Source: an uncultured Methanoregulaceae archaeon (lineage in GTDB: Archaea > Halobacteriota > Methanomicrobia > Methanomicrobiales > Methanospirillaceae). Taken from it: a stretch of 64,000 nucleotides of DNA. Position 1 is the stretch's first letter; each line of letters begins with the position of its first letter. A program made the translations under genes and the position numbers. This document shows, piece after piece, positions 1 to 64,000 of this stretch. The stretch spans positions 320,001 to 384,000 of the forward strand of contig CAWJAX010000002.1 of assembly GCA_963841015.1 (NCBI GenBank), in the 5' to 3' direction. Under the pieces are notes generated by a model. That model was not told where the DNA came from, searched no databases, and saw nothing but the letters and a program-made list of their open reading frames with translations.

Positions 1-92
1 TTAGGAACAAATAATGCCGTTGACTTTCTGGACTTCCTGTTTTCTTAAAGGTGTGCGGCATCAGACCCCTGCTTCATCATGTATCTTCAGTG

Positions 93-114
93 GGGGTAAC
101 TTTCATCATTTGCC
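93..114 (+). repeat. 22-bp direct repeat, left copy (GGGGTAACTTTCATCATTTGCC), bounding accessory island
   Basis: Identical 22-mer at 93-114 and 6417-6438. Confidence 0.85.
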
Positions 115-487
115 ACGAAATGTATTAATATAAATTATCACATTAGTATATAAATATATGTTTTCTCAATCTTCTGGTTAACCGGGTATTATCCCCACTC
201 AGTTAAATATACCGTCGTATGCGATTACAATAATCCATAAATTCATGGCCAAATACTTTTTGCATTTATTCCTCCTCAGCTAGAACGATGGTTTAGTGGA
301 TGACAATCACGAATACTGCCAGCAGAACAACTATCAGGTTCAGTGTGTTGAGGCATGACGCAACAATTGTTGCATACATGTCCAAATACATGGGGGTCCT
401 ACTCAACCGGAATAATCCATCCATCTTGAGGCTGACGCATCTCGGTCATTAAGACAGGATTTTATATTACTATCATCAGTTTTTATT

Positions 488-1447
488 ATGAAACTGCATC
501 AGGTAAGCGAAAACTGCTTTGCGGTCGAAAACGAGAAGAACCGCGTGTGCGATGCGAGTTCAGGACTCATCAATCTGGGCGGCGGTGTGGTCATCGACAC
601 GCAATCCGATCTGTCTCACGCACGCCAGATGATTAAATTGTTCGGTAAGGTCTGGAAGGGCATGCCGAAGCGAGTCATCAACACGCACGAAGACGCTGAC
701 CACGTTTGGGGGAACCAGCTCTTTGAGGGTGCTGAAATCATCGCGCATCGAACGATGCCGGAACGCATGAAGCAAGTCGCCGACCCGGGGGAAATGCAGC
801 ATCTGCTCAAAGGTGCCGAGATTATCGGGAAAACCCATCCCGGCGTTCTGGCAATCGCCCAGCAGCTTCGGCAGGACTACAATTTCGATGGAATCAATTT
901 GGTGCTGCCAACGACCCTGTTCGATGAGCGATACACGCTGGATCTTGATGGCACGAAAGTTCACCTGATCTATGTCGGGGCGTGCCACCAACTCGGGGAC
1001 ACGATCGTTCACGTACCCAAGGAAGGGGTGGTGTTCGCTGGCGATGTGATCTTCACCGAATGTACTCCGAATGGCTGGATCGGCACCTACGACAAATGGC
1101 TCAAGTGTCTCGATCTCATCATCTCACTCAATCCAAAGGTCATTGTCCCGGGACATGGACCTATGTGCGGACCCGAAGGGGCGAAGGAGATGAAGGCATA
1201 TCTCGAATATGTACGCGAGGAATCACGACGGTGCTTCAAGAAGGGGCTGACCTCCCTGGAGGCTTCCAAGCAAATTGATCTCGGGGCATATGGCAAGTGG
1301 CATGCCCCGGCGAGACTCTACTTGAACGTCGAACGCGCCTACCGGGAGTTCCGGAAGGAACCGGCGGACGCACCCTGGGATAAAGCGATGAGCTTCGATT
1401 TGATCTGTGAAGTGGCAAAAGCAAAAGGGATCGAGGTCGAGTTCTGA
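488..1447 (+). CDS. MBL-fold metallo-hydrolase (cyclase-like)
   Basis: INTHEDADHVWGN metal-binding motif, FAGD, IVPGHG. Confidence 0.85.
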   Translation: MKLHQVSENCFAVENEKNRVCDASSGLINLGGGVVIDTQSDLSHARQMIKLFGKVWKGMPKRVINTHEDADHVWGNQLFEGAEIIAHRTMPERMKQVADPGEMQHLLKGAEIIGKTHPGVLAIAQQLRQDYNFDGINLVLPTTLFDERYTLDLDGTKVHLIYVGACHQLGDTIVHVPKEGVVFAGDVIFTECTPNGWIGTYDKWLKCLDLIISLNPKVIVPGHGPMCGPEGAKEMKAYLEYVREESRRCFKKGLTSLEASKQIDLGAYGKWHAPARLYLNVERAYREFRKEPADAPWDKAMSFDLICEVAKAKGIEVEF

Positions 1448-1755
1448 TCAGCTAACGGGGATCTGATGAATCCCCTGTCAGCCTCGGTATATCCCTTCCT
1501 GTATCATTTTTCGGGATCCTGTTCCGGGTCCCTCCGACCTTCACCTTATTGGAGACTCGGGATAGTCTTTTGCCATGTTTGAGCCTTTTTCATCCTCTCA
1601 AGGGAAATTATCGTATCAACCCTGATCTCGTTTGGGTACGTGTATCCCGCCCCATTAGTCATCCACGCTCGTCGGGTTCTCTTTGCGCCCTATCTCACAC
1701 CCGTGTGGTTGCATGCCAGGCTACCTTCAGTGCAATGGTCGATGAGGAATCGGGA

Positions 1756-2787
1756 CTACCTGTGGTACTTCTGCAATGTCTCGCGCACCGGCCAGCGGCT
1801 CGGTAGTAACTTACCTGCTGGTTCGGCGAAACGGCAATGGAGTGTTCCGAGTCGCTCGAACGTGATCTGAATCTCGGTACCTGGGTCGATGAAGTTGTCG
1901 TGGTCAAGGCCAGTACAGTCAGGAATGGTACCCATACCCATCACCGAGCCGGGTTTGAGTGGAGCGATGAACTTCAACCAGGCAAATACGTCTTCGGCTT
2001 TGTTGCTGATCTCGGATGTTGACCCCTGGAACTTAACGTGCCCATTCACCAGAACCGTCACCTTGAGGTTGTATGGATCGCCAACTTCATCGGGCGTAAG
2101 CAGGTAAGGCCCGAGTTGGTTACCCTTCGCCATGTCTTTCGTCAGGCAGAATCCACCGATGAACTCCGGGGCCTGAACATCGCGGGCCGAGATGTCGTTG
2201 AAGATGCAGAATCCCGCCACCGGTTGCATTTCGTTCCCATATACGACGGCCAGTTCAGGTTCGATGTCCAGCCGTGACGTGTAAGACGGCCAGGGAATGG
2301 TTTGCCCGTCGCCGACAATGGTGTTCATGTTGCATTTATAATAGGACAGCTGATCGGGTTGACCAGGAGGGGACTTGGGTTTCGGGGCCAGGATGGCTTT
2401 GGAAAACGCCATCAACAGCGGTGCGGTCTGCGGGTTATCCTTCTCATACTTCATGATGGTTTCGGTAGAGTTCTTGATATGCCGCGGCGTCAGACCAAAG
2501 TCGAACAGGGCTGCAACCTCCACCGGCTCCAGCAGTCTGACGGAGTTGAGAGAGAAGCGTTCACCATCACCAAGTTCTTTGAGATGTTGTTCACCCCAGG
2601 CAAACATCTTCTTTGCCATACTCTCGCTCTCGGGCAGATTGACAAGGTAGGATCGGCTGTCAGCCAAATGAGGGGAGGACAATCCCGCTTTGCTTTGCAG
2701 CACAGAAAACGGGACCGCCTGGTCTTGGATGACGACGCCAAAATAAGGGATCGGCGAATCGGCAGTGGTGAATCGGATCAGTTTCAT
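1756..2787 (-). CDS. Fumarylacetoacetate hydrolase family protein
   Basis: LDIEPELAVV, FNDISARD, LGPYLLTPDE, MGTIP motifs of the FAH fold. Confidence 0.85.
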   Translation of the reverse strand: MKLIRFTTADSPIPYFGVVIQDQAVPFSVLQSKAGLSSPHLADSRSYLVNLPESESMAKKMFAWGEQHLKELGDGERFSLNSVRLLEPVEVAALFDFGLTPRHIKNSTETIMKYEKDNPQTAPLLMAFSKAILAPKPKSPPGQPDQLSYYKCNMNTIVGDGQTIPWPSYTSRLDIEPELAVVYGNEMQPVAGFCIFNDISARDVQAPEFIGGFCLTKDMAKGNQLGPYLLTPDEVGDPYNLKVTVLVNGHVKFQGSTSEISNKAEDVFAWLKFIAPLKPGSVMGMGTIPDCTGLDHDNFIDPGTEIQITFERLGTLHCRFAEPAGKLLPSRWPVRETLQKYHR

Positions 2788-2818
2788 AATGGCATTTCCT
2801 CACTGTTTCTATACTGGT

Positions 2819-2888
2819 TCAGTATTCGACTTCCATCTCTTTCGGCATTTGCAACCTGGTAGATGGCATCGAAAGTTCCTGCTGTATC
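2819..2888 (-). pseudogene. 3' remnant of a paralogue of the 488-1447 MBL hydrolase
   Basis: Reads DTAGTFDAIYQVANA(+1 nt)..MEVEY* versus DKAMSFDLICEVAKAKGIEVEF* at the end of 488-1447. Confidence 0.6.
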
Positions 2889-3095
2889 GATGAGCGTCAT
2901 AGGGTACTGGAAATTAACGGTCATAGTTGGTCACGGTTAATGTGCTTTTAATTCAATATATTTACTTTTCTGTTTAACAAAGTCGAGAATAACATCAGCC
3001 GTTGTCACGGGCAGAATGCACCAAAAATAATCATTGGGATCATACACACCCCACACCATACTTTTGCATCGTGTTCGTTGCTGGTGATCCTGATA

Positions 3096-4241
3096 CTACT
3101 CGAGTGGGATGAGTGCGTCAGCCCACCAATCCGGGGGTATTTGCGCGACGGGCGTGTAGACGATACGCTGCTCACCTGGGATCGGTGGCAACTGGTCAAA
3201 AGCCTTTACCTGGCGAGCGACCACGGCTTCTTTCGTCATGTTGAATATCGTGAGATCCTGGGTCTGGACAACGGGGCCGGTATACACCTCACGAAGCTCT
3301 GAGAAGACCATGGGGATGATCTGGGGTGAGAGAAGCGTATGCCAGAGACCAGCCATACGCGGCTTTACGAGTCCGAACACCTTGCCAGCGGCCTTTGGCG
3401 TGGTGTGGGCGGCATTGAGCGCCATCGTCACCCGCTCAATGGAGAGACCCGAAGCGGCAGCGAGTGCCGCAGCGGGCGGAAAGCACTCGTGAATGAGCAA
3501 GTCGACGCTGCCTTTACAGGCACGCACGAGTGGCCAACACGCCAGAGTATCGCCCGAGAAAACGAACGACAGACCAGCGAAATCGATGCGATAGCCGACA
3601 GCACCGCTGAGCGCGTGGATGACGGGAAACGAGGTAATCTTCACGCCATTCTCCTCGTAGGCCACCAGGGTTTGGCTGAAGTCGAACTCGGACACCACGA
3701 TCCTCATACTGTCCGGATTGATAGGGCCACGCCCGGCTTCGGTGTCCCACACAAGTGCTTCCTCGATTGATTCGGCAAAGTGCTTCGTGCCAAGGCGAGG
3801 TTCGGTCCCACTGGGTCCCCACAGGTAAATCGGACCGTCAGCCCGGCCAACCTTTGCGAAGCTACCGACAAGAGTGATGAGATCACCCATGTGGTCAGCG
3901 TGCAGGTGAGTCAGAAACACCTTGTTGAGCTTGTTGACCGGCAGCTTCAGACTCGCGTAGTTCGCGAGGGAGCCGCTACCGAGATCGAAAACCAGGAGGT
4001 CACGCTCGGCATTACCAACTTCGACGAGGATGCTGGCTGCGGCCTGGCCTCGCGTCACCCAGGGGTTGCCGCTACCGAGCACCGTCACTCGCATCTCGCC
4101 GTCCTCGACCTTCTCTTCACCGGGGATGAACATCTCCGCGTACTTCCGTCGCGGGGTGCCCACAACCGGAGTCATGGTGATCGCCTTCGTTCCGCCCGCA
4201 AATACTGGCACCGGCAGGGATTGGGATTTGCCGGTCGTCAT
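3096..4241 (-). CDS. MBL-fold hydrolase, RNase Z/arylsulfatase-like
   Basis: VLGSG, FDLGSG, THLHADH (HxHxDH), VIH, FSGDT, LIHE, AHT motifs. Confidence 0.85.
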   Translation of the reverse strand: MTTGKSQSLPVPVFAGGTKAITMTPVVGTPRRKYAEMFIPGEEKVEDGEMRVTVLGSGNPWVTRGQAAASILVEVGNAERDLLVFDLGSGSLANYASLKLPVNKLNKVFLTHLHADHMGDLITLVGSFAKVGRADGPIYLWGPSGTEPRLGTKHFAESIEEALVWDTEAGRGPINPDSMRIVVSEFDFSQTLVAYEENGVKITSFPVIHALSGAVGYRIDFAGLSFVFSGDTLACWPLVRACKGSVDLLIHECFPPAAALAAASGLSIERVTMALNAAHTTPKAAGKVFGLVKPRMAGLWHTLLSPQIIPMVFSELREVYTGPVVQTQDLTIFNMTKEAVVARQVKAFDQLPPIPGEQRIVYTPVAQIPPDWWADALIPLE

Positions 4242-4589
4242 TTTGCACTCCTCGCGCTTTCAATTCGGTTTCGGTTGTTTATTATAAGGATCAATCGATT
4301 TCGAATTTTTACCACCTGTGTTTTCCAATAATAATCACTTTGGACGTTATTATTTGATTTGATTGTCGACCTAATGAAATGAACATGCTTTCATTTAACC
4401 AATGGAAAAAAATGAAGGGAGTGAATGGATTACGCCCATCTCCGCAAGAACTATGATACGATCAATGTTAACCCGAATGTGATCAAGGCTATCGCAACTA
4501 ATCTAATGCCGCGATCACGAGCTAGGATTGAACAGCGCAATAATTCTTCATATTACTGCGATAATACTGATGATTATGGTTGCAAGAAT

Positions 4590-6296
4590 ATGACCAACAT
4601 TCAGGAAAAGGGGGCCGGAAGTAAGGTCAAGAGTCTGTTCCCAATTCTGACGTGGCTGCCGAACTATAACTGGAAAAACATTCGCTTCGACTTGATTGCG
4701 GGCATTGTGATCGCAGGCCTGATAATTCCCGAATCGATGGGCATTGCTGGTGTGGCAGGGGTCGAGCCACAGCACGGTCTTTATGCCATTCTTATTGCAC
4801 TTTTTCTCTATGCCATCTTCGGTTCCGGACGTCGCTCGGTGGTTAGTGTACCGAGCGCTATGGCTCTTTTAACCGCCTCGGCCATCGCCACCCTCGCCCT
4901 TACAGCATACGAGGATGTGCTAGCGGCGGTCGTCACCATCACTTTCCTCACTGGCCTGATTCTCTTAATCATGGCGGTTTTGCGCCTCGGATTGCTAGCT
5001 AATTTCATTTCCTATCCGGTCATGAAAGGGTTCCTGTTCGGCCTCGCATTGACTATCATCATTGGTCAGGTGCCTAAGCTGTTAGGCGTAGCAAAAGGTG
5101 AAGGAAACTTCTTCGAGCAACTGTGGAGTATTATCGGTTCGCTTAGCCAGACCAGTCAGGTTACCCTGGCCCTGTCCATTATCGCGGTGATTATCCTCTA
5201 CGTGCTGGAAGAGCGTTTCAGGAAGATCCCCGGTGTGCTGGCGCTCTTTATCATTGGCCTTTGCGCCTCATATCTTTTGAATTGGGAGTCCATTGGGGTT
5301 GCATTGGTGGGATTCATCCCTGCAGGGCTGCCTGCGTTTTCCGTCCCGCAGATGAACCCTGATCTGATATTCCTTGTCATCCCTGCCTCCATTGGCATCG
5401 CCTTTGTATGCTTCTCGGAATCTGTGTCCATCGGAGATGAGGCGGCAGAGAAGCACAATGAAGAGGTGGATCCCAACCAGGAGTTAATTGCCGTGGCGGC
5501 CACCAATATCGGCTCGAGCTTTGCCCAAGGTATAGGGACGGGAGTGAGCATGTCTGCCACTCACGTGGGTGACAATAGTGGCTCCAGGTCACAAATGACC
5601 CTCATTATCGCAGGCCTGACGGTATTGGTCACTTTACTCTACCTGACCGGCGTATTCTACTATCTTCCTGAGTTCATTCTGGGCATCATCGTCATCTTCG
5701 CAGTCAAGGGGGCCCTGAAGGTAAGGCTGATTGCAAGCTATTATGGGACACAGCGAATCGACTTCTATTGCGCCATACTAGCATTGTTCGGGGTACTGGT
5801 CTTCGAGGTGCTGGTAGGCTTAATGTTAGCAGTCATCATCGCCATCGGTCTGGTCATCCTGAGAATTAGCAACGAACAAGGCTCCCTGCTCGGACAGATG
5901 CCAGATGGCCGGTTCATGGATCTCAGCCTGCATCCGGAGGCCAGGGAGATAGAGGGAGTGAAAATCCTCCGGCTGAACGTCACCATGTTCTATGCCAACG
6001 CACCCGTGATAAAGACACGCTTGTTGAACCTGATTCGAGAGGAACCGCGGCCGAAGTTATTTATCATAGACATGGAAGCCCACTACATCCATCTCGACAT
6101 CAGCTCAGTTCGCGTCCTTGAAAAAGTGGTAAAGGAAGCACAGGATCAGAATGTGCAGGTGACGTTCGTTGGAGTGAATACCGTGACGATGAGCGACATG
6201 GAGAAACAGGGACTGGTTGCTTTGGCTGGCAGGGATCGTTTCAAGGACACCATCCAGGAGGCTCTACGTGACGCGGGGGCAGTCATCTCCGTGTAA
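4590..6296 (+). CDS. SulP/SLC26 family anion permease with C-terminal STAS domain
   Basis: DLIAG...IPESM, GLY, NQELIA motifs, many TM segments, STAS (FYANA...LDISS); start taken at ATG 4590. Confidence 0.9.
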   Translation: MTNIQEKGAGSKVKSLFPILTWLPNYNWKNIRFDLIAGIVIAGLIIPESMGIAGVAGVEPQHGLYAILIALFLYAIFGSGRRSVVSVPSAMALLTASAIATLALTAYEDVLAAVVTITFLTGLILLIMAVLRLGLLANFISYPVMKGFLFGLALTIIIGQVPKLLGVAKGEGNFFEQLWSIIGSLSQTSQVTLALSIIAVIILYVLEERFRKIPGVLALFIIGLCASYLLNWESIGVALVGFIPAGLPAFSVPQMNPDLIFLVIPASIGIAFVCFSESVSIGDEAAEKHNEEVDPNQELIAVAATNIGSSFAQGIGTGVSMSATHVGDNSGSRSQMTLIIAGLTVLVTLLYLTGVFYYLPEFILGIIVIFAVKGALKVRLIASYYGTQRIDFYCAILALFGVLVFEVLVGLMLAVIIAIGLVILRISNEQGSLLGQMPDGRFMDLSLHPEAREIEGVKILRLNVTMFYANAPVIKTRLLNLIREEPRPKLFIIDMEAHYIHLDISSVRVLEKVVKEAQDQNVQVTFVGVNTVTMSDMEKQGLVALAGRDRFKDTIQEALRDAGAVISV

Positions 6297-6416
6297 TGAC
6301 GCACATCAGATATTCAATAGCATTTTCAATTTTGTCTGCTGTCTGGTATAAAAAGCGCGTCTATTCCAGTTGTCTCATTTATAAAAAATACATAGTTACT
6401 CCCTCTAAAACTAGAT

Positions 6417-6438
6417 GGGGTAACTTTCATCATTTGCC
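6417..6438 (+). repeat. 22-bp direct repeat, right copy, overlapping hairpin 6394-6425
   Basis: Identical to 93-114; AGTTACTCCCTCTA-AAAC-TAGATGGGGTAACT imperfect stem-loop. Confidence 0.85.
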
Positions 6439-6570
6439 GCACCCGACTGGTTCTTTTTTCTTTTCAGGAAGATATAGATTATCCAGAACATAAAACAAAA
6501 GGGTCAAACCTGTTTTTTAATCCGGAAATAATCCAATGCAATTAATACCGATGGCGTAGAGGTTAGTGAG

Positions 6571-7695
6571 ATGAAAAAGAACCTGCTGATGTGGGATGAA
6601 ACACTCTTCCGCGACCCCGAGGTACTGGAGATTGATTACGTTCCCGAGCAGTTCGAATTCAGGGACACCCAGATGCGCGAACTGGCTTTCCAGATCCGTC
6701 CCGGCCTTCGCGGAGGGAGACCGCTCAATACGGTCTGCAAAGGGTTGCCCGGGACAGGAAAGACCACAAGTATCCGGAAACTGTTTGCAGAGATCGAGGA
6801 AACGACAAAAAAACTTGTTCCGGTGTACATCAACTGCCAGATCGATAATACGAAATTTGCAATCATATCACAGATTTACAAAAAGCTCGCCGGGCATCTG
6901 CCCCCGTCATCCGGCACATCCTTTAAGCAGGTGTTTGATGCCGTTGCCCGCATCCTGATAAAAGAGGAAATTGTGCTGCTTGTCGCGCTCGATGATGCTA
7001 ATTATCTCCTCTATGAAAACGAGATAAACAAGGTGCTCTACACCCTGCTCCGGTCCCACGAGACCTACGAGGGGACACGAATAGGTGTGATCGTTATAGT
7101 AAGCGATCTTGATGTGGACCTCACCCGCGCAGTCGATGCTCGTGTCGCGTCGGTTTTTCGTCCTGCCGAGATCTATTTTCCTCCCTATGATAATGTCGAA
7201 ATACATGAAATAATGAAAGCAAGGGTCATTCAGGGTCTTTTCCAGGGTGTTCTGAGCGAAGAATTGCTGAATCTCGTTGTTGAACAGACCCTTAAAAATG
7301 GGGATCTTCGGGTAGGAATTGATCTTTTAAAAAGGGCGACGCTCAGTGCAGAACGTTCAGCCCGGCGCTCTATCGGGCGGGAGGATATCTGCGGTGCCTA
7401 TGAGGTCTCAAAGTACCTTCATCTTTCCTATACGTTAAAAACACTCAAGGATGAAGAGCGGCTGATTCTCAAATCCTTTGCAGAAAGAAGCGCAAAAGAA
7501 CATGAGATGAACGCAGGTGAAGTGTACAAATCCATCCGGGAATCCCTGTCAATCGGTTACACCCGCTTCTATGAGATCATAAAAAAAATGGATGCAATGC
7601 GGCTGATAAACCTGCAGTACCGTGATGGAAAAGGCAGAACCCGGATCATAACCCTGCGGTACGACCCGGCAAAGGTCCTCGAATATCTCGCGTGA
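6571..7695 (+). CDS. cdc6: ORC1/Cdc6-type DNA replication protein
   Basis: DYVPE..FRD, Walker A GLPGTGKT, Walker B-like ALDD, GDLR, C-terminal winged helix with GKGRTR. Confidence 0.92.
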   Translation: MKKNLLMWDETLFRDPEVLEIDYVPEQFEFRDTQMRELAFQIRPGLRGGRPLNTVCKGLPGTGKTTSIRKLFAEIEETTKKLVPVYINCQIDNTKFAIISQIYKKLAGHLPPSSGTSFKQVFDAVARILIKEEIVLLVALDDANYLLYENEINKVLYTLLRSHETYEGTRIGVIVIVSDLDVDLTRAVDARVASVFRPAEIYFPPYDNVEIHEIMKARVIQGLFQGVLSEELLNLVVEQTLKNGDLRVGIDLLKRATLSAERSARRSIGREDICGAYEVSKYLHLSYTLKTLKDEERLILKSFAERSAKEHEMNAGEVYKSIRESLSIGYTRFYEIIKKMDAMRLINLQYRDGKGRTRIITLRYDPAKVLEYLA

Positions 7696-7762
7696 CGCCG
7701 GATCAGTTTGAAAAATATTATCTGTTCCCAGACCCTCTTTTATGATGCAGGGGTTTTTGTAA

Positions 7763-8710
7763 ATGTTGAGTGTTAATGAACTGGCACTGGAAATATTTGA
7801 GAATTTAGCCGAAATTCCAGAGGAATTCAATTGTAGCTACCATGAACTGGATAACGGGGCACGCATTGTAGATTGCGGTGTAAGTACCTCCGGGGGTTAT
7901 GCAGCTGGTCGCGCATTCACCGAGATTTGTATGGGTGGACTGGGAGAGGTCAACTTCCGGATGGGGCACATCAGGGAATTTCCCATGCCGTTTATAGAAG
8001 TTATGACGGATTTTCCCTCAATCTCATGCCTTGGTTCACAGAAAGCAGGATGGACCGTCAAAGTCGGCAATTATTTTGCAATGGGCAGCGGCCCTGCACG
8101 GGCACTCTCTCTCAAACCAAAACATACGTTTGAAGTGATTGAATACGAGGACGATTTTGACTGGGCTGTTATCTGCCTGGAAAGCGATCACCTCCCGAAT
8201 GCCGAAGTCATGACGAAAATTGCACAGGACTGCAATGTGGATGTAGCAAATGTCTGTGCTGTTGTTGCTCCTACCTCTTCGATGGTTGGTTCAATACAGG
8301 TTTCCGGACGTTGCGTTGAGACTGCAATCTATAAGCTGAACGAGCTCGGATTTGATACACGGAAGGTCATCGCCGCTATGGGAACTGCACCTGTCCCGCC
8401 GGTCAGGGGCGCAAAGCTTGCCATGGGTGTTACCAACGACGCCACCATCTATCATGGCAGGATCAATCTCACGATGAATGCTCCCGAGATAAAGGACTAT
8501 CTTGAGAAGATCCCGAGCAGCAAATCCAAGGGATACGGCAAACCATTCAACGATATCTTCAAGGAAGCAAACTATGACTTCTACCAGATAGACACTTCAC
8601 TTTTCTCACCTGCAGAGGTTGTCATAAACGAGCTGTCATCAGGGACTGTATACCATGTCGGTGCTGTGAACACGGATGTGACACTGAAGTCGTTTGGATT
8701 CATGAAATAA
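7763..8710 (+). CDS. mch: Methenyltetrahydromethanopterin cyclohydrolase
   Basis: MLSVN start, ICMGGLG, LGSQKAGW, GSGPARAL, SGRCVET, TNDA, FSPAEV. Confidence 0.97.
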   Translation: MLSVNELALEIFENLAEIPEEFNCSYHELDNGARIVDCGVSTSGGYAAGRAFTEICMGGLGEVNFRMGHIREFPMPFIEVMTDFPSISCLGSQKAGWTVKVGNYFAMGSGPARALSLKPKHTFEVIEYEDDFDWAVICLESDHLPNAEVMTKIAQDCNVDVANVCAVVAPTSSMVGSIQVSGRCVETAIYKLNELGFDTRKVIAAMGTAPVPPVRGAKLAMGVTNDATIYHGRINLTMNAPEIKDYLEKIPSSKSKGYGKPFNDIFKEANYDFYQIDTSLFSPAEVVINELSSGTVYHVGAVNTDVTLKSFGFMK

Positions 8711-8840
8711 TTTTTTTTAACAATTTTTTTGTTCCATGTTTTGGTGATCAAGCGGATCCGGTTTACCAGCACCTTCACTCCGCTTACCAATTGCCGTATA
8801 ATACAGGAGATCCATATATCTGTTCAGGAGTCTCCGCGGA

Positions 8841-9314
8841 ATGATTGTTATCGGGATCGACCCCGGGCTTGCACGACTGGGGTATGGAGTAATCGAAGTA
8901 ATTAAAGGGGACATACGGATGGTTACGTATGGATGTATCGAAACCTCGGGTAAGGATCTCCGCGCTTCAGAGAGATTATTAAAAATATATACTGCAGTCG
9001 AAGCACTTTTTGAGAAATACCAGCCTTCTCATGTTTCCCTTGAAAAATTATTCTTTACAAAGAACATCACATCTGCAATGGGCGTAAGTGAAGTACGCGG
9101 GATTATCCTTCTCGCTGCTGAACAGCGGACTATCCCGATCGCTGAATATACCCCAAATCAGGTTAAGCAGGCCATCACCGGGTCCGGGCGTGCAGATAAA
9201 CGCCAGATGCAGGATATGATTACAAGACTTCTCAGGTTGAATGAAATTCCCACTCCCGATGACGCTGCCGATGCCCTTTCGATTGCCTTATGCCATATCC
9301 ATATCCTGAGATAG
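8841..9314 (+). CDS. ruvC: Holliday junction resolvase RuvC
   Basis: IGIDPGLARLGYG, EYTPNQVKQA, DDAADAL. Confidence 0.95.
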   Translation: MIVIGIDPGLARLGYGVIEVIKGDIRMVTYGCIETSGKDLRASERLLKIYTAVEALFEKYQPSHVSLEKLFFTKNITSAMGVSEVRGIILLAAEQRTIPIAEYTPNQVKQAITGSGRADKRQMQDMITRLLRLNEIPTPDDAADALSIALCHIHILR

Positions 9315-9318
9315 TACA

Positions 9319-9915
9319 ATGATCGCACATCTCCGTGGTAAACCAGTTCTGACTGGTGACAGGTGGGTAGTAATCGAGGTCGGGGGCATCGGGTACCAGG
9401 TGCAGGTAACCCAGCCTGCACTTCAGTTACTGGCGCACACGACAGAACCGGTAAAACTTTTTACGTTTATGGCGGTCCGTGAGGATGCGATAACACTCTA
9501 CGGTTTCATGCACCAGAGCGAACTGGAGATGTTCAGGATCCTGATCGGGGTGAGCGGGATTGGTCCCCAGATTGCCATGAACATCCTTTCCCAGATCAGC
9601 ATTGAGGATTTTGCTTTGGCGATCCTGAATGAGGATGAAAAAGCACTTACCAGGATCTCCGGCATTGGCACCAAGAGCGCGAAACGGCTTATCCTTGAAC
9701 TGAGGGACAAGATGAAAAGAATCAGCGAAACGATGGTAGCAGGGGATGCAGGCAGGGCCAGCCCGGCTGTTCATGACGCTGTAAGCGCACTTGTCTCCCT
9801 CGGGTTTTTAGAAAAAGAATCAAGAGATGCAGTCAATGCTGCGGCGCTCGTCATGAAAAACCCCACGGTACAGGAACTCATCAAAACCGCACTCATAAAA
9901 ATGAAGGAACGCTGA
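9319..9915 (+). CDS. ruvA: Holliday junction branch migration protein RuvA
   Basis: [17 protein letters not shown], HhH motifs VSGIGP/ISGIG, ALVSLGF. Confidence 0.95.
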
Positions 9916-9919
9916 TGTC

Positions 9920-10921
9920 ATGACCGGGAGGATTATTTCACCTGAACTCCTCATGGAGGAAGGAGAAGATCTAACGATCAGGCCGGCCAGACTGGATGAA
10001 TTTGTCGGGCAGATACAGGTTAAAGAGACACTGAAGATCGCGATCGAAGCTGCCCAGAAACGTGATGAACCCTTAGACCATCTCCTGTTTTCCGGGCCGC
10101 CGGGCCTCGGTAAGACCACACTAGCCCATATTATAGCCCATGAGATGAGTGCTGATATCAGGGCTACAACCGGCCCGGTGCTTGAAAAACCGGGGGATAT
10201 TGCAGCCCTACTCACCCCCTTAAAACGGGGTGATATCCTGTTTATCGACGAAATCCACCGGATTAACCCGGTTGTTGAAGAAGTGCTGTATCCTGCAATG
10301 GAGGATTTTTTTATCGATGTGATGATCGGTGAAGGGCCAAGTGCACGCTCGATAAAGCTCAACCTTGAACATTTCACCCTCATCGGGGCAACCACAAAAC
10401 AAGGCCTTTTAGGCGCCCCGTTCCGGGACCGGTTCGGTATCCTGTCCCGCCTCGATTTGTATTCCCCCAAAGAACTTGTAAAGATTGTTACGCGGAGTGC
10501 ATCCATCCTGAAGATCCCGATAACTGATGACGGTGCTGATGAGATAGCCCGTAGAAGCCGGGGAACGCCAAGGATTGTCAACCGGCTGTTGCGGCGTGTG
10601 AGGGATTTTGCTATTGTCAAAGGTGATGGTACCATCACGCATGAGATTGCCGCAAGGGCACTTCAGATGATGCAGATCGATGAGCTTGGACTTGACGAAC
10701 TGGACCGGCGCATTCTCTCTGTTATTGCAAAAGATTTTGACGGGGGTCCTGTAGGTGCGAAGACCATCGCGATCTCGGTCGGGGAAGAGGTACGTACCAT
10801 CGAGGATGTGTATGAACCGTACCTGATCCAGATCGGGTTTTTAAAACGCACCCCTCAGGGAAGGGAAGTCACACCCGCTGCAAAAAAGCATCTCAATAAT
10901 CCTCAAAAGACGCTGGTATAA
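9920..10921 (+). CDS. ruvB: Holliday junction branch migration ATPase RuvB
   Basis: [43 protein letters not shown]. Confidence 0.97.
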
Positions 10922-11008
10922 GGAAGGGTTGGTGCATTTTCCGGATTCCGGTTAGCAAATAGAATACCCTTTCTGTTCATCATGATCTGATCCCGGAATT
11001 TCTTTTCA

Positions 11009-11650
11009 TCACTCGTTCTTTCTCATTGTCAGCAGGAACGGCAGCAGCATTACGACAGCGATGATCCCCATGAATTGCAGGAAAAAATACAGGAGCGTCT
11101 CGCGTGCCTGGTCGTAGAACCTGAGATCTGCTGACAGCGTCTTATTCCACTGGATCAGGGTTGTATTATCAGGGTACCGTGTAACATTGGCGCCAGGGCT
11201 GATTCCGGCAAGCAGTGGGTTTTGTACACTGAATTCCTGCGGGAGGGTAATATTGACATGATAGGGACTCTTGAAGGATGCCTGAAGGTGATTATCACGA
11301 AGGGGCGAAACATACGACACGGTATAATTTCCCCGTTCAAATGTCAATGCCCTGACATTGCTGGTAAACGAGGGTCCGGTCTGGTTGAACCGGCAGGGAG
11401 AACAATTCCCCGACAGCTGTACTTCTCCTACGGTGAGAGGTACAGGTTCACCGAGCATTCCGGTATCGACAAACTCATACCGCGACGAGTCCACGATCTC
11501 AATCGTGGCCCTGTACGCCGTCCCATTAGGGAAAATCAGATAATCCGCTGAGAGCGCTCCCGCAGAGGGGATAACTGCCAGCAGGATTATAAGTGCAGTG
11601 CAGAGAGCAGCGATGGCAGATCTGCGTTGATCTCTGTCGGGGGTTCGCAT
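11009..11650 (-). CDS. Exported/membrane-anchored hypothetical protein (DUF5803-like)
   Basis: N-terminal signal peptide, C-terminal TM helix; family assignment from recall. Confidence 0.65.
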   Translation of the reverse strand: MRTPDRDQRRSAIAALCTALIILLAVIPSAGALSADYLIFPNGTAYRATIEIVDSSRYEFVDTGMLGEPVPLTVGEVQLSGNCSPCRFNQTGPSFTSNVRALTFERGNYTVSYVSPLRDNHLQASFKSPYHVNITLPQEFSVQNPLLAGISPGANVTRYPDNTTLIQWNKTLSADLRFYDQARETLLYFFLQFMGIIAVVMLLPFLLTMRKNE

Positions 11651-12792
11651 TGTTTTATCACCGTATCCGGGTCTTTGAGCAGATGCCCGGTAACTACGCA
11701 GACGATTAGCTCATTCCGGTCAATCATACCGTTTTCTACCAGTTTTCGTACACCTGCAACTGAAGCGGCTGATGCCGGCTCAACACCTATACCCTCTTTT
11801 CGGGCGAGATCCCGCTGCATCTGCAGGATCTCTGCATCAGTGACGGACTCGGCAAGTCCGCCGGTCATCCTGATAGCAGTAAGGGCCTTTTCAGCATTGA
11901 CCGGTGCCCCGATCCGGATCGCTGTTGCTACGGTCTCGGGATTCGGCTCAGGGATCACTTCGGGAAAATTCTCACGAATTGCCCTCACAACCGGACTTGA
12001 CCCCTCGGCCTGGATGCCCGTCATCATCGGTAACCGGTCCATAAAACCCAGTTCCTGCAGTTCCATAAATCCCTTGTAGACTGCTGAGATATTGCCAGCA
12101 TTTCCCACGGGGAGAACAAACCGGTCCGGGACCTCACCAAGCTGGTCGAGTGCCTCAAAACCAATAGTCTTCTGTCCTTCCAGTCGATAGGGGTTGATGG
12201 AATTTAACAGATACAGTCCGTGGGAGAGGCAGAGATCATGCACCATTTCAAGAGCGCGATCAAAGTTGCCACGGATTGAGATAACCTGAGCGCCGTGCAT
12301 CAGTGCCTGTGCCACCTTACCCACCGCCACTTTCCCCGCGGGGAGGAGCACGACCGCCGGGATTCCTGCTTTTGCTGCATAGACCGCAAGGCTTGCTGAG
12401 GTATTCCCTGTACTCGCACAGGCAACACTCTTTTTCCCCAGCTGAATTGCCATAGAGACACCGACGGTCATACCCCGGTCCTTGAATGAACCGGAGGGGT
12501 TCATGCCCTCGTGTTTTGCGTAGAGATGTTTTAGACCCATCTCCTGCCCAAGCCTTTTTAGGTGGTAGAGCGGAGTCCCTCCTTCCTGCAGCGTTATGGG
12601 ATCTATCTGGACAGGAAGCAGTTCCCGGTACCGCCATACCGAGAGCGGACGCTTCTCCCACATCGTTTTTGTTACAGTTATTTTGTCCAGGGGATATTTT
12701 ACGGCAAGGAGATGACCGCATTTTTTGCAATTATACAGGATCTCGTCAGCGGGATAGGTGGCTCCACAGTTGACGCATACGAGATGATACAT
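11587..12792 (-). CDS. thrC: Threonine synthase
   Basis: NPSGSFKDRG PLP lysine, CASTGNTS, PVGNAGN, N-terminal Zn ribbon. Confidence 0.95.
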   Translation of the reverse strand: MYHLVCVNCGATYPADEILYNCKKCGHLLAVKYPLDKITVTKTMWEKRPLSVWRYRELLPVQIDPITLQEGGTPLYHLKRLGQEMGLKHLYAKHEGMNPSGSFKDRGMTVGVSMAIQLGKKSVACASTGNTSASLAVYAAKAGIPAVVLLPAGKVAVGKVAQALMHGAQVISIRGNFDRALEMVHDLCLSHGLYLLNSINPYRLEGQKTIGFEALDQLGEVPDRFVLPVGNAGNISAVYKGFMELQELGFMDRLPMMTGIQAEGSSPVVRAIRENFPEVIPEPNPETVATAIRIGAPVNAEKALTAIRMTGGLAESVTDAEILQMQRDLARKEGIGVEPASAASVAGVRKLVENGMIDRNELIVCVVTGHLLKDPDTVIKQCEPPTEINADLPSLLSALHL

Positions 12793-12912
12793 GGTATTGT
12801 ATTGGTCTTTTGATTACATATAGGCGTGCGTTTTTCCCGGAGGATAAACGGCGGTCTTCAGGATTTTTTACCATCAGTTCATCGAAGAAAGGACAATGAT
12901 ATCCCTTTTTTC

Positions 12913-13752
12913 TTATTCTTTTTTCTTCGTAAGAAGTGTGTGATAAAGTGCATCCCTACGGTCTTTTTCTACCGGGAATGCGCTTTTTGTCCTCTCTACC
13001 TCTCCGGGATCAATATCTGAGAAGAGGAGTTGCTCTGCTTCATCAGCGCGACTGATAATCGTCCCGTGGGGATCTGCTGTCATCGATGCACCTGAGTAGA
13101 GATCAACAGGAGTCTTTCCGGTGGTATTTACCCCCAGAATATACATCTGGTTTTCTGCAGCCCGTGCTGTGATGAACAACTCCCAGTGCCTGATGCGGCT
13201 TTGTGGCCAGGCTGCCGGAACGAAAACTGCATGGACGCCCTTTTTGGCATACAGCCTGAAGAGTTCAGGAAACCGGAGGTCATAACATATTGCGATACCA
13301 CAGGTCAGCGAATCAAAGGTAAATAAGCCCAGATCCGTGCCAGGGGAGTTTGCTTCATGTTCATGGCAGAAAGAGAACAGGTGCATCTTTGCATAGCTTG
13401 CAAGAATCCTGCCATCGCTGCCGATGGCGACGGCAGTGTTTTTTGGAAGCGGGTCATATGCTTCCCGCATTGAACCAAGGATGCCAATCCTGTAATCTTT
13501 TGCATATACCTGAAGAGAAGAAATTACACTTCCGTGAATATCCTGGATATTTTTGTGGGGCTGGGGGTCCCATCCTGTTGCAAACTGTTCAGGAAAACAG
13601 ATCAGTTTTGCGCCGCAATCAGCAGCATGCCGTATGAAAGTTTCTGCCTTTCTTAGCGTCTTTTCAGGATCTTCCCAGGCACTCGCGATCTGTGCACTAC
13701 ACACTCTGATGATATGGCCAGCATTCCGGTTTTGGCTTTCGTCTAAGGACAT
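12913..13752 (-). CDS. Carbon-nitrogen hydrolase (nitrilase/omega-amidase family)
   Basis: FPE, YAKMHLF, ICYDLRFPE catalytic triad; ARAAENQ. Confidence 0.92.
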   Translation of the reverse strand: MSLDESQNRNAGHIIRVCSAQIASAWEDPEKTLRKAETFIRHAADCGAKLICFPEQFATGWDPQPHKNIQDIHGSVISSLQVYAKDYRIGILGSMREAYDPLPKNTAVAIGSDGRILASYAKMHLFSFCHEHEANSPGTDLGLFTFDSLTCGIAICYDLRFPELFRLYAKKGVHAVFVPAAWPQSRIRHWELFITARAAENQMYILGVNTTGKTPVDLYSGASMTADPHGTIISRADEAEQLLFSDIDPGEVERTKSAFPVEKDRRDALYHTLLTKKKE

Positions 13753-13997
13753 TGGTTATTGCATTCCCCTGACAAGATAAAATTACAATTCTGACGCTTC
13801 GTATTCCCTTAAGCATTGTGCAGCGTCAAAGAGTAATAGACATTTTGGTCACCTATACGGCGGGAAAAAACTCCAAAGAAACTGACATGAATCGATATGG
13901 TTCATACCAAAACCATAAAAATCGTTCTTTTTACAATAGACTCCCGCCTCAGTGCCTCTCCGAAGTGTGGCGGGAAGGAAGTTTTTCTAAAATACTC

Positions 13998-14140
13998 TGA
14001 TGGAGGGGACAGTGCGACCCCCCAGACCATCTCTGGGTTGCAAGATAGTGCTGTATTCCCTTTTCAGGTCTAATCGCATTCCGGGAGCTGCCTCAGCGGT
14101 GGGGGTGAAAGGCACTATTTGCCGAAGCCCCCAGGAGCGT
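13998..14140 (+). repeat. Dispersed intergenic repeat family, copy 1
   Basis: Shares GAGGGGACAGTGC, ATCGCAT, CAGCGG, GGGGTGAAA and GAAGCCCCCAGGAGCGT blocks with copies at 23.2, 27.4 and 47.4 kb. Confidence 0.65.
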
Positions 14141-14251
14141 TAAGATGAGGGGGCGTCTCTTTGGGAGCGGCATCAATTATCTTACCTGATGGATAGAATG
14201 GTAATATCCTTGCATCATGAAAGGAATTCTGCAAAATCAAAAAGAGAGATT

Positions 14252-14704
14252 TTAGTATTCGTAAATGACGGATTCATCAATCCGCGAATACGTAACCAGT
14301 TCATTTTGTTTAAAGTGGATTGCAATCTCGCGGGCTGCGCTCTCCGGGGAGTCGGAGCCATGAATGACGTTCCGGCTGATGTCAATACCAAAATCGCCCC
14401 GTATAGTGCCTGGTTCTGCTTCCTGTGGATTGGTTGCTCCAATAACTTTACGGGCGATCGATACCACACTCCTGCCTTCCCAGACCATGAGAAAACAGGG
14501 TCCTCCCATTATATATTGTTTAAGGGATGGAAAAAATGGTTTTGCAAGATGTTCACGGTACTGTTCTGTAACACGCACCTCGGGAAGTTTCTCAAAACGC
14601 GCTGCTATGAGTTTCAGGCCTTTTGCTTCAAGCCGTGAAACGATCTCACCCACAAGGCCCCGCTGAACCCCATCAGGCTTCACCATAATAAAGGTGCGGT
14701 CCAT
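14252..14704 (-). CDS. ndk: Nucleoside diphosphate kinase
   Basis: [30 protein letters not shown]. Confidence 0.97.
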
Positions 14705-14712
14705 CTGCGATT

Positions 14713-14904
14713 TCACTCCTTATTTGCAGCCTTCTTTCCTGCAGCAGTCCACTGGACCCGTCGGGGAACCCTGCCGAGCTTGTAATTGTTCTGGCACTTG
14801 GTACTGCAGAAGTAAAAGATGGTGCCGTCCTTTCTGACATACATCTTGCCAGTACCAGGTTCAAGCTGAATGCCGCAGAAACTGCAGGGATGTTGTTCAA
14901 CCAT
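14713..14904 (-). CDS. rpl24e: 50S ribosomal protein L24e
   Basis: [26 protein letters not shown]. Confidence 0.95.
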
Positions 14905-14910
14905 CTCCCT

Positions 14911-15120
14911 TCACCGCCTCGACATTTTCTTTGCTTCGCGTTCGGTCTCAAGGAGCATTACAATATCTCCTTCACGGATTGGACCGACCGTGTTGCGGGT
15001 AATGATACGTCCCTTGTTGTTTCCGTCAAGGATACGACACTTTACCTGCATTGCTTCTCCGTGCATGCCGGTCGAGCCAACAACCTCAATCACTTCGGCT
15101 GGCGTTGCATCGTCTGCCAT
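14911..15120 (-). CDS. rps28e: 30S ribosomal protein S28e
   Basis: [27 protein letters not shown]. Confidence 0.96.
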
Positions 15121-15130
15121 AGTAGAATCC

Positions 15131-15499
15131 TCACGCCTTCAGCGCGGTCAGCTGCCTGGTAAGATCTTCAATCGTTTCTTTTGCCTTGCCGGGTTTTACA
15201 ATAGCAGCAGCAGCTGAGCCTACGTCAAGACCGCTTGCGGCGCCAATATCGTTCTGCTTGTTGATGAAGATATACGGAACTTTCTTTTCATCACAGAGCG
15301 GTCCAAGATGCATTACAATCTCTTCAGGTTCCACATCTGCCCCAATTAATACGAGCAGAGCGATGCTGCGTTCAATGGCTTTTGTAGCTTCATTGGATCC
15401 TTTCTTGATCTTGCCTGTATCCCGTGCAACTTCAAGGGCCTCAAGCGCCTTGTTCTGAAGCTCGTCCGGAGCCTGCGTTTTAACGTAACCTTTTGCCAT
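15131..15499 (-). CDS. rpl7ae: 50S ribosomal protein L7Ae
   Basis: [30 protein letters not shown]. Confidence 0.96.
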
Positions 15500-15657
15500 A
15501 ACTCACCTCATTCAGGAGTAGAATGCTCCTTCATTACTCATCAGTCAGCAATGATGTAGCCATATCATTTTATCAGGAGCGGAAATAAAGGTTTGTGAAT
15601 CACTGGCAGAAAGTGTAAAAATAACCTCAGGTTTTTATTACTGCTTTCTGATGTTCA

Positions 15658-17652
15658 TTATCCCGTAAGCAGGTATATTTCCGCTCCATTTACAGAATAA
15701 ATTTTCTCAAGACCATTGGCTGAGATATTTACCCGATAGCGCTCACGCTCACTATCACCCACGTAGAGAAGAGTGGCATTATATTTTTTCATAAGTTCAA
15801 CCGTCTTATCAGGTTCTTCATAGATTGATTGTACATCAGCCAGTCGCGTGCTGAACCAGCCTGTATCATCGCCCCGCCACATATACTCATGAAATGGCAT
15901 ACCAATAATTGCCGGAATCCCGGTGAAGGAAGAAACCCGCGAGTAATAGGTATAGTCCCCTCCCTCAGCCTCAACTATACGGTAGTCACCCTGAAGTGTC
16001 CTCAAATAGGTTACTCCCCCAAAATCACCGGCATGTGAGTCTTTGAGATATGCAAGCCCATCGAGGGTTCCTGTTCCATAACTCAGATTGAACGGAATAA
16101 TAAACGGGGCTACGAAGAGCAGGCCAACCACGGTAATTGTTATAATCGCTGTGTTCCGGGCAGAAATAACCGGTATCCATCTGCATTCAGACAGCCAATT
16201 CCCGATCATCGTTGTTGCTGCAATGCCAAGAATGATCCATGCAGGAAGATAACACTTGAAGACGGTATTCATCCGGAAGAAGGTATCTCCCATATTGTCT
16301 TTGAGATAGAACAACTCACAGAAGATCACAAGGAGTAATCCAATGCTGGCAAGGATATCGGGAAGATCGTGATGCTCACGTGCGAGGAAATAAATAAAAA
16401 GAACCACCGCAATTGCTGCAGCGAGGTAACCCGTTAGAACAAAAGGAATCACCGCAAGGAGAAGATACGGTCGCTTGACAATGTCCCTCCAGAGGAATGC
16501 AAAAAAAATGGCAAAGAACAATCCGTTTACCAGCAGGAACTCGAAAGGATTCGAGGGGGTATGAACGATTGAGATACCCCCGGTGTTTGTCTTTAACTGG
16601 AGGTAAAACGGCAGATAGCACAATATGGCAAGTGGCGGAACGGTTGCCAGGTGCCAGCACGATGAAAAACTGTTTGTTTTTTTCCACACTCTCCAGATGA
16701 TCAGGATCCCGAACAGGATCGTGACGGGAGCATAAATCAAAACGTCCCACGTATTGAATAACGGCATAGAGCCGAGACTGAGCGCGCAAAAAATACTGAC
16801 AAGCCATTTTGCCCGGTTTTCAAGGGATTCCCATCGTTTATAGGCGTAGAGAAGTAAGAAGATTAAAAAAATCTGGTTGAAGAGCGAGACTACATGGGCA
16901 TGGACATCTCCCCAGATGAATGAGAAAAGAGGGTATTCGTTGATGGTATTGGTGATTGTTCGTGTACTATCCCAGAAAACAGTATTCAGGGCTTTTCCCT
17001 GTGCAATCTGATAAAAAAATGATGGATTCGGTATGAAGAGAATGAGGAGTGGCAACCACCGGAATTTTTTCAGCATCAGGTTCCCTATCGCGTAAAGGTT
17101 AATCGCTGAAAAACTGAAGACCGTTGGTAAAGCAAGGTTGAACGCGATATTCGACGGTACTCCGGTGACAATCCCAAGACACCCGAACATCCAGTATCCC
17201 AGGTAATAATAGACATTCAGGGACCCTCCGGCGAACCATGGATCAAGTGGTGGTACCACGGGATTGCGCATCACTGATGAAAGAAACGCATGGTCCATGA
17301 ATTTTTCTGCATATGATATGGTGGGATTGACAAACCGCACATCAAGCATAAGGAAAAAACAGATAAGGAATACCATCTCCCAGCGCCATTCTGTCCTGAG
17401 CTCTTCCAGGGAATAGTGGCGGTACCAGAGATGGTAACAGATAAGTGCCAGAAATGGCAGAAGGGCAATCTGTACAGGAATGTGGAGAAGGCCACAGTAC
17501 CAGGAAAGGATGGTGAATGCAAGGAGTGATGCGGTGAATGATACCGGAAATGCAAAGCTCTTAAATGTTTTTTTCAGCGATGGGTACAAAGAAATCTGAA
17601 TAAGGGTAAGGACACCAAGCCAGCTTATCACAGAAAAAATCTGCTGTTCCAC
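15658..17652 (-). CDS. DUF2298 (YYY-motif) polytopic membrane protein, probable GT-C-type transferase
   Basis: EKFMD, DPWFAG, YYYLG, INEYP, RMNTVFK motifs; many TM helices. Confidence 0.8.
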   Translation of the reverse strand: MEQQIFSVISWLGVLTLIQISLYPSLKKTFKSFAFPVSFTASLLAFTILSWYCGLLHIPVQIALLPFLALICYHLWYRHYSLEELRTEWRWEMVFLICFFLMLDVRFVNPTISYAEKFMDHAFLSSVMRNPVVPPLDPWFAGGSLNVYYYLGYWMFGCLGIVTGVPSNIAFNLALPTVFSFSAINLYAIGNLMLKKFRWLPLLILFIPNPSFFYQIAQGKALNTVFWDSTRTITNTINEYPLFSFIWGDVHAHVVSLFNQIFLIFLLLYAYKRWESLENRAKWLVSIFCALSLGSMPLFNTWDVLIYAPVTILFGILIIWRVWKKTNSFSSCWHLATVPPLAILCYLPFYLQLKTNTGGISIVHTPSNPFEFLLVNGLFFAIFFAFLWRDIVKRPYLLLAVIPFVLTGYLAAAIAVVLFIYFLAREHHDLPDILASIGLLLVIFCELFYLKDNMGDTFFRMNTVFKCYLPAWIILGIAATTMIGNWLSECRWIPVISARNTAIITITVVGLLFVAPFIIPFNLSYGTGTLDGLAYLKDSHAGDFGGVTYLRTLQGDYRIVEAEGGDYTYYSRVSSFTGIPAIIGMPFHEYMWRGDDTGWFSTRLADVQSIYEEPDKTVELMKKYNATLLYVGDSERERYRVNISANGLEKIYSVNGAEIYLLTG

Positions 17653-17654
17653 GG

Positions 17655-18620
17655 TCAGGACGATTTCCCCCCTTCCAGCTTTGAATCAATGACCGTCCGG
17701 ATGCTGGGGATGACCCAGTCCCCGAAGTAATAAATTGAGACGATCCCGCCCGCGAGAGTTACAAGGTTTTTGATCAGGTGATCTATAACAGCAATGAGTG
17801 TTGCAACAGCTGGATCAACCCCGGCAAGCCCGAATGTTATTGCCAGAGAAATCTCATACGTTCCAACCCCCCCCGGTGTGAGCGGAATAGCCTTTACAAG
17901 GTTTCCAATTACAATGGCAAGAACAATTACGGCAAAAGGGATCTGCTGCTGAAACATCATTACCACGGCAACGCAGACAAGTATATCCAGGAGCCAGATT
18001 ACCGATGAAGAGAACCCAAGTACTACAATAGATTTCAGTGACAACGAAGCTCGTTTTATCTCGTGCAGGATCGTCAGAATTATCGCGATGTACCGGTTTT
18101 CTGATGAAAATTTACCCATAAAAAGCAACAGGACAAAAAAAATCACACCGGCTGCAAGCGGCACCACAATGAGAGTGTAGAACCATGCAGGTACGTTAAC
18201 AACGAAGAAGAGTGCTACTGCACCAAGGAGTGCTACCGTGAAGATGTCAAAAATCCGCTCGACAACCAGCGAAGAAACTCCTTCCGAATAGGTAACATTA
18301 TATTCGTGTTTCAGGATGAGAACACGTACAAAATCTCCAAGACGTGCAGGAACTATCAGGTTAACCATCTGACTGACAAAAATACAGGCAGTAGATGCCG
18401 TAACGCCGACCTGGTAACTGAGGTTTTTGAGAATGATATGGTACCGCCATCCACGTAACCACCAGGCACAAAGGCAGATGATTGTGCCCACGACAAGATA
18501 TGCAGGAATACTATTCTGGAGCGCAATGAGGAGATCATCCCAGACCCTGTAGAGCATAAAGGCGACAATACCGATCGCAATAACGGTCGGAATGACAATT
18601 GCACTAATTTTTCGATACAT
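17655..18620 (-). CDS. Flippase-like / lysylphosphatidylglycerol synthase TM-domain protein
   Basis: RGWR, PARLGDFVR, ERIFD, PLTPGGVGTYE. Confidence 0.88.
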   Translation of the reverse strand: MYRKISAIVIPTVIAIGIVAFMLYRVWDDLLIALQNSIPAYLVVGTIICLCAWWLRGWRYHIILKNLSYQVGVTASTACIFVSQMVNLIVPARLGDFVRVLILKHEYNVTYSEGVSSLVVERIFDIFTVALLGAVALFFVVNVPAWFYTLIVVPLAAGVIFFVLLLFMGKFSSENRYIAIILTILHEIKRASLSLKSIVVLGFSSSVIWLLDILVCVAVVMMFQQQIPFAVIVLAIVIGNLVKAIPLTPGGVGTYEISLAITFGLAGVDPAVATLIAVIDHLIKNLVTLAGGIVSIYYFGDWVIPSIRTVIDSKLEGGKSS

Positions 18621-19320
18621 GAATCTGCCACCACAACCTCAGGATCGATGAACCCATCTCAAAAACATCTTTTACCTTCACAGTAGTCCCTTTACCTGCC
18701 CGCCAGCGGACCGGAAATTCACGGATGCGTGCTCCGTGATGCTGGGAGCGGACGAGAATCTCGGTATCCCAGAACCAGTGGCTGGAACGTATGGATGGGA
18801 GTATTGGGAGGATATATTCCTTCCTGAATGCTTTAAAACCGCACTGGTGATCGTAGATTCTGCTTCCCAGAAAAAGTCTGACCAGAAAATTATAGGAACG
18901 ACTCGCTATCTCGCGACCGCCGGTACGCACGGTATCACTCTCAGGCATCAGCCTTGATCCGGTTGCAATATCTGCCCCTTCACGTATAGCCCCTATGAGC
19001 TCAGGAAGATGCTGCAAATCGGTTGCGAGATCAACATCATAGTAACACACAATATTCCCTTTGGACTCATGAATCGCCCGGTTGAGCGCTTTTCCCCGAC
19101 CCAGTCGTTCATCACTATGGAGAAGATGTATACGGTTATCACCTAGTTCGTACTGACGAACAAAGTCAGTGCTTCCATCGGTGCTGCCGTCTTCTGCGAT
19201 GATCAACTCAAAGCTGTTCGTAATCCGGGACAGAAGTTCAATAGATCGGGGAATAGCAATCCCGAGTGCATGAAGGTCGTTAAAAACAGGAATGACTACG
19301 GTTACATCAGTTCCTGCCAT
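18604..19320 (-). CDS. GT2 glycosyltransferase (dolichyl-phosphate glycosyltransferase-like)
   Basis: VVIPVFN, EDGSTDG, GRGKA, DVD, DHQCGFKAF, WDTE. Confidence 0.9.
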   Translation of the reverse strand: MAGTDVTVVIPVFNDLHALGIAIPRSIELLSRITNSFELIIAEDGSTDGSTDFVRQYELGDNRIHLLHSDERLGRGKALNRAIHESKGNIVCYYDVDLATDLQHLPELIGAIREGADIATGSRLMPESDTVRTGGREIASRSYNFLVRLFLGSRIYDHQCGFKAFRKEYILPILPSIRSSHWFWDTEILVRSQHHGARIREFPVRWRAGKGTTVKVKDVFEMGSSILRLWWQIHVSKN

Positions 19321-20545
19321 GGGTACTCCAGGTCCTGATATATGCCGCTACCTCAGATCCGGCACGAACTGATCCCTCCATACTTCTTTCCGGGTAATTT
19401 GTGGGGGAAAACATTCCTGCCATAAATAATCCCCGTTGTTCAAACTCAGGGATAAGACTGCGGTATCCCGTTGTGTACACAGGACCTGCCCAGGGATCAA
19501 CGGCCATTTTGTACCAGTGGATCTCATCCCTGGTTACAGAGAACCTGGTGCAAAAATCCTCAATCATCCGTAAGTCGAGTCGTGGTGAAACTGTGCCAGT
19601 AAAGTAGGATGCCAGATAAACGATATGTTCCCCGTATCTATTAATAGGAACAAAATTTGTATGGGCTACCACTGCACCGTAAGGAGCTTCATCTTTCATG
19701 TTAAGCCAGTAAATACCCCCAGTCACCTCACGTTCAAGTGCGAGCGTCATGCATGCAGCACCCTGGTAGGGAACAGAGAGCATTGCCGGACCACCCATTC
19801 TCTCGAGTTCCTGGGGTGGTATTGTAGAAATAATTGTGTCATACCGTTTGCCATTTGCCTCCCAGGCTCCGTTCTTGCGGGAAACAGAAGAGACCGGGGT
19901 CTGCTTCCGGATAATCCCGCCTTTAAGCGTAATTGATTTTTCGAGGGCATCGATAAGTTGATGAAATCCCCCATTCATGTATCCCAGATGTTCTCCTGAA
20001 ACACCACGATTTGAGCGAATAGCAATCCGGCTGAATAACCATGCTGCCGAAACTTCTTTTCTCCGTTCCCCAAATTTACTCTTTAAGAGTGGTTCGAAAA
20101 ATGATGAATAAATGTTTTTTCCGAGATGTTTCAAAATATACTGCTCAGCCGGGATGTTATCAAGGGTCTTGAGATCTGTTTTTTTTGCTTTGAATGTAAG
20201 TCTGGCAAGTTTTACTTTATCCATAAGCGTGAGTTCGGGATAGAGCAGGATTTCAAGAGGGGTGTTCAACCGATAGATCTTATTGCCTGCAAAATAACCA
20301 GTTGTACCAGTTTTCCATTCAAGTTTGTCAATCAGACCCAGATCGGTTATTAATGCAAAAAGACTGTTGTCCGTCGAGAAACAATGGTGATAATACCGTT
20401 CTATCCAGTAATTGTTAACGTTATAGGATGAGAGGCAACCCCCGAGGAAAGGCATTTTTTCAAAAAGATCTACCTCGTGATCCTGCACAAGTCTGTGGGC
20501 AGCAACAAGTCCCGTCAACCCTCCCCCGATTACGGCGATTTTCAT
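19307..20545 (-). CDS. FAD-dependent oxidoreductase (protoporphyrinogen/amine oxidase-like)
   Basis: MKIAVIGGGLTGL Rossmann motif, IERYYHH, YPERSMEGSV; start set at ATG 20545. Confidence 0.85.
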   Translation of the reverse strand: MKIAVIGGGLTGLVAAHRLVQDHEVDLFEKMPFLGGCLSSYNVNNYWIERYYHHCFSTDNSLFALITDLGLIDKLEWKTGTTGYFAGNKIYRLNTPLEILLYPELTLMDKVKLARLTFKAKKTDLKTLDNIPAEQYILKHLGKNIYSSFFEPLLKSKFGERRKEVSAAWLFSRIAIRSNRGVSGEHLGYMNGGFHQLIDALEKSITLKGGIIRKQTPVSSVSRKNGAWEANGKRYDTIISTIPPQELERMGGPAMLSVPYQGAACMTLALEREVTGGIYWLNMKDEAPYGAVVAHTNFVPINRYGEHIVYLASYFTGTVSPRLDLRMIEDFCTRFSVTRDEIHWYKMAVDPWAGPVYTTGYRSLIPEFEQRGLFMAGMFSPTNYPERSMEGSVRAGSEVAAYIRTWSTHGRN

Positions 20546-20739
20546 GATGAGTATTCTATAGTATTTTTCAGGGCGAAATGAAAAAGGCTCCGTATATTTA
20601 CTGCAAATCGGCATAATCTCCTCGGAGAAATTATAAGAAAGTTTTTGTATTGTCGAAATAAACGGTAATAACATCAAAAGGCCTTAAAGAGAATAAAAGA
20701 AAGTAACTATCTCTCAGCCCATTGGAGGGTGTCAATACA

Positions 20740-21918
20740 ATGCGCGTGTTTTTCATAGGTTTTGGTCAAGCGGGCGGTAAAATTGTCGATATGTTTATCG
20801 AGCAGGATAAAAAACTCGGAACGAACAGTTTCAGGGGTATTGCCGTCAATACCGCGCGAACCGACCTGATGGGTTTAAAAAATGTCGACATGAAAGACCG
20901 GATTCTTATCGGTCAGACCATGCTCAAAGGTCATGGTGTGGGTACCGACAATGTAACCGGGGCTCGTGTAACGGCTGATGAAATTGACAGTATAATCAGT
21001 GCTATTGATGTCAGGGGTACTCATGATGTTGATGCATTTGTCATCGTAGCCGGGCTTGGTGGGGGTACCGGATCCGGTGGCTCACCGGTACTTGCCCGGC
21101 ATCTCAAACGCATCTATCGTGAACCGGTCTATGCACTGGGAATAATTCCTGCGCCCGAAGAGGGGCGACTTTACTCCTATAATGCAGCCCGCAGCCTTAC
21201 AACACTGGTAAATGAGTGCGATAACACGTTTATTTTTGACAACAGCGCCTGGAAAAACGAAGGCGAGAGTGTAAAAAGTGCATTCCAGCGCCTGAATAAT
21301 GAAGTGGTAAGAAGGTTCGGAGTGCTTTTCCGGGCGGGAGAAGTAAGTAAAATGGGCGTTGGTGAAATGGTTGTTGACTCAAGTGAAATTATCAACACGC
21401 TCAGGGGCGGGGGAATCACCTCTGTGGGATATGCAATTAGTGAGGTGATGAGCAAGCATACAAAGAAGCAACGAGGTATTATCAGAAATCTGAAGGACAA
21501 GATCGGGGGGAAGCGGGAAGCAAACGAAGAAGTCCTGCTCGGGGAGGATAAGGCCGCAAAAATCGTTGCTCTTGTACGCCGTGCGATGCTCGGACGTCTC
21601 ACCCTTCCCTGTGATTACTCCACTGCAGAGCGGGCTCTGGTTCTGCTTGCCGGTCCACCGGATGAAATGGATCGCAAAGGTGTTGAGAAAGCGAAGAGCT
21701 GGGTCGAAGAGAACATTGCGGGTGTTGAGGTGCGGGGTGGGGATTACCCGGTAAACAGCGACTATGTTGCAGCAGTTGTGATGCTCGCTACTGTTGGAAA
21801 TGCACCAAGAATCAAAGAGCTTCTCGATATTGCCAAAGAGACCAAGGAAGATGTTATTAAGTCCAAGGAGAAAAAATCAACTATGTTTGAAGAAGGCATA
21901 GATCCATTATTTGAGTGA
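20740..21918 (+). CDS. cetZ: Tubulin/FtsZ-family protein, CetZ type
   Basis: IGFGQAGGKI, GLGGGTGSGG, FDN, VVDSSEIINTL typical of CetZ. Confidence 0.85.
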   Translation: MRVFFIGFGQAGGKIVDMFIEQDKKLGTNSFRGIAVNTARTDLMGLKNVDMKDRILIGQTMLKGHGVGTDNVTGARVTADEIDSIISAIDVRGTHDVDAFVIVAGLGGGTGSGGSPVLARHLKRIYREPVYALGIIPAPEEGRLYSYNAARSLTTLVNECDNTFIFDNSAWKNEGESVKSAFQRLNNEVVRRFGVLFRAGEVSKMGVGEMVVDSSEIINTLRGGGITSVGYAISEVMSKHTKKQRGIIRNLKDKIGGKREANEEVLLGEDKAAKIVALVRRAMLGRLTLPCDYSTAERALVLLAGPPDEMDRKGVEKAKSWVEENIAGVEVRGGDYPVNSDYVAAVVMLATVGNAPRIKELLDIAKETKEDVIKSKEKKSTMFEEGIDPLFE

Positions 21919-21926
21919 GGTTTACC

Positions 21927-23032
21927 ATGAAGGGATTAATGAAATGGACTGTTCTTATACTATTTCTCATTGTGTGTATTCATGCTGTGTCTGCAATTTC
22001 TGTGGAATCCATAACGGTTGATCCTTCAGGGTCACTGACCCCCGGTACTCCCGTAACGGTTCAATTCAAGATTGATACCAGTGGTTTCCCTTCTGGCGGG
22101 GAGATACGCCTTTTCACTGATGTCGATAATCCAAAATGGACATATACGGTCATTGTAAATGGTATTGAAAATTTACGACCTGTGGAGGGTGGTCGGACCC
22201 TTGCCATCAGCGGTTTTGAGCTGAGTTACAAACCCTCTGATGATGTGTCTGTCCGGACTACCCTGGAAGGAGTTGCTCCTTCTGTGACCCAGACTGCCAA
22301 CAAAACGATTGTCAGGATTACGGAATATGATGCAAATGGCAAACCTGTCACGAGTTCACAAGTCGAAAAAACAGCACTGGTTATCAATACCGGGGAAGTT
22401 GCCTCAACAATTGCTTCTGCTGATGCAGAACTTCAGGTTTACCGGACGCATATCGATGAAAAGGCTGCGTTGGGTATCGACACCGCCTTGGCCGAGGAAA
22501 AATATAACGAAGCACAGGCGAAGGTGGACTCCGCCCGCTCCCGCCCATCAAATGAATATGCAGGAGCACTGGGGGATCTCACTGCAGCCACAGCTGCTAT
22601 TTCGGGGGGGAAACTGCTCTTGACAAGTCATGGGCGGAATACGAAGTTGCAGCAGCCCAGGTTCCCATCAACAACGTTGATGCCATTATCGCATGGTTTA
22701 AAGGTAATTCCAGCACGGCCAATGATCAGCAACTCCCTACCATTATTACAAAACGTGAAGTGGCAGTGAGTTACATCTCAAATGCAAATGACCACATTGC
22801 TGAGGGTGAATTTGGACTGGCCCGTCAAAAGGCACAGGATGCTTTTTTGAAAGCGAATGAATCGTATACAGAAGCACTTACACGCCAAAAAGAAGTCTCT
22901 TCGGGATGGATACCCTCGATCCCAAAAATTAACAGCACTATGTTTATTATTTTAGGGGTAGTTGCAGTTATTCTGGTTGTGGTGGGGGTTATTATCTACC
23001 GCAAACGATCCCGATGGGACGAACTTGGGTAA
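21927..23032 (+). CDS. Exported protein with C-terminal TM anchor (..RSRWDELG); frameshifted at G7 run 22604-22610
   Basis: Signal peptide; adding one base joins ORFs 21915-22769 and 22760-23032 (..GETALDKSWAEYEVAAAQ..). Confidence 0.7.
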
Positions 23033-23209
23033 TTCCTTTTTTTATCCCCTGTTTTCTCAATTTTGTTACTTCAATACATGTTCAAGGGTAAATTACCAAT
23101 TCAGCCCCAATTTTTTTATTCTCACCATGACGTTATTAAAAAAAAATATTTCGTAATCAAAACCGAAATGAGAAAAGTGATGATGATTTTCAGACATCAC
23201 TTTTTCGTG

Positions 23210-23295
23210 AGATGGCTCCTGTATACAGGTTTATCGCATCGCGGGGGTCGCCACAGCGGCCGGGGCGGTGGCTTTACTGAAGCCCCCAGGAGCGT
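23210..23295 (+). repeat. Dispersed intergenic repeat family, copy 2 (partial)
   Basis: GGTTTATCGCATCG..GCCACAGCGGC..GAAGCCCCCAGGAGCGT. Confidence 0.65.
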
Positions 23296-23401
23296 GATAC
23301 CTATTGACTGTTGTATTATTTCCTGAAGATTTTATGAAAACTTCAGGAGGTAAAATTACAAGGTACCCCAAAAAAAAGAGAAATTACCAAAAATGATGCG
23401 T

Positions 23402-25039
23402 TCATGAACCCTGTTGGGGAGTAAAAACATCGATATTTATACTTCCCATTCTGCCATCCCGGTGGAGATAATAATCGATCAACCGGTTTTCGTTGTCATA
23501 GTATGAAAACCAGTAACCTAGTTTGTAAGTATTCTTGTCATAACCTTGAATGGAGGGATAACTTGCTGCATCGTGGAGTATGATTACTCCGGGTTTACCC
23601 TGGATAAGGGTTTGTTCATCAGTGGTATCCCCATAAAATTTGATTTTATTCCACTGATCGCCCCGGTAATACCAGGGAAGTGGCCAGTAATTTTGTGATG
23701 CAACGACAACAGTATCGGACGCATCGATAAGACGCATGACATCTCGCAGATCTTCGGAATTCTGTACCTGGACGATCGGTTCATTGATATCTGCAGGAAT
23801 AAATGCCACGTGCCACGTCATGAGAATGAGGAACAGACATCCCACGAGAGCAAAAACTATCTTTTGCCAGTTCAGCTTGTACACGGCGACAAAGCACATC
23901 GGGAGCAACTGGGGGATGATTAACCATGGCACTTTCTCACCCACCACTGCATAAAATGCCATCATCATGATCATCCAGTATATGCAAAATCCGAAAAATG
24001 CATCAGATCCGGATTGACTATGTTTCGGTGTCTTAATCTGCTGCAGAGTCATTGCGGCAAGTTCAGCAGTAGGGAGCACGGAACCGCGATAGGTAAACCA
24101 GTTTTTGAAACGTCTGATGAACAGGGATCTGTTATAGTCTTTAAACACGAACTGCACAGTCCCAATCATTGCAAGGATAAAGATCGGCAATTCGTACAAC
24201 AAATAAAGCGGGAGATAGTAGAACCATGGTCCTCCCAAACGTTGCTGGTTATGCATCGCTGTCCAGTGTTCAACAGCTTTATACCAGCCGGTTGTATTCA
24301 GGGCGAAATTCTGGCCGACAAGCGTTTCGATATGGAAACCGAATGCGGAATACAGAACACTCATAATCGCGATGACGATGAAAGCTCCGAAGATACAATC
24401 ATATTTCCAGTCGTGAGGAAGTTTAAATTTTCCCTGCCAGACTGCATAGATGAAGAATGATACAAAGATGAGAAGGATGACCGGCATCTCCTCTTTGCAA
24501 GTGAGCCCACCTGCCATTGCTATCGCTGCAATGATCGCATATCTGGTTTGTCCGTATTCGAAATAATACAGAATGGCGACAAGGAGGAGGAACGAGAAGA
24601 AGAGCATAAAGATATCATGACGAAGGAAGCGGGAAAAGTATACCATATTGGGAGAAAGCGCAATAAGAAGAACCGCTAAAAGGGTCTGTTTCTTATTGAT
24701 ATATCCAATGCGATAGATACAATATACGAGTGGTATGAGAAGGGCTCCAAAGAGTGAAGGAAGCAACCGGGCGACGAGGTCTGAATCTCCAAAAAGGGAG
24801 AACATCCCGGCAGTTACGTAATAGAGAAACGGTCCATGATAACTTGGATCATATATCCATGTGCCTTTTGTCAGCAGCTCGTAGGAAAACCATGCATGAA
24901 TAGCCTCATCATGATGAAGCAATTTGAGATCCAGATGCCAGAACCGAATAAAAACCGCAAGAATAAAAATGAAAAGAAAAATTCTTTCAAAGGTAAAAAA
25001 ATATTTGATTTTCTGAGATAATTCAGCGGCCTGCTGCAC
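23402..25039 (-). CDS. GT-C fold membrane glycosyltransferase (TIGR03663/Agl23-like)
   Basis: HHDEAIH, YDPSYHGP, SRFLRHD, KE, EKVPW motifs. Confidence 0.82.
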   Translation of the reverse strand: MQQAAELSQKIKYFFTFERIFLFIFILAVFIRFWHLDLKLLHHDEAIHAWFSYELLTKGTWIYDPSYHGPFLYYVTAGMFSLFGDSDLVARLLPSLFGALLIPLVYCIYRIGYINKKQTLLAVLLIALSPNMVYFSRFLRHDIFMLFFSFLLLVAILYYFEYGQTRYAIIAAIAMAGGLTCKEEMPVILLIFVSFFIYAVWQGKFKLPHDWKYDCIFGAFIVIAIMSVLYSAFGFHIETLVGQNFALNTTGWYKAVEHWTAMHNQQRLGGPWFYYLPLYLLYELPIFILAMIGTVQFVFKDYNRSLFIRRFKNWFTYRGSVLPTAELAAMTLQQIKTPKHSQSGSDAFFGFCIYWMIMMMAFYAVVGEKVPWLIIPQLLPMCFVAVYKLNWQKIVFALVGCLFLILMTWHVAFIPADINEPIVQVQNSEDLRDVMRLIDASDTVVVASQNYWPLPWYYRGDQWNKIKFYGDTTDEQTLIQGKPGVIILHDAASYPSIQGYDKNTYKLGYWFSYYDNENRLIDYYLHRDGRMGSINIDVFTPQQGS

Positions 25040-25048
25040 GCCGCACCT

Positions 25049-25357
25049 TTAACTCTCTAATACAATTTCAATACCGATATCTTTTGGCACCTGAATGCGC
25101 ATGAGCTGACGGAGTGCCCGTTCATCGGCATCGATATCGATGAGGCGCTTGTGAATGCGCATCTGCCAGCGGTCCCAGGAGGCAGTTCCCTCACCGTCCG
25201 GGCTCTTGCGAATTGGTACAACCAACCGTTTGGTCGGGAGCGGAATCGGACCGGCCAGATTTACACCTGTGCGTTCTGCAATCTCGCGGATTTTATCACA
25301 GACCATTTCTACTTTATTAAAATCAGTCCCTGTCAGGCGAATTCTGGCTTTTTGCAT
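25049..25357 (-). CDS. rpsJ: 30S ribosomal protein S10
   Basis: [26 protein letters not shown]. Confidence 0.97.
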
Positions 25358-25378
25358 GTTATTTTCCCCCAAAAAAAA

Positions 25379-26656
25379 TTATCTCATTTGTTTTGCCTGA
25401 ATGGCGATACACATACCAGCCGCAATTGTTGTACCCATATCCCTGACGGCAAACCTGCCAAGTTGCGGGAGCTCCTTGACTGTCTCAATAACCATCGGTT
25501 TTGTTGGTTTGACAACAACAATTGCGGCGTCCCCCGTCTTGAGGAACGTCGGGTTTTCCTCTTTGGTCTGACCTGTTCGTGGATCAAGTTTCTTTTTGAG
25601 CTCCATAAAGGTACATGCTGTCTGGGTTGTGTGACAGTGGAAGACCGGGGTATACCCGACCGTGAGAGCGCTCGGGTGCTGGAGCACGACTATCTGTGCA
25701 GTGAATTCTTCTGCAACGGTGGGTGGTGCTTCCGCGGGTCCGCACACATCGCCCCGGCGGATATCTCCTTTTCCGATACCGCGGACGTTGAAACCGATAT
25801 TGTCACCGGGCACTGCCTGGGGAATTTCTTCATGGTGCATCTCGATGGACTTGATTTCTCCATCCTTGTTGGCGGGCATGAACGATACTTTCATTCCCTT
25901 TTTCATGATTCCTGTTTCCACGCGACCTACAGGAACCGTACCGATCCCGCTGATGCTGTAAACATCCTGGATTGGCAGACGGAGTGGCTTGTCGGTTGGT
26001 TTATCAGGTGACTTGAATGTGTCGAGAGCAGCAATAAGTGGCAGGCCTTTGTACCAGGGTGTTTCCGGGCTGATTACCTTGATATTCTGACCGCCCAATG
26101 CGCTGATGGGTATGAAAAGAGTCTCATCAGGTTTGTATCCCACCATTTTGATGAGGTCTGAAAGATCTTTCTTGACTTCATTGAAACGTTTCTCATCGAA
26201 TTTTACTGCATCCATTTTATTGATTGCAATAATGATCTGGGCGATACCGAGCGTTCTTGCGAGGAAGACGTGTTCCTTTGTCTGCTCCATAACCCCGTCA
26301 GGAGCTGCTACGACGAGAATTGCAGCATCTGCCTGTGATGCACCGGTGATCATGTTTTTGACGAAGTCTCTGTGTCCCGGGCAGTCGACAACCGTGAAAT
26401 AAAATTTCGGGGTATCAAATCGCTTGTGGGCGATATCAATGGTGATACCACGTTCACGCTCTTCTTTTAAGTTGTCCATTACCCAGGCGAATTCAAAGGT
26501 TGCCTTTCCCTTTGACTCAGCCTCCTTCTTGTAACCTTCAATAATGTGTGCAGGTACTGCACCGGTCTCGAACATCATTCTCCCGACGGTTGTAGACTTG
26601 CCGTGGTCAATGTGTCCGATAACAGCCAGATTCATATGGGGCTTTTCAGATGCCAT
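25379..26656 (-). CDS. tuf: Translation elongation factor aEF-1alpha
   Basis: [30 protein letters not shown]. Confidence 0.98.
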
Positions 26657-26821
26657 TTTGTTCCTCCAAAAGTTGTGGGACTGTCCGCTTACAGTCAGTT
26701 TATGCGAGTATTACATATATGAGACCCATCTATATAAATTATTTCGATTCAAAAAATACGGTTCTCGGATGAAAATAATGCATCGACACTATGATATCTG
26801 ATGCTTGAATACCTTCTCACT

Positions 26822-27118
26822 ATGAAGACATTGTCATTTCAGCGGGACGAAAAAAAGAACCGGGTTACGGTTTCATGCGCCGATGGTGATATTTCTGTGT
26901 ATAGTCATTGTGCCTACTGCTGGCATTGCAAAGGGATTTGGATGGGAAAACGGCTGGTTCCATCTCCACAGATACAGGTACTGGCTGAGCTGAAGAAAGG
27001 AACCGCAAATGATGACTCCCTGATGAATGCTGCAATGATGTTTAATACACTTATCCGCGATGGGTCGTCGTTAGACTGTGATGATGACGAAAACCAGGGA
27101 TTCAAAGGACTCTACTAA
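26822..27118 (+). CDS. Small Cys-containing hypothetical protein
   Basis: Open ORF with CAYCWHC motif. Confidence 0.65.
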   Translation: MKTLSFQRDEKKNRVTVSCADGDISVYSHCAYCWHCKGIWMGKRLVPSPQIQVLAELKKGTANDDSLMNAAMMFNTLIRDGSSLDCDDDENQGFKGLY

Positions 27119-27309
27119 TAAGGACGATGGCCGGATTAAGTGTTTTGTAACTCTTTACCAAGGTACTCTGCCATTTATCCTGATGAAAAGAACGACTCTG
27201 TAGAAACGGGTATGAACTGATCGGATTCGCACTCGACCATGAAAATCGAATACCCAGTTTTTATTTTTATATGAATGGTTAATTTACCTTAGAAGATATT
27301 CATGGGAAT

Positions 27310-27510
27310 TGCTCAATTATCAGCATACACTCAAGGGGGTTTCACCCCAGCCACTGTGGCTCCCCCGATACGATAAACCCCGAACCGGTGCTACGTCATC
27401 ATCCATAAGTGCAGGTGCGGTATGGGCGGACAGGGCACTGTCCCCTTCGTCATCGAACCAGCCTCTTGAATTTCATATCAATGGAAAAGGAATTCTACCG
27501 AGCCAAAAGA
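27310..27510 (-). repeat. Dispersed intergenic repeat family, copy 3 (~200 bp)
   Basis: Reverse complement aligns over ~200 bp with 47293-47488. Confidence 0.8.
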
Positions 27511-27517
27511 AACTGTG

Positions 27518-28405
27518 TTAAAGACCCGGCTCTTTTTTTGTTATTTCCGAGGTCTCCCGTAAAATTTCCTGACGGAATTTTTCAAAATGGAGTTCATCAA
27601 GCTGTTCAGAAAGCAACCTCCCGCTCCACGCGCGGCGATAAACCCAGTTTACAATTTTTTCAATAACATAGAGGACGTGTTCTTCGTTTTCCAGGGTGAG
27701 CAGTTCCCTTCCGATACGGGGGTGTCGTCCCCGTCTTCCTCCCACAAGAATTAGGTAATGGCGATGTTCTGCTTTCAGGAGATCGAAAGGACATGACTGG
27801 ATGCAAACACCGCACTGGACACATTTGGAAGGATCGAGAATTGAAATCCCGTTTTTTATGATAATAGCGTTTTCCTTACAATATTCAACACAGGTACCGC
27901 AACCGGTACAGAGCCCGGCAGTTCTCAACGGCCGGATTCGTCCCATTATTCCAATCTCATTTAACATTGGACTTGTACAGGCGTTCGGGCATCCCGATAT
28001 GGCTATTCGCATTTTAACGGGCATTTCCTTACCGAATAATTTATGATCAATCTTTTTTGCAAGACCTATCGTATCGATATTGGCAAATTTGCAACGTTCA
28101 ATACCGGGACATGCTATGATATTGACAATCTCATCTCTTTCTGAACCAACAGGAGTGCCATTTTTCTCCAGAGCTTTCTCGATTTTTTTAAGTGATTTTG
28201 GATTGACATGGGGAATCTCAATAGTCTGACGTGTAGTACAGTGAACAGTTCCCGATCCGTATTTTTTTGCGATCGTTGCAATCCCTCGCACCTGCTCTAC
28301 AGACAGGATACCAGCAGGTGCTCTTATACGGACAGTGCAAAACTCTGCATCCCTTTCGGTGATAATCCCACCTTTCATATGAACGCCAAAATTCGTACGC
28401 ATCAA
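27518..28405 (-). CDS. Sulfite/nitrite reductase-like protein with ferredoxin insert (Dsr-LP type)
   Basis: TTRQ, CPGIERC (CX5C), GCPNAC (CX3C), two CxxCxxCxxxC motifs. Confidence 0.85.
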   Translation of the reverse strand: MMRTNFGVHMKGGIITERDAEFCTVRIRAPAGILSVEQVRGIATIAKKYGSGTVHCTTRQTIEIPHVNPKSLKKIEKALEKNGTPVGSERDEIVNIIACPGIERCKFANIDTIGLAKKIDHKLFGKEMPVKMRIAISGCPNACTSPMLNEIGIMGRIRPLRTAGLCTGCGTCVEYCKENAIIIKNGISILDPSKCVQCGVCIQSCPFDLLKAEHRHYLILVGGRRGRHPRIGRELLTLENEEHVLYVIEKIVNWVYRRAWSGRLLSEQLDELHFEKFRQEILRETSEITKKEPGL

Positions 28406-28455
28406 ACAGTAATGAGGGGAATCTGGTTATAAAATATGATGTTGTGGCAGGAAAA

Positions 28456-29166
28456 TCAGATGAGAGCAATGGCCAGGATAACACATGCACGGGTAATCTC
28501 GTTTGAGGCACCAACGATATCGCCATTAACTCCTCCAAATAACCTTTTTGAAATGACAAAGAGAACTGCCGGACATACCACCATTGCTATAGCGGCACCG
28601 GCAAGTTTGCTGGGAGACACCGGAAGAAAAACAAGCGGCAGACAGAACAGCGCTGCAATGAACGGGAAGTATGGTTTCGAGAACTGGTGGAGATAACTAT
28701 GTAGCCCCTCCCTGAACGGAGTGCCATAGGTTGTGAGAAGAGCCATAGAAAATTTTGCACAGACCTCGCCGATGATTATCGCAATAATGATGGATGAGGA
28801 TGCCTGCAGTCCTGCGAACAACAGAATTGTTACGGCAATTCCAGCAGCAATACCTCCTGCTCCGACATTACGGTCTGTCAGGGCCCTGATTCTTTTCTCA
28901 CGGTCTCCGTGAGCCATCAGGCCGTCTCCGAGATCAAGTAATCCGTCAAAATGATGGGCCCCGGTAATCAGGAGGATGCATGCTATAGCAACTGCGGCAG
29001 CAATTGTCTGGTCTGCAATGAAAAAAACCGCGAGTGCAGTAAGACCGCCAATGATATAACCGGCACACGGATAGATATACGAATGTCGGGCGAAAGTTTC
29101 CAGATCCTGCGGTTTACCCAGCGGGAGTATGGTAGCGAACTGGAGCAGGGAGATGAGAGCTTTCAT
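28456..29166 (-). CDS. cobS: Adenosylcobinamide-GDP ribazoletransferase
   Basis: TGAHHFDGLLDLGDG, GGVNGDIVGA; ATGA overlap with upstream gene. Confidence 0.93.
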   Translation of the reverse strand: MKALISLLQFATILPLGKPQDLETFARHSYIYPCAGYIIGGLTALAVFFIADQTIAAAVAIACILLITGAHHFDGLLDLGDGLMAHGDREKRIRALTDRNVGAGGIAAGIAVTILLFAGLQASSSIIIAIIIGEVCAKFSMALLTTYGTPFREGLHSYLHQFSKPYFPFIAALFCLPLVFLPVSPSKLAGAAIAMVVCPAVLFVISKRLFGGVNGDIVGASNEITRACVILAIALI

Positions 29167-29597
29167 ACACAATCGCTGTATAGGCGTGAGGTGCATCCAG
29201 CAATCAATCCAGCTATGGCATCATCGAGAAATGGTCCGAGCTTTGATAATATCCCGGGCTTTTTCTGGTCATACCGGGTAAACTCAAACCTGGCATAGGT
29301 CCCCCCGATGCACTCCGCGATCGCCATTCCGATAATCTCATCACTTAACAGAAAAACCGGATCATCTGCAATTTCTGAATTCTTTCGCCTGCAAAAAAGT
29401 TCATCTTCAAGAAGGATTGCCCCCAGGAGTAAAGAGGATACATTGGGATCATCGAAACATTTAACTATTTTTCGCTTGATCTCTGCCGCTGCCTGGTCCT
29501 CCGGCATGCCATGGGAAACATATAATTCCATGGCTGCAGCGACAATATCTTCACATGATATTCCTCTATTGAGTAATCGCTGTTCAATTTCAAACAT
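29163..29597 (-). CDS. cobZ: Alpha-ribazole phosphatase CobZ / PgpA-like protein
   Basis: DPNV, DEIIG, YDQKKPGIL..LGPFLDD; context with cobS and cobT. Confidence 0.8.
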   Translation of the reverse strand: MFEIEQRLLNRGISCEDIVAAAMELYVSHGMPEDQAAAEIKRKIVKCFDDPNVSSLLLGAILLEDELFCRRKNSEIADDPVFLLSDEIIGMAIAECIGGTYARFEFTRYDQKKPGILSKLGPFLDDAIAGLIAGCTSRLYSDCV

Positions 29598-29717
29598 GTG
29601 ATAGGTGTTCTGGTGACTGAACTATTATATCGTTGTGGAATTTTTTTATAACCGATGTTTTGAAAAAAACCGATATCTTCAAACTTATATGAACAGAAAA
29701 TAAATGAGTTGTTTACC

Positions 29718-30728
29718 ATGGGATTTCTGTCCAAAATACCAGATATTATTTTTCGTAACCCCCTTTATTGTGGTATCCTTGGCAACACGCTCCTCTCCAC
29801 CGTTCCTGGCGTTTCCGGTGCCGGGGCCACCCCGGAAAAGACCCTCCTGACCCCGGTCCTTGACGCAGAGCTGGTTACATGGGGTGCTATTTCGAGTCAA
29901 AAGGTTAGACCTGACACTCCGACCGGCTGCCCGACTCCTGCATCAATTACCCGGGCGATGATGAACCTGTGTGGTATGCAACCCTTGTTCATCAATGCCG
30001 GTCTCCGCTATAAACCAACAGTTCCCTGTCTTGATGTATATGGTGATGTTGGTGAAGACCCCCGGTTCCGTGATGCGGTTCCCCGTGCACAGGACCTTGT
30101 AATGAAGGGAGAATTCATTGGCAGATTCCTCTCAAAAAGCAGTGATCTTCTTGTCCTGGGAGAATGTGTTCCCGGAGGAACCACAACAGCCCTGTGTGTA
30201 ATGCGGGCACTGGGATATCAGGCATCGGTGAGCAGCAGTTTTGTGAATAATCCGGTAACGATAAAAGAAGAAATCTGCCGGGGAGCACTTGGTAGGATCA
30301 AGGCAGATGCAATTACCTCTCCTGTCGATATCATCCGATACACCGGTGATCCCATGATGGCGGTGGCTGTTGGCATTGCGAAGTCCTATTCCGGAGAACT
30401 CATTCTTGCCGGGGGTACCCAGATGCTTGCAGTAAGTGCTGTCATAAAAGCCGAGGCAGGATCCCTGCCTTACGTAGTTACAACATCCTATGTGAGAGAC
30501 GATCCTTCAGCGAATGTCCAGCAGATTGCAGAACAGATCGGTGTTAACATCATCTATGTGGATCCGGGTTTTGGAGATATCGGCCATTCCGGCCTTGCCC
30601 GGTACTGTATCGGTGAAGTGAAGGAAGGGATGGGGGCCGGTGGTGCGATGTGTCTGGCAAATCTCCTTGGGCATTCACCTGACGTTATAAGAAAAACAAT
30701 ACTCGCCGCGGTGAATGCCTATTGCTGA
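29718..30728 (+). CDS. cobT: Archaeal nicotinate-nucleotide-dimethylbenzimidazole phosphoribosyltransferase
   Basis: PGVSGAG, DAE, PTPASITRA, GECVPGGTTTA, LAGGTQM, VKEGMGAGG. Confidence 0.88.
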   Translation: MGFLSKIPDIIFRNPLYCGILGNTLLSTVPGVSGAGATPEKTLLTPVLDAELVTWGAISSQKVRPDTPTGCPTPASITRAMMNLCGMQPLFINAGLRYKPTVPCLDVYGDVGEDPRFRDAVPRAQDLVMKGEFIGRFLSKSSDLLVLGECVPGGTTTALCVMRALGYQASVSSSFVNNPVTIKEEICRGALGRIKADAITSPVDIIRYTGDPMMAVAVGIAKSYSGELILAGGTQMLAVSAVIKAEAGSLPYVVTTSYVRDDPSANVQQIAEQIGVNIIYVDPGFGDIGHSGLARYCIGEVKEGMGAGGAMCLANLLGHSPDVIRKTILAAVNAYC

Positions 30729-30765
30729 ACAGGCTTATAGGATTTAAAATACAAACATTCCTGTA

Positions 30766-31320
30766 ATGCGTCCCATCTACGTGGTCAATAATTTCGGTCA
30801 GTTCAATCACCTTATCCACCGGGCATTACGGGATCTGGATATTGATGTATCCATGATCCCAAATTCAATCCCTCCGGAACAGATTCCAGGTGAATGCAGG
30901 GGTATCATTCTTGGAGGGGGACCAACAATAGAACGGGCGGGCAATTCCTTCAGATATCTCGATCTCGGGCTGCCGATACTGGGTATCTGCCTCGGGTTGC
31001 ACATAATCGCAAAAAAATTCGGTGGTGATGTTCACCAGGGACTACGGGGTGGATATGGTCCGGTTGAGGTAGAAATATGCGAGCATGATGATATTCTTTG
31101 CGGATATCCAAACAAGATCAATGTCTGGGCCTCTCATGCCGATGAGGTTTCAAGGATACCAGCGGGATTTACCTGTCTTGCGTATTCCTCTGTCTGTGGT
31201 GCTGAAGCGATTGCCCTTCCCGATAAGCATATCTATGGGCTTCAGTGGCACCCGGAAGTCAGTCACACATTTGAAGGAAAACGCGTTTTCGAAAATTTTG
31301 ACCGGATCACCCGTGAATGA
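30766..31320 (+). CDS. guaAA: GMP synthase, glutamine amidotransferase subunit A
   Basis: GQFNHLI, LGICLG, SHADEV, QWHPEV. Confidence 0.93.
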   Translation: MRPIYVVNNFGQFNHLIHRALRDLDIDVSMIPNSIPPEQIPGECRGIILGGGPTIERAGNSFRYLDLGLPILGICLGLHIIAKKFGGDVHQGLRGGYGPVEVEICEHDDILCGYPNKINVWASHADEVSRIPAGFTCLAYSSVCGAEAIALPDKHIYGLQWHPEVSHTFEGKRVFENFDRITRE

Positions 31321-31759
31321 CCGGGCTAGGTTCGAACAAAATTACATGAAAGAGCCCGGACTACGGACAAATTCCCGCATCACACTTTTTTGTGAGATAA
31401 TAGTGATAACCCAATGACATCGTTTTGACCCTCCCGCTCAGAAATGACGTGAAACCCGCTTTTTTGGTAGATTTTAATAGCGCATTTCCTTAAAACACCT
31501 GATTAGGATGATATTTTCCACAAGCGTCGACTCACTTTCCCTGGAACAAAAAACGAGATCCACCATTTGTCCAACGGAGACCACATTGCATCCCGTATTG
31601 ATATCCCTTACAACACCCCCAAAAAAAGCCCTGATTCAACAGTGTCTGACAATTTCCACACCTCCTAAAATATTGATACTCATGGAATGTCAGATCGCAG
31701 AAGGGCTGAAAAATATGACTATGTTTAATTTTAAATATGAGGAAGCAAGATGGATGATT

Positions 31760-32771
31760 ATGATAAAAAAGGGCTTGACAATTCTTATTGTTCTTGTGTG
31801 CATCTCCCTCTTTTGTGCAGGTCCGGCGTCTGCAGCTATCAACACTATCAGACAGGGTAATACCGTATTTATCGGTGAAGAAGGACTCGACATATCTGCA
31901 GCAATGGGGCCGGATACCAGCATTGGGTGGTGGGCTTCGGCTGCAGATATTTACACAACTTCGCCGACACAAACAATTGTTCTGACCGGCAGAATCACCA
32001 GTTTTACGGTCAGCCCAGCCGAGTTTGGTGGCTATGTTGGAAACTGGTACCGGCTCAACAGTACCCGGAAAAGCCGATGGGACAGCCTTCCTCGTTGCTG
32101 ATCCCCAGCTAGCATTTAAAGTTGAAGATAATTCCAGAGACGTTGATGTCGAACAGCTTAAATGGATTCCATCCGGAGACGATATACGGTTCAGGATTGA
32201 TACAAATCTGGCTCAGATAGCGTCACAGCGTTCTACACCCGCTCCCATCACCATAAAAGTGCAGTCACCGGATGGTGCGATCTACTCATCGTTACGTAAT
32301 GCAGGGGGAATGCCAACCTCAATCGTAGACATTCCCGTTAATACGCGCCCCTTTTATACAGGTTCTATCTGGAATATGGGCAATCCTGATGTCTATCCCC
32401 CGGGAACCTATACAATCTGGGCTGAAAGCAACATAAATAACATGAAAGATAATTACGAGGTTATTGGCAAAACGGTAAGCACACCTTTCAATCTGCTCAA
32501 CCAGGGTCAGAACCCGCTGATTACAAAAGCAACGACCATGGCAACTCAGATCACCAGGACACCAACGCAAACGTCTGTACCTGCAACAACGCAAATTCTG
32601 GTAAGCACAACCGTGGCAACACCTTTACCTACGGAACCTCTGACCACGTTACCCACAACGGCTTCTACTCAGGTCCCCCCACCCAGCCAGACTCAATCTC
32701 CGGGATTTGGACCAACCCTTGTGATTTCCGCGATCCTTTTCGGACTGGTTGCATTCCTCAGGAAAGGATAA
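31760..32771 (+). CDS. Exported surface protein (DUF3821-like) with Thr-rich linker and PGF-CTERM; frameshifted near 32065
   Basis: Signal peptide, TVFIGEEGLDI, Thr/Pro-rich tail, SPGF + TM + RK; removing one C joins the two ORFs. Confidence 0.78.
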
Positions 32772-32829
32772 TTATCTTGTTTTTTACCCCTTCGCAATCT
32801 TTTATTACCTCCGTTTCCCATTCCGGAGT

Positions 32830-33336
32830 ATGAACATTGTAACAACTGTGATAAAATCCCGCCATAGTGTACGGAATTTCAAACCCGATCCCGTGAATGA
32901 TCTGGTTATTAAAGATGCAATCGAATGTGCGGCTCATGCGCCTACTGCAATGAACCTCCAGCCATGGCTGTTTGGCGTCATCAAAAACAAGGATATGCTC
33001 AAAAAGATTGGCGAAACCACGGATCACGGGAAATTCATTGCCGATGCCCCGTTGTGCTTTGCAGTTTTCGGGGAAAAAAAGGAAAAATATTATCTCGAGG
33101 ACTGTTGTGCAGCCACGGAAAATCTCATCCTTGCTCTCCAGGCACATGGCATCAATTCCTGCTGGGTGGCGGGGGAAAAGAAGCAGTACTCCGAGACAAT
33201 CCGTTCACTGCTTGGAGTTCCGGAAAAATATACGCTGGTCTCTCTCGTTGCTGCAGGTTGTCCTTCAGAAATGACCATAGCAAAGAAGAAAGAAATAAAA
33301 CATATCATGTTTTTTGAGGAGTATAAAAAAGAATAA
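32830..33336 (+). CDS. Nitroreductase family protein
   Basis: [24 protein letters not shown]. Confidence 0.9.
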
Positions 33337-34242
33337 TTTTTTGGCTTTGTAGAATTCCTCAATGACGATCAGAACGAAGAACATGTCCAACAGTCTTGAG
33401 AGGTTATAGAGGATCACTTTAATCTTGATCTCCTTGATCTGGAGTCGGTATTTCCGAGCTTTGAGAGATTCCCCGAACTTTCTTTTTAAGACGGAGAACA
33501 CGGTTTCGACCTTATTTCTCTGATGATATTTTTTCTGATCAAATGACCGAGCGATTCTTCTTCGGTAATATCCGGAGATTCGTTTACGTTTTCTGTTTCT
33601 GACAGGAATAAGCGAACAAGACTTGAGGGTATCCCGAATCAATTCATGAATTTCTTCGGAATCATAGCCTTTATCCATGACATAGAGGTCAGATGGTCGG
33701 ATCCTGTGACATTGTATCAGGAGTTTTTCAGCGTGAGGAATATCGTGGATTGGATGCCGGGAGATCTTCAGACCGGTGATGATCTGTTGATCCGTGTCAA
33801 CCGAGATGGAAGTTTTCAGGAAACGTTTTCTCGTTTTACCGGTTCTCCAGGAATAATAATGGCTGGCATATGAACTGGTGAATCCGGATGAATCGATAGC
33901 AGTACACGGTATCTTCTCTCCCCAATCATAGAACATTTTCATGAGGCGGTTGAGTATTCTGGTGAAGGTGGAGGAGCGGATCCGTTGACAGAATTTGTGA
34001 ATCGTCGTAAAATGTGGTACTTCATCGAGATGGATCTTTTCCCGGAGTGATTCCATGATTTCAGTAAGTTCGACGGTGTCCCGGTAATCTTCAGACAGGT
34101 ACTCTTTCAGGAGAAGAAGAATGAGTAACTGGTGCTGGGTATAGATCTTTTTGGAATATTTTGATGAATACAACGGAATCCGGGAATCCCGGATCAAGCC
34201 AGAGGATAATTCAACAAACCTGATATACCGGTTTGCTGACAC
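33265..34242 (-). CDS. IS5-family DDE transposase
   Basis: [35 protein letters not shown]; GTG start with GGAGG RBS. Confidence 0.93.
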
Positions 34243-34349
34243 TATTCTGCCTCCTTATGGTTACTGAACATAACAAGGTAAGGAGGCGCCGTACCTTAGC
34301 TTTTGTGGTCAGATTTTTACTTCTGAAATCTTAGCATTTCTACAAAGCC
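33343..34349 (-). mobile_element. IS5-family (ISH1-group-like) insertion sequence, 1007 bp
   Basis: TIRs GGCTTTGTAGAA (33343-33354) / TTCTACAAAGCC (34338-34349); 8-bp TSD AATTTTTT at 33335-33342 and 34350-34357; single DDE transposase. Confidence 0.93.
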
Positions 34350-34488
34350 AATTTTTTTAACGATTATCCCCAGGTGGGAAGGATTCGATTGTTCTTTTCC
34401 CTGACAGGATTGAAGTACGGTTTTCATCTGCCAACAAATGAGTATTACCCAGTAATTATTAAGCATCCGGCAAGTCACATCATTGATC

Positions 34489-35776
34489 ATGAAAAAAGCG
34501 GTTCTGCAGGTTGCACTTGATATTCTTGAACTAAAAAGGGCGTTGCAGATCGCCCAGGAATCGCTTGACGGAGGTTCTGACTGGATTGAAATAGGGACAC
34601 CGCTGATTAAAAGTGAGGGGATGCAGGCAGTCCGATCGATGAGGGATCGTTTTCCAAATACCATACTTGTTGCAGATATGAAGATTGCCGATACAGGTAC
34701 CCTTGAGGTGGAGATGGCTGCAAAGGCAGGGGCTAATGTCGTATGCGTTCTTGCAGATGCAGACAACTCGGTGATTGAAGAGGCTGTGCGGGCTTCCCGT
34801 TTGTATGGAATACGGATAATGGCGGATCTGATCAATGTCAAAGATCCCGTATCCCGTGCACGTGAGCTTGAAGCATTGGGTATAGATATCCTTTGTGCCC
34901 ATGTTGGCATCGACCAGCAGATGATGGGTAAGAGTTCCTTTGACCTTCTTTTATCTCTGTCTGATCAGGTTCATATTCCTCTCGCAATTGCGGGAGGAAT
35001 TGACGCGGCAGGTGCCGGAGACGCGGTACAGTCGGGTGCGGATATTATTATCGTTGGAGGCTGGATTGTCCGGTCGGCAGATGTAACCGGATCTACAAAA
35101 AAGATTCGTTCATCAATGGATAATCCTTCGATCCAATCTATTGAAAAAAAATCACCTGATGAAGAAATTCGCTCCCTCCTCATGCAGGTATCTGCACCAA
35201 ATATCACTGATGCCATGCATCGGAAAGGTGCCATGTCTGGAATCGTTTCGATTTGCGGCAATGTAAAGATGGTGGGAAGGGCAGTAACCGTCCAGACATT
35301 TCCCGGGGACTGGGCAAAACCTGTAGAAGCCATTGATATTGCCAGAAAAAATGAAGTAATTGTGATCAATAACGATGGTGCGACCCATATAGCCCCCTGG
35401 GGAGAACTTGCCACACTTCAGCTGTGTGAAAAAAGGAATATCCGGTGTTGTCATTGATGGTGCAGTCCGGGATGTCGATGATATAAGAATAATGAAGTTC
35501 CCTCTGTTTGCAAAAGCTGTTGTGCCTAACGCGGGAGAGCCCAAGGGATTCGGTGAGATCAATGCGGAAATTCAGTGTGGAGGCCAGTATGTCCGTCCCG
35601 GTGACTGGATTGTAGGAGATGAAAGTGGCGTGGTTGTGATCCCCGGTGAGCGGGCGTATGAAATTGCACGAAGGGCTTTAGAGGTCAGGAAAAATGAAGA
35701 AAGGATCCGGGAAGAGATTCGCAGGGGAAGCACTCTTTCTGAAGTTGCAGAATTGATAAAATGGGAAAAGAAGTGA
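34489..35776 (+). CDS. hps: 3-hexulose-6-phosphate synthase fused to RraA/HMG-aldolase-like domain; frameshifted near 35418
   Basis: [30 protein letters not shown]; RraA motifs WGEL, DGAVRD, GDESGVV split over two frames. Confidence 0.85.
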
Positions 35777-35786
35777 AAATAATGGA

Positions 35787-36221
35787 TCAGTGAAACACCG
35801 AGCGCTCCAAAAGGGTGGCACCTGAATTCCTGATCTTTTGTATTGCCTCTTCAACCTGGTCAACACGGAGAATAAGCACGGCCCCTTCTTTCCCTGAATA
35901 GGCATAGGAATATTCGATATTAACCCCGGCGTCTCCAAGAATCTTTGCAACCTCATACAGTCCGCCCGGCTGGTCTTTCATTCGAACTGCGATCACATCG
36001 GTGAACGCGACATTAAATCCAAGAGATAATAGTTTGTCATGGGCTCTTTCAGGGTGATCCACAAGTGCCCTGACTACCCCAAATCCATTTGCTTCGGCGA
36101 TACTGAAAGCAAGAATATTGATCTTTTCCTCTCCCAAGGCATGCGCTATTGCTGCAAGACGTCCCGGGCGGTTTTCAGAAAATATCGAAATCTGCCTGAT
36201 AACATACTTTTGTGTGTCCAT
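35787..36221 (-). CDS. ACT-domain protein
   Basis: QISIFSENRPGRL, DQPGGL, NIEYSY; typical paaK neighbour. Confidence 0.9.
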   Translation of the reverse strand: MDTQKYVIRQISIFSENRPGRLAAIAHALGEEKINILAFSIAEANGFGVVRALVDHPERAHDKLLSLGFNVAFTDVIAVRMKDQPGGLYEVAKILGDAGVNIEYSYAYSGKEGAVLILRVDQVEEAIQKIRNSGATLLERSVFH

Positions 36222-37523
36222 TTACAACGACCTCTTGTCCACAACTCTTTTTGCTTTTCCTTCAAATCTGGGTAAAGAACCCGGTTCAACGAGTTCAACA
36301 TTGGCATTCACATTCAATGAGTTCCTGAGGCGGTGCTCTACTTTCTGCCGAATATGCATAAGATCATTGATTTTATCACTGAATGATCCCTTGGTCAACT
36401 CGACACGGACCAGCATATCATCAAGGGCTCCTTTCCGCTCAACCACAATCTGGAAATGCTGACCTACCTCAGGAATTCCCATCAGGGCATACTCAACCTG
36501 GGAGGGAAACACATTGATACCCCGTATGATTAACATGTCATCTACCCTCCCTTGTATTCTCTGGATTCTCGGATGTGTCCTGCCGCAGGAGCAGATGTCA
36601 CTCTCCATTGTCGTTATATCTCCGATGCGATACCGGATCATCGGAAGTGCTTCTTTCTGGAGGATGGTAATCGTGAGTTCACCTTTTTGTCCGGGTTCAA
36701 GAGGCTCTCCTGTCTGGGGATCGACAATTTCGACAAGGGCAATATCTGACCAGATATGAAATCCTTTTTGCTCCTTGCATTCGGTAAACATTGGTCCCGA
36801 AAGTTCACTTGTACCATAGATATCATATGCCTTAATTCCCAGCCAGTCTTCGATCCGGGTGCGCATTCCTTCTGTCCAGGGTTCAGCTCCCAGAATTCCC
36901 GTCCGGAGTTTTGTATCTTTTTTAAGATCAACACCCATTTTTTCTGCAACCTCGCCAATATGGAGGAGGTAAGAAGGTGTGCAGGCAATCGCTGTTGCAC
37001 CGAGGTCCTGCATCAGTTCAACCTGGCGTTCGGTGTTTCCCACGCTGGTCGGTAATACAGTTGCACCAATACGTTCTGCCCCGTAATGCATCCCAAGTCC
37101 CCCGGTGAACAGACCATACCCGTAACTTACCTGGATCACATCTCCCCTGCCAAGTCCAATTGAGGTCAGGGCACGGGCAAGTGAAGTTGTCCATGTATTC
37201 AGGTCATTCTGGGTATAACCAACGACTGTCGGTTTCCCGGTAGTACCGGACGATACATGATATCGGACCAGGTCCTCCTGGGTTGAAGTAAAGATTTTAT
37301 CAGGGTAATTGTCGCGGAGGTCACGCTTGAACATGAACGGGAGTTTCTTAACATCGGATAACTCGCGGATGTCATCCGGGTGGACCTTCTGTTCTTTCAT
37401 CCTGTCATGGTAAAAAGGTGAAAAACTGTAAAGCCGGTAGACAAGACTTTTTAACAGTTTATACTGCATTCTCTGGAGATCTTCTTTTGGCATCTCCTCG
37501 ATTCGTGGATCCCAGCTCTTCAT
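36222..37523 (-). CDS. paaK: Phenylacetate-CoA ligase family protein
   Basis: SSGTTGKP, GLFTGG, GAEPW, YGTSE, RYRIGD, GRVDDML. Confidence 0.9.
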   Translation of the reverse strand: MKSWDPRIEEMPKEDLQRMQYKLLKSLVYRLYSFSPFYHDRMKEQKVHPDDIRELSDVKKLPFMFKRDLRDNYPDKIFTSTQEDLVRYHVSSGTTGKPTVVGYTQNDLNTWTTSLARALTSIGLGRGDVIQVSYGYGLFTGGLGMHYGAERIGATVLPTSVGNTERQVELMQDLGATAIACTPSYLLHIGEVAEKMGVDLKKDTKLRTGILGAEPWTEGMRTRIEDWLGIKAYDIYGTSELSGPMFTECKEQKGFHIWSDIALVEIVDPQTGEPLEPGQKGELTITILQKEALPMIRYRIGDITTMESDICSCGRTHPRIQRIQGRVDDMLIIRGINVFPSQVEYALMGIPEVGQHFQIVVERKGALDDMLVRVELTKGSFSDKINDLMHIRQKVEHRLRNSLNVNANVELVEPGSLPRFEGKAKRVVDKRSL

Positions 37524-38812
37524 TATACTGCCTCTCTTCGATCAATCACTCTCTTTGCCTTTCCTTCAAACCGTGGAAGTGACCCCGGCTCAACAAGTTT
37601 AACGGTTGTCCTGAGCTCGAGTGCATCCCGAAGTTCCTTTACAACTTTTTTCTGGAGTCTTGCAAGATCCGCAAGTTCCCCGCTGAAATACTCGCGGTTG
37701 ATCTCAACTTCGACGGTCATCTCATCCAGATGATTAATTCTGTCGATATATACCATAAACTGATTGCCTACCTCGGGTATTTTAAGAAGGATATGTTCTA
37801 TCTGGGACGGGAACACGTTGATTCCGCGGATTACCAGCATATCATCACTTCTCCCCGTGATTCTCGCAATTTTTTGTCCCCGTCTGCATAAACAACCGTC
37901 TTCCATCTTTACGGTAATATCTCCCGTGCGGTAACGGAGCAGCGGCATTGCTTCCTTGACCAGCGGGGTTACCACCAGTTCACCACGTTCACCCTCTGAT
38001 ACTTGTTCTCCGGTCCTAGGATCGATAATCTCGACAAGGAAACAATCATGCCAGATATGAAGCCCGTCTCGTTCAGGACATTCGAATGCGACACCGGGAC
38101 CAAAAAGCTCGCTTAAACCATAAGAATCATAGGCAGTTAGTCCGAGTCTTTTTTCAAGCATGTGACGTGTACTTTCCGACCAGGGTTCTGCGCCAAAAAT
38201 ACCCGTCCGGAGTGTATCGAGTGACGCCCCCATCTCTTCTGCTACTTCAGAGAGGTGCATTGCATAACTGGGTGTACAATGGATAGCAGTCACCCCGAAA
38301 TCCATGATCATTTCGATCTGGCGTTTTGTATTACCTGTAGCGCTTGGAATCACCGTCATACCAATTTTTTCTGCCCCATAATGAAAACCGAGACCTCCGG
38401 TGAACATGCCATAATTCACCATATTCTGGAAGATATCATTTTCACCAACACCCACCATAGTCATGTTCCGTGCAATGAGATTTGCCCACGTGTCAATGTC
38501 TTTTTGAGTGTAACCAACAACGGTTGGTTTTCCCGTTGTTCCGGATGTTGTATGAATCCGTACGATTTTTTTCATAGGAACAGCTAAGAAACCGAATGGA
38601 TATCCCCCCCTGAGATCCTGTTTTTTGGTAAAAGGGATTTTCCGGATATCCTCCAGTGTTTTGATGGATGATAGTTTCACGCCAGCATCTGAGAGAAGAT
38701 TCCGGTAAAACGCAACGTGCTGTACCTGGCTGATTGTTGTTTTCAGACGTTTGAGTTGAAGAGCCTCCAATTCACGAGGGTTCATTGTTTCTATCTTCTT
38801 ATCCCAGAACAT
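37523..38812 (-). CDS. paaK: Phenylacetate-CoA ligase family protein (tandem paralogue)
   Basis: TSGTTGKP, GAEPW, YGLSE, RYRTGD, GRSDDML. Confidence 0.9.
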   Translation of the reverse strand: MFWDKKIETMNPRELEALQLKRLKTTISQVQHVAFYRNLLSDAGVKLSSIKTLEDIRKIPFTKKQDLRGGYPFGFLAVPMKKIVRIHTTSGTTGKPTVVGYTQKDIDTWANLIARNMTMVGVGENDIFQNMVNYGMFTGGLGFHYGAEKIGMTVIPSATGNTKRQIEMIMDFGVTAIHCTPSYAMHLSEVAEEMGASLDTLRTGIFGAEPWSESTRHMLEKRLGLTAYDSYGLSELFGPGVAFECPERDGLHIWHDCFLVEIIDPRTGEQVSEGERGELVVTPLVKEAMPLLRYRTGDITVKMEDGCLCRRGQKIARITGRSDDMLVIRGINVFPSQIEHILLKIPEVGNQFMVYIDRINHLDEMTVEVEINREYFSGELADLARLQKKVVKELRDALELRTTVKLVEPGSLPRFEGKAKRVIDRREAV

Positions 38813-39029
38813 ATACTGCCCCTGTTATGCTATTGCATGACAGAGAATATATGGTGTTTTTAACTCTTTAAATTCACCGAATTTATGTAAACAACATTCA
38901 TAGGAAACTCTCCTTAAAAAAATTGGTGAAATTCAGCCTGGAATTGATGTTGGCTGAAAAAACGATGAATTAATCAGGAAGAAATAGCGTAGTAATTAGA
39001 TTAGTAGAAAAATATTTTTTTTGAGGTGG

Positions 39030-39938
39030 ATGGTGACTGATTATCCCTGGTTGTTGGTGAGCGGATTTGGTGTCCATATAAAATCCACCCAGAAAAAACT
39101 GATTATTCAGAAAAAAAAAGGTGTCGAGGAATATCCTCTTGAATCGGTAAAAAACCTGCTTGTTATGGGAGGCCACACCATCAGCTCGTCAACGATTGTA
39201 AATCTTGTGAAAAATGGTGCATTTATATCATTTTTTGAACCCGATGGCAATCCAATAGGAATTATCCGACCCTTTGGAGATCGGAGTGATACGGAGATTT
39301 ACAGAATACAGCAGGCTATCCCCCGACATCGATATGCTATTACCCTTGCACAAACAGCAATAAAATCCCGTCTCTTTGCGATTCAATATGTTCAGGAAAA
39401 CCAGAATATTCACCTGTTTTATGAAGGTGAACAGGAATTTCTTCATAAAGCTCAGGAGGAACTTCAGTATTTAATCAAACTGGATGAAATACAAAGATTA
39501 CACCGGCTTACTTCAGATATGTATTACGAGATAATGTCACGGAATACCCCTCCGGATTTCGGATTCCGGAGGAGAACAATACGGCCCCAGTCAGATCCAA
39601 TCAACGCAATGCTTTCATTCGGGTACGCGATGTTGTTTGGAAATTGTTGCGTCTCTCTTATTGGAGCCCGACTGGACCCGGATTATGGCTTGATATATGA
39701 AGGGAAAGGGTGCCTTGTACAGGATCTCATTGACCCTCTTAAAGCTGGAATGATTGATGGTGTAGTATTTCAGATAGCAAGAAATTCTCTCTCAACCTTG
39801 GATTATGAACTGACGCCAAACAGGTGCATACTCTCAGATGAACTTATACAACAGCTGATTGGATTATTTCATTCCTCAATAAATACTGAAAAAATTGATG
39901 AACTGGTATTCAGACTTCTCTCAAGCGATCACCAATAA
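39030..39938 (+). CDS. cas1: Stand-alone Cas1 homologue (Cas1-solo), probably catalytically degenerate
   Basis: N-terminal beta domain (LIIQ..YPLE..GGHTISS), FGFRRR..DPINAMLSFGYAML, LDP..G, LVQDLIDP; no cas2 or array in window. Confidence 0.85.
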   Translation: MVTDYPWLLVSGFGVHIKSTQKKLIIQKKKGVEEYPLESVKNLLVMGGHTISSSTIVNLVKNGAFISFFEPDGNPIGIIRPFGDRSDTEIYRIQQAIPRHRYAITLAQTAIKSRLFAIQYVQENQNIHLFYEGEQEFLHKAQEELQYLIKLDEIQRLHRLTSDMYYEIMSRNTPPDFGFRRRTIRPQSDPINAMLSFGYAMLFGNCCVSLIGARLDPDYGLIYEGKGCLVQDLIDPLKAGMIDGVVFQIARNSLSTLDYELTPNRCILSDELIQQLIGLFHSSINTEKIDELVFRLLSSDHQ

Positions 39939-40244
39939 CGGTGAATTCAGAGTCCGGGTACTGAGCCGCCCTTCTCCTTTAATGATTGAAAAGTCATTAA
40001 AAGTCATAAAAGAAATATCAGAGGTTCGTAAATCACGGATGACTGCACGTGGACAGCTATAAATCATTGAAATAAACTTTTCAAGAATCATTGACTCCGC
40101 GGATGCATAGATATGAACTCTTCCATCGGGAAGATTTATGACCGTCCCGGTAACATGTAAATCGGTTGCAATCCTTCTCACACATGCCCTGAATCCAACT
40201 TTTTGAACTCTCCCGCTGATAAAAATTTCAACGGTTTTCACCAT
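39921..40244 (-). CDS. acyP: Acylphosphatase
   Basis: ISGRVQKVGFRA, GTVINLPDGRV (catalytic Arg and Asn present). Confidence 0.88.
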   Translation of the reverse strand: MVKTVEIFISGRVQKVGFRACVRRIATDLHVTGTVINLPDGRVHIYASAESMILEKFISMIYSCPRAVIRDLRTSDISFMTFNDFSIIKGEGRLSTRTLNSPLLVIA

Positions 40245-43200
40245 TACAACCCCTGCATAAGTTTAATTGCAAGACCAAGCTCGTCAAAAACCTCATCGCG
40301 AAGGGATGACTGACGGATATTCGTTGCAGCGTCAATTGCAAGATCAAGAACCTCCTGTGCCGTCTTCTCAGAACCAGCTGCATGGATCTTCATGGCTATA
40401 TCACACATGATAAAAGCTCTTCGGGAAAGCGGTCGGATTATCCGTGCCTCTTTTATAGCATTTTGTAGCAGGCGGTTGAATATTTTCTCCGCCCCCACTT
40501 TTCTGAACAGTAGTGCGATATCACAGAAAAGAATCGCTCCTTTTCCACGATCCGCTACAGAACGGATCAATTTTTCCAGAGAAGTGATCTGGTTCGGATG
40601 GGCGCCATCTTCAATTATTTTTTCAACAAGAACCTTGATTTTTTCATATTGAGCAGGTATTTCGTAGGTATCTTTAAGTCCCATCTGCGTGAGGCGATGG
40701 AGCCGTATCTCGTCATTTTCAATTGTTTTTGTAACTTCTTTTGCATATTGCTGGTATTTTGTGTTGTTGTGCTTGTGATAGAGCACAATGTACATCTGAG
40801 CAATTTTATCACGAATTGTATCAGCAATCTGTGGAATGTTTATTTTTCTGGTTAATGCATCCGCTTTCTTAAGCAAAATCACCGGGGTGTCGTCATCGCT
40901 GTTTTGTAGTGCAAGCGGGATGATATCAAGAAGGGCTGATGCTTTTTCATAGGGCGAAGGAATTCTTTCGACAGCTTCTGACATGCGGGTTACTATTGTT
41001 TTACCTCGATCCCTGTCATTACTGGTCATACTGAAAACTGCAATAAGTGAATCTACATAGTCAACAGGTTCGGTGATTTTTGATGAAACCTGTAAAGCAA
41101 CATCGAACAATTTGTTGTCCGGCTCAATGACGTTCATCTGGACAATTGCCAATACAATCTGTTTGCTTGCCATCGCATTTTTGTCATCCTCAACATTGCG
41201 TAATCGTTCAATTCCCTGTTCAAGGCATTTTTTTGCTTTTTGTGGATCGATAGTACTAAACAGCAGTGTAAGATCAGCGAGGATGAGAACTTTTTTGTAT
41301 TCAGCAGGAATTTTTTGGAGTGAATGGCAGACATCGTTTAAAATTTCCCGTGCATGATCGAAATCGTGCAATTTGATGTACGTTTCTGCAAGATTGCACA
41401 TCCCTGAAAGTTCCATATAGGGATCATTAATCAGCTGGAGATAGCGGAAAATCAGAACAATCATGAGCGGATTTGATGTCGAGTGCTCATTTCTCTGAAG
41501 GAGAAATGCCATAATCTCGTAAGGATCAGTTGAGTCCGGATACGTGACACTGTAGTTAAGATTTGAAATGATCCGGGACATCATGGCGTCTCTTTCCAGA
41601 GGATTTTCGATTTCAACAGCGTACATTGCCAGTGGTATAATATAATCCGGGTTGTCGCTGACAGATGAATATGAAATAAGAATATCAATCATCCCTGCGA
41701 TCTTCAGCGATATTCGTGGTTTTTTAACAGTTTCTTTTATTATCGATAATCCTCGTTCAAACGGGTATATTTCTGATGAAAAAACCTCTGTATCTGTATG
41801 TGATTTTGGCTCTTTTAAGAGGATACACCCAATTTTTACGAAACACTCGGCAATTCTCCCAAATTGTTGGGTTTTTAACCCGGGATCGCCGATGTCTTTT
41901 GCGATTTTATACGCTTGTTCAAGTGCAGAGGGAGAATGTTTATCGATTGCATATTGTATTACCCCATCAATTATATTCACCATCGCATTTTCTGCGAGAT
42001 TTTTTTCAAGTAAGGAGTTGATCCATTCTTTCATCCTGAGGAGAAGGTCCAGATCCCCTTGTTGTGCGGCAAAAATTGAAGCTTCATCGATTATTCCGCT
42101 CAGTGCTGAAGAACGGATGTCCTGACCGTTAATATCGCAAGTGAGACCTACCGCTCTTTGGAGATAGTCGCGGTTTTTTATTTTTACCCCGATTTTTGCT
42201 ATTTGGAGGGCAATGTTTGCAATCGCTTCTTCCTTAAGGTGGTGTTCCTTGATGAATTCGGCCATTCGTATCAGAATGTATGGATCATGTAATGCCAGAA
42301 ATCCCCGGTTGATGAGAATGGTAATACTTTCGAGAAGCAGGTGGTCCTGCAGAGGATGCAGGCGGATGAGGTCGGTAATAGAATGAATGTGAGAAATTAT
42401 ATCATTAAACGGGTCATCCGTGCTTAATTCTATGATTGCCCGATTAATTGATTTATGTACAATCTCTTCGTTCAATTGTTTGAGGATCATCTCGTTGACC
42501 AATGGGATACTATGCCGAAAAACTCCGGTTTTAAGCATGTGGGTGAGGTTGTCTTCATATTGGGGAAGATTTTCTGTCTCGTGGCTGATTTTTTTAAATA
42601 TCCCGATTGCAGAGTTAAAATCCCCGTAGGAAAGCATGATCTGGGAAAATTGAAGGTAGATTCTTGATATAACAACCGGATTGCTGTGTTTATCGATAAT
42701 GGGAATCAGATCCGAGAGAACATGCATATTGTTTGAATGTTTGGCAACAGAAATGCCCGCCCTGACCAGTTCCCTGAGTGGGTAAGCCTCGGTATTTAAA
42801 AAAAGACTGATGTAGGTTTATGGCAGAGGAGAGGTACCATAATTCTCCTGACAGTTCTGCTTTTTTAAGAAGATCGATAACAAGCGTATTGGTGACAAAA
42901 GGTAGTTTTTCACAAAGAGTCTCAATGAGAGTGATAATATGGACTTTATCCTTTTCCCGATCCAGGAGCTGTTCTGTCAGGGCATTCACAATTTCAAGTT
43001 GTATTTCAGGTGAAAGGGCCTCAAAATTTTGTATAAAGAGTGAAATATCCAGTATTTCTTTTCCGAAAACAGATTTCACTCCCTTTTCAATAATCGCTGA
43101 AATACATGCCTGTCTTCGGATCTTCTGATGGATTTTGCATGCACTTTGGATACTGTCAATGAATAAAATACGGTTTTTTTCGAGAATGGCAACAGTTGCC

Positions 43201-43802
43201 AATGCTTTTGCAAGTTCTGCATGCAATACTGCACGTTTTGAAATATCACTGATCTCCTCAATGATATGGTGTGATTGATAGAGGAGTTTTTCATCATGGG
43301 TTGTAATCGCCCAATCAATCAGAAGAGGAATAATATCGATCATGATATCCGATCGATATTTCTGGAAACTGATCCGTTCGAGCAGGATTATACCATGATC
43401 AATAAATTCCGCATTGGATTCATGAACACCGGCGCTGATAAGAGCCTGTGCCATCATGGCAATTACCCGGGACTGATGACTTTTTTTATTTAGCCTTTCC
43501 GACAGCACATAAACAGATTTTAACCATTTCTCATTCTTGGTTATAATGAATTGGTGAACTATCTGCGAGAACAAGTCATCAATTTCACTACTTGGGAGAT
43601 CCGGTAGAGCAAGTAACAGTTCAGGTTTATTTTTTTTAATTGCGGTAGTCGTGATTGATTTGTTAATGTCTTTAATGAGGGTTTTTTGTGCCCTTTTTCC
43701 TTTTTCCTGATGTATTTCTGCTATACTACTCTCTATAATTTTCCAGTCTTCAGCTGATAGTGCCTGCTGGACCTTTTTGACAATTTCGGTAGTGTTGACC
43801 AT
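40244..43802 (-). CDS. Large (~1180 aa) alpha-helical repeat protein, split by frameshift at A7 run 42798-42804
   Basis: ORFs 42690-43802 and 40244-42727 join on removing one base; recurring A..I....R..AL..IA helical repeats. Confidence 0.7.
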
Positions 43803-44084
43803 TCTTATATCACAGATATGAAACTATGGGTTGATAAACACAATTTAACTCAAATAGTTATTAAATTTTTTGTTTTTATTTACGCTTAAATTTAATTTTT
43901 TTTATCATAATTGAAGAAAATTTCCGATTTTTTTCAAAAAATCTCCAAAAAAACATATTATTTTTTAACAATCGGCAAAATTATCAATTATTTCCCGAAT
44001 TATCACCCGAAAAAGGGTATAATTTTGTAATAAAGGACCAGGATATTATTTCACGCCTGTCCAGGGAAACGGATATTCGTAAAC

Positions 44085-45452
44085 CTATTCTGTGGTAATT
44101 TTTAAAATATGGTCCATCAGTTCACCATGAAAAATCTGGCTATGGTGATCAGAGTCCGCGTCAATTATTATCCGGATTATGGGCTCAGTACCTGAAGCAC
44201 GAACAAGCGCCCACGAATCTTTCCTTAAAATTTTTACCCCATCTGTCAGGTCCAACGATTCCTGAGAATATGACTTTTTAAGGGATTCAAGCACTTGTGT
44301 TCCGCGTGATGTACTGATTTTATCCTTGATCATGGAGCGTCTGGGCAACGCGTTCACCAGTGTCGAAAGTTGTTGACCCGTCGAAGCAAGAATAAAAACC
44401 ATCATTGCAGCTGTCATACCCCCATCACGGCAGAACTGGTGATCGGGGAAAATAAGTCCCCCGTTTCCCTCGCCCCCGAATATAACCTTATCTCCCTTCT
44501 CCATCATTGACCGCATAGTACGTGCAACATAGATACTTCCAACCGGTGTATAGGTGATCGTGCAACCTTCATTTTTCACCACCATTTCCACGACAAGCGA
44601 TGTGCTAACCGGAGTAACCAGTGTTCCTTTTTTCTGGTGACATGTGTGCTGAGCTATCAGGGCAAATTCTCTGTTTTCTTCAATAAATCGTCCCTTCTCA
44701 TCGATGAATACTGCCCTATCTGCATCACCATCATGCGCAACGCCGAATGCTGCTCCACTGCTGACTACGAGTTCAGCCAGATCTTTGAGACCCTCAGGAG
44801 AAGGTTCGGGTAACCTTCCGGGAAATGTCCCGTCCATAACTCCATTGAGCGTGAGAACCCTGCATCCCATTCCGTTGAGGATCTGGGGTGTTGTGAGGCA
44901 TGCGGGACCGGATCCCGGATCAACCACAACGGATATTCCTGATCCCACATTTTCAGGGAAATGATGCACAATTGCCTGTATGTATTTCGTGATTAGATAT
45001 GGAGCATTTGTTTCCTGCCCGATGTATTCCCACGATTCAGGAGAAAATGAAGGTTCAAATATCAGTTGTTCGAGCCTGAGTGTTTCCTCATCACCCATTT
45101 CCGTGCCATCGGCCTCTATGATCTTGACCCCGTTATATTCAGGTGGATTATGCGATGCGGTTATCATTGCACCCCCATCAAACTGCTCTTTAATGAGGTA
45201 TTGGAGTGCAGGGGTGGGCAGGATGCCACAATCAACAACATTACAACCTGTTGCAAGCAGACCTGATTTAACTGCCTTTACGAGCGTTTCACCAGATGTC
45301 CGGGTGTCTCTTCCAACTGCAATACAGCCTTTGCGCATTGTTCCAAGTGCTTCCCCAATGGTTAGTGCTAAATTGGGCGTCAGATCTTTACCCACTATTC
45401 CTCTGACCCCATTTGTACCAAACAACCTTTTCTGAAATTTTGTTGATTGCAT
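44085..45452 (-). CDS. glmM: Phosphoglucosamine mutase / phosphohexomutase
   Basis: FGTNGVRG, TASHNP, DGDADR, GEGNGG, RASGTEP. Confidence 0.88.
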   Translation of the reverse strand: MQSTKFQKRLFGTNGVRGIVGKDLTPNLALTIGEALGTMRKGCIAVGRDTRTSGETLVKAVKSGLLATGCNVVDCGILPTPALQYLIKEQFDGGAMITASHNPPEYNGVKIIEADGTEMGDEETLRLEQLIFEPSFSPESWEYIGQETNAPYLITKYIQAIVHHFPENVGSGISVVVDPGSGPACLTTPQILNGMGCRVLTLNGVMDGTFPGRLPEPSPEGLKDLAELVVSSGAAFGVAHDGDADRAVFIDEKGRFIEENREFALIAQHTCHQKKGTLVTPVSTSLVVEMVVKNEGCTITYTPVGSIYVARTMRSMMEKGDKVIFGGEGNGGLIFPDHQFCRDGGMTAAMMVFILASTGQQLSTLVNALPRRSMIKDKISTSRGTQVLESLKKSYSQESLDLTDGVKILRKDSWALVRASGTEPIIRIIIDADSDHHSQIFHGELMDHILKITTE

Positions 45453-45477
45453 GATTCCTTGCCTCCATTATTCTTTT

Positions 45478-45894
45478 TTATTTGCGAAAAGTTTCGAAGA
45501 GATTAAGCGATGAAATGACCTCATCAACTGAAGGATTTGTCAGGATAGTGGTATCAGCAGTCAGACTACCGATAACTATTTTGGGAAACGATCGTTGTTT
45601 AAAGCCCTCAATTATGGCAAAGTCCATACTTTGATCGAAGAGCATTCTCAAAACATCGTCAAGGGAGTTCTTACGTAACGCCACTACTGCTTTGTGGGTA
45701 TCTATTCCTGCAGAAATGTCTGCACCTCCATCAAAAAAAACCGTGGTGTCTTTTCCCTTATCGATATTGTAGGTATGATCTGCCAGATGTTTGATCACTC
45801 CTACTTTTCCTTTTTTTTTGAGTTCGGGAATCAGGCTTTTAATAAATGTTGTTTTACCAGAATTTGAGTTTCCCACAACCTGGATTATTTTCAT
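45478..45894 (-). CDS. mobB: Molybdopterin-guanine dinucleotide biosynthesis protein B
   Basis: VGNSNSGKTT, VIKH, GKDT, IIEGFK. Confidence 0.9.
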   Translation of the reverse strand: MKIIQVVGNSNSGKTTFIKSLIPELKKKGKVGVIKHLADHTYNIDKGKDTTVFFDGGADISAGIDTHKAVVALRKNSLDDVLRMLFDQSMDFAIIEGFKQRSFPKIVIGSLTADTTILTNPSVDEVISSLNLFETFRK

Positions 45895-45943
45895 ATGTTT
45901 CTCTCCTTCTTTAATCGATTAGAATTACTAATAAGTTGTACCA

Positions 45944-46780
45944 TTATATTTCCGAATTTTCCTGATGTTTGGTTTTAATTTCTCCTGCGTTGATATCTGA
46001 AATCTTTTCCTGATCACGGGTACCAGGAAACTCACCCGAAACAAAACTCATTGTAATTGATCCGTCCAATGCAATTTTTTTATCTACGGTAGGAAGAATT
46101 TCTGGTGTCCCTGTTTCCTGAATTGGTGTCCCAAATGGAGGGCCCTGGGCTTCTGGTTTTTTATCGTCGCCAATTTTTTCTCGGCCTGGTGCTTCATTAA
46201 GAACAGTATTATTTTCGGGTATCGATTTTTGTGATAGAGGATGGATTATTTGATCGTATGAATCTCCCTCTTCTGCCCTTGATTTAAGAATGGTTTTTGC
46301 TGCTTCCCCAACACTTCTCATCACTTTGGTGATCCGATCCTCAATATCAATCTCTTCATCAATATCCAGTGTGGTTCCTTCCACCTCGAGAAGAAACCGT
46401 GCTACCTCGCTTGCTTCAAAAAGCAGATCATCAAGTTCATCAGTGGTAAAAAATCCACACATTGCTCCATAGAAAAATGTGGCGCTTGCTTTTCTCACCT
46501 TCTTTTTGAATGAGTTACGTGCCTGGTTGACAGCCTGGGGTGTATAGGTATCTTCCATAAACGGTACAAGTTCCGGGAGATGTTTTCCAATAAAGGTCAT
46601 CTCTGCACCCCCTGATGTTCGGAAGTCCGTACATAACCGTGCAAGCGCCCATTCCCGTGCTGTTATGTAGGTTCTCTTACGCAGAAACTGGTTTACTTTT
46701 CGATAAGTAGCCCCATCAACTTTTTTAAATTTTCTATATTTACTTATCTCCTGACGGATACGGGAATCGTCCATTTTCAA
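45944..46780 (-). CDS. Conserved euryarchaeal hypothetical protein (DUF5806-like) with low-complexity C-terminus
   Basis: YITAREWALARLC.DF, VNQAR.SF motifs recalled from Methanomicrobia/haloarchaea. Confidence 0.7.
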   Translation of the reverse strand: MKMDDSRIRQEISKYRKFKKVDGATYRKVNQFLRKRTYITAREWALARLCTDFRTSGGAEMTFIGKHLPELVPFMEDTYTPQAVNQARNSFKKKVRKASATFFYGAMCGFFTTDELDDLLFEASEVARFLLEVEGTTLDIDEEIDIEDRITKVMRSVGEAAKTILKSRAEEGDSYDQIIHPLSQKSIPENNTVLNEAPGREKIGDDKKPEAQGPPFGTPIQETGTPEILPTVDKKIALDGSITMSFVSGEFPGTRDQEKISDINAGEIKTKHQENSEI

Positions 46781-47292
46781 CCTCCTGTCTGATTTGTGGT
46801 TTATCCAAAAACCAGGCCTGCTGGTGGGATTATCTATGATCTCTCTGTTTTGTGTATAGCAATATATGGTTTATTGCTATTAAAATTATGATAAACTCTT
46901 CTGGTTTTTTTGTCAACAATACGTCTGAAAAATACGTTTGAAAACAGATTTTTTTAAGGATAAAGGTCCACGATCGTTTTATTGTCCTGTATGACCGTTT
47001 TCATGAGATTTCAAGACATAAGATCAACCGGGCACGATTGCACCCTCCTATTTCCTGCTTTGATTGTAAAAGCAGCTGGTTAAATTTTTTCCTGGTCAAT
47101 AGCAATGCATCAGCCCTCCCAAAAAAATTGTCCGGTCCTTCCGAATTGCACGATTGCACCCATGCTATTTTTCGTTTTCTCTTATTGGCTTGCTGCCTTT
47201 TGTTCGAATGATTGTTCAAGGTGATCCGGATAAAGCACCCCGGGAAATCTTGCCCTTCAATTTTACACACTATGCAGTATATTTTTTTTGCT

Positions 47293-47488
47293 CTGTTTTG
47301 CTCTTTAGAACTCCTTTTTTTACTGTGATATGAAATTCGAGATGCTGGTACGATGAAGGAGGGGGGACCGTGCCTGTCCCCTCATACCACCCCTGCGCTG
47401 AGCGATCAGGACTTAGCACCTGTGTTCGGATTTTTTTGCAGCGGCGGGGGTGAAATCCCCCTTGAGCGTATAGCTTGTAATTGAACAT
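47293..47488 (+). repeat. Dispersed intergenic repeat family, copy 4 (~200 bp)
   Basis: TGATATGAAATTC..GCTGGT.CGATGA..GGGGAC.GTGCC.TGTCC..CATACC.C.CCTGC..TAGCACC..GGGGTGAAA.CCCCCTTGAG shared with 27310-27510 (minus). Confidence 0.8.
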
Positions 47489-48924
47489 CTCTACAGAGTT
47501 TTTTTTAAATTTTACGGAATCTTTGCGAATTTTTTGTGTATGATTTTGTTGTGTTCTTCTTTATGCAAAGGCACGCGAATTCTCCTTCATTTGATACTGG
47601 GCAAGCCAGAATAATTCACGAATATTTCTATTCCCTATAACCTGATATTTCGGCTCTTTTTTAATGAGGTGGCTGTTGCATAATGTTCGATTAATTTTGT
47701 GATGATTGTAGTGCAGCTTTTCATGGGAAGGCCAATTTACTCGAAAAATGGTGAGAAGGGAAGAAATCCAGCAAAAAAATTGCCTTTAGTATATAGCATC
47801 ATATGGTTTATAATAAAAAGAGGGCTAACAGAAAAAATAATCATAAAATTAAAATTTATGCATATTTTTTAAAAATAACTCTATTTGGGGGATTTATAAT
47901 TGTTATACCAAAAATTATGTACGTGTGTGCATATAATCCTTACACCAGGGTAAAGTCAGATTAAATGTGGAATTTAGAATACTATTCTTGTATTTTATGC
48001 AAAACATATCCTCCATCGGAAAACACACCCCTGAATGTCCACTAAGATTTTTATTTGTATGATTAAATTTTTTTTAAGAAGATTTTCGTGATTTATAGGA
48101 AAAACCTAGACAATTTGCTTATTACCAAAAGAATGTTCGATGTATTTCGCACGAATTACCTTAAAATGTCCTCAATTTTAGAGTTTAACGCGAAACTATT
48201 CTCTTTTGGAATTATAATTTGGAACCAATCGATCTTGTCGGAACTTTTACGGTACTCCGGGTTTACGAAAGAAACTGGTAAACGAATTTTTACCAGAGTT
48301 CGTTCTCCTTTCACAAATATTTGATAATGTCACGAAATATCCACTAACTTCAGGTTTTCTTCCAATTTTTAACAGATTCAACGCTAAATTATCTGGATTA
48401 ATCGGTTGATATATTCTGGAACATCCCTGGTTGGAGCAGGATTGACTTAAAGCACAACCGGATTCTGTTTTTCTGTCATAAAATTCCAGAAAAACCTCAT
48501 ATCTGGTGCATGAAAGATAATGAGAAGACTACTGATCAGGACAAATCCTGTGCCGTATTTTAATAAGGGGAAAATGGTGTCCTTTCATTTTCAAAGACCA
48601 TTATTACGCCGGGTACAAATCAGACTAGTGATATAACTAAATCTTGTATCTTCTGTCTGAATGAACCAGTCTTCAATTTTCCACAGACGACAGAACTCAA
48701 TAGTGGGCTTCTGGCAACGTTTCTGATATGGCTTGAATCGAATCTACCCTATCTGATGAAAAAACCCCCTTTTTTAATATCTCTTAATCGAAGTGTCAAC
48801 TTACTTTCAGATAGAGATACCAGTAAAATATGTACACAAGGGATGATGCTGCAGTTTGTATGAGTTTTGACAACATACCTTCAAATTGGCATTCCAAGCA
48901 GCATCGAGATACAGCGATTTCAGA

Positions 48925-48952
48925 CTTTCGCAGAACAGGTATTCTGCGCAAA
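48925..48952. promoter_or_regulatory. 11-6-11 imperfect palindrome (CTTTCGCAGAA-CAGGTA-TTCTGCGCAAA) abutting xerA TATA box; candidate XerA binding/dif site
   Basis: CGCAGAA-N6-TTCTGCG inverted arms ending 34 bp before the xerA ATG, followed by CTTTATTTAT. Confidence 0.55.
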
Positions 48953-48985
48953 CCTTTATTTATTTGAGATAAGATAAATTAGACC

Positions 48986-49903
48986 ATGGAAAGCGGGTAT
49001 TTTTCGGAGTGGCTCAAAAGCTACCGCAACTACCTCCGGATGCGTAATTACTCCCCCCGCACGCTCAACAGCTATGAACAGGTCATTAAACATTTTGCTT
49101 ACTACGTTTGGCTGCGCCGTCACACGGATGTGACGAAACTTGTAATATACTGGAAAGATTTTGAAAATGCCCGGCTTGATACTGACGTAGAGGTTACTCC
49201 AGTAATTATTACGGATTTCCTCTCATTTGTATCGTCAATGCAGACATACAAACCCAAAACGTTTCACCGTATTATATCAACCCTGAGCTCATTCTACCGC
49301 TTCCTGTTTACGCAAGGAGCTGTCACATCCAACCCCCTGACCGGTATCGATCGTCCTCGGATAAAACAACAGGATGTAAAATATCTCAAGCACAACCAGG
49401 TGTTGCGACTGCTTGATTCAATAGAAGATCCTCGTGACAAACTTATTGTCAGGACCATTTATGCTACCGGTGTCCGGGTATCAGAGCTTTGTAATATGAA
49501 TATCGAAGATATCGATTTTGATGAACATACCATCAGAATCCGGGGAAAAGGTGACAAGATAAGAACAGTTTTTGTCGATGATGATACCCTTGCTGATATC
49601 TTAAAGTTCATTGGCAACAGGATTACCGGGCCCGTTTTTGTAGGTCAGCAGGGTAAAAATATCTCATCAAGAGCCATTCAGCATATCTTCAAACATTATG
49701 CACCCACGGGGATAACCCCACATAAGATTCGTCATAGTTATGCAAGTGAACTTTATAAACGATCAAAAAATCTCAGGGTTGTCCAGGAAAATCTTGGTCA
49801 TACCTCCATAAAAACAACAGAAATTTACCTCCATACCGATATTGACGAACGAAGACAGGTTTATCAACAGTTTTTCCCGCTTTCTGACAATGATGAGAAC
49901 TAA
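48986..49903 (+). CDS. xerA: Tyrosine recombinase XerA
   Basis: YSPRT, SSFYRFL, YATGVRVSEL, GKGDK, TPHKIRHSYA, LGHTSIKTTEIY (R-K-H-R-H-Y intact). Confidence 0.9.
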   Translation: MESGYFSEWLKSYRNYLRMRNYSPRTLNSYEQVIKHFAYYVWLRRHTDVTKLVIYWKDFENARLDTDVEVTPVIITDFLSFVSSMQTYKPKTFHRIISTLSSFYRFLFTQGAVTSNPLTGIDRPRIKQQDVKYLKHNQVLRLLDSIEDPRDKLIVRTIYATGVRVSELCNMNIEDIDFDEHTIRIRGKGDKIRTVFVDDDTLADILKFIGNRITGPVFVGQQGKNISSRAIQHIFKHYAPTGITPHKIRHSYASELYKRSKNLRVVQENLGHTSIKTTEIYLHTDIDERRQVYQQFFPLSDNDEN

Positions 49904-50460
49904 TACGGCCAGTGCTTCTTTATTTAAAAAAAATTGGTAATGCCAGTATCTTTCCAGTTTTCATAGTGATTCAATATTGGTAAAAAACTTCGAATCGCTC
50001 AATCACAAATAACAGTAATTCAGTCTTATTTTTGTGTTTAAACCACATTTCTATCGATAATCTCTCCCAAAAAAACTGTGAAAACCTCTGAATTTTTTTA
50101 AGGTATAAACCATATGTTGCTATATACTAACGGCATCATTTTCTCCCTCGATTATATGAGCTTTTAGAATTTTCTGTGCTTTCTCTGGTGCACCAGCTTC
50201 CAGAATGAAAAATCAGAAAGGATAGATACGGAAATTATCCGGGATGGTTCATATCGATGAATTCTGTTGCAGTATAGTAGAGAAAATTTTCTTCACGAGT
50301 ATCTGATGATGCATTCACCCGCAGTAATTCATGGAATTTTTGGTGTGGATCTCGCTGGTAGACTATGAATAATGAGACTTTGCCTGGGTTCCCGGCGAAG
50401 AATGCAAAGGACCCAATCGCCATTATTAATAGCAGATAAATCTCCTGACATTTGATGAGA

Positions 50461-51452
50461 AAAATCCAGATAACTCTAATTATATTCAATGTCTGGTGAA
50501 GAACCTGTGGTATCGAAATGTTTGGGATGGGGAATTTACCGATGAGGATATGAGAAAAATCCAGATAAATCCAATTATAACTAATGTCCGAAGAAGAAGG
50601 TAAAGTATCTTATCTTTCCGTTTAAGAAGCCAGCCGGTGAAAGAACCAGTAAAATCCAGATAACTCTAATTATATCCAATGTCTGGTGAAGAACCTGTGG
50701 TATCGAAATGTTTGGGGTGGGGAATTTACCGATGAGGATATGAGAAAAATCCAGATAAATCCAATTATAACTAATGTCCGAAGAAGAAGGTAAAGTATCT
50801 TATCTTTCCGTTTAAGAAGCCAGCCGGTGAAAGAACCAGTAAAATCCAGATAACTCTAATTATATCCAATGTCTGGTGAAGAACCTGTGGTATCGAAATG
50901 TTTGGGGTGGGGAATTTACCGATGAGGATATGAGAAAAATCCAGATAAATCCAATTATAACTAATGTCCGAAGAAGAAGGTAAAGTATCTTATCTTTCCG
51001 TTTAAGAAGCCAGCCGGTGAAAGAACCAGTAAAATCCAGATAACTCTAATTATATCCAATGTCTGGTGAAGAACCTGTGGTATCGAAATGTTTGGGGTGG
51101 GGAATTTACCGATGAGGATATGAGAAAAATCCAGATAAATCCAATTATAACTAATGTCCGAAGAAGAAGGTAAAGTATCTTATCTTTCCGGTTAAGAAAC
51201 CAGCCGGTGAAAGAACCAGTAAAATCCAGATAACTCTAATTATATCCAATGTCTGGTGAAGAACCTGTGGTATCGAAATGTTTGGGGTGGGGAATTTACC
51301 GATGAGGATATGAGAAAAATCCAGATAAATCCAATTATAACTAATGTCCGAAGAAGAAGGTAAAGTATCTTATCTTTCCGGTTAAGAAGCCAGCCGGTGA
51401 AAGAACCAGTAAAATCCAGAAAACTCTAATTATATTCGATGTCTGGTGAAGA
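50461..51452. repeat. Tandem array: five 190-bp units plus a partial sixth; each unit is two diverged 95-bp monomers carrying a dif-like 11-6-11 core
   Basis: Units start at 50461, 50651, 50841, 51031, 51221, 51411; second monomer at +95 in each. Confidence 0.97.
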
Positions 51453-51595
51453 GCTCCGGAGAAGCAACTTGTGTAATCTGATTCATTGAGTAGCCTACGA
51501 AATCAGGGTATATTTTTGTATTTACCTATCAGGTTACATAATTGTATAACCACAATTCTTTATTTCATATTTGCTGACATAATGTGGGAACAGAT

Positions 51596-52051
51596 ATGCC
51601 AAAAGTCCAGAAACGGAAATACGAAAAAATCGATGATCTGGAAATTGACCTGGTTATCCAATGTAATGACAGTCACGAATTCTATGAACGATACCGACAG
51701 GTTTTCCCTAATAAAAAGAAAGGAATTGACAGCATCAGTAAAATCTGGAAACGACGCAGCGAATTTATTAAAAAACAACATGGTGATTTGCAACCTGCCG
51801 AATCTCATTCAGGATCCTCACGTGAACTCGAGATCCTTATCACTGATCAGAACAAAATTCTGGCTGAATTATCCGGTGTTATGAAAGAACACCTCAGGGT
51901 AAGTAAGGAAATCCTGGCGCGTTTCCCAAAACAGATACAGAAATCCGATGAGCCCGTTCAGAAAACTGCAGAAGTCAAAATCCCTGATCACAAAGAACCT
52001 GAAAAGAAAATCAGTGGGGAAAGACGTAAGGATATTATGATAGGGTCCTGA
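51596..52051 (+). CDS. Hypothetical protein; basic N-terminal putative Myb/HTH-like domain plus coiled coil
   Basis: Intact ORF; FYERYRQVFPNKKKGIDSISKIWKRR segment, heptad-like ELEILITDQNKILAELSGVMKEHL. Confidence 0.7.
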   Translation: MPKVQKRKYEKIDDLEIDLVIQCNDSHEFYERYRQVFPNKKKGIDSISKIWKRRSEFIKKQHGDLQPAESHSGSSRELEILITDQNKILAELSGVMKEHLRVSKEILARFPKQIQKSDEPVQKTAEVKIPDHKEPEKKISGERRKDIMIGS

Positions 52052-52259
52052 ACCCTGAATATATAAATCAAAAAGTAAAAAACCAATTCAATGAACTCTG
52101 ATGATGAATGTAATATTATGATTCGGCATTCGTTACCTTCCTATGAGGGAAAATATTTTTTTTTGACAAAGGTATCCTTATAGTCCTAAAATGCAAATAT
52201 GCCTAAGCATCTTTCTGAATAAAAGGAAGGTAGCCGAATTCGCAATCGTTTAATTAAAT

Positions 52260-52332
52260 ACCCCCGTAGTGTAGCGGTCAATCATGCAGGACTTTGGATC
52301 CGGCGACACCAGTTCGAATCTGGTCGGGGGTA
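52260..52332 (+). tRNA. tRNA-Gln(UUG)
   Basis: Acceptor ACCCCCG/CGGGGGT with A1-U72, D-arm GTGTAGCGGTCAATCAT, anticodon loop CT-TTG-GA, T-arm ACCAG-TTCGAAT-CTGGT. Confidence 0.93.
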
Positions 52333-52656
52333 TTGAAAAGCAGGCACTGGTATTGTCACTCTTTTTGGACAAATTGATCAACAAAATGACTTATTGTTGT
52401 TTAAAAAAATCTTTTTTCGCGTTAAAATAAATGGTTGCCCGGACAGGGACACCTATGACACCAGTCAGGAACTCTCCTGGATTGGGACAGAATCATTATC
52501 CGGCAATCCCTTTTTTTAAATTTTGACCGACCACGAATGCCCACGCGACAGGCCCCTAATGCATCCCCATCTCCAGCGCACCCTCTTCTCTGTGCAAGTG
52601 TATATATACGGAATCATTCCCACATTATCAGAACATATTACCAGGAGCTTTTGATA

Positions 52657-53193
52657 GTGAAGTGGCTGTCTACTCTTGTGATAATGATCATCGTGACAGC
52701 TGTTATTGCAGCAGGTTGCGCTGACGAAGAAGATTCCGGCCCTGTGATGCCTGCAGCTGATGCTGCTCTACCGGGCCAGGTACTGATAGATATCGGTAAT
52801 GTGACCGGGAATGGTATACCCCGGGGTACGATCGATACCATCACCTTCACTCTCGGTCTTGTTCCTGGAGAGAAATCCGTTAATGTGGAGAATATCTCAA
52901 TTGTCTATGCTGATGCAATCCGGACCGAGAGCCTGGTTCCTGTCGAAGGTTTTTATGGTGATCCTCCGCCGGGCTCCTGGGGAATTCTGGAAGTTCAGAA
53001 CCAGGTGGGCACCCCAAACAACCGGCTCGAATTTGAGGAGCGGTTAGTCATCCGGATCAATCCCAAAGCACCGCTCGTTCCCCTGCAGTTTGTAACGATC
53101 ATCGTAAAACCCCCTTCAGGTACATCTCTGACTATCCGCAGGGTCTCTCCCCCAACCATAATCAAAGAGAATAATCTCCTTACCCCTGTCTAA
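52657..53193 (+). CDS. Putative lipoprotein with archaellin-like globular domain
   Basis: GTG start after GGAG; hydrophobic leader ending IAAGC; C-terminus NNRLEFEE..KPPSGTSLTIRRVSP resembles archaellins. Confidence 0.65.
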   Translation: MKWLSTLVIMIIVTAVIAAGCADEEDSGPVMPAADAALPGQVLIDIGNVTGNGIPRGTIDTITFTLGLVPGEKSVNVENISIVYADAIRTESLVPVEGFYGDPPPGSWGILEVQNQVGTPNNRLEFEERLVIRINPKAPLVPLQFVTIIVKPPSGTSLTIRRVSPPTIIKENNLLTPV

Positions 53194-53505
53194 TCAGAAA
53201 AGTCTTTTCATTTGGCCTGACATAGGGATTGCGCCTGCTTCTTCGTTCCTTTAAATAGTTTTAAATTACCCTCTGTGATGTGGTATCAGCAGAAAGACGG
53301 ATTTTATTTTCCTTCTTGAATCTTTTAAGAAGAGCCACCGTTGATATCTTTACGTTTTTTTGAATGACGATACCCGGGCATCCTCGATACCTCCAGACCA
53401 GACTACATCAGACAATGTCCGGATGCTCTTTGCAGGTAGAATTTTGCCGGATATTGTTTTTCAATCGTATCTCTTTTATACCATCATGCTGAAGAACAGT
53501 GAATA

Positions 53506-54327
53506 ATGAAAACCATAAGTTTACGATTCCGCATCTACGTTTCAATCCTTGCTGCGGTACTTTTCATCGGCATGGTAGGGTTAATCGTCATCGAAAGTTT
53601 TTCCCCGCTGGATGCGTTTTATTTCCTGATCGTAACGATTGCAACCGTTGGTTATGGGGATCTCCACCCGGTTTCTCCTCTTGGAAAATTGCTGGTTATT
53701 GGAATTATTCTTGCCGGTGTCGGTTGTTTTGTCGGTGTTGTGGCTAACGCTATAGAATATATGATCGAGAAGCGGGAACACTCCAAGCGGATTGAGAAAC
53801 TGAACATGATCATCGGAACTTTTTATTCTGAAGTAGGAACAAAACTCCTTAAAAAGTTCAGCGCAATAGATCCGGGCATTCACCGAATCCAAGCCGCTCT
53901 GGTGGTATCCGATAACTGGTCGGATGATGATTTTAAAAAAGTACATGCTTTTCTCAAAGAGCATTCATTCCGGCTGAACAGTAGTGAGATCTCTTTGGAA
54001 GAACTGCACACTTTCCTCTCGCACTACAAGGGATTCCTGCTCACACTTCTCGAAAATCCCCAGCTGTTCGAGAACGACAGGTTTACTGATCTGCTTCAAG
54101 CAGTTTTTCATCTCGCTGAGGAACTGAACGCTCGTGAGCGCCTCATCGATCTCCCGAAAACGGACTATCTTCACCTTTCCAAAGATCTGACCCGGGTATA
54201 TAGCCAGCTCGTAATCGAATGGCTGGAATATATGCAGCATCTTAAGAAGAAATATCCCTATCTTTTCTCATTATCGATGAGAACAAATCCCTTTGATACA
54301 AACGCGTCAGTGATCATAAGAGAATGA
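53506..54327 (+). CDS. Two-TM potassium channel family protein
   Basis: TIATVGYGD selectivity filter flanked by TM helices. Confidence 0.9.
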   Translation: MKTISLRFRIYVSILAAVLFIGMVGLIVIESFSPLDAFYFLIVTIATVGYGDLHPVSPLGKLLVIGIILAGVGCFVGVVANAIEYMIEKREHSKRIEKLNMIIGTFYSEVGTKLLKKFSAIDPGIHRIQAALVVSDNWSDDDFKKVHAFLKEHSFRLNSSEISLEELHTFLSHYKGFLLTLLENPQLFENDRFTDLLQAVFHLAEELNARERLIDLPKTDYLHLSKDLTRVYSQLVIEWLEYMQHLKKKYPYLFSLSMRTNPFDTNASVIIRE

Positions 54328-54515
54328 CTGGTTGACGGTGCGTAAAAGTATACTCTCTCCTGCAAATCCTCAATAATGATATAAAAAAAGCATGATGTTT
54401 GGATAGTGGATTACATCAAAGGTAAATTGCGAAAACAATTTTGAGAAGAAAGTCAGGAAATTTTTCCGGAAAAATGATAAATCATGATGATTTCCGGGTC
54501 CTCACCTGGATTTTA

Positions 54516-56267
54516 CTAGACAATAACGAAATAGGCTATCAACGACAACAGGAATGCCAGGAGCAGCATTGCAAGGGAAAGCGGTGCAACAAATACGAGC
54601 ACTGCGTTTACCGTACTGGCAAGCTCGGAGATCCGGTTGGAGCCGAAAACAACAATGTGTTCACAGCGTGCGGTGCTCCCGGCAACCTCTGATGGTGCAA
54701 GATCATCGATAACTGTTTGTAACGCCTGCATCACAAATGGCAGGAACTCTGAGGCCGGAACATGCATTCCCACCGGATTTTTACCGGTGATAGTGTTCAC
54801 GACATGAGAGTCTGTGGTCATCACTTCGGCATTATCAACGACAGTCAGGATTTGTTCAAGCAACACCTCGCGTACTCCCTGCGCCATATTGTTGCCATCG
54901 ATGAGAACGTAGGCGGTGCGCTGCCCGTCAACCTCGGTAACCAGTACCTGTAACCCCAGATCCCCAAACCCCTGCTTTCTGCTGTACGGTAATAAAAGAT
55001 GAGCAACTCCTGTCCTGAATGGATACAGCGATGTTGTGCGGCATCTTTCCATCGCATCCAGCGAAACATGCTGGTACTCGGTTGCTGTCAGTGTTGCAAG
55101 GAGCACAGGTGAAGAAAGATCTGTCATGCAGTTATGCGCATCTACAACAGCAACATGTGGGAACCAGCGGTGTCCTTCTGCCATGATTGTCATCCCGATT
55201 GAAAAATCAACATCTTCAGTTCGTTGTGGGGAACGGGTGGTAACAAGCAGAACAGAGTCGCCAAGCCGCTGGTAGAGAACCTGCACGGAACCCTGGGTGA
55301 GGCGCTCTGACTTTCCCGCAAGACCGGAATAGGTAAGATCATTTTGCGATTTTTTCAGTGCATCGAGCACTTTGTCGATTTCTGTTTCTGATACAAGATT
55401 GAAGTCATGTGTGGCGCAACCATGCACGACAAGGGTTTCATCCTCAAAGTTATCGTGCAATACTTTGGGAAGATTACCCCCGCCGATTTCACCCAAAGGA
55501 CCGGGGTGCAGGTTGGGGACCGTGAAAATTATCGGCTTATTACTCGCCCTGCGGAAAAAAAAGCTCACTTGGGGAACAAATATCTCTTCCCCGATTTCCC
55601 GGAAGAAATCCTCCATTCGTTTGGAACCATCGGTCATATGAGCGATAAATGCATTGAGCAATGCAAGCCCGCGAATTTTAAATGCACGGTCGAGCGGACG
55701 TTCGAGCATCCAGATGAGAATTACAAATCCAAGACCGAAGACAACATGGAATACCAGCGCATAGATACCGAATGTTGGCGGGAAGAGGAGCATACCGGCA
55801 AGTATACCCACACCACTCTGGGTGAACGCCGGGATGAGCATACGGGGAATCCGGTAATCGGCTATTGCAACGAGAACGAGCAGCCGGAGGCCGAAGATAA
55901 AACCCAGCGAAATCGCGTAGAACAACGGGATGAAATTGACCGATAAAAGGAGTGGAATAAACGTGATGATAACAGCAAAAACCGTACAGGCGAGTGCGAG
56001 AAGTGCTGACCGGTTCCAGGTCATCGTTTTGCCGTTAAACTCGATGATTGGCTTTGTAAGGACAAGTGCAACAATGGCCGGGATAGTGAAAGCAAGCGTG
56101 CCGGAGAATGGCAGTGCTGAAAAAGGTAAAATCCCCCATGCTGGTACACCTGCCCCGTCGATCAGAAGACCAAGGATGATGATAAGAAAAAGTGAACGTT
56201 TCCATGAGGGGGCAGTGAAAATAAACCGGGAGATCTGCATGAATTTGACATCACTCCCCTGGTCCAT
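54516..56267 (-). CDS. DUF2070 family membrane protein
   Basis: N-terminal TMs, HPGP, HGCATHDFN, DAHN, DGNN, TTDSH. Confidence 0.85.
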   Translation of the reverse strand: MDQGSDVKFMQISRFIFTAPSWKRSLFLIIILGLLIDGAGVPAWGILPFSALPFSGTLAFTIPAIVALVLTKPIIEFNGKTMTWNRSALLALACTVFAVIITFIPLLLSVNFIPLFYAISLGFIFGLRLLVLVAIADYRIPRMLIPAFTQSGVGILAGMLLFPPTFGIYALVFHVVFGLGFVILIWMLERPLDRAFKIRGLALLNAFIAHMTDGSKRMEDFFREIGEEIFVPQVSFFFRRASNKPIIFTVPNLHPGPLGEIGGGNLPKVLHDNFEDETLVVHGCATHDFNLVSETEIDKVLDALKKSQNDLTYSGLAGKSERLTQGSVQVLYQRLGDSVLLVTTRSPQRTEDVDFSIGMTIMAEGHRWFPHVAVVDAHNCMTDLSSPVLLATLTATEYQHVSLDAMERCRTTSLYPFRTGVAHLLLPYSRKQGFGDLGLQVLVTEVDGQRTAYVLIDGNNMAQGVREVLLEQILTVVDNAEVMTTDSHVVNTITGKNPVGMHVPASEFLPFVMQALQTVIDDLAPSEVAGSTARCEHIVVFGSNRISELASTVNAVLVFVAPLSLAMLLLAFLLSLIAYFVIV

Positions 56268-56923
56268 CAGGTAAAACCCCCGAGAACTATCTCCTGGCGG
56301 TCAGGATACCTCTGGATTTTGCTGGTTGTGTAGGTGATGGGACGAGAATAAAACGGTGCGTTAAGAGCAAGTGTCTCGTATTCCCCACCTTCACCGGCAA
56401 GGTTGATGCGGTGGGTTGTTGCCACACGTTTTAATCTGTCGATAAGATCATCATTAAAATGTGCGCCCAGAAAGCGTTCATCCAGTCCGTCCGCAGCAGT
56501 GACAATGATTATCGCATCCATTCGTCGGGCTACTTCCTTGAGAAGCATTTCTGTATCCATATGCCAGAGCGGTGTGAAGAGTGATATCCCGAGTCGGTCA
56601 GTGATTGCCCTCACCCGCTCTGCCTGGTACACAGATGCAACTGCTCCTGCAATCAAGCCTTCTACCTCAAGTCCAACCAGTCCCGCTTCAAGATCAGCAA
56701 GCTCCTCTTCTTTGCGTCCGTGGGTAGGTATCTCTCTGTACTTCATACCGGCAACCTTGGCAATGGCAGCAACTGCATCGAGGTTTGCGGAGTGGAACAT
56801 ATACGAATCCCGGTTTTCTGGATGAACGGTGACCATAAATTCCACATCCTTTCCTGTATCAATTGCTTTCTGTACGGAAAGGATTGAGTCCTTTCCCCCA
56901 GAAGTAAGTGCTGCCCAGCTCAT
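56267..56923 (-). CDS. Diphthine-ammonia ligase-like PP-loop ATPase
   Basis: SGGKDS, SYMFH, GAVASVYQ, PLW, AGEGGEYET. Confidence 0.88.
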   Translation of the reverse strand: MSWAALTSGGKDSILSVQKAIDTGKDVEFMVTVHPENRDSYMFHSANLDAVAAIAKVAGMKYREIPTHGRKEEELADLEAGLVGLEVEGLIAGAVASVYQAERVRAITDRLGISLFTPLWHMDTEMLLKEVARRMDAIIIVTAADGLDERFLGAHFNDDLIDRLKRVATTHRINLAGEGGEYETLALNAPFYSRPITYTTSKIQRYPDRQEIVLGGFT

Positions 56924-56925
56924 GA

Positions 56926-57825
56926 TCAGCCATTCCGGAAATTTGGTGAATCGAACGTACCGAAGTTATTCTCGTATCTCATTTGCATAGCGTTCCAGTC
57001 TGGCAGATGGGTCTGGCAACCGACATGTTCCACGACAAATGAAGCGGTGACTGTGCCTACCTTGCAACATGTCAGTGGTGGATATCCCTTTACAAACGCG
57101 GAAAGGAACCCGGCGCGGTACGAATCACCGGCACCAGTAGGATCGGCAAGGGTAACAGGAATAACCGGGATAAAGTGCTCGATACCGTCTGAATGAAGTG
57201 TGCTCCCGTCACTGCTCATGGTAAATACTGCAGTTTCGACCTGCCGGATGATCGAATCTTTTGTTGTGCCCAGTGTAGTGCACATCTGCCGAATCTCGTG
57301 CTGGTTGGCAAAAAGGATGTCTGTGTTAGAAAGGATAGTTTCCAGCTGTTCTTTGGTATACCAGAAAACATCCTGCCCGGGATCAAATGAGGTGAACTCA
57401 CTTCTCTCGGCAACCCGGCAATTGAATTCTGGATCTGCAGTTGCCATATGAACAAACGGAAGAGAAGGAGCTTCTGCATGGGCGAATGCTTTGGATGCAC
57501 CCCATTCAAAAAAAGTCATCTGGTCCCCGTTATCGTCTGTGAACATGAAAGCTGTGGGTGTATGAGCGTCGGGAACACTGAAGAACCGTTGATGGACCCC
57601 GATCCTGTTCATCCAGAGGTCATACTCGCTACCGGGGAAGTCACTGCCGATACAGGAAATGAGGGTAACCTGTTCACCTAATGTGGCAATTCCTGCTGCA
57701 ATATTTGCCGCTCCTCCACCAAAATAGATCTGCCGGTCAGAGATATGTGTTGAGCAATTCTTCGCTGGTAGATGAGGTACCCGTGAAATGTGATCAATAG
57801 CAGTGTGCCCGACAACAGAAATCAT
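56926..57825 (-). CDS. PfkB-family carbohydrate/nucleoside kinase
   Basis: [31 protein letters not shown]. Confidence 0.92.
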
Positions 57826-58160
57826 AGTGCCTGCACTTCCAGTAGTTTCAGCGGCACATCTCTTAGCGCCTTTCCTACCACTGATTTTGCAATGCGCTCA
57901 GCATGTTCCGGTGATTCAGCCCGGAAAACTTTCATCTCAAGGACGAGTCCTACAAGGGCGGTGTCAGCAACGACAATCGCACTTGAAAGTGTCTCCTCAC
58001 AGTACGGGCAGGTGAGAAACCCTGCTTCAACTTCTACATATTTTGCTGCCGGGTTAAGCCGCTTTCCTGCTTCACTGATTGCAATTCCAATCGCATCGTC
58101 AAGTGATTTGACATCACGCAGGATCCACGCTGATTCCAGTGTCACTACATAATCAGGCAT
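57822..58160 (-). CDS. DUF555 (UPF0212) family protein
   Basis: [28 protein letters not shown]. Confidence 0.85.
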
Positions 58161-58172
58161 ATTTTTCCCTCC

Positions 58173-58700
58173 TTACCAGATATCATGGTGCACGTGCCCT
58201 CCGGTATCCATCCGGCCGGTGAGCACGGCCGGGGGGTGTCCTTTCCCCACCGCAAGCAGTGCAATGGGCCGGATATGCTGGGGCAGAGCAAGTATCTCGC
58301 GAACTTCGTCATCATTAAAAGAACCTGTCCAGCAGGAATGCAGTTTCTTTGCATGGGCTGCAAGCATCATGTATGTGCAGGCAATTGTTGCGTCTTCCAA
58401 CCCGTACAGGATCCCACGCTCTCCGTAACGGGACATTGAGCGGACATAGTTTGCGCATACCGCAAAGATTGCACCCGCTTGCTCTACATGTTTCTGATCA
58501 AATGCAGCCTGGGCGAGTGCAGCCTTAACCTCTTCATCGGTAATGACAATCACGTCCCAGGATTCAAGGTTTCCGGCGCTCGGTGCCGCACTTGCACAGT
58601 TGAGGATATATTCAATCTCATCCTCTGTAAGTGGGTCACTTTCGTAGGTACGTACCGAAGAGCGACTGTTGAGAAAATCCAGAAACTCAGAGGATTCCAT
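58173..58700 (-). CDS. Nitroreductase family protein
   Basis: SRSSVRTY, APSAGNLESW, SCWTGSF; start at ATG 58700. Confidence 0.9.
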   Translation of the reverse strand: MESSEFLDFLNSRSSVRTYESDPLTEDEIEYILNCASAAPSAGNLESWDVIVITDEEVKAALAQAAFDQKHVEQAGAIFAVCANYVRSMSRYGERGILYGLEDATIACTYMMLAAHAKKLHSCWTGSFNDDEVREILALPQHIRPIALLAVGKGHPPAVLTGRMDTGGHVHHDIW

Positions 58701-59052
58701 GTTTTTCAAGTACCTGCCATGCTTCCTGCGCCGGGGTTGTGGATGCGCTGATTGCAATGGCGATCTTTTCAGATGCCTGTTCGGGTTGATTACTTTCCAT
58801 GAGCGAGATTGCCACGTTGAGTGCATCGATCGCCTTTTTGAATTCTGCCTTTCCGGTACTGTGGGCAGCAAACTGGAGTTCACTCCTCACTGATTCCATC
58901 AGCATGAGAAGCATTCTTCGCCCCCCGGCACGCTCATTGTCAGTAAACCCTGTCAATGCGAGGCATAACTGGGACGTTATGATTAGTTCAGATTTTGCCC
59001 GTTCACCGAACTGATAACTCTTTACTGCGGTTCCAAGATCCATACTAACCAT
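58687..59052 (-). CDS. Hypothetical alpha-helical protein
   Basis: Intact ORF in operon-like overlap with nitroreductase. Confidence 0.7.
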   Translation of the reverse strand: MVSMDLGTAVKSYQFGERAKSELIITSQLCLALTGFTDNERAGGRRMLLMLMESVRSELQFAAHSTGKAEFKKAIDALNVAISLMESNQPEQASEKIAIAISASTTPAQEAWQVLEKHGIL

Positions 59053-59186
59053 AGATGTTGCCAATAAAAGATAATTAGTATTGGGAGCAGGAATCCTCCA
59101 TACTACCTTAAAAGCGATAAAAAACCAGCCGGGTTGGGTTGACCCCTGTTAAATGTTAGATTATGGATGATATCCTGTTTCAAAGA

Positions 59187-59513
59187 TTATCGTGTGGCCT
59201 TTGCCTTCGCACCAAGAGCGGAGACCTTTGCCCTGCGCATGCGTCTGCGGATGAGCGGACTCGCCGTGGACTCGTTTAAACCGGATCCCCCGGATCTGTC
59301 GCCCCCACGTCTTCCCCCGCGCTTGCCTCCGCGTGCCCCGCCCCGACCTTGTGCTGCTTCATCCATGGCGTTAACTTTTTTCATGTTCACGCCTGCTTTG
59401 AATCGCTGGTTCGGGCCCGGTGTTTTGAGATCGCCTTCACTTTTTGGTACAAGGCGAATCTGTCCCTTCACGCCTTTTACCTGTGCCCAGATGGTTGTGC
59501 CTGTTTTACCCAT
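59187..59513 (-). CDS. Small basic Gly/Arg-rich protein (DUF5350-like)
   Basis: MGKTG..W.QVKGVKGQIRLVP..PGPNQRF, RGG repeats. Confidence 0.8.
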   Translation of the reverse strand: MGKTGTTIWAQVKGVKGQIRLVPKSEGDLKTPGPNQRFKAGVNMKKVNAMDEAAQGRGGARGGKRGGRRGGDRSGGSGLNESTASPLIRRRMRRAKVSALGAKAKATR

Positions 59514-59596
59514 ACTTAAACTCCTTATCTAATTCTGCTGCCCCACTCATAAATGTTCGCGCCTGGTATTCATGGGATGTGGATCCAGGAAAAAAA

Positions 59597-61450
59597 TTAC
59601 GGTTTTTTTGCCGCAAGTATTGCAGAAATTTCCTTTTTGAGGGTTTCGCTTACCACTTTTCCGTCAACAGATCCTCTTACTTCACTCATTACCACACCCA
59701 TAAGCGGACCAAGCGCGGCTTGTCCTTTCTGGAGTACAAAATCTGAACGTTCTGTAGTGATCTTGTGTATAATTGATTCGAGATCCTGCCGGGAGATAGC
59801 GGGAGCAAGCTTCTGGAGAACTTCATCAATTGAATCTCCGGATGCAAGTCCTCTGAAGAGATCAGGTATAGCCTCTTTTGCTGCCCTGCCGCTTTCTACG
59901 GCGTGCCATGTTGCAAGATAATCTTCATCGGATATCTTGCCCATATCCACACCTTCCCGCCGGAGTTCAGTAGATGTCGAAAGGATTGTAAATACTGCAA
60001 GTTTGGGTTTTATTCCCTCTGCTACGGCACGTTCGAACAGAGGGAGTTTTTCTGATAAAGCCAGTTGGGTAGCGTAATTACGATCAATTGCATACTTCTG
60101 TTCGTAACGTTGTGCTTTTGCGGACAGCAGCTCGGGAACTGTTATCGTATTCAGGAGAACATCATCAATAATCACCGGGAGCACATCGGTCTCGGGATAC
60201 ATACGCGCTGCGCCGGGAAGCGGCCGCATGTAGGCAGAGCTGCCGGTTTCAAGCATTTTCCGTGTCTCTTCAGGAACCGGCTTGTCCGAAAGTGCAATCC
60301 GTGCGCGGATGATGACCTGGTTTACTGCACAGGCTGCCTGGGTATCGCTCACCGCTGCAACAATCACCACACAGTCATGGATATCCGCGTTCATATATGT
60401 CCGCAATCGGGCGACCTCTTCTGCAGTGATCCCATATGCGGGAAGTTCATCGGTATGAAAAATCCCCCCGACCCCGCATTTTTTTGCGTAGTCGGACATT
60501 TCGCTGCCGAGACGACGGTCCGGTTGGATCTCGCGACCTGCCAGGCCGGCAAAACCTTCAAGGCGTACAGCATAGATTCGTTTCGCCTTTTTCAGCACGG
60601 TGGATTTAGTTTCTTTGAAGATTTCAGTAACATTCTGTGCATTTTCGTTGACAGATGATTTTTTCTGCAGGAGTTCGTTCCTGATTGCGAGGAGATTTTG
60701 CTGCCTCTGCACTTCACGCCTGACAACTTCTGCGATCAGTTCGAGCTCCTGGACACCTTTGATCTCGACACGTGCTCCGCCACGAATTGATATATTCACA
60801 TCCTGACGGATCGTGCCAATACCCCGTTTTACCTTACCGGTTGAACGGAGGACCATACCAATGTACTCGGCTACTTCCTGCACCTCTTCTGGTGTGTGCA
60901 TACACGGAGAGGTAGTGATCTCAACGAGCGGGATTCCCAGCCGATCAAGAGAAAAAAAATCATCCTTGACCCGTTGGGCGGCCTCTTCTTCAAGGCAAAT
61001 CGTCTCGATCTCACCCCCTTTGGGTAGTGCCCCGTTCAGGGCAACCAGCGCTGTACGCTGGAACCCGCTGGTGTTCGATCCATCAATAACGAGCTTGCGC
61101 ATCGTATGCACTTGCCGGACTGGTGTCATGCCAAACATTTTTGCAATTGTAAGGCAGACGGAAAGTGCCTCATCATTCATCGGCGCTGGTGGCTCCTCAT
61201 CGTTTTCCACAAGGCAGGTAGTATCATAGGTATAATAGTGGAATTCCCGATCACGCTTCATCTCTTCCTGGGCAGCGCGATCGATCTCTCCCATCTCACT
61301 CTCAGTGACCCTGAGGTAGCGGAAGAATTCACCCGAATGGTCACCGCTGTCGCGAAGGAGCGTCTGGCAGTGGCAGAACAGTTTTTCCTTTGTATTCAGC
61401 TGCTGGTGGATTTCAATCCCGGCTGTAAGTCCTGCTGCTTTATAATCCAT
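59597..61450 (-). CDS. gatE: Glutamyl-tRNA(Gln) amidotransferase subunit E
   Basis: MDY..GL.AGIEIHQQL, DGSNTSGFQRT, LDRLGIPLVEI, RMYPETD. Confidence 0.95.
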   Translation of the reverse strand: MDYKAAGLTAGIEIHQQLNTKEKLFCHCQTLLRDSGDHSGEFFRYLRVTESEMGEIDRAAQEEMKRDREFHYYTYDTTCLVENDEEPPAPMNDEALSVCLTIAKMFGMTPVRQVHTMRKLVIDGSNTSGFQRTALVALNGALPKGGEIETICLEEEAAQRVKDDFFSLDRLGIPLVEITTSPCMHTPEEVQEVAEYIGMVLRSTGKVKRGIGTIRQDVNISIRGGARVEIKGVQELELIAEVVRREVQRQQNLLAIRNELLQKKSSVNENAQNVTEIFKETKSTVLKKAKRIYAVRLEGFAGLAGREIQPDRRLGSEMSDYAKKCGVGGIFHTDELPAYGITAEEVARLRTYMNADIHDCVVIVAAVSDTQAACAVNQVIIRARIALSDKPVPEETRKMLETGSSAYMRPLPGAARMYPETDVLPVIIDDVLLNTITVPELLSAKAQRYEQKYAIDRNYATQLALSEKLPLFERAVAEGIKPKLAVFTILSTSTELRREGVDMGKISDEDYLATWHAVESGRAAKEAIPDLFRGLASGDSIDEVLQKLAPAISRQDLESIIHKITTERSDFVLQKGQAALGPLMGVVMSEVRGSVDGKVVSETLKKEISAILAAKKP

Positions 61451-62677
61451 GAGTGCTTCTCCGGTTGCATTCACCTTTGAGATCTGCCTGCATATGCTCA
61501 GCAGCTTTTCCGGATCCCGCTCGTTCCCCAGTACCCACATCAGTTTCACGAGTGCTACTTCGGGAAGCATATCCCCGCCTTCGATGACGCCAGCCGATAG
61601 CAGGTCACGCCCGGTATCATAGACCCTGTCGCAGACCCTTCCCTTCATGCACTGGGTGGTCATCACCACTACCGTGCCTCCTTTAATGAGTTTTTGCAGG
61701 GAAGGGATAAGTGTGGTACTGACATGCCCGAGTCCTGTACCTGCGAGGACAAGGCCTTTGTAGCCCTCGTACGACTTAAGCAGGTCAGGAGACATCCCCG
61801 GGAAGAACTGGACTAGCCCGCAGTGTTTTTCCAGTTTGTCGTGAAGGGCGAGTGTCTGGCTCCCCCGGTGCACTGCATGACTTTTGAGGGCAACTTCGCG
61901 GGATGGATAGGCCACAAAGCCGAGGGGGTCAATCCCTATACTACGGAACGCATCACGACGTGAAGAGTGCATCTTGCGTACACGCGTTCCCCGGTGAATT
62001 GCGCATTTGTCATCGTTTGTAGTGGCATGCATTACCACCGCAACCTCACCAAGATCGCAGGTTGCTGCGCTGGCGGCGCATACCGCATTCATCGCATTAT
62101 CACTGGATGGCCGGTCAGCGGATCGTTGTGATCCAACAAAAACAACAGGCACTGGAGTGTCGATCATGAAACTGAGTGCTGCTGCACTATACGCCATTGT
62201 GTCGGTACCATGGGTGATGATAACACCGGTAACCCCGTTTTTAATCTCTTTATAAACAGCACGGGCAAGTTCCTGCCAGATCACCGGTGTCATATTCTCA
62301 GAGAGTATGGTAGCAAGGGGAATTGTCCGGTATTGTGCAACCTTTGCCAGTTCAGGGATTGCCACAAGAATTTCACCTGCATCGAACTGGCTGGTGACTG
62401 ACCCGGTCCGGTAATCGATCCTGCTTGCAATTGTGCCGCCGGTTGATACGATAGAAAGCACAGGGAGATCTTTTTTTTGCGGGACTTCAGTTTTCTTTGC
62501 AGATGATTCTGCAGGATGCCCGAAAAAAGTGCAGGAATCCGGATTCACGCCAATATTGTAGCCGGAATCCAGTTTCACTACTGCCATTCCGTCGCGTTCT
62601 GTGATGAAAATCCCTTTCCTGGTGGAACCTCCATATGTGCATACAACCACGTCCCCAGAAGTGAAATGCGGATTTAT
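61440..62677 (-). CDS. gatD: Glutamyl-tRNA(Gln) amidotransferase subunit D (apparent 1-nt deletion near 61508 fuses it to gatE)
   Basis: KLDSGYNIG, STGGTIAS, HGTDT, GSQRSADRPSSD; restoring one A gives ..EKAAEHMQADLKGECNRRSTHGL* ending 61440. Confidence 0.9.
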
Positions 62678-63999
62678 GTTACCAGCCTCCGAACTTTTAC
62701 GATCATGTCCTCTTTTACCTTTGAAAGTTTTCCAAGCCTTTGATCGAGATGGGAAGAATCCGTATCGAGCTGCTTTTTGCGTTCATCTAGAGCAATCCTT
62801 ATTGCAAAGGGCGCGGGTCCTCCGGGAGCTTTCCTGAGAGCGATGGAATGGGATACAACCAGCACTTCATCGATTATCTCCTGGGTGAGTCCTTTTGCCA
62901 TAAGGGATATTCCTCCCCCGACTTCCAGTGCTGCTTCTTCAAGGGTGGCAAGCGAAAGGTTTCCTTTCTGCACGGCTCTTCCGACAATGTTGTGTGCAGT
63001 GCGGAAGGGAACACCGTATGATCTGACCAGCGTATCGGCAAGTTCAGTTGCGGTTGAAAACCCTTTTCCAGCCTCGTCTTTCATCCGCTCAGTATCAAAT
63101 GTTGCACTTGAGAGCATATCGATAAGAAGGCGAAGGCTCTCTTTTGCGTCCCGCATACCACGCCAGATATTAGGGGTGAGCTCCTGGAGGTCACGGTTGT
63201 AACTCATGGGCAGTCCTTTCAACGTAAGGATCGCACCGGTAAATGCACCGAAGACGGACCCTGACTTTGCCCGCATGATCTCAGCTGTGTCCGGGTTCTT
63301 CTTCTGCGGCATTATCGATGAAGTTGAACAGAATGCGTCATCAAGCGTAACAAACTTTACAAACGATGTGCTCCAGATAATCAGATCCTCACAGAGCCGG
63401 CTCGTATTAACCATCAGGATGGAAAGATCAGCAAGCGTTTCCAGTGCAAAATCCCGGGCAGCTACCGCATCCATGGTGTTTGTTACGAGTCCTTCAAATC
63501 CCAGCAGGCTTGCAGTATATTGACGATCAATCGGGTAACCGGTCGAAGCGAAGGCTGCTGCACCAAGCGGGGATTGGTTCACCCGCACGTAGCTATCCTT
63601 AAGCCGGTCGAAATCTCGCGAAAAGGCCTGTTCATACGCAAGAAGATGGTGCGCTAGCGTCGTAGGCTGGGCATGCTGCATGTGGGTAAATCCTGGCATC
63701 ACGGTCTCAATATGTATCTCAGCGAGGGCAACAAGCACCTCCCGCACTTTGAGAAGTGCCGACATTTGTTTTAGTATGTCTTCCCGCAGTTTGATCCTGA
63801 TGCAGGTTGCGACTTCATCGTTACGTGATCGTCCCATATGCATACGCCCGCCAACATCTGGTCCGACAGATTCTATGAGGAGTGATTCTATTCCTGCATG
63901 GACATCTTCAAAACGCTCGTCAAACACCTCTTCGGGAATCCCTTCATCAAAGAGCTCAAGCAGCGCTGAAAGGAGCTGCCGGGCAATATCACGGTCGAT
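62674..63999 (-). CDS. argH: Argininosuccinate lyase (5' end outside window)
   Basis: EDVH, GRSRNDEV, PGFTHMQHAQP, SSIMPQKKNPD, YNRDLQ. Confidence 0.97.
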   Translation of the reverse strand: MDRDIARQLLSALLELFDEGIPEEVFDERFEDVHAGIESLLIESVGPDVGGRMHMGRSRNDEVATCIRIKLREDILKQMSALLKVREVLVALAEIHIETVMPGFTHMQHAQPTTLAHHLLAYEQAFSRDFDRLKDSYVRVNQSPLGAAAFASTGYPIDRQYTASLLGFEGLVTNTMDAVAARDFALETLADLSILMVNTSRLCEDLIIWSTSFVKFVTLDDAFCSTSSIMPQKKNPDTAEIMRAKSGSVFGAFTGAILTLKGLPMSYNRDLQELTPNIWRGMRDAKESLRLLIDMLSSATFDTERMKDEAGKGFSTATELADTLVRSYGVPFRTAHNIVGRAVQKGNLSLATLEEAALEVGGGISLMAKGLTQEIIDEVLVVSHSIALRKAPGGPAPFAIRIALDERKKQLDTDSSHLDQRLGKLSKVKEDMIVKVRRLVT

Positions 64000-64000
64000 G

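Follow-up and report, generated by a model that had tools for sequence, protein, structure and literature searches.

A 95-bp-phased tandem array of dif-like cores beside xerA in a Methanoregulaceae archaeon

Organization of the xerA locus

The window, as the whole 64,000-nucleotide stretch analyzed here is called and in whose coordinates all features are given, carries on its forward strand a xerA gene (48986–49903, +) that encodes an archaeal tyrosine recombinase of 305 aa. The gene scores 283 bits on the NCBIfam XerA equivalog NF040815 (cut-off 220), and the closest solved relative of its product is P. abyssi XerA (4a8e, E 9.7e-30); at E ≤ 1e-30 it is matched once in the genome, and 23 of 31 genomes of the order contain matches at 53–69% identity. 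The xerA stop codon is separated by 560 bp from the first core of a tandem array (50461–51452, +), beyond which lie ORF155 (51596–52051, +; 151 aa from its ATG) and tRNA-Gln(TTG) (52259–52333, +). The tRNA gene is the right-hand anchor of a variable interval, which between xerA and tRNA-Gln measures from 430 bp to 4.2 kb within the genus, and the array repeats share the orientation of xerA and ORF155.

Pfam identified no replication or partition gene of the Rep, ParA or ParB type among the 19 neighbouring ORFs. The nearest cdc6 paralogue, which is the second cdc6 (6604–7656), lies 44 kb away, and with no cdc6 adjacent the locus was rejected as a replication origin. In five complete genomes of the genus (2.6–3.2 Mb) the locus is located 41–93 kb from cdc6-2 and about 525–595 kb from cdc6-1, and the cumulative GC skew of the contig (C2) makes no turn near 370 kb, the position of the array; the suggestion of a terminus organiser, made in the first-pass annotation of this DNA, is not borne out by these distances or by the skew. 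An element integrated at tRNA-Gln was also discarded, there being no direct repeat of the tRNA end and ORF155 being conserved across the genus. Two RNA libraries contain contigs on xerA and ORF155 and, on the array, one low-depth 173-base contig with 9 differences that indicates neither transcription nor silence; the public runs in which the stretch is present come from freshwater, sediment, wetland and soil metagenomes and are stored as contigs that break at the array.

Anatomy of the tandem array

Tandem Repeats Finder resolves positions 50461–51452 into 5.2 copies of a 190-bp dimer (99% matches, score 1928) and, at a period of 95 bp, into 9.3 copies with 67% matches. Counted as 95-bp units, the array consists of 10.4 units with 11 cores, whose starts follow 50463 + 95n (n = 0 to 10) at exact 95-bp spacing. 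Core mapping and the repeat finder together confirm the array of 11 phased cores with alternating A and B hexamers that had been read from the letters alone; the 11-6-11 layout with inner ATAA-N6-TTAT, claimed at the same time, is present in all 10 full cores.

The type-A core, AATCCAGATAA-CTCTAA-TTATATCCAAT, is represented at 50653–50680 (+) and has four exact copies, the other three being those at 50843, 51033 and 51223; the type-B core, AATCCAGATAA-ATCCAA-TTATAACTAAT, is represented at 50558–50585 (+) and is identical at 50748, 50938, 51128 and 51318. Two details of the earlier description need amendment. The type-A right arm, assigned to all A positions, holds for the four exact copies and not for the first one (50463), where the arm is TTATATTCAAT, with TTC replacing TCC; and the supposedly invariant left arm is so in 10 of the 11 cores, the exception being the degenerate last core (51413–51440, +; AATCCAGAAAA-CTCTAA-TTATATTCGAT), about 14 bases past which the similarity between repeat units stops. 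The pattern AATCCAGATAA-N6-TTATA, exact in 10 of the 11 cores and with a single mismatch in the core at 51413, was also searched, allowing up to two mismatches, in the rest of the genome (a five-contig, 2.28-Mb, 94%-complete assembly): it has three matches outside the array, each with two mismatches, compared to one for the reversed-pattern control. The 95-bp array is real, and it is found nowhere else in this genome.

No ORF of at least 50 aa is contained within the array units, an 84-aa minus-strand frame overlapping only the first 29 bases of the array. An Rfam search of the region found tRNA-Gln only, with no match in the array, and folding of the units on both strands produced z-scores of +0.4 to +1.1, no better than those of shuffles and indicative of no hairpin potential. 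An attC-like site or a structured RNA was rejected on these two grounds; so was a CRISPR-like array, whose spacers would not be, as they are here, repeated and homologous to one another.

Related arrays and their conservation

Six of the 61 Methanoregula genomes searched contain arrays, namely the present one (G000) and G017, G321, G316, G016 and G123, and further related arrays are found on four or five metagenome contigs; the other 55 genomes have no such core, so that the dif of the genus is presumably elsewhere. In all arrays with enough flank the repeats are located between xerA and ORF155 in one orientation. A literature search retrieved no earlier description of an array of this kind.

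Across ten arrays (those of the six genomes and of four metagenome contigs) core positions 1–21 are conserved at 0.88–1.0, except for position 7 (0.68), values inflated by the fact that the four metagenome arrays were chosen by exact match to these same positions. The central hexamer, ATCCAA, is among the best-kept columns (0.88–1.0), and ATAA and TTAT are each conserved at 0.91 or more; positions 5, 6 and 8 of the right arm drop to 0.47, 0.60 and 0.59, respectively, and the six-genome alignment agrees. In all arrays most units maintain a period of 93–96 bp despite the divergence of the spacers, which are repeated and homologous among units, and copy number as well as higher-order period differ in every array.

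Alternating hexamers are a feature of G000 and, in another form, of G123 only; in G017, G321, G316 and G016 the centre is nearly uniform ATCCAA. Despite this near-uniformity, G321 and G316 have higher-order periods of 181 and 381 bp, respectively, so that hexamer gating is not needed for the 190-bp unit, the origin of which had been sought in recombination restricted to A–A and B–B pairs. Moreover, units have drifted to 71–88% matches in arrays that share one identical centre, and active excision between direct sites is difficult to reconcile with the survival of arrays whose units have diverged so far.

The closest relative of G000 is G123, whose XerA is 99% identical. Between the two, cores differ at 3–4 of 28 positions (11–14%), spacers at 15 of 67–68 positions (22%) and the non-coding flank from xerA to the array by 10.5%; the constraint on the core is therefore modest, for in this pair cores change more slowly than spacers and no more slowly than flanking non-coding DNA.

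Direct boxes within the core and before ORF155

A 10-base shift of the consensus core AATCCAGATA-AATCCAATTA-TATCCAAT against itself leaves 15 of 18 positions matching, a value reached by none of 20,000 composition-preserving shuffles. Its dyad has an arm-to-arm match of 7/11, forced ATAA/TTAT included (P ~0.009); by type, this match is 7/11 for type A and for the G017 consensus and 6/11 for type B. Of the seven outer bases in the left arm, three agree with the dyad expectation, and this stretch is a direct, not an inverted, copy of the outer part of the right arm. Judged by these self-comparisons, three direct AATCCA boxes spaced by 10 bp are a far better description of the core than a dyad. 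In the six-genome alignment, a second, weaker ATCCAAT box (GTATCCAATCTTTTGA) is visible in the middle of the unit.

The gene that follows the array is nearly restricted to the genus: a survey of 301 genomes from the order found ORF155 in 43, of which 40 belong to Methanoregula, and in 19 of 30 loci examined xerA is no more than 1.5 kb upstream of it. The organisms from which its close homologues come also assign the present DNA to Methanoregula. The family, which counts 583 metagenomic members at E ≤ 0.001, has no sequence match in Pfam, NCBIfam, PHROG or the PDB. The ORF155 model includes a confident, lysine/arginine-rich four-helix N-domain (14–22, 26–36, 44–52 and 54–63/65), followed by a 38-residue helix and by a disordered tail with a conserved terminal DIMIGS. 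A fold search with the N-domain gave a best Z of 4.8 and no clear fold, DNA-binding helical domains being found at the noise level (3.6–4.2); the whole model matched only coiled coils (Z up to 5.4), and an Atlas look-alike with a score of 0.75 is a lead only. ORF155 is adjacent and thus the obvious candidate for binding the boxes by position; that it might bind DNA is, from its model, a guess.

Between the array and the start codon lies a promoter-like motif (AACCACAATTCTTTATTT, 51548–51565, +) that is common to the upstream regions of distant ORF155-like genes and is probably the ORF155 promoter; the motif (AACCACAATTCTTT...) is found at this place in G000, G123 and G017. Boxes are absent from the distant ORF155-like genes found at other places in the genus. 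Where Methanoregula genomes have no array, the DNA that precedes ORF155 is AT-rich and contains scattered ATCCAAT boxes about 100–150 bp apart; ATCCAA precedes the ORF155 start codon by 15–17 bases in 9 of 30 loci, and a two-box ancestry is visible in several array-less loci as the element AATCCGAAAAT-ATCCAAT-G before ORF155. The mid-unit box of the arrays resembles this proximal two-box element and, with boxes already in place before ORF155 where there is no array, the arrays look like a control region with boxes that has been amplified in tandem. As to the core itself, its best match in 30 ORF155 loci, array-bearing genomes excluded, has 8–14 mismatches, compared to 9–14 in the background.

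Likeness to archaeal dif

The dif oligonucleotides of P. abyssi read ATTGGATATAA-TCGGCC-TTATATCTAAA, with a bottom strand that ends in TTATATCCAAT (Cortez et al. 2010, Methods, PMC2958812), and the ChIP-validated dif of T. kodakarensis is TTTTGATATAA-TGTACC-TTATATGACAA (Yamaura et al. 2025, PMC11840125). The latter authors rank TAA-N(6-8)-TTA as the best-conserved feature of archaeal dif sites; in haloarchaea a dif-like site adjoins the xerA operon, and the T. kodakarensis dif is inside a 1.9-kb intergenic region (PMC11840125). In Thermococcales the two arms are inverted copies of each other with at most a few mismatches (PMC2958812), and review text gives dif as single-copy.

A match of the type-A right arm to a Thermococcales arm, suggested in the first-pass annotation, is in fact complete: the arm equals TTATATCCAAT of P. 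abyssi dif at 11 of 11 positions (PMC2958812). The same identity to this half-site is found in the right arms of G017 and of G123 type B. Over both arms the type-A core agrees with P. abyssi dif at 17 of 22 positions, which is also the figure for T. kodakarensis dif against P. abyssi dif (both compared by eye). Of this right-arm 11-mer the genome has five copies, four within the array and one outside it, compared to an expectation of about 1.35. To the E. coli XerD arm as quoted in the first-pass annotation, a string with no match in the review text searched for it, the type-A right arm matches at 8 of 11 positions. On the strength of the complete half-site, the 17/22 arms, the 11-mer excess and the TAA-N6-TTA signature, the resemblance of the type-A core to dif is real, if partial, and unlikely to be due to pure chance.

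The cores share with archaeal dif the layout with TAA-N6-TTA; they have neither its inverted arms nor its single conserved copy. TTATAT, with which all four experimentally supported dif half-sites start, is kept by only 3 of the 10 array consensus right arms, and in G316 the right arm has TCAT in 6 of 10 units. With arms that match at 7 of 11 positions, a conserved centre, a drifting right arm and a distribution limited to a subclade, the idea that the cores are recombination sites, from which the earlier model started, is poorly supported.

Searches for a dif of the genus at other positions gave the following picture. A scan of the own genome for TAA-N6-TTA palindromes returned nothing convincing, and scans with palindromised arms returned nothing better than the array; a degenerate P. 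abyssi-type pattern matched 16 of 121 genomes across the order, approximately the level of its reversed control, and a five-genome dif scan only yielded matches common to close kin. A candidate in G164 was rejected, being kept in only 3 of the 61 genus genomes, as was a recurrent site (g10) from a noisy family-wide half-pattern, whose arm symmetry of 5–6/11 and conserved flanks point to a probable promoter or gene end. At up to two mismatches, GATATAA-N6-TTATATC has six non-array sites in the own genome: C3:681112 shares the ATCCAA centre but falls inside a 779-aa frame, C3:268351 is coding and C2:165647 is present only in the closest kin; C3:730352, which recurs in 10 of 41 genus genomes and overlaps a stop codon and the upstream region of the next gene, is ambiguous. 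No dif of Methanomicrobiales is described in the literature text covered here.

A 20-bp inverted pair around xerA

The genome contains three copies of a 20-bp element (TATAGCAWCATAYGGTTTAT) with sharp boundaries, at 46855 (+), 47792 (+) and 50105 (−), all of which are at this locus. The upstream copy (47792–47811, +) and the inverted copy downstream of xerA (50105–50124, −) bracket the recombinase gene, with the array starting 337 bp beyond the latter; the third copy (46855–46874, +), which has one mismatch, is 75 bp from the start of a DUF5806 gene. The element is present in 28 of 31 Methanomicrobiales genomes from six families, with a reversed-pattern control giving one match overall. Each genome has 1–4 copies, usually one per strand and 1.5–7 kb apart with xerA inside, and in one family (f6) the pair is immediately upstream of xerA. 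The element has no dyad and no TAA-N6-TTA, and its sequence had no match in a literature search; between the upstream copy and xerA, neither a conserved ORF nor an Rfam family was found in six genomes. Relative to the DUF5806 gene outside it, the enclosed segment of G021 is opposite in orientation to that of G000, G022, G027 and G029, which implies inversion between two copies at least once. The DNA element linked to xerA that shows deep conservation is thus the 20-bp pair and not the 95-bp array, and the pair may be relevant to the site of XerA action in Methanomicrobiales.

Discussion

To account for the anatomy, phasing, distribution, conservation pattern and two-box ancestry observed here, we tentatively favour a lineage-specific, phased protein-binding array that would have derived from the control region of ORF155 and been resized by unequal exchange. 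The 95-bp-phased sites would serve for the docking of a sequence-specific DNA-binding protein and would not be a recombination-competent dif, their functional unit being a conserved block of about 21–28 bp in which two to three AATCCA boxes repeat in direct orientation at a spacing of one helical turn, joined by the weaker ATCCAAT box in mid-unit. The array would have grown as the control region of ORF155, with its boxes, was duplicated in tandem, and unequal homologous exchange or slippage would have resized the array and produced the higher-order units of 190, 181 and 381 bp. Bound to its boxes, the protein may form a head-to-tail nucleoprotein coat along the array, with the xerA cassette at its side and the ORF155 promoter downstream; the candidate binder is ORF155 or, alternatively, XerA. 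The docking array draws on the 10-base direct repeat, the conserved 1–21 block, the kept period, the constant place and orientation between xerA and ORF155, the boxes of array-less relatives, the higher-order repeats of G321 and G316 with their nearly uniform centre and the basic N-domain of ORF155. Against it stand the lack of a clear fold match for that N-domain, the modest constraint on the core between G000 and G123 and the distant ORF155-like genes devoid of boxes, and it leaves the 11/11 half-site, the ATAA-N6-TTAT geometry and the linkage to xerA as coincidence. If a protein does coat the array, this would be a compact, natural, helically phased and fast-resizing binding platform beside an archaeal chromosome-resolution gene, and a protein family without known relatives, that of ORF155, would gain a function.

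Those three features find an explanation if the cores are dif-derived sites to which XerA binds, a reading that we consider somewhat less likely: they would act as a sink, an autoregulatory platform or a landmark with at least the right half-site occupied, and rare XerA recombination between matching centres could then change the copy number. In addition to the half-site shared by G000 type A, G017 and G123 type B and to the likeness of both arms, the conservation of ATAA and TTAT across the ten arrays, the 11-mer excess, the constant proximity of array and xerA and the lack of a convincing dif elsewhere in the 94%-complete assembly are consistent with such sites, and the haloarchaeal dif-like site by the xerA operon and the large intergenic region that houses T. 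kodakarensis dif offer precedents (PMC11840125). Arguing against them are the loss of the TTATAT start from most consensus right arms together with the TCAT of G316, the outer left arm that repeats the outer right arm directly, a centre that is among the most conserved columns, the survival of direct arrays in which the centres are identical and the units old and diverged, the 55 genus genomes in which no core was found and the single-copy status of dif in review text. A larger scheme, in our view unlikely, would have XerA bind the cores as pseudo-dif sites within an undescribed xerA locus, made of an order-wide, flipped inverted-pair boundary and, outside it, of a subclade half-site array; the latter might be a recombinase sink or landmark that tunes XerA or marks a domain boundary, like the Thermococcus dif region. 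Should XerA bind the array, this would be, as far as the literature search reaches, the first archaeal Xer recombinase with an array of non-resolution sites, and the parallel would be bacterial (XDS).

It is also improbable, although several observations would fit, that the array is a neutral minisatellite, in which slippage would have duplicated AT-rich intergenic DNA and unequal crossing-over would maintain uniformity, with no binding function and with both the dif-like and the box-like looks as by-products. Presence in only six of the 61 genus genomes, a copy number and higher-order period that vary from array to array, an evolution faster than that of the flanks, with a core divergence between G000 and G123 no lower than that of the flanking non-coding DNA, and units devoid of fold are all compatible with neutrality. 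They have to be set against a 21-base block that is conserved at 0.88 or more despite diverged spacers, the retention of the 95-bp period and a box motif that is older than the arrays and has a fixed place before ORF155 in relatives without them. Finally, a gene-less string of XerA- or integron-like cassettes, or a repeat acting at the RNA level as a sponge or in a CRISPR-like manner, would agree with the common orientation of the repeats, xerA and ORF155, and is very improbable in view of the lack of hairpin potential on either strand, of ORFs in the units and of an Rfam match, as well as of spacers that are themselves repeated and mutually homologous. Units of 95 bp are, besides, too small for excision as circles, due to the stiffness of DNA.

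Among known systems, tandem binding arrays are exemplified by plasmid iterons and by sopC of F, and a head-to-tail operator triplet by the X1-X1.5-X2 Xis sites of lambda. Like iteron- and operator-type arrays, the one described here combines a conserved core in each tandem unit with a variable spacer and with direct sub-repeats that are helically phased, one turn apart as in the lambda Xis sites; as with iteron and centromere arrays, the gene of a small basic protein, in this case the predicted ORF155, is alongside. Unlike them, it has no Rep, ParA or ParB neighbour, is chromosomal and located beside a housekeeping recombinase, and its binder is only a candidate.

With the XDS of Bacillus subtilis (cited in PMC11840125) and with the pdif modules of Acinetobacter, the array shares the occurrence of multiple dif-like sites in one replicon, and XDS are reported as bound without recombination; those sites, however, are dispersed or flank genes, none is known to form a head-to-tail 95-bp array, and they belong to bacterial XerC/XerD instead of XerA.

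The nearest formal likeness is to archaeal dif of P. abyssi and T. kodakarensis, with which the cores share 28 bp in an 11-6-11 layout, the inner ATAA-N6-TTAT and one arm identical to a tested half-site, and the array as a whole a position beside xerA in a large AT-rich non-coding region. Unlike dif, which is one, the array consists of eleven tandem copies, with a weak dyad, a centre conserved as much as the arms, a right arm that drifts, a distribution restricted to a subclade and no terminus-like position. A dif-like 11-6-11 look, even one that includes an exact half-site, is by this comparison insufficient for calling a recombination site.

Inverted copies of a 20-bp element around xerA

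The gene for the tyrosine recombinase XerA (window 48986-49903, + strand) is accompanied by three copies of a sharply bounded 20-bp element, TATAGCAWCATAYGGTTTAT, at 46855-46874 (+), 47792-47811 (+) and 50105-50124 (-), the last of which lies beyond the 3' end of xerA, on the side of the tandem array of 95-bp units (50461-51452). Confined to the xerA locus, the element is kept in 28 of the 31 Methanomicrobiales genomes compared, including that of the window itself, and its typical arrangement is an inverted pair with xerA inside and 1.5-7 kb between the copies; moreover, the segment within the pair has opposite orientations in one relative (G021) and in four other genomes. The pair may form an invertible cassette together with xerA, or the element may be the real XerA site or the site of a regulator; its sequence was not found in the literature searched.

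Sequences flanking xerA

The 336-bp interval between the downstream copy of the element and the array (50125-50460; positions 2619-2948 of the G123 locus L079 and about 4116-4456 of the G017 locus L036, both of which bear related arrays beside xerA) is 89.5% identical to that of G123 and, as compared by eye, largely kept in G017 too. It contains no convincing ORF, its sole frame being a minus-strand one of 84 aa with a TTG start and no family, and could correspond to a non-coding transcript; a single RNA-library contig covers 50005-50201. In G123, a run of N (L079, about 3094-3202), representing either a scaffold gap or withheld bases, interrupts the array and obscures its copy number. The xerA gene of G017 is split over three frames, with a stop; since this genome is 56% complete, indel errors in the assembly might account for the breaks, or the gene might have decayed.

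Upstream of xerA, a 2.2-kb stretch (46781-48985; G+C ~38-39%) harbors no ORF longer than 89 aa and includes a G+C-rich piece of ~110 bp (about 47360-47470), similar to pieces found between xerA and ORF155 in two related genomes, G014 and G007. The stretch, or its G+C-rich piece, may represent a small mobile or RNA element.

Regional context and a candidate core site elsewhere in the genome

G+C content is 0.37-0.44 across 38000-52000, compared to 0.45-0.54 in the remaining window; because the former region carries housekeeping-like genes (phosphoglucomutase, MobB, DUF5806 and xerA), it is not obviously a foreign island. A Cas1 gene at 39021-39938 (+; Pfam PF01867, E 4e-49) may be a solo Cas1: Tandem Repeats Finder detected no repeat array anywhere in the window except that of 95-bp units, and Cas families are absent among its neighbors scanned with Pfam (acylphosphatase, a TPR protein and others).

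Outside the window, contig C3 of the same assembly carries a candidate site, TTGGGAAATAA-TTCTGA-TTTTATCCTTT (730352-730379), that is present in 10 of 41 genomes of the genus. Its arms are constant and its center is variable, as would be expected if a recombinase used it as a core site; the case is ambiguous, however, since the site also overlaps the end of a 119-aa ORF, including its stop codon, and sequence upstream of the following gene.
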